Positions 1-20,000 of a stretch of 20,000 nucleotides of DNA are shown here, in pieces. This stretch comes from an uncultured virus (IMG/VR IMGVR_UViG_3300023108_000018) (Duplodnaviria > Heunggongvirae > Uroviricota > Caudoviricetes): IMG/VR virus record IMGVR_UViG_3300023108_000018; one strand, given 5' to 3'. The position numbers were made by a program, and so were the translations under genes. How positions within the stretch are numbered: the first letter of the stretch is position 1; each line of letters begins with the position of its first letter. The notes under the pieces are model-generated. The model was not told the DNA's origin. It did not search any database and saw nothing but the letters and a program-made list of their open reading frames with translations.

Positions 1-1747
1 TTGCGACAACATCGTCACCGTCAGGGATAATAGTGAAGTCAATCGAGCTATCAACGTTCTTCGTGGAAGTAAACGTGATGGCGTTGATTGTAATAATTCC
101 TTTAGTATAATCGATAGTACCTGCTTCTTTGTCTGCAAAGATTCTATTAGAACCTTGTAAGTAATATCTTCTTAATACTCCGTTTCCGTCATCGTCAAAA
201 TATTGATCATTGACGGAATCTCCTTGTACTTTAAAACTTGTAGTAACTAATATACCACCTGAGGATGCATTATGTCCTGAGTGTGGATGATAAAATGCGT
301 TTCCAAACTTAACATCGTATCCTTGTTTTTTATTAGCTTCTACAACTCTTGCTTTACGTAATCTGATATTTGTAGTGTTTGATAATATAGCACTGTTTGC
401 ATCATCAACAGCCCTTGTTAGTTTTGAATGTCTAAACACTGCATCAAAGTTGTTTAGGTTTACATTATCATAGTTTGTAATTGCGTTTAACACTACGGTC
501 TCTAATTCACCACTTGTAAGATCAGTTTGTTTCTCATCATACTTGAATGTGGTAGAGATTAAAATTTTAGTTATGTCAGGAGATATAATAATAGGTCTTA
601 CCGTTAATATGTTCAGTGCCTTTAATTTGTTCTCCACTTGTCTCTTTTCTGTGTCTGATAAGTAGTCTGCGTTTTTAGGTTTGATTGCAAGAAACACTTT
701 ACCATATTCAGGTGGGTCATTATCTTCACCACCCCACACTGCGATTGCATCTGCATTCGGATAGTATTCAGACACTTTACCTTTATAGTCATTAAGTGTC
801 ACAAGTCTGTTTTGTGATGTGTAAAATTTGTTTGCCTTAAATTTAATTGAGTCAATAGATTCTTTCTCTGCACCACCTGTTGATGCAACTTTAGTTGATA
901 TGACTGCATCAACAAATCCGTTAATACTTTCTCTTAAATTAAATATGTTTGCACCATCAGCGTGTAATGCATCAACTATAATATAAGTTGCAGTGATAAT
1001 GTCACCGTCCTTTAGTTGTTTACCTAATACCCCATCACCAAAATAAATTTCCGTATATCCTTCGTCGTTTTCTTGTGCATAATAAACTCTAGATTCAGTT
1101 GATACGTTTGATATATCAGTTGATAATGTGTATGTTTCTAATTGACCATCTGAGTCAACTGTAACTTTAAGGTGTGATTTATCTATTCTCAAATTTGAGA
1201 GTACATACTTACCATTCTTGATCTGAGAGTCATACACGTATTTGTCTGTCATGTACGAACCTTGAACAAGTTGTACGTCTGCATATTGATATGTATTACC
1301 ATTTGCAACAGGTCTTACTGGATTTGAAACAACATACTCATAGTTTTTACCATCGTATGCAGTTGAAAATCTAGTTCCTCTAGGGATTGTCATTTCAGTA
1401 GTTGTAGGATATGTCTGATCAGCATTACGAACATTTCTTAGATTCATATCTACAATTGCAGAAGATGCCTTTTCTGATGCAGGAGTGAATCCTAAATCTT
1501 TTGCACGTGCAACAACGTTCTTTCTTAGTTGTGCAGAATCTAAAAACAATTCAGAAGCTGCAAGGTTAGTGTTAATTGCACCAATATGTGCAGTGTATGC
1601 CATTAGATCAATGAGAATCGACATTGTTGAACCATCGAAGTCATAATCTTTAAATTTTTGTTGTCCCTTTAGATATGATTTAAGATTCTTTGCGATATCT
1701 TCAAAATCTAAATCTGAAACTGATATTTTTGAACTGTCTACTGCCAT
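1..1747 (-). CDS. gp6: Baseplate wedge subunit gp6 (partial; C-terminus runs off the left edge of the window)
   Basis: Not in the ORF track; translated manually from the ATG at 1747-1745, which overlaps the gp25 stop (TAATG). MAVDSSKISVSDLDFEDIAKNLKSYLKGQQKFKDYDFDGSTMSILIDLMAYTAH...ELFLDSAQLRKNVVARAKDLGFTP...EIYFGDGVLGK...GGAEKESIDSIKFKANKFYTSQNRLVTLNDY...AVWGGEDNDPPEYGKVFLAIKP are hallmark gp6 motifs. Confidence 0.95.
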   Translation of the reverse strand, partial: MAVDSSKISVSDLDFEDIAKNLKSYLKGQQKFKDYDFDGSTMSILIDLMAYTAHIGAINTNLAASELFLDSAQLRKNVVARAKDLGFTPASEKASSAIVDMNLRNVRNADQTYPTTTEMTIPRGTRFSTAYDGKNYEYVVSNPVRPVANGNTYQYADVQLVQGSYMTDKYVYDSQIKNGKYVLSNLRIDKSHLKVTVDSDGQLETYTLSTDISNVSTESRVYYAQENDEGYTEIYFGDGVLGKQLKDGDIITATYIIVDALHADGANIFNLRESINGFVDAVISTKVASTGGAEKESIDSIKFKANKFYTSQNRLVTLNDYKGKVSEYYPNADAIAVWGGEDNDPPEYGKVFLAIKPKNADYLSDTEKRQVENKLKALNILTVRPIIISPDITKILISTTFKYDEKQTDLTSGELETVVLNAITNYDNVNLNNFDAVFRHSKLTRAVDDANSAILSNTTNIRLRKARVVEANKKQGYDVKFGNAFYHPHSGHNASSGGILVTTSFKVQGDSVNDQYFDDDGNGVLRRYYLQGSNRIFADKEAGTIDYTKGIITINAITFTSTKNVDSSIDFTIIPDGDDVVA

Positions 1748-2169
1748 TATCGTACCCTACTTACTGAGAATTCTACTTGATTATTTCGTTTACCATTGAT
1801 GATAGAATAGGTTACTGTAACATCTAATCTATTACTGTTTGTTACAGGTGCAAATCTTACACCAACATTAGTAACACGTGGTTCAATGATTTCTATTTGT
1901 TCTTTCAGTTGTCTTTTAAGACGATTAATCTGTACAGAAGTGTCTAACTCAAACAATGCACTCTGTAGATTTCCACCAAAATTTGGTTTAAAAGGTCTTT
2001 CATATTTATTGGTTAATAGAATATTTCTAACTGCACGTCTTACTGCATCTGTGTCATACTTCAATGCAAGATCACCTGTAATAGGATGTGCCTTAAATTG
2101 CAAATCTAAATCTGCTGATGCAGGGTCAATCGCAACTGTCTTACCATTGGGTTTTACGTAATCTACCAT
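1747..2169 (-). CDS. gp25: Baseplate wedge subunit gp25
   Basis: DLDLQFKAHPITGDL...DAVRRAVRNILLTNKYERPFKPNFGGNL...LFE...IEPRV matches the GPW/gp25 family; sits immediately upstream of gp6. Confidence 0.93.
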   Translation of the reverse strand: MVDYVKPNGKTVAIDPASADLDLQFKAHPITGDLALKYDTDAVRRAVRNILLTNKYERPFKPNFGGNLQSALFELDTSVQINRLKRQLKEQIEIIEPRVTNVGVRFAPVTNSNRLDVTVTYSIINGKRNNQVEFSVSRVR

Positions 2170-2174
2170 AATTC

Positions 2175-2182
2175 TATTTATG
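2175..2182 (-). promoter_or_regulatory. T4-type late promoter variant (CATAAATA) upstream of gp25
   Basis: Minus strand reads CATAAATA-GAATT-ATG; one mismatch to TATAAATA, in a short intergenic gap. Confidence 0.6.
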
Positions 2183-2195
2183 TCACCTTACCTAA

Positions 2196-4166
2196 TTAAA
2201 CTGCAAGTTGGATTGAAACTAATCCACTATTTGGTGCATCTGTAAACTGTATGATCTGATTTTCGACATCGATTGTGTATAGACTAGGGTCAATTAATTT
2301 ATTACGAATAAAAACATCGACATTATTTGCAGTCATCGTTCCACCACCCTGCACATTGAAGTCTGTTTGACCGTCATCTGCAAATTCTCTGTCCTCTCCA
2401 AACACTGAAATAAACTTTCCTGCTTCAGGTGGAGTACTAAACACTATGTTACCACTACTTTCAGTGAAACCACCACTTTGTCTTACACCATCTATAAACA
2501 CGTATGTATTACTACCACTTCCTGCGATTGGGAATGTATCTCTTACACCATCTGTTTCAAATGCGTTTTCTGTTGGTTCAGTATCATCATTATTAGTAGG
2601 TCTAGGTATTTTAGGTTTTTTCAGACTTGAATTTACTACTCCATCTATACTTGAAAGGGAAAGACCAATCGTTAGAGGTAAGAAACCAATTAACTCTAAG
2701 AAATCACAGAAAGTTAAGAAGAGTACATCAAATATTTTACCTAATCCAATCTTATCTAAAAACTTCTTAATCTTTTTAACCCATAAGAAAAGAACTCTCT
2801 TGTACCAGTTTACTTTAAATTTTTCTAATGCAATCATCATATCTGCAATTTCTTCTTCAAGTGATTGTGCAGTTGATTCTATTTCTGCACCTATGATTTC
2901 TCTTACAGTAAAACCAAAAATAGATAAACCTAAAATTTTATCTCGTATCATTTGTTGGAACTTTCTTTGTTCGTCCATTATTTGATCTTCTAATTCTTTA
3001 CGTCCTTCTAAAAGAATCTCTCTCGCAGCCACATCACTTTTATAGGGTTCTTCTTCTAGTAACTTATCAATTTCATCGATTTGTAATTGAATACCCAGTC
3101 TAGTTTTCTTAAACTCCTCTTTAATAATCTCTGTGACTCCATGAACCATTTCAGGAATATCCATTGATAATATGTCTGCAAGTTCACTGAAAGGTAAATC
3201 AGGTAATCCTAATAAATCCCATATTTCATCAAACAGGTCTATAAGTTTTTCAAATGCTTTAACGTGCCAGTTATTCAACCAATCTTCAATTTCAGTTTGT
3301 ATACACTGGAATGCTAACTGCGCTTTCGCTTCTACATCTAAAACACCATACTCTCCGTCAAATTGTCTACATGTGGAAGGTAAGAATGAGAATAGTTTAT
3401 CAACCAATTGTGTTCTTAAATTTTCCTTGGTTAAAATATCACTTTCGATTCTTTCAATCTCTGCCTTTATTGCCTCTTCTTCTGCCTCTGTATATGCAAT
3501 AGGGTCGTCTTTTAATTTACGTAGTTCTTCATGTTGATTTTCGATTTCACCTCTTAATCCCTGAATCTCTTTAACGATTTCACTTCCCATTATCTGTGCT
3601 TCAATTTCTTTTTTATAGTTTGGTGAAGTGATAATTGCAATAATGTCTATAGATATTCCATAAACATTAATTGTAAAATTGATAGGGACAAATTTACTGA
3701 TGAACTCTGCAATTTTTGCTGGAACGTATACGTGGAATTCTGCGAGGAATTTAGTTACTGCCTGATTCGCTTCTTGTTGCCAGTTTCTTTTTTGTCCGTC
3801 TTTTTGCCAGTAAGGTGAAAGAAGTTCCTCAATTTTCTCTTTAACCTTTTCAACTTCTTCTACCATCTCTTCAATCTCTTCTTCCAATGCAGTGAGGACA
3901 GGATAGATTGATGATTCTAATGCATTAATCTCTTCAATTATAGCATCCTTTTCTTCCTTTGTCAAATTTGGGTCATTTAATCTGTCCCAAAGTTCTTTTA
4001 TTTCTTTTTCCTTTTCTGCCTTTTCTTCTAAGAATGCGGCTCTCAACTTCATTGGTAAAGAACCAATTGAATTCAATGCATTAACTATTTCTGCTTTAGA
4101 TGGAAGGTCAAAGATGTCCCCTTCAGGACATACTATTGCTGTAGGAATCTCAATATTAATGGACAT
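2196..4166 (-). CDS. Hypothetical 656-aa virion-associated protein (helical/coiled-coil body, hydrophobic segment, two C-terminal beta-rich repeats)
   Basis: Long ORF between gp5 and gp25 with acidic coiled coils. C-terminal ~120 aa holds two copies of a DG..xF..........V.V...G......(Y/F)T......I.F...P..G..(V/I)S motif seen in phage structural and fibre proteins. Confidence 0.75.
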   Translation of the reverse strand: MSINIEIPTAIVCPEGDIFDLPSKAEIVNALNSIGSLPMKLRAAFLEEKAEKEKEIKELWDRLNDPNLTKEEKDAIIEEINALESSIYPVLTALEEEIEEMVEEVEKVKEKIEELLSPYWQKDGQKRNWQQEANQAVTKFLAEFHVYVPAKIAEFISKFVPINFTINVYGISIDIIAIITSPNYKKEIEAQIMGSEIVKEIQGLRGEIENQHEELRKLKDDPIAYTEAEEEAIKAEIERIESDILTKENLRTQLVDKLFSFLPSTCRQFDGEYGVLDVEAKAQLAFQCIQTEIEDWLNNWHVKAFEKLIDLFDEIWDLLGLPDLPFSELADILSMDIPEMVHGVTEIIKEEFKKTRLGIQLQIDEIDKLLEEEPYKSDVAAREILLEGRKELEDQIMDEQRKFQQMIRDKILGLSIFGFTVREIIGAEIESTAQSLEEEIADMMIALEKFKVNWYKRVLFLWVKKIKKFLDKIGLGKIFDVLFLTFCDFLELIGFLPLTIGLSLSSIDGVVNSSLKKPKIPRPTNNDDTEPTENAFETDGVRDTFPIAGSGSNTYVFIDGVRQSGGFTESSGNIVFSTPPEAGKFISVFGEDREFADDGQTDFNVQGGGTMTANNVDVFIRNKLIDPSLYTIDVENQIIQFTDAPNSGLVSIQLAV

Positions 4167-4171
4167 ATCAT

Positions 4172-5230
4172 TTAAAATACAACTTTCTTACCAGCAAGTA
4201 CTAGATCACCTGCGGCCTGAATTCTCATGTTTTTACCTGACTTAATTGTCAGATCATCTGAAACATCAAGTAACCCTTTACCGTATGCAGTTATTTCTGC
4301 ATTACCATTTGCATGAATGTTTGCGTTACCTAATACTCTTATATTCACTTTACCACCAACATACATTTCGTGGTCTTTACATACAACATGATAGTGGTCA
4401 TTTACAATGTGATGTACTTCAGAACCATCAGGATGAATTTCTGTAAATGTTCCTGATCTATGTTCTATTGCAAGACGTTCCTTTTCGAAAGTGTCATCAA
4501 TTTCTAAGACGTGTCCTGACTCTGAATGCCATACATGGTTATATGGGTACTTGGGGTCTGCAGGTGAATTAGGGTAGTGTTCCATACCTTTAATTTCATT
4601 TATGTTTCGAACACTATAATCTCCTTCTCCTCTTGCAAACTTTGAAATATCTGATTCATCAAAATACAATGGATAGAATGGTAAATCTTTTTCTGCATCA
4701 ATTTCATAATGGTCAACAGTTGACCCTGTTCCATCATAGTTAACAGTTCTTCCTTCTTCTGATGGTTGTTTAGGTGCAGTGTCTAATGCTTGTTCTAGTC
4801 CCCAAGTTCTAACTGAATTTTGTGCAGGGTTTGCCCCATCTGCAGTTCCTTCGTAATCTGCAGGGGTCATTCTTCTAGGGTCATTAAATCCTTTATCTAC
4901 TAATCTAGATAATATGGTTCCTTCGACTGTTTCTCTGTAACCATCAACTGTAACTCCAGTCGCAACCCCTATAATAATTGGGTCTTGTTTTGTGGAGTCT
5001 CTCCAAAATCCAAATACCGTAGACCCCTCAACAAGTCCGTGAGAGTTCATACCGATACCTGAGAGACCACTTGACGTTGGTGGAAGAATTACCTGTGCCC
5101 ATGGTAAATCAGGTGTTGCAATCGCAAGTTTATCATCTGTATGAACACCATGAACACGTACACGTACTCTTCCTATCATGAGAGGGTCATGTCTGTCTTC
5201 AACTATTCCGTAAAAATATTCTGCGTTCAT
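4172..5230 (-). CDS. gp5: Baseplate hub/central spike gp5 (OB-fold plus short beta-helix, no lysozyme domain)
   Basis: FYGIVEDRHDPLMIGRVRVRVHGVHT...LPWAQV...GSTVFGFWRD...QDPIIIG (gp5 OB-fold); YPYNHVWHSESGHVLEIDDT...ERL..HRSGTFTEIHPDG; followed by 8-residue beta-helix repeats. Confidence 0.93.
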   Translation of the reverse strand: MNAEYFYGIVEDRHDPLMIGRVRVRVHGVHTDDKLAIATPDLPWAQVILPPTSSGLSGIGMNSHGLVEGSTVFGFWRDSTKQDPIIIGVATGVTVDGYRETVEGTILSRLVDKGFNDPRRMTPADYEGTADGANPAQNSVRTWGLEQALDTAPKQPSEEGRTVNYDGTGSTVDHYEIDAEKDLPFYPLYFDESDISKFARGEGDYSVRNINEIKGMEHYPNSPADPKYPYNHVWHSESGHVLEIDDTFEKERLAIEHRSGTFTEIHPDGSEVHHIVNDHYHVVCKDHEMYVGGKVNIRVLGNANIHANGNAEITAYGKGLLDVSDDLTIKSGKNMRIQAAGDLVLAGKKVVF

Positions 5231-6708
5231 TATGTATCCTGTACTGTATTTTGGATTCTTTCAGGGCCAGATGCGTTCTGTAATGGTCTGTAATCTTCTA
5301 TTTTACCTGAGAAACTTTCTTTAACCGCTTCTATATGAAGAAACCCTGTGTTTTTAGTTGGGTCTGCATCCATACACATATCTGTTACAAGATAACGATT
5401 ATCATTTACATTACTTTCAATCGAACTGTCAGGTCTCTTTAATTCAGGTTCAGGTATAATTAATTTAACTATAGACCCAACTGTGAAATCTGTTCTGAGA
5501 GGAACCGTAAATTTTATTCTGTTCTGTTGGAGTGTTTCTAATAATGCCTTTCTTTCCAGTGGCCCTGTGTTATCTGATTTAAGTCCTATTAATGGTTCGT
5601 TTGAAGTTACGTCTGTTGCATCACCAAAAGAATGTGTAGTAGTGTAAGTGTATTCAACAACACTATCGAATGCTTTATTCGGAGCTGCATCTGCATCTAA
5701 CTCATCGTAATCTGCAGGTAACATACTGTCTGTTTGGTTTCTTGCCTTCAATATAACTTCAGGTTCATCTAAACGTACCATTGGAAAGTTTCCACTTACG
5801 TGTGTACCCTTATCCATAACTTCTTTCATATCGTAATGATATGTTCTATCCATTTTTCTAAGAGGGTCGTATACATGCATAGTTGCAGAATAAGAACCTG
5901 CAACTGTTCCTCTTAAAGTGTCAAATAGTTGAGGTCTAGAATATGAAAGTATTGTAGAATTCAATCCCACACCTGGCACGTTTACAGGTGCATTGAGTGA
6001 ATCTATTTGAGAAGTCTTAGGTCTATATTCAAATTGTTGTCCGTGTTCTCTCCCACACATTTCATCCATGGACATAAACCTAAAACCACCGTTTAGTGTT
6101 TGGAATAAAAAGAATCCTTGTTTCCAACTACCACTATTATCTTTCTCTGCGTTCTGAATAGTGTAGTCTAAAAATTTATTAACTGACCAATTAGGACAAA
6201 TGAATTGAACGTTACTTGGGTCTGATTCTTCCCAAAAATCAATTTCAGTTCCTTTCATGTTACCGTAATCTTGCATTACACCCAAACAAATCTCTGACCA
6301 TGAACCTGTCCACGTCCCACTTATTCTTTGTTTCTGTAAATAGAATAGACGAGGTTCACATAATTGTAAGACGTATGATTGTGTCTTGTCATCAACTCTC
6401 AGATTGTTTTGTACTTTATAAACTCTAAAAACTTTATCAATAGAATTTGAAAGTTCAGATTCTGACCCATCATTTTCTTTACCACGTAATGCAATACGAA
6501 CATACTCTTGTCCGACTAGTTTGAAATTCTTTAAAATGTTGAGGGAGTCAACTATTGAAATGTCTGCACTAACAAACTTAGAGTAGATACTTTCATACAT
6601 GCGAAAGTTAACAACAATATCTTCAATTGCAAGTGTGTCACCATCTGCATTAACTAATGTCATTGACTCTAGTGCAAACTCACCAGGCCTGTAATTTCTT
6701 TGTTCCAT
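5230..6708 (-). CDS. Putative baseplate hub protein (gp27/Mu gp44-like)
   Basis: Lies between gp53 and gp5. Motifs MYESIYS...ADISIVDS, FICPNW, FFLFQTLNGGFRFMSM and GSIVKL...NRYLVT are typical of hub-like proteins at this position in marine T4-like phages. Assignment is by synteny and inference. Confidence 0.6.
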   Translation of the reverse strand: MEQRNYRPGEFALESMTLVNADGDTLAIEDIVVNFRMYESIYSKFVSADISIVDSLNILKNFKLVGQEYVRIALRGKENDGSESELSNSIDKVFRVYKVQNNLRVDDKTQSYVLQLCEPRLFYLQKQRISGTWTGSWSEICLGVMQDYGNMKGTEIDFWEESDPSNVQFICPNWSVNKFLDYTIQNAEKDNSGSWKQGFFLFQTLNGGFRFMSMDEMCGREHGQQFEYRPKTSQIDSLNAPVNVPGVGLNSTILSYSRPQLFDTLRGTVAGSYSATMHVYDPLRKMDRTYHYDMKEVMDKGTHVSGNFPMVRLDEPEVILKARNQTDSMLPADYDELDADAAPNKAFDSVVEYTYTTTHSFGDATDVTSNEPLIGLKSDNTGPLERKALLETLQQNRIKFTVPLRTDFTVGSIVKLIIPEPELKRPDSSIESNVNDNRYLVTDMCMDADPTKNTGFLHIEAVKESFSGKIEDYRPLQNASGPERIQNTVQDT

Positions 6709-7418
6709 TAACTACTCATTACACGTTCAAATTCACGAACAACTCTAGACATTATCTGAGGTTTAATGAATTTAATCAAACGTTTTTGTTCATTCTCTTC
6801 GTCTTCCATCTGCCAGTTACTTACTTCTGTATAACCTGTTGCAGAAAAATTTTGTCTTTTACCTTCTGAATCTTGGTAGTATGCGACACCATCTATCATG
6901 TCAATAACAGAATTTATTTCAAGGGTCTTTCCACTTACTTCACCAGTTAGTGTTTCTCCAACTATCCAATTACCTTTTGTTACTGCAATCCTCTTATATG
7001 TAGGTTCCACTTGTAAGACTCTTCCGTTACCACTATGTGACCTAACCTTTTCTCCTATTAAAAACTTCCTGTCTTGTTGAATGATATCTGAAACATTTTG
7101 CACTACGATATAATTGCCTGGATATTTTTCCTCCATATAAGTTTCCATGGTGCGTTGATCTTTATACCAATCAAGATAATTTTCCATGTCATTGACTAAG
7201 AAGAATGTCCAATGTAATTTACTAGAACCGTATAATCTATGTGCAACAATATCAGGTCTCTCACCTTCTTTTATCTCGTAAAACTCATAATCAATTAATG
7301 AGTTAACTGCATCCTGTTCAATCTTTGCCTTTCTGAAAAAGTCACGTACAGTTACCCACTTACCATTTTGGAGTTTGTAATTTATCTTTGGAAAATTTTT
7401 AAAATATTTTTGTGCCAT
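6708..7418 (-). CDS. gp53: Baseplate wedge subunit gp53 (LysM-like)
   Basis: KYFKNFPKINY...YEIKEGERPDIVAHRLYGSSKLHWTFFLVND...DW and C-terminal EDEENEQKRLIKFIKP are gp53 hallmarks. Confidence 0.92.
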   Translation of the reverse strand: MAQKYFKNFPKINYKLQNGKWVTVRDFFRKAKIEQDAVNSLIDYEFYEIKEGERPDIVAHRLYGSSKLHWTFFLVNDMENYLDWYKDQRTMETYMEEKYPGNYIVVQNVSDIIQQDRKFLIGEKVRSHSGNGRVLQVEPTYKRIAVTKGNWIVGETLTGEVSGKTLEINSVIDMIDGVAYYQDSEGKRQNFSATGYTEVSNWQMEDEENEQKRLIKFIKPQIMSRVVREFERVMSS

Positions 7419-8494
7419 TATCCACCTCTCATATTATCTTCTAATGCACTTGCGCTTTGTTCTCCACCAGCACCAAGTGCAGTTGCAGTCGGACTGATTG
7501 CAAGATAATTATTTTGTGATAGAATTTTGATTTCTAAAAACTCTAGTGTCATTGTTGTTTTCATAGGTTGTCCATCTGCATGAACAGAGAATTTTTGTCC
7601 ACCTGTATGATCAACATCACACTTGGTACACACCATAGGTAAGAACCCATCTAATTTGGATGCAATAGGCCCTACGTAAGTTACATCGAATATGTTTGGA
7701 TAGTTAAAGAAGTTTTCTGTTTCTGAACCACCTACTGATGCGAATGTATCAGGTAACATTGATGACCTAAACCCAAAAATTATATTATTGACCATGGTTG
7801 CTTCTTCTTGACTTCTTGGATAGAAGTCATAACTAAAGTTCCATGATCTAAATGCAACCCCATCCAACATTTGTTCTTGCATAGGATTGATTGCACGACC
7901 TGCCATGAAGTTTGAAACGTCACCTGTTAATTTGTTCCAAGTGTTTTGTCCTGCAGCTTTGATTGCGTTAAGTGCTTCTTCTCCTGCAGTCTTTAAGAAA
8001 TCACCCTCAACATCGTTAGATGCAGCATTTATTGATCTCATCAAACCTTGTTTTGCAGGGCCAAAGTCTTTAGCCGCATAAGTTACGTTTGCTTGAGAGA
8101 TAACTGAGTCAGGTACGTATAGGTGTGCAGAGAATCCATCGAATGGTGTTGATTGACCTGACATTAGATTTCCTGGCTGGTGTTTACGTGGTCTTGTTTC
8201 AAAATGAATATAATTGTTAAACAATTCATGTTGAGGATAAACTGTGTCTAGGTATCTTACATTAGTACTACTTTCATACCATGAACCCACTTCGACTGCT
8301 GAACTGACCTGTGCTTCAAGTGCATCTCTTCTTTCTTTAAGTTTCTCTCTCGCTTCAGTTGCTTGCTCACCTAATTCATCAATGAGGTTATCATAGTTTA
8401 ATCTTTCGATTTTACTTTGAATACCTTTAATTGAATTAATGGTTTTGTTTGCTTTACCTACTAAGTCGAGTAACTTATCTACGAAATTTGACAT
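7418..8494 (-). CDS. gp48: Baseplate tail-tube cap gp48
   Basis: LYVP...Y; GRAINPMQEQMLDGVAFRSWNFSYDFYPRSQEEA...I...FR; YPNIFDVTY; CTKCDVDHT...DGQPMKTTMTLEFLEIKIL. Confidence 0.9.
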   Translation of the reverse strand: MSNFVDKLLDLVGKANKTINSIKGIQSKIERLNYDNLIDELGEQATEAREKLKERRDALEAQVSSAVEVGSWYESSTNVRYLDTVYPQHELFNNYIHFETRPRKHQPGNLMSGQSTPFDGFSAHLYVPDSVISQANVTYAAKDFGPAKQGLMRSINAASNDVEGDFLKTAGEEALNAIKAAGQNTWNKLTGDVSNFMAGRAINPMQEQMLDGVAFRSWNFSYDFYPRSQEEATMVNNIIFGFRSSMLPDTFASVGGSETENFFNYPNIFDVTYVGPIASKLDGFLPMVCTKCDVDHTGGQKFSVHADGQPMKTTMTLEFLEIKILSQNNYLAISPTATALGAGGEQSASALEDNMRGG

Positions 8495-8504
8495 TTAAAT
8501 ACCT

Positions 8505-8512
8505 TATAAATA
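8505..8512 (+). promoter_or_regulatory. T4 late (gp55-type) promoter TATAAATA upstream of gp4
   Basis: Exact TATAAATA in the 43-nt divergent gap, 25 nt before the gp4 ATG. Confidence 0.8.
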
Positions 8513-8532
8513 AACTAAAAGAGTTTTACAGT

Positions 8533-8540
8533 TATTTATG
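8533..8540 (-). promoter_or_regulatory. Late promoter variant CATAAATA driving the gp48 baseplate operon
   Basis: Reverse complement of TATTTATG, overlapping the gp4 start codon and facing gp48. Confidence 0.6.
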
Positions 8541-8984
8541 TCATACAGTGGAAAGTTCAAACCGAAGAACTATAAAAAATACAAAGGTGACCCTACTAAA
8601 ATCTTCTATCGTTCTCTATGGGAACGTAAATTTATGGTGTATTGCGATAATAACGATGCAATTATAGAATGGGGTAGTGAAGAAATTGTAATTCCATACA
8701 AATCACCTATCGATAAGAAACCACATAGATACTTCCCTGACTTCTATATAAAATACGTGAATAGTAAGGGTCAGTCTGTTCGTGAAATTATAGAAGTTAA
8801 ACCAAAGGCACAGACACTACCACCCAAAGAACAGAAACGTAAGACACAGAAATTTTTACGTGAGATAGCAACCTACGCAACCAATCAGGCAAAATGGAAA
8901 GCCGCAGAAGAGTATTGTGCAGATCGAAGAATGCACTTTCGTATATTAACAGAAGATCATCTTCTACCCAAGAAAAAGAAATGA
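8538..8984 (+). CDS. gp4: Head completion protein gp4 (TnsA-like endonuclease fold)
   Basis: YSGKFKPKNYKKYKGDPTKIFYRSLWERKFMVYCD...WGSEEIVIPYKSPIDKKPHRYFPDFYIK...IEVKP...NQAKWKAAEEYC...FRILTEDHL. Confidence 0.96.
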   Translation: MSYSGKFKPKNYKKYKGDPTKIFYRSLWERKFMVYCDNNDAIIEWGSEEIVIPYKSPIDKKPHRYFPDFYIKYVNSKGQSVREIIEVKPKAQTLPPKEQKRKTQKFLREIATYATNQAKWKAAEEYCADRRMHFRILTEDHLLPKKKK

Positions 8985-9601
8985 AAGCAGTTGTATTTGA
9001 TTTAGATGGAGTGTTAATAGATTCTCTTCCTAATATGAAAATGGCATGGGGGATAGTGCAACTCCATCATAAGATTGACATACCATTTTCTGAATATGAG
9101 AAACAGATTGGTAAACCCTTCTTTGATATTCTAACTGCAATCGGTATCACTGAAAATCATAGAGAAATAAAGAACACTTATAATGAGGCATCTCACATGA
9201 CACTAGATGAGATAAAGATTTATCCTCATGCGATATCAACATTAAAAGAATTGAGAGATAGGAACTACAAGATTGCGATATGTACATCTAAAGACTATGA
9301 CAGAGTGTTACATGTATTTGCATCTTTAATATTAGATGGTGAGAAATTTCCTAGATTTGATTTCATCTGCGCTCCTAAAGAGGAAATTAGAGGTAAACCA
9401 GCTCCTGATCAATTACTATATACCTTAGCACACTTAAACGTTGACCCTAAAGATGCATACTTCGTTGGAGATATGCAATCTGATAAAGAGTGTGCAGAAC
9501 GTGCTAATGTAAAATTTATACATGCAAAATATGGATTCGGTGATTTAAAATGCGAACACTATCTAGACCAACTGTCGGACTTAACCAAGTTATTGGATTA
9601 A
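8981..9601 (+). CDS. HAD-superfamily (subfamily IA, phosphoglycolate-phosphatase-like) hydrolase
   Basis: The likely start is the ATG at 8981 (ATGA overlap with the gp4 stop), not 8894. Motif I VVFDLDGVLIDS, motif II ICTSK, motif III GKPAPD, motif IV FVGDMQSD..CA. Confidence 0.9.
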   Translation: MKAVVFDLDGVLIDSLPNMKMAWGIVQLHHKIDIPFSEYEKQIGKPFFDILTAIGITENHREIKNTYNEASHMTLDEIKIYPHAISTLKELRDRNYKIAICTSKDYDRVLHVFASLILDGEKFPRFDFICAPKEEIRGKPAPDQLLYTLAHLNVDPKDAYFVGDMQSDKECAERANVKFIHAKYGFGDLKCEHYLDQLSDLTKLLD

Positions 9602-10317
9602 TTCCTGCACGTTGGAACTCATCTCGTTTTGAGGGTAAACCCCTTGCAGAAATATGTGGTATACCTATGATTCATAGAGTATATAATCAATGTCTTCAAT
9701 GTGAATCGTTAGATAGAATAGTAGTCTTGACTGACGATGAACGAATCAATCAGTATTGTGCATCCAATGAAATTCCATGTGTTGTAATTGATGAACCATG
9801 CGAGACAGGAACAGACCGTTGTGCGAAAGCGATTGAACTCTTAGATGGAGATTACTTTGTAAATATCCAAGGTGACGAACCCCTAATCGACCCTTACACT
9901 ATTGACACTTTGGTTAGAACATTTTTAGAAAATCCTGATCACTGGATGGCAGGAAATGCGTATGTAAAAATGCATGACGATTTAAAACTGCATGATAAGA
10001 ATGTAGTTAAAGTTGTGTTCGATGTAACAGACAGTGCGTTGTTTTTTTCACGTTTACCTATCCCATATCCTAAAGGTGATATGGAACAATACTATCAACA
10101 GTTGGGTTTATACGTTTTTACACGTGAAAGTTTAGAACGATTCTCAGACTTAGAACGTCTTCCATTAGAAAGATCGGAAGAAATTGAAATGTTGCGTTTT
10201 TTAGAACATGACTATAAGGTGAGAATGGTAGAAGTAACAGATGTGGGACTGTCCGTAGACACCCCTCACGATTTAAAGGAAGTAGAGAGATACATTAATG
10301 ATATACAATATAACTAA
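9550..10317 (+). CDS. kdsB: 3-deoxy-manno-octulosonate cytidylyltransferase (CMP-Kdo synthetase)
   Basis: [58 protein letters not shown]...[39 protein letters not shown] cover the full KdsB signature set. Confidence 0.93.
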   Translation: [255 protein letters not shown]

Positions 10318-11134
10318 CCCTAATTATACAATTGATGAAGAGAATCTTGCAAGATTAAAAGAAGACTTTGAAAGAGTAAGTGAATATTCTAAACCAAAAC
10401 TTGTAAGATTGAATGATGCATTTCATCATTACAATCTAGTAGATGCTGATCATCCAACATTACACTTTGCAAAAGGTCTATTAGAACATGGACACAGAGA
10501 ACCCATACAAAAAGAAACGTTCATGGAAAAAATGAATGATCAAAAAGACAATGTGTTATTTCATGCAGTTAAGTGTATGTTTTTAATACATGAAGAATTA
10601 ATGAGAGGATTCTACTCACTTCCACAAGCTTATATAAATCATGACACTGGTAAATGGGTTGTACATCCAGGCTCGTTTCGTGTCAAAACACTTGTTCATA
10701 CAGGTAAATGGGAACAGAATTTTATTGTATGGGATGATAAAGATATTCTAGAAGAAGACCCCATTGATTTTGACACTTGGTGTGGACACTTCTTACATAA
10801 TGCAGAGTTTGAAAGAGACCTTCATGTTGCAGTAGAACCTCAAAATCATAGAGGTAAAAAAAGTCCTATTATAGAATTTCATGTTGGTGAAGATAGAGAA
10901 ATGATGTACGCTCTTGCTCACAAAGTACACAATCGATTTAAAGTGAAACCTTATCTAAAAGGAGAGTGTCATCCTGACTTAGAAATATATTTTAGTGATG
11001 ACCCCACTTCGAAGATACACGTTACGACTGCAGAGGGGTATGTTCTACAGGAACATGACCTAGTACACTTCCTAAATTTACATCCAACTATTAGAGATTT
11101 TAACACTGATAGAGTATTCATTTCATCGAATTAA
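10298..11134 (+). CDS. Hypothetical protein with a possible ParB/Srx-like N-terminal domain
   Basis: 278-aa ORF overlapping the kdsB end. GFYSLPQAYI...KWVVHPGSFRVKTL...G...FIVW loosely resembles the ParB/Srx (I)DG.HR segment. Confidence 0.55.
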   Translation: MIYNITNPNYTIDEENLARLKEDFERVSEYSKPKLVRLNDAFHHYNLVDADHPTLHFAKGLLEHGHREPIQKETFMEKMNDQKDNVLFHAVKCMFLIHEELMRGFYSLPQAYINHDTGKWVVHPGSFRVKTLVHTGKWEQNFIVWDDKDILEEDPIDFDTWCGHFLHNAEFERDLHVAVEPQNHRGKKSPIIEFHVGEDREMMYALAHKVHNRFKVKPYLKGECHPDLEIYFSDDPTSKIHVTTAEGYVLQEHDLVHFLNLHPTIRDFNTDRVFISSN

Positions 11135-11142
11135 TATAAATA
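11135..11142 (+). promoter_or_regulatory. T4 late promoter TATAAATA upstream of gp2
   Basis: Exact TATAAATA directly after the upstream stop and 7 nt before the gp2 ATG. Confidence 0.8.
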
Positions 11143-11149
11143 ATAGACG

Positions 11150-11731
11150 ATGGCAGGTCTATTTGAACAATTTGATGAACTTTTACCAGCAGAGATAGAA
11201 GAAAAATCTGCAGAAAGTATCGATTGGTTCAGAAAGAATCTCAGAACAATAAGATTAAGAGTTGATGAAGTGTCACGTTCACAAGGTGTCACTGTTCAAC
11301 CGTCTGAGATGAAGACAGGAGAGATGTTCTTATACTTGTATGATGCAAAACATAAAGAAACACTTCCATGGTACGACAAGTTTCCGTGCATGATTCTCTT
11401 AGAGAAGAATGCAAAGGGTTTTATGGGACTTAATCTACACTACATTGCACCTAGATTTCGTGCAAAGTTGTTAGATGAATTATACAAGATTAGTACAGAC
11501 GAAGAACTAGAAGAACGAACTAGATTCAGAATAACATACGAACTATTGAAGAAGATTACAGATTTAAAGTATGGTATTCCTTGTGTTAAGAAATATTTGT
11601 GGGGTCACGTAAACAGTCGTATTCAAAGAGTAGACCCTGAACATTGGGACGTAGTGAGTATGTTACCACTACAAAGATTTAACGAAAATGCAAACACAGT
11701 GTATGCAAACAGTAAGAGGTATTTTAACTAA
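11150..11731 (+). CDS. gp2: DNA end protector protein gp2
   Basis: SIDWFR...GEMFLYLYDAKHKETLPWYDKFP...GFMGLNLHYIAPRFRAKLLDEL...PCVKKYLWGHVNSR...W....LPLQRF. Confidence 0.95.
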   Translation: MAGLFEQFDELLPAEIEEKSAESIDWFRKNLRTIRLRVDEVSRSQGVTVQPSEMKTGEMFLYLYDAKHKETLPWYDKFPCMILLEKNAKGFMGLNLHYIAPRFRAKLLDELYKISTDEELEERTRFRITYELLKKITDLKYGIPCVKKYLWGHVNSRIQRVDPEHWDVVSMLPLQRFNENANTVYANSKRYFN

Positions 11732-12525
11732 TGGGATTATTCGACTTTAAAGACAATGCACTTGATCTAGATCAATTCAAATATCATTTCGATAATGGTG
11801 CAAGACCCAATAGATTTGAGGTTGACTTTCATGCACAAAAATTAGGATTAAGTTGGGAAGGTCTAAGAGTAGAATCATGTTCGTTGCCAGGCAGATCATT
11901 AGAAGCATCAGACTTCTCTGAGTACGGACAAATAAGAAAGATGCCATTTAATGTAAGTGATGGTGGAACCGTAGACTTTACATTCTTATGCGACTCATCT
12001 TTTGCAGATAGATTCTTACTAGAGGCATGGCAAAGTGCAATCTACAGTGGTAAAACAGGAAACTTAACTGAAGATGGAAGTGAAGCAGGAGAAAGTGGTG
12101 AAGATCAAGGCCCAACATTTGGGACTCAAGGAACAGCCGCAATCCCATACTTCTCTTACTATAATGATTACGTAGGAGAAGTCGATATCGTACAATTAAG
12201 ATTTAATGGAGAGTCAGCATTAAGATATAGACTCTTTGAAGCATACCCTATCGCATACGCACCCATGGAATTGAGTGCTCAAACTAGAGATGATGTTATG
12301 CGATTTACCGTCACAATGGCATATAGATTCTTCTCAACAGAATACGTTGCAGATAGAACTGCTGGCGGACTACTAAATAAAGGTAGAAAGATTTTAGACA
12401 TCATACTTGATGGTGCAAAACTAGGTAGTAGATTTAACTCTAATGCAGGTAAATTCTACGAAAGACTATCAAATCTTGATGAAAAATTAAGTAGGTTAGA
12501 TAATCTATCACGTGGTGGATTATAA
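11731..12525 (+). CDS. gp54: Baseplate tail-tube initiator gp54 (gp19-like fold)
   Basis: GARPNRFEV...ESCSLPGRSL...YG..RKMPF...TF..D....R..LEAWQ...YYNDYVGEVDIVQL...LFEAYPI....ELS......FTVTMAYR. Confidence 0.85.
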   Translation: MGLFDFKDNALDLDQFKYHFDNGARPNRFEVDFHAQKLGLSWEGLRVESCSLPGRSLEASDFSEYGQIRKMPFNVSDGGTVDFTFLCDSSFADRFLLEAWQSAIYSGKTGNLTEDGSEAGESGEDQGPTFGTQGTAAIPYFSYYNDYVGEVDIVQLRFNGESALRYRLFEAYPIAYAPMELSAQTRDDVMRFTVTMAYRFFSTEYVADRTAGGLLNKGRKILDIILDGAKLGSRFNSNAGKFYERLSNLDEKLSRLDNLSRGGL

Positions 12526-12553
12526 TTACTTTTAATAATGAGGAAATAATATT

Positions 12554-13261
12554 ATGGCATTACCAATTCAGAATACGCCTAAACATATCTGCGTATTACC
12601 ACACTCAGGAGAGGAAGTAGAATACAGACCTTTCTTGGTGAAGGAACAAAAGATACTTGTTTTAGCGAGAGAAAGTGAAAATAATGCAGAGATTTTCGGT
12701 GCAGTTAAAGAATTAATCGGAAACTGTACATTTGGAAAATTAAACGTTGATAAACTTGCATCTATCGACTTAGAATTTTTATTCTTGGCAATACGTGCAA
12801 AGTCAGTTGGTGAAACTGCAGACGTGACAATTAGTTGTCAAGAAGAAGAGTGTGCAGGTTCAGGACAAGCAACAGTAGGACTAAACGATGTAGAAGTCGT
12901 TGGGTCAGTACCTGAAGATAATAAAATCATGTTAAATGATACTACAGGTGTGACACTTAAAATGCCTACGGTTGCAGATATGAATAAGTATTCAGAAGTC
13001 CAAGACCAAGCTGACCAAGGACTTGCAATTTTAAAAACATGTCTTGACACAATTTTTGACCAAGAAAATGTTTATGAAGTTGCAGACACTGACCCTGAAG
13101 AGTTAGATGAGTTTATCGAAAGTTTAACACTGGGTCAAGTCGAAACAATCGGAAGATGGTTTGAAGACTTACCTAGATTACAGAAAGATGTACACTACCA
13201 GTGTGGTTTGTGTAATAAAGAACAGAGTAGGACACTCGTAGGACTACAAAGTTTTTTTTAA
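12554..13261 (+). CDS. gp26: Baseplate hub assembly protein gp26
   Basis: MALP...P...LPHSGEEVEYRPFLVKEQKILVLA...DLEFLFLAIRAKSVGE; C-x4-C and C-x2-C; ends GLQSFF. Upstream SD GAGG. Confidence 0.93.
   Translation: MALPIQNTPKHICVLPHSGEEVEYRPFLVKEQKILVLARESENNAEIFGAVKELIGNCTFGKLNVDKLASIDLEFLFLAIRAKSVGETADVTISCQEEECAGSGQATVGLNDVEVVGSVPEDNKIMLNDTTGVTLKMPTVADMNKYSEVQDQADQGLAILKTCLDTIFDQENVYEVADTDPEELDEFIESLTLGQVETIGRWFEDLPRLQKDVHYQCGLCNKEQSRTLVGLQSFF
13252..13258 (+). promoter_or_regulatory. Candidate -1 frameshift slippery heptamer U UUU UUU at the gp26/gp51 junction
   Basis: AGT TTT TTT TAA with a T8 run at 13252-13259, in X XXY YYZ register; the -1 frame is gp51. Confidence 0.7.
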
Positions 13262-13446
13262 TAGCTCTTTCTCATGAAACTTTGGTCAATTATTATGAGA
13301 CCAATTTTCAGATGATGCAACATCATAAGTACAGTCTTACAGAGTTGGACAATATGATGCCATGGGAAAGAGAGGTCTACATTAGACTCTTGATGAACTA
13401 TCTTGAAGAAGAGAAGTTGAGACAAGAGAATTCTCGTAGAAGGTAA
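13252..13446 (+). CDS. gp51: Baseplate hub assembly catalyst gp51 (open in the -1 frame relative to gp26; first ATG at 13312)
   Basis: Not in the ORF track. Manual translation FFLIALSHETLVNYYETNFQMMQHHKYSLTELDNMMPWEREVYIRLLMNYLEEEKLRQENSRRR* contains the gp51 signature (NYY.TNF..MQHHKYSLTELDNMMPWERE.Y). Confidence 0.9.
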   Translation, partial: FFLIALSHETLVNYYETNFQMMQHHKYSLTELDNMMPWEREVYIRLLMNYLEEEKLRQENSRRR

Positions 13447-13495
13447 ATTTTTATTATGTGTACGTGAGAAGTTTAATTAAAATTGAGGACACATA

Positions 13496-13888
13496 ATGGC
13501 AAAAGAAACAATAGAAGTTGGACGAAATGAAGTCGACATTGATCTAGACAAGTACACTAATCTAGTGTTAAAACTGGATGAGGCACAAGACAAGATCAAA
13601 GAGATGGAAAGAATGTCCAAAGAACTAAAGATCGCAGCCGCTGGTGCGAAACCACAAGAAAAGTTTACTTTTAGTGCATTGTTTATGGATGATAACACTA
13701 TCAATGAAAAATCAATCATTGGTTTTGCATCTTTCTTAATGATGCTTGCATTTGGTATCGTAGACCTAGTGACTGGATTTTGGGGTCAGGACATTACTAT
13801 ATCTGACACTATCTACACTTCATTTGTAGTAGTAACCCTAGGTTCATTTGGTATTGCAGAAGCTGGTAAAGCATTCGGAAAACAGTAG
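13496..13888 (+). CDS. Small membrane protein (N-terminal coiled coil plus two TM helices; possibly holin-like)
   Basis: SD GAGG. Hydrophobic segments SIIGFASFLMMLAFGIVDLVTGFWG and IYTSFVVVTLGSFGIA. Confidence 0.7.
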   Translation: MAKETIEVGRNEVDIDLDKYTNLVLKLDEAQDKIKEMERMSKELKIAAAGAKPQEKFTFSALFMDDNTINEKSIIGFASFLMMLAFGIVDLVTGFWGQDITISDTIYTSFVVVTLGSFGIAEAGKAFGKQ

Positions 13889-13898
13889 GAACAAATAA

Positions 13899-15995
13899 AT
13901 GGCAGACGACAAACGACTAGAAGATTTAGTAATAGACCCTATTAAATCCTTAAAAAGAGTAGTTGGGGATTTTGCAGGCACTTTCAAAAGTGCAACTGAC
14001 CCAGTCGTCATGGCACAAAAAAGATTAACTGGATTTCAAGATCAACTTGCAAGTCTAAGTAATCAATACAAGTCACAACAAGCAGAGAATGCACAAGCGC
14101 ATCAAGAGATGTTAGCAAGTATGAATCTCTCTACCCAAGAACGTGCAGATGTAGAACGGAAGTATCAAGAATCAGTTCAAGAAGCAAGAGAATTGCAAGA
14201 TAAGAATGTAAAATATTTGGAAGACATTATTAAGTCTGAAGAAGAGATTGTTAATAACTTTAAAGAACTTGCAACAGAATCAGGTGGTCTTAGTCGTTTA
14301 TCTGCAGGTGCAAATAAACTTAATGATGGTATCAAAGGATTATCTTTTGGTTTAGTCGACCTTGGTTCTAATACAGGTAAACTCACTGGATTCTTCCAAG
14401 GTTTACAAGATGCAGCTTCAGGTTTAACTACAATCGTTTTTGGTGCAGTTGAAGCATTAACTGCACTAGTCGGTCTTGGAATATTAAAAGAAGACACTGT
14501 TGATAAAATCAAAGATGGTATCTCAGGATTCTTCAGTAACTTTAGTAATATGGGAGAAGGATTCCGTGAAAAAGGACAGGGATTCTTAGATGGTCTTTTC
14601 GGTAAAAAGAAAATTGATAAAGGTGGAAGAGTTAGAGATAAAAAAGGTTTTGCAAAAGGTGACAAAGAAGGTGTTGGTGCAGGTGCAAGTGTATTTACTG
14701 CGTTAACAAATCCAATGGAAGGGTTTAAGAAATCCTTCTTGGGTATATTTGGTAAAAAAGGTATCTTTTCAAAAATATTTACAACACTTAAAGCTGCTGG
14801 TGCCGCATTCCTAGTCGGTGCAAAACGTTTACTTATGGCTGCACTTACATTCGCAGCTTCGACACTCATTACACTTGGTGGTATGTTACTCGCTGCTACA
14901 CCATTCATCCTAATCGGTATCGCAGCCGCAGCTCTTGTTGTACTCGCATATCAAGTATTAAAGAAATTTGATGAACAGTTCCCTTGGTTCTTTGATACAC
15001 TTGCATGGTTCTTTGGTAAGATATACGAGTTCGGTAAAGTTATTGTAGGTAGTATATGGGGAGGACTTGAGTCAACCTTTAACTTTATTACTTCACTCTT
15101 TGAGTTTGATGAGGATACTAATTTATTCAAACGATTGATAGACATTGTAATGTTACCTCTCAACATGGCGATTAATTTCATATTAGGAATCTTTGGATGG
15201 GATGACCCTGATGAACCATTTACATTTACTGGGTTTCTATGGAAAATAGTAACAGGTGCATGGGATTGGATTAAGAGTATCTTTGGATTTGCAAAAGAAG
15301 GAATGGAAGAGAGTGGTGGTCTCATGTCATGGTTAGGTGGTATCGCTGGACGTGTATGGGATTGGGTTAAGAGTAAGTTTGGATTCGCAAGAGAAAAGAT
15401 GATTGAGAATTCAGAAGGATTTATGTCATGGTTAAGTGGTATTGGTTCACGTGCATGGGATTGGATTAAGAGTAAGTTCGGTTTTGATAAAGAGAAGATG
15501 CAGGCAAATGCCGAGAAAATGAATGAAATGGTTCAGGCTGCATGGAACAAAGTTCAAGAGTGGTGGGGAAGTATGACCGACAAACTCAAAAATGCATGGA
15601 GTGACACTAAAGAATGGTTCGGTGACAAGTGGGATGCTGCAAAAGAATGGGGTTCAGACTTATTAGATGGAAAAGAAAAAGGTGGCCCAGTATCTGCAAA
15701 CACACCTTACATGGTTGGTGAAGCAGGCCCTGAAGTGTTTCAACCGTCTACAGGTGGACGAATTATTCCAAACGATTCATTAGGATTTACATCTGCATCG
15801 AATGTTGCATCAGCATTAGCAGATATGATAAGTGTGAGAGATTCTAATGCAAGTGGTGGTGGGACTAATGCAGTTTCCCAAGTGTTGAGTATGGATAATA
15901 CAAGTAATCAATCTTATAATTTTACATCAGGAAATAAGACTACAAGTAATGACGATGCTATACTACAAAAAACTGCAATGATTCAGTATAGTTAA
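13899..15995 (+). CDS. Tape-measure-like protein (gp29 positional equivalent)
   Basis: 698 aa: helical N-terminus, central hydrophobic segments, Trp-periodic repeats and a C-terminal GGPVSANTPYMVGEAGPEVFQP..GGRIIPN motif typical of tape measure proteins. Follows gp26/gp51. Confidence 0.8.
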   Translation: MADDKRLEDLVIDPIKSLKRVVGDFAGTFKSATDPVVMAQKRLTGFQDQLASLSNQYKSQQAENAQAHQEMLASMNLSTQERADVERKYQESVQEARELQDKNVKYLEDIIKSEEEIVNNFKELATESGGLSRLSAGANKLNDGIKGLSFGLVDLGSNTGKLTGFFQGLQDAASGLTTIVFGAVEALTALVGLGILKEDTVDKIKDGISGFFSNFSNMGEGFREKGQGFLDGLFGKKKIDKGGRVRDKKGFAKGDKEGVGAGASVFTALTNPMEGFKKSFLGIFGKKGIFSKIFTTLKAAGAAFLVGAKRLLMAALTFAASTLITLGGMLLAATPFILIGIAAAALVVLAYQVLKKFDEQFPWFFDTLAWFFGKIYEFGKVIVGSIWGGLESTFNFITSLFEFDEDTNLFKRLIDIVMLPLNMAINFILGIFGWDDPDEPFTFTGFLWKIVTGAWDWIKSIFGFAKEGMEESGGLMSWLGGIAGRVWDWVKSKFGFAREKMIENSEGFMSWLSGIGSRAWDWIKSKFGFDKEKMQANAEKMNEMVQAAWNKVQEWWGSMTDKLKNAWSDTKEWFGDKWDAAKEWGSDLLDGKEKGGPVSANTPYMVGEAGPEVFQPSTGGRIIPNDSLGFTSASNVASALADMISVRDSNASGGGTNAVSQVLSMDNTSNQSYNFTSGNKTTSNDDAILQKTAMIQYS
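15258..15500 (+). repeat. Three imperfect tandem repeats (96 and 99 nt period) within the tape-measure gene
   Basis: TGGGATTGG(A/G)TTAAGAGTA at 15261, 15357 and 15456, encoding (A/V)WDW(I/V)KS(I/K)FGF...MSWL.GI. Confidence 0.85.
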
Positions 15996-16219
15996 TTACC
16001 ATCCCAATTCAAATCAGTTAATTCACGTTGTTTATCTTTAAAGTCCTTGCGACTATATTTGGACTTGTCTCTGTGAACTTGAGTTTTACCATGCTCAGGG
16101 GTTTCCTTTCTAACTTTAACATCAACCTTTTTGCCAAAGATTTTATCAAAGTTATCCCTATAAGCTTCTTCGTTTGAATTCCGTCTCTTAGAACCTTTAC
16201 CGCCGTGCCAGTTAGACAT
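15992..16219 (-). CDS. Small basic hypothetical protein (75 aa)
   Basis: Starts 2 nt after the rpsU stop; its stop overlaps the tape-measure stop (TTAA). Contains GKGSKRR and VHRDKSKYSRK motifs. Confidence 0.75.
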   Translation of the reverse strand: MSNWHGGKGSKRRNSNEEAYRDNFDKIFGKKVDVKVRKETPEHGKTQVHRDKSKYSRKDFKDKQRELTDLNWDGN

Positions 16220-16221
16220 GA

Positions 16222-16455
16222 TTAAATCCTTCTGTAACCTTTCTGTTCTGCTCTCTTAGCGTCTAGTTTCTTTCTACGTTTGATTTGTTGATTTCTTTCG
16301 TTACGTTTTTCGTTAGGTTTAATATAATATTCCCTAGAACGAACTTCCTGTACTATTCCTGCACGATCACAGGCTTTCTTGAATCTACGTAACATCCTGT
16401 CGAAGGGCTCAACATTTTTTGATTTCGGATGTTTTTTTGGACTTACACTTGGCAT
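16222..16455 (-). CDS. rpsU: Ribosomal protein bS21
   Basis: MP...[36 protein letters not shown] aligns with proteobacterial bS21 ([32 protein letters not shown]). Confidence 0.95.
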
Positions 16456-16461
16456 AGTTAT

Positions 16462-16491
16462 ATTATATAAAAAAAGTTCCTACTTTGTCTA
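16462..16491 (-). promoter_or_regulatory. Sigma70-like promoter for rpsU: TAGACA-18 nt-TATAAT, 6 nt before the ATG
   Basis: -35 TAGACA at 16491-16486 and a perfect -10 TATAAT at 16467-16462; no SD between the -10 and the ATG. Confidence 0.7.
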
Positions 16492-16501
16492 GGTGGTTTT
16501 T

Positions 16502-16550
16502 AAAAAAAAGTGTGTATTCGCCCCTCGCCTTACAGCAACCCGCTATACAC
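16502..16550 (-). terminator. Possible intrinsic terminator closing the gp32 transcript/structured RNA
   Basis: Minus strand GTGTAT...ATACAC stem (large internal region) followed by AC and a U8 tract at 16509-16502. Confidence 0.5.
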
Positions 16551-16670
16551 CGATGAATCCGCTGTTACACCATTCACCTTTCCCTTACTGAGTACCCCCA
16601 TTTTTATCCACGGTCTCAGTGAGTATGGAAGACTATCACGGACACTCATAATATTATCTTCCATCCCCTA
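16502..16670 (-). ncRNA. Putative structured non-coding RNA of unknown family
   Basis: Non-coding and GC-richer than its surroundings, with four consecutive stems, possible loop-loop/pseudoknot pairings and a terminal U-tract. Confidence 0.55.
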
Positions 16671-16679
16671 AGTCAAGAC

Positions 16680-17591
16680 TTACGATTCAGTCGCAAGTCT
16701 CTTGAAGTAATCCATCGCATCATCACCTTCTTCGACACTATTACTTGAAGTTGAATCTGCTGATGAGATTACAGGTTCATCTGCAGTACCTTCTGTGTTA
16801 ACATTAGACCAAGGCACTTCGTCAAGGTCTTCTGCAACTGATTCTGCAGTTGATGTTGTGGTTACTCCACCTGAGAGACCTAACACTCTGTCAAGTTTCT
16901 CTTTGAGTTCTTCATAAGATTTGAACTCGTTAGGTGCAATAATCTCAGACAATGAATTAACTGAAGTATATATGTCGTTCAGTTGATTTTCATCATCAAA
17001 AAGTGGTGCAGGTGTCTCGAACTCTGACTTATCATAGTTCCAGTAACCATCTACTTTTCTGATTTTGATTTTGAAGTTTGCACCTTCTCCTCTCAAGTCA
17101 AAAGGATTGATTGCAGCCTCGTCCTCAAATGCAGGACTGATTGCCTCTTTCAACTGTTCAAAGATTTTTTTCCCATAACGATAAAGGAAGACTTTACCTT
17201 CGTTGTCAGGATTTTTAGGGTCTGAAACAACATAGATGTTAGACACATAGTGTAAACGTCTTTTCTGTTTACGTGCCTGTTCTTTGTTTGCTTCGATTCC
17301 AGTGTTCCACAACTGAGTGTTGTATTCACTGACAGGGTCTTGTTTACCAAGAGTCGTTAAAGACTTCTCGATATACCATCCACCTGGCCCTTGAAATCCG
17401 TGATCCCAGTATGAGACCCAAGGCATTTCTTCTCCTTCAGGGGTAGGTAAGAAACGAATGATTGCGAAACCATTACCTGATTTATCAAGTTCAGGTTTCC
17501 AAAATCTATCGTCGGAATAGGACTTTTTTTCTCCTCCTGTTTGGGGAGTAGCGGATTCCATAGCCGCTCTGAGTTTTTCTAAAGATGACAT
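16680..17591 (-). CDS. gp32: Single-stranded DNA-binding protein gp32
   Basis: DDRFWKPELDKSGNGFAIIRFLP...WDHGFQGPGGWYIEKSLTTLGKQDPVSEYN...RKQKRRLHYVSNIYVVSDP..P.NEGKVFLYRYGKKIF...GANFKIKIRKVDGYWNYDKSEF; acidic tail. Confidence 0.98.
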   Translation of the reverse strand: MSSLEKLRAAMESATPQTGGEKKSYSDDRFWKPELDKSGNGFAIIRFLPTPEGEEMPWVSYWDHGFQGPGGWYIEKSLTTLGKQDPVSEYNTQLWNTGIEANKEQARKQKRRLHYVSNIYVVSDPKNPDNEGKVFLYRYGKKIFEQLKEAISPAFEDEAAINPFDLRGEGANFKIKIRKVDGYWNYDKSEFETPAPLFDDENQLNDIYTSVNSLSEIIAPNEFKSYEELKEKLDRVLGLSGGVTTTSTAESVAEDLDEVPWSNVNTEGTADEPVISSADSTSSNSVEEGDDAMDYFKRLATES

Positions 17592-17621
17592 TGTATTCTC
17601 CTATTGTATTAGCATTGTATT
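17590..17621 (-). repeat. Three direct repeats of AATACAAT around the gp32 SD and start codon
   Basis: Minus strand gcAATACAATgctAATACAATaggagAATACAATG (forward ATTGTATT at 17590, 17603 and 17614). Confidence 0.85.
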
Positions 17622-17644
17622 GCATCTTATCTATTATATTAAGA

Positions 17645-18355
17645 CTAAAGATCAAACCCTTGACCTAAAGTCCACGTATCACTACTTTCATAGTAATTAA
17701 GTTTATTATACTCTACCAGTTCTAACTTGTCTAGGGAGTTTTTGAAATAAACCTTAGATTCGTTATACTCCTTTAAGAGTGCAATAAACTGAGAACGTTG
17801 TGCATCAAACACTCTATCCTCTAGTGTATATTTAGTCTGATAAAATTCCTGACCTTCATATACATTCGACACATCACCATATTGTAATGCATCAAAACCT
17901 AACAGTGTAATCTCTTCTCTTCCCTGTTCCATTGCATATCCTAATGCACTCATTCCAGTAAAAAGGTTCTTGAGATTTAAAAAATTATATATAACTATGT
18001 TATCCTGATAACTGCTGCTATAGCCCAATAAATCAGTTTCGTATTCATTCCCCATAACCACAAATCTGTCGTGTTCGATTTCGTCGACGTGGTCGTTTAT
18101 TTTCTGTTGTCCTACACCCAGTCCTAACTTCAATCCATGGAAGTATTCAATCTCTAATGGTTCCCATCCTCCGACTGCGACTTTGTGTTCTTTATAGTAT
18201 TGTTTATTAAATATGTCTACCTGTTGAGGAATGTCCATACAGAACAATATATCAGGTATCGAATCTTTAAAGATTTGATTACAACCCCACCATTCTTCCA
18301 GTGAGTCTAAATCATATTTTAATCTACTAGGGCCATTACCAACTATTGTGAGCAT
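17645..18355 (-). CDS. GT42/GT29/Maf (DUF115)-like glycosyltransferase-fold protein
   Basis: TIVGNGPS...WWGCNQIF...PDILFCMD...FTGMSALGYAMEQGREEITLLGFD mirrors the GNGPS / CNQ / TSG..A..A...G..EI.L.G.D motifs of CstII-like sialyltransferases and Maf/MptE-like proteins. Confidence 0.65.
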   Translation of the reverse strand: MLTIVGNGPSRLKYDLDSLEEWWGCNQIFKDSIPDILFCMDIPQQVDIFNKQYYKEHKVAVGGWEPLEIEYFHGLKLGLGVGQQKINDHVDEIEHDRFVVMGNEYETDLLGYSSSYQDNIVIYNFLNLKNLFTGMSALGYAMEQGREEITLLGFDALQYGDVSNVYEGQEFYQTKYTLEDRVFDAQRSQFIALLKEYNESKVYFKNSLDKLELVEYNKLNYYESSDTWTLGQGFDL

Positions 18356-18936
18356 AATTCAATTAGTTTCCTCTTGTACTTATCGTGATCGAATTGTACA
18401 AATGATCTATACTTATTAATCTTAATTGATATTTCAGGATAGACAACGGTCTCTGATATAAGTCTGTCCCAGTCTTTTGTGAATTCAATAATCTCATCCA
18501 TAATACAAAGTGTCTCTAAACTTATTTCCTTTCGCATGTATGCTTTAAGTAAACGAGGATGTTGACCGTTTGTAACTTTCAGTAGTGTATCTATTTTAAA
18601 CTTTCTCAATTGATCTGACACTTCAGTTTCAAATAGGTAGAAGAGTTTTTGATTTCTTTTCTTCCAGTCCTTATACACTCTATCTGCATCTTCATTTAGA
18701 AGATCACCTGCCCATTGATCTTTAATGGACAAGTTTGCAATATAAAAATCTTGCAGTTCGTTCTTATACGTTTTAAACAATTTACCAAAGTGGTATTTGT
18801 CTTTACGTTTGAGAAAGGATTTGATGTCTGCTTTTACTTTACCGTTGTACTTAATAAAGTTATAATCCTTGGAAGTGAAGTGTAACTTAATCCCAAGGTA
18901 TAACGTATATGCATCATATCCTTCTCGACTCGTCAT
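18343..18936 (-). CDS. gp59: Helicase loader gp59
   Basis: GYDAYTLYLGIKLHFTSKDYNFIKYNGKVKA...SFLKRKDKYHFGKL...FYIANL...W...L; NGQHPRLLKAY...ISLETLCI. Confidence 0.92.
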   Translation of the reverse strand: MTSREGYDAYTLYLGIKLHFTSKDYNFIKYNGKVKADIKSFLKRKDKYHFGKLFKTYKNELQDFYIANLSIKDQWAGDLLNEDADRVYKDWKKRNQKLFYLFETEVSDQLRKFKIDTLLKVTNGQHPRLLKAYMRKEISLETLCIMDEIIEFTKDWDRLISETVVYPEISIKINKYRSFVQFDHDKYKRKLIELCSQ

Positions 18937-19220
18937 TACGTAACGATCTTAGAATCTGCCTTGACGATTGAACTAGTTGCAGTTGCATGTGCATCTGACA
19001 CTTTATCATTTGATTTTGCAATAAACACATACGACCCAAAAGTCATACTGTCAGGATTCTCTTCTCCTGTTACTGCAACACCACGTGCAAATCCCATACC
19101 ACCATCTGCAGCCTGAACTACCATTCGTGGTTTATTAAGTGTCAGGGGTTCAAGTGTCTCAAGTACACCTACGTACTCTCCACTTGTTGCGACGACACTT
19201 ACTACATCACCTTTTTCCAT
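18936..19220 (-). CDS. Small protein with a probable Sm-like (LSm/Hfq-like) fold
   Basis: GDVVSVVATSGEYVGVL....LTLNKPRMV....GGMGF fits the Sm1 pattern of phage Sm-like proteins; strong SD AGGAG. Confidence 0.6.
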   Translation of the reverse strand: MEKGDVVSVVATSGEYVGVLETLEPLTLNKPRMVVQAADGGMGFARGVAVTGEENPDSMTFGSYVFIAKSNDKVSDAHATATSSIVKADSKIVT

Positions 19221-19229
19221 AATATACTC

Positions 19230-19466
19230 CTAATTATTAAAGAATGAAGTAATGGTTCCTGTTGAACCTTTACCTCTGTTAATTAATTTTAAACCTTGTG
19301 CTTCTGCTTCCAACTTCTCTTTGAGGGGGTCAGATAGTAATCTCTTAGTACCCTCAGGTTCGATGTTATTCATTTCACATACTTTAACGATTGCATCCAT
19401 AACACCTGCTTTACCACCTCTAATAAGTTTTTCCACTTGTTCAGTAAATTCCTTTTTACTTATCAT
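19230..19466 (-). CDS. gp33: Late transcription coactivator gp33
   Basis: KKEFTEQVEKL...MDAIVKVCEMNNIEPE...LLSDPLKEKLEAEAQGLKLI; upstream of gp59 as in T4-like phages. Confidence 0.9.
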   Translation of the reverse strand: MISKKEFTEQVEKLIRGGKAGVMDAIVKVCEMNNIEPEGTKRLLSDPLKEKLEAEAQGLKLINRGKGSTGTITSFFNN

Positions 19467-19804
19467 ATCAAAGGAGCTCCTTCAACTTCACCATAATCAA
19501 AGTTCTCTATCCAATCTTGCATTACTCTATAATATGCATAGTATGTTGGACTATGTCCATTCATATCCATACCTTGTCCATCTTCTGAATAAGGTGTTTC
19601 TAAGTAATCAATAAGTGCTTGACATTCGTCTAAGTGGACTTCAGTGAGTTCGTCTTCACTTCCTATTTCAAGATACTCTAACATATTGTCATATGCACTA
19701 TCGTATGCTTGTTGGTGAATCCAATCATCACCCTTGTTAATAATTTTACTCCAGTTCCAATCTTGTTTTAGAGTAAACTTTTCTTCATCATAAAAATTTG
19801 CCAT
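19463..19804 (-). CDS. Hypothetical acidic protein (113 aa)
   Basis: ORF with SD GAGG and an ATGA overlap into gp33; no recognisable family. Confidence 0.7.
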   Translation of the reverse strand: MANFYDEEKFTLKQDWNWSKIINKGDDWIHQQAYDSAYDNMLEYLEIGSEDELTEVHLDECQALIDYLETPYSEDGQGMDMNGHSPTYYAYYRVMQDWIENFDYGEVEGAPLI

Positions 19805-19805
19805 A

Positions 19806-20000
19806 TTAAAACCTCAAGTTATATCTGTTATCAGGGTCGACAGGGTCTACTTGTAATGGTAAACCAAAGAAGTGTTCTGCATCCCACGAATCATAGTTGT
19901 TATCCCAAAACCAGTCGTGTCCTTCTTCACTGACACCTTCTAGAATTGCATCTTCATCTGCTTCACTTCCTTCTGCAAGGTGAACATAAACATCACGTCC
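19806..20000 (-). CDS. Hypothetical acidic protein, C-terminal part (5' end beyond the window)
   Basis: Open frame ...GRDVYVHLAEGSEADEDAILEGVSEEGHDWFWDNNYDSWDAEHFFGLPLQVDPVDPDNRYNLRF* with phage-like codon usage, ending 1 nt before the next ATG. Confidence 0.7.
   Translation of the reverse strand, partial: GRDVYVHLAEGSEADEDAILEGVSEEGHDWFWDNNYDSWDAEHFFGLPLQVDPVDPDNRYNLRF

Follow-up and report, generated by a model that had tools for sequence, protein, structure and literature searches.

Bacterial small RNAs that derive from mRNA 3' untranslated regions and end in a terminator, such as CpxQ and SroC, have short antisense seeds and little conserved structure. Protein sponges of the CsrB/RsmZ type carry several GGA motifs in loops and linkers followed by a terminator, and these motifs, which bind CsrA, usually sit in an A(N)GGA hairpin-loop context. 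In phages, one RNA structure on a T4-type single-stranded DNA-binding protein gene is the translational operator of T4 gene 32, a 5' pseudoknot. Pelagimyophage-like T4-type phages rank among the most abundant marine viruses. The text of one published screen (PMC7029224) reports no riboswitch-type RNAs in such phages, and the text of Fremin et al. 2023 (PMC10690425) describes 12 candidate RNAs upstream of GP32.

Here we describe an RNA element at the 3' end of gp32. The window that we analysed is a stretch of 20,000 nucleotides from an uncultured virus (IMG/VR IMGVR_UViG_3300023108_000018), in which a sequence-only reading had pointed to a possible new phage noncoding RNA or 3' element with more structure than a terminator needs. 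Our analysis agrees with that suggestion, as four covarying helices are found in two subtypes and no Rfam family accounts for them.

A conserved RNA family directly 3' of gp32

On covariance-model evidence, the element is a member of a conserved RNA family found immediately after gp32 in uncultured marine T4-like myophages (Table 1). It has the same sense as gp32 and begins at the gp32 stop, whose TAA provides the first three bases of the model; the window copy is about 180 bases long and family members are about 175-190 nt. The same covariance-model match was found at the same place in virus record G001, full-length matches were obtained in 88 of the 89 loci searched (every E <= 4.3e-24), and at least 120 contigs in IMG/VR that belong to one subtype match a strict sequence pattern. 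We call the subtype that includes the window element group A (65 distinct sequences) and a divergent second subtype group B (31 distinct sequences). The gap that holds the element had been described as the only large one and as GC-richer than its surroundings. The first statement is roughly right, although a gap of similar size exists at 13262-13495 and holds a 54-aa ORF. As for the second, the GC content is indeed higher (0.445 versus 0.35-0.42 in the flanks) but the difference is modest, and the base bias of the element, with 30% G and 14% C, is more striking than its GC content.

Table 1. Positions of the RNA element, its parts and the neighbouring features in the window
Feature	Position	Strand	Evidence or remark
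Promoter-like site TAGACA-17-TATAAT upstream of gp32	17705-17733	minus	Likely start of the element-carrying transcript
gp32 single-stranded DNA-binding protein gene	16680-17591	minus	Stop TAA 16682-16680; Pfam PF08804, E 3.4e-38
Whole structured RNA element	16503-16682	minus	Covariance-model match, model positions 1-182, 169.7 bits, E 4.3e-40
5' G-tract GGGG just before P1	16665-16668	minus	GGG in 64/65 group A, 31/31 group B
P1 hairpin	16625-16664	minus	AUUAUG and GUGUC nearly invariant in the 24-nt loop; 92.9% paired, 9/9 pairs compensatory
P2 hairpin, ACUGAGACC / GGU-A-CUCAGU, bulged A	16587-16620	minus	100% and 95.4% paired, 6/9 pairs covary
P2 loop GUGGA...UGGG	within 16587-16620	minus	Loop sequence
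J2/3 purine linker AAGGGAAA	16579-16586	minus	GGG invariant, 65/65
P3 hairpin GGUGAAU / AUUCAUC	16552-16578	minus	99.1% paired, 6/7 pairs covary; GCGG closes the loop
P4, GU-GUAU-A-GC ... GC-GA-AUAC-AC	16512-16550	minus	99.2% paired, 6/8 pairs covary
U8 tract after P4, terminator-like 3' end	16502-16509	minus	4 or more T among the 7 nt that follow P4 in 60/65 relatives
Promoter-like site TAGACA-18-TATAAT between element and S21	16462-16491	minus	Pattern match, alignment
Ribosomal protein S21 gene, downstream here, not in every relative	16222-16455	minus	Pfam PF01165, E 9e-14

All four stems drawn by the sequence-only reading are confirmed by covariation among relatives: P1 (ATGGAAGA/TCTTCCAT, 16664-16657 with 16632-16625), P2 (ACTGAG-ACC/GGT-A-CTCAGT, 16620-16612 with 16596-16587), P3 (GGTGAAT/ATTCATC, 16578-16572 with 16558-16552) and a closing stem, GTGTAT/ATACAC, which makes up the outer portion of P4 (16550-16512). 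The purine linker and the T8 tract (16509-16502) that it had listed are likewise present in the sequence. In a model-fitted alignment of the 65 distinct group A sequences, paired cells make up 96.7%, and compensatory changes occur at 28 of the 37 pairs. None of 500 shuffles matched the observed paired percentage or covariation score, a control that overstates significance because the sequences are related, and slid controls were 32-46% paired. When 39 distinct relatives were aligned with MAFFT, blind to structure, P2, P3 and P4 came out 96-99% paired with compensatory changes, and the top 20 APC-corrected mutual-information pairs all fall inside P1 to P4. Group B, aligned with MAFFT only, is 93.4% paired, with compensatory changes at 22 of 39 pairs across its 31 distinct sequences. 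Because the four helices covary across both subtypes, we infer that the RNA fold is under selection. The single-sequence fold of the window element is unremarkable (z = -1.87, with 10 of 200 shuffles equally stable).

The 3' strand of P4 has a conserved bulged A, and the P4 loop is laid out as GGG-U-(P4a, UGCU-GUAA-GGCG, 16537-16526)-A-GGG, in which P4a is a small GUAA-capped hairpin (91.5% paired, weak covariation) and both flanking GGG tracts are invariant. The four hairpins are not closed off into a junction by any helix. G-U is the dominant combination at several pairs, for instance in 34 of 65 sequences at columns 144/207 and in 54 of 65 at columns 227/239, and since a transcript of the opposite strand would have A-C mismatches in place of many G-U pairs, the RNA is the one that has the sense of gp32.

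Other pairings that had been drawn did not survive the alignments. The palindrome TAAGTC-TT-GACTTA over the gp32 stop is not kept in relatives, and the loop letters behind both a TGAGT/ACTCA pseudoknot and a CCGTG kissing pair vary among relatives without a mutual-information signal. An ACAGCGG/TTGCTGT pairing shows no covariation, and its TTGCTGT segment, which is missing in group B, is instead part of the GUAA-capped hairpin. We also rejected a pairing of GUGU in the P1 loop with the 3' ACAC, which does not covary because the 3' letters of group B vary while GUGUC stays invariant. A candidate tertiary pair joins A16586, the first A of J2/3, to U16534 (columns 135/230: A-U in 61 sequences, U-A in 3 and C-G in 1).

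The window locus is part of a replication gene block (gp59, gp32). In pattern scans blind to gp32, this gene ends just upstream of the RNA in 48 of the 49 loci tested (L112-L160) and in 47 of 48 group B loci; the two loci with no upstream gp32 were set aside as chance pattern matches. The gp32 proteins of the two subtypes are only ~58% identical and the adjacency of the RNA to the gp32 stop is strict in both. Of the 88 group A loci, 60 have the S21 gene downstream and 25 an N6/N4 DNA methylase gene, and the other three end first. In group B, the downstream gene is a convergent gene (L049) or a DUF7230-like gene (L054). Because the gene behind the RNA differs among relatives while gp32 in front is constant, the RNA is tied to gp32 and not to S21.

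Searches of RNA families, phages and cellular genomes

The sequence-only reading could not place the element in a known RNA family, and our scans agree: Rfam 15 (4227 models) had no matches in the window at the gathering threshold, a permissive scan of 16400-16760 gave a best match of E = 1.8, far below gathering, and a scan of 10 homologous loci gave nothing overlapping the element. ARAGORN found no tRNA or tmRNA genes in the window. Searches of cultured phages by blastn, with the group A gap and with one group B element, gave no match, and model R1, run with filters off on HTVC008M and Melnitz, had a best E of 0.99, indicating that the RNA is absent from both. The element was not described in the literature that we searched on gp32, S21 and pelagiphages, on structured RNAs in viruses and phages, and on small or noncoding RNA in pelagimyophages. 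By these comparisons of models and sequences the RNA family is new, in that it is unrelated to any Rfam 15 model; its mechanism may prove ordinary.

A pattern search of bacterial and archaeal genomes returned 40 matches, of which 39 cover the pattern segment only (model positions ~140-168) and were rejected as chance. The remaining match (L206) is full-length; its contig, 121 kb long, had been binned as a Sphingobacteriales MAG. Given that this contig also carries gp32, the methylase gene and S21, we consider it to be a phage contig. No cellular homologue was found with the pattern used on the bacterial and archaeal genomes.

Transcription and possible roles

RNA libraries contain the element in one piece with the 3' end of gp32. 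Exact metatranscriptome contigs join the two in four RNA runs, at depths of 27.7, 37.8 and 54.2 and, in the fourth run, 23.5 and 12.1, with the caveat that contig depth cannot rank genes. The S21 contigs have depths of 2.3-2.7, and depth over assembled contigs cannot show ends or levels. In three runs, the 3'-terminal contig has ~2x the depth of the gp32 body contigs, a weak signal taken from contigs only. The X2 and X3 contigs stop at 16524, in the 3' G-tract of the P4 loop, one X14 contig starts at 16520, and the X1 contig continues to 16436. The X2 contig carries 24 extra letters at its 16524 end, which we take to be Illumina adapter, so fragment ends would pile up at this position. Stretches that lack cover in some runs, for example below 16503 in X14, were given no weight.

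The motif TAGACA N17-18 TATAAT has two matches in the window versus 0.01 expected, and the insert with this motif downstream of the element occurs only in the seven loci that have a 45-47 nt spacer there, the window included. The distance from the element to the next start codon is just 2-27 nt in most group A loci, which leaves no room for a promoter before the next gene. No promoter of the RNA's own is evident in group A. In group B, a T4-type late-promoter box, TTATAAATA, lies between the gp32 stop and the RNA and is invariant in all 31 sequences. Both TATAAATA boxes of the window lie 8-26 nt upstream of plus-strand gene starts. At the other end of the element, P4 (-14.6 kcal/mol when folded on its own) is followed by AC and U8, which is the sequence arrangement of an intrinsic terminator; a simple terminator scanner missed it because the P4 loop is longer than 8 nt. 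Group B has no clean U-tract, with at least 5 T in the 8 nt after P4 in only 13 of 31 sequences.

Invariant unpaired G-tracts run through the whole element: GGG(G) at the 5' end, GUGGA..UGGGG in L2, AAGGGAAAG in J2/3, GCGG at the end of the P3 loop (65/65 in group A and 31/31 in group B) and CGG in J3/4. There is no conserved pyrimidine tract in the element able to pair with them, and no pyrimidine-rich partner was seen in the gp32 5' leader.

With our judgement evenly divided, we propose that the 3' end of gp32 gives rise to a discrete RNA which shows its G-tracts to a partner. The RNA itself would be the product, made in this phage as the domain at the 3' end of the gp32 transcript and, in the second subtype, also from its own T4-type late promoter, and P4 with the U-tract would form its end. 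The most likely job of the hairpins would be to support either a purine core of non-Watson-Crick type or a surface with multiple sites; we put this forward because the element has no conserved pyrimidine tract and G is twice as frequent as C. To judge from composition and conservation, the partner bound by such a surface would most likely be a protein, and the RNA would then be a stable decoy or scaffold rather than a leader for the gene behind it. Points against a discrete RNA are the lack of an evident promoter of its own in group A, the lack of a clean U-tract in group B, and the 2-27 nt spacing of most group A loci, for which a cis-acting attenuator is no worse an explanation.

An attenuator or riboswitch of this kind, in which P1-P3 and their loops would be the sensor and P4 with the U-tract the expression platform that sets read-through, is possible but in our view unlikely. 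Genes that start so close behind the element would depend on read-through, and only the seven loci with the longer spacer carry the promoter-like insert. The invariant unpaired nucleotides of the loops and junctions are typical of ligand-binding aptamers, and the far lower contig depth over S21 than over gp32 and the element, although a weak signal, points the same way. However, the downstream functions are unrelated (S21, DNA methylase, DUF7230) and make up no consistent gene class, and the group B locus L049 has no same-strand downstream gene, only a convergent one. Further, the late promoter of group B would drive this RNA alone, the P4 loop is among the most conserved parts, unlike in usual expression platforms, and no helix encloses the hairpins into a junction.

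We think it rather improbable that the element acts purely in cis as the 3' end of the gp32 mRNA, whether as an elaborate terminator, as a stabiliser that shields this highly expressed message from 3' exonucleases or as a site for gp32 binding in autoregulation. A stabiliser needs neither invariant loops nor four separate covarying helices, HTVC008M and Melnitz manage with simple hairpins, and the late promoter of group B would yield the RNA without gp32. These points stand against the strict adjacency to the gp32 stop in two subtypes with such different gp32 proteins, the contigs that join gp32 and the element, the weak excess of 3'-terminal contig depth, and the finding that other clades carry plain terminator hairpins or another conserved element in the same slot, all of which would suit a role in cis.

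A more speculative and doubtful idea is that the four hairpins might gather four G-tracts (one in the 5' tail, one in the P2 loop and one on each side of the P4 loop) into an inter-domain G-quadruplex or purine core, a natural aptamer, or that this core might be the active site of a new RNA that cleaves itself in the P4 loop. A G-quadruplex requires four conserved tracts of at least three Gs, and these four are kept in 62-65 of 65 group A sequences and in 31 of 31 in group B. If this were true, the quadruplex or purine-core RNA would be a phage aptamer whose target, captured late in infection, is a small molecule or a protein of the host, and it could be, for example, a decoy against a host defence or regulator.

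That the RNA is a self-cleaving or processing ribozyme cutting the transcript in the P4 loop seems very unlikely. It is a large RNA with conserved unpaired nucleotides, but the contig stops at 16524 and the start at 16520 are at most a weak hint, the X1 contig extends beyond both positions to 16436, cleavage at 16524 would take away the covarying 3' strand of P4, and there is no likeness to any Rfam self-cleaving class. Finally, two further readings are hardly credible: an element that works at the DNA level (an origin, or a signal for recombination or packaging), and a small protein gene (the ATG-started 44-aa ORF at 16530-16664, rejected since neither its frame nor its length is kept among relatives). 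Both are largely refuted by the frame and G-U data. The site does lie among replication genes, and a sigma-70-like TTGACT-17-TATTAT (score 10/12) overlaps P1 in the window. However, the frequent G-U pairs would leave A-C mismatches both in a cruciform and on the opposite strand, the distance from ATG to TAA, taken modulo 3, is 0, 1 and 2 in 14, 25 and 24 of 63 sequences, ORFs from the conserved ATG vary from 2 to 52 aa, Pfam gives nothing for the 44-aa ORF, and the -35 box is not conserved, with a partner scoring at least 4/6 for the -10-like box of the P1 loop in just 20 of 63 sequences.

Relation to described systems

The element is a large RNA with strong covariation support and two diverged subtypes, and it is seen in field RNA libraries. 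RNA biologists gain from it a concrete new class to probe; to those who study phages it offers a marker and, attached to a core replication gene, a function that may be regulatory or directed against the host. The excess of G over C and the invariant G-tracts in every loop and linker suggest a fold or a partner that would be new among catalogued bacterial RNAs.

Like the T4 gene 32 operator, the element is an RNA structure attached to a T4-like gp32, but the operator is 5' and the element 3' of the gene. The same holds for the gp32-associated candidates described in the text of PMC10690425, which are 5' of gp32. That text names no candidate downstream of GP32, its table of genes at most 25 bp downstream does not contain S21, and the motif strings of the element were not found in the supplement files that are readable. 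The element may coincide with one of the 10,006 unnamed candidates of that study. In HTVC008M, Melnitz and other marine T4-like phages, the same slot also holds a hairpin followed by a T-run, but these are single GC-rich hairpins.

The element resembles riboswitches that use a terminator as their platform: unpaired nucleotides are conserved, the last stem runs into U's, and most group A loci have a gene right behind the element. It differs from these riboswitches in having no consistent class of downstream gene, one subtype with a locus that lacks a same-strand downstream gene, no enclosing junction helix and no Rfam riboswitch match. GGA-containing loops and linkers, with five GGA in the window RNA and about six conserved in group B, where the alignment shows GGA after nearly every G-tract, are reminiscent of CsrB/RsmZ. 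Unlike in those sponges, the GGA motifs lie outside the canonical loop context, and no Rfam CsrB/Rsm model matches. The arrangement also resembles that of CpxQ and SroC, with a position at an mRNA 3' end, a shared terminator hairpin and U-tract and a possible promoter of its own, here the late-promoter box of group B. Unlike CpxQ and SroC, however, the phage RNA has no obvious target and is built from four covarying helices with invariant G-rich loops.

A conserved, folded RNA 3′ of gp32

The single-sequence fold of the element (16503-16682, minus strand; four hairpins, P1-P4) is unimpressive at -56.3 kcal/mol (z = -1.87), so the case for it stands on comparison with relatives. Our gp32-based scan of IMG/VR yielded 80 loci. 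For the 44 with a gp32 identity of 73-100%, the gap between gp32 and the S21 gene always measures 179-248 nt, or ~1060-1076 nt with one inserted gene, and the window gap aligns by blastn to 43 of these 44 at 70-99% identity. A MAFFT alignment of 39 distinct sequences of this kind (subtype A) showed blocks of invariant letters, between which variable segments change in a paired manner. A covariance model of subtype A matched 88 of 89 loci, each with E <= 4.3e-24; the sole miss (L112), a locus without gp32, was rejected as a chance pattern match.

Unaided, RNAalifold recovered P2, P3 and P4 from the MAFFT alignment with double changes in 18 of 24 pairs. In the structure-blind alignment, with P1 added by hand, pairing in P2-P4 was 96-99% versus 34-42% with the partners slid. 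The model alignment of 65 distinct sequences had 97.3% of cells paired and compensatory changes in 27 of 33 pairs (9/9 covarying in P1), and 0 of 500 shuffles reached its paired percentage or covariation score, figures that are biased toward structure because the alignment was made by fitting to the model, from related sequences. An APC-corrected mutual-information scan of all column pairs placed its top 20 exclusively within P1-P4. Further, G-U pairs are frequent (34 of the 65 at columns 144/207, 34 at 28/67 and 54 at 227/239), placing the RNA on the gp32-sense strand. The element is a conserved, folded, non-coding RNA on that strand.

All four stems proposed by the sequence-only reading were found where it had placed them, and the model alignment and the mutual-information scan bear out their covariation, as does the structure-blind alignment for P2-P4. 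Its additional contacts did not survive: the palindrome over the gp32 stop is unconserved in the alignment, the loop letters required for a TGAGT/ACTCA pseudoknot and for kissing CCGTG loops vary across relatives, and an ACAGCGG/TTGCTGT pairing shows no covariation, with subtype B lacking TTGCTGT. The gap had also been called the only large one, which holds save for one other of similar size (13262-13495) that contains a 54-aa ORF (13282-13446, plus) and is therefore probably coding.

Features of the window, with the methylase gene of a related locus
Feature	Coordinates	Strand	Remarks
gp59-like loader	18343-18936	minus	
TAGACA-N17/18-TATAAT	17705-17733	minus	promoter-like; before gp32
Unnamed gene	17645-18355	minus	
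gp32	16680-17591	minus	PF08804, E 3.4e-38
Gap gp32 to S21		minus	224 nt
gp32 stop	16682-16680	minus	
GGGG	16668-16665	minus	3′ of gp32 stop
P1	16664-16657 with 16632-16625	minus	loop 24 nt
P2	16620-16612 with 16596-16587	minus	bulged A; loop GUGGA..UGGG
Linker AAGGGAAA	16586-16579	minus	between P2 and P3
P3	16578-16572 with 16558-16552	minus	loop ends in GCGG
P4	16550-16512	minus	3′ strand with conserved bulged A
AC, then U8	U8 at 16509-16502	minus	3′ of P4
TAGACA-N17/18-TATAAT	16462-16491	minus	promoter-like; between U-tract and S21
Ribosomal protein S21	16222-16455	minus	PF01165
DUF7230-like gene	beyond S21	minus	
698-aa gene	beyond DUF7230-like gene		convergent
TATAAATA box	8505-8512	plus	26 nt before gene start 8538
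TATAAATA box	11135-11142	plus	8 nt before gene start 11150
N6/N4 DNA methylase gene	3575-4462 of locus L014		PF01555, E 1.5e-23; also in 24 other subtype A loci

AUUAUG is nearly invariant in the P1 loop, and most members have GUGUCC there as well. The loop reads ATG TGT CCK TGA in 18 of 63 relatives (16647-16636 region of the window), a three-codon mini-ORF (MCP), and a -10-like hexamer, YATWAT, directly precedes the ATG with at least 4 of 6 letters in 59 of 63. One G separates P3 from P4, whose loop is GGG-U-(UGCU-GUAA-GGCG)-A-GGG; the part in parentheses forms a mini-hairpin, P4a, that is 91.5% paired with weak covariation (closing pair U-G 36, U-A 25, A-U 3). Covariation also links A16586, the base that opens the linker, to U16534 (A-U 61, U-A 3 in one clade, C-G 1), and since this change comprises two events only we regard the candidate long-range pair as a lead and no finding. 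In L008 (3381-3527) P2 to P4 are kept, and P1, the 5′ GGGG and the P2-loop GGGGG are missing together; the variant is perhaps a copy in decay, or perhaps it hints that both lost G-tracts cooperate. The full RNA (E 7.9e-39) also occurs, with an 84% identical gp32, the methylase gene and S21, on a 121,087-base contig filed under a Sphingobacteriales MAG (L206); the contig almost certainly belongs to a phage and ended up in that bacterial bin.

A divergent second subtype

Loci with gp32 ~58% identical gave weak matches to the subtype A model (E ~0.03), yet at the same position. A pattern built from these subtype B loci found 48 IMG/VR stretches, 47 with gp32 ending just upstream, which contain 31 distinct full-length sequences; in their MAFFT alignment and RNAalifold structure, pairing was 93.4% and compensatory changes occurred in 22 of 39 pairs. 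Common to both subtypes, in the same order, are a 5′ GGG, P1 whose loop contains GUGUC, GUGG(G)A, UGGGG, A-G-GGAAAG, P3 with GCGG, CGG, and P4 with GC-GGG...GGG-GC and a bulged A. G-tracts are kept in 62-65 of 65 (A) and 31/31 (B) sequences, and both subtypes contain 30% G and 14% C. Subtype B differs from A in its short P1 loop, one more hairpin, UGGGG as a 4-nt hairpin loop, and the lack of P4a.

Transcription and possible function

At least 20 runs each contain half or more of the words sampled from 16150-17700, and 13 of these are recorded as RNA. In four RNA runs compared at the contig level, exact contigs cross the gp32 stop into the element: X1, 16436-16854 (depth 27.7); X2 and X3, 16524-16910 (37.8 and 54.2); X14, 16520-16634 (23.5) and 16605-17691 (12.1). 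RNA libraries contain the element joined to gp32, and its 3′ end is a terminator-like stem with a U-tract. Contig depth was 13.9-25.1 over the gp32 body and 2.3-2.7 over S21. A ten- to twenty-fold difference over no more than 2 kb of a single genome does not look like carried-over DNA and agrees with an RNA that ends at P4/U8, a weak hint given that contig depth is no basis for ranking genes or placing ends.

Downstream of subtype A, the next gene is S21 in 60 of 88 loci and the methylase gene (starting 2-11 nt 3′ of the element), then S21, in 25; three loci end there. TAGACA-N17/18-TATAAT occurs twice in the window against 0.01 expected by chance and is probably the phage's early or middle promoter type. 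Its positions before gp32 and before S21 suggest that in the window the gp32 unit ends in the element and S21 has a separate promoter. The gp32 5′ leader (17592-17644, minus) is AU-rich with AAUACAAU repeated, a make-up reminiscent of the T4 gene 32 operator, which is unstructured. The window has two TATAAATA boxes only, both ahead of plus-strand gene starts, the placement to be expected of T4-type late promoters. In subtype B, TTATAAATA stands invariant (31/31 sequences) after the gp32 stop and ahead of the RNA, and we take it to be a late-promoter box of T4 type. One subtype B locus (L054) has a DUF7230-like gene downstream; in another (L049) a convergent gene follows, its stop abutting the RNA, and in loci of the latter type a TTATAAATA promoter could drive only the element RNA.

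The locus context speaks for an RNA product that is linked to gp32. We give about half our credence to the RNA itself being the product, its invariant purine loops acting on a putative partner, most likely a protein. In the boldest reading, an unlikely one, an inter-domain G-quadruplex or purine core would form a natural aptamer or catalytic site. An attenuator or riboswitch controlling read-through is unlikely but stays alive, because most subtype A loci leave just 2-27 nt between the element and the start of S21 or the methylase gene, too little for a promoter. Slightly less probable is a role purely in cis, as a stabiliser of the mRNA 3′ end or an element linked to gp32. We seriously doubt a ribozyme. 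Contigs of two runs end at 16524, inside the P4 loop (extra letters on one are presumably adapter sequence), and these stops are the only hint of processing or cleavage there. A DNA element or a peptide is hardly credible, and we rejected a small peptide gene since, although a 44-aa ORF in the window overlaps the element, starting six codons ahead of the conserved P1-loop ATG in the same frame and terminating at the conserved TAA of GCUGUAA, the ATG-to-TAA distance modulo 3 is 0, 1 and 2 in 14, 25 and 24 of 63 sequences and ORFs from that ATG vary from 2 to 52 aa.

Comparison with known systems

The element had been assigned to no known family, and indeed an Rfam 15 scan gave no match; ARAGORN found nothing at the element, nor did blastn against cultured phages. 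In the parts compared of Fremin et al. 2023 (PMC10690425), 12 candidates lie 5′ of GP32 and none is described 3′ of it, and the part compared of Zaragoza-Solas et al. 2020 (PMC7029224) gives a riboswitch scanner as negative in pelagimyophages. By gp32, the closest cultured phages are Melnitz (54.5%) and HTVC008M (53.8%), in which the subtype A model found nothing and which carry plain terminator hairpins 3′ of gp32, unlike the four hairpins described here. Another marine T4-like clade (L057, L058, L059, L066, L072 and L202, the last being 3377-3510 of Melnitz, a cultured Methylophilales phage) has another kind of conserved element, placed after the gp32 stop and before the terminator and reading AAGGTATAC..ATATCCTT..GTGCAG..ACACCACA..AGACTAG. 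Structured RNAs thus seem, from these sequences, to occupy the region 3′ of gp32 recurrently.
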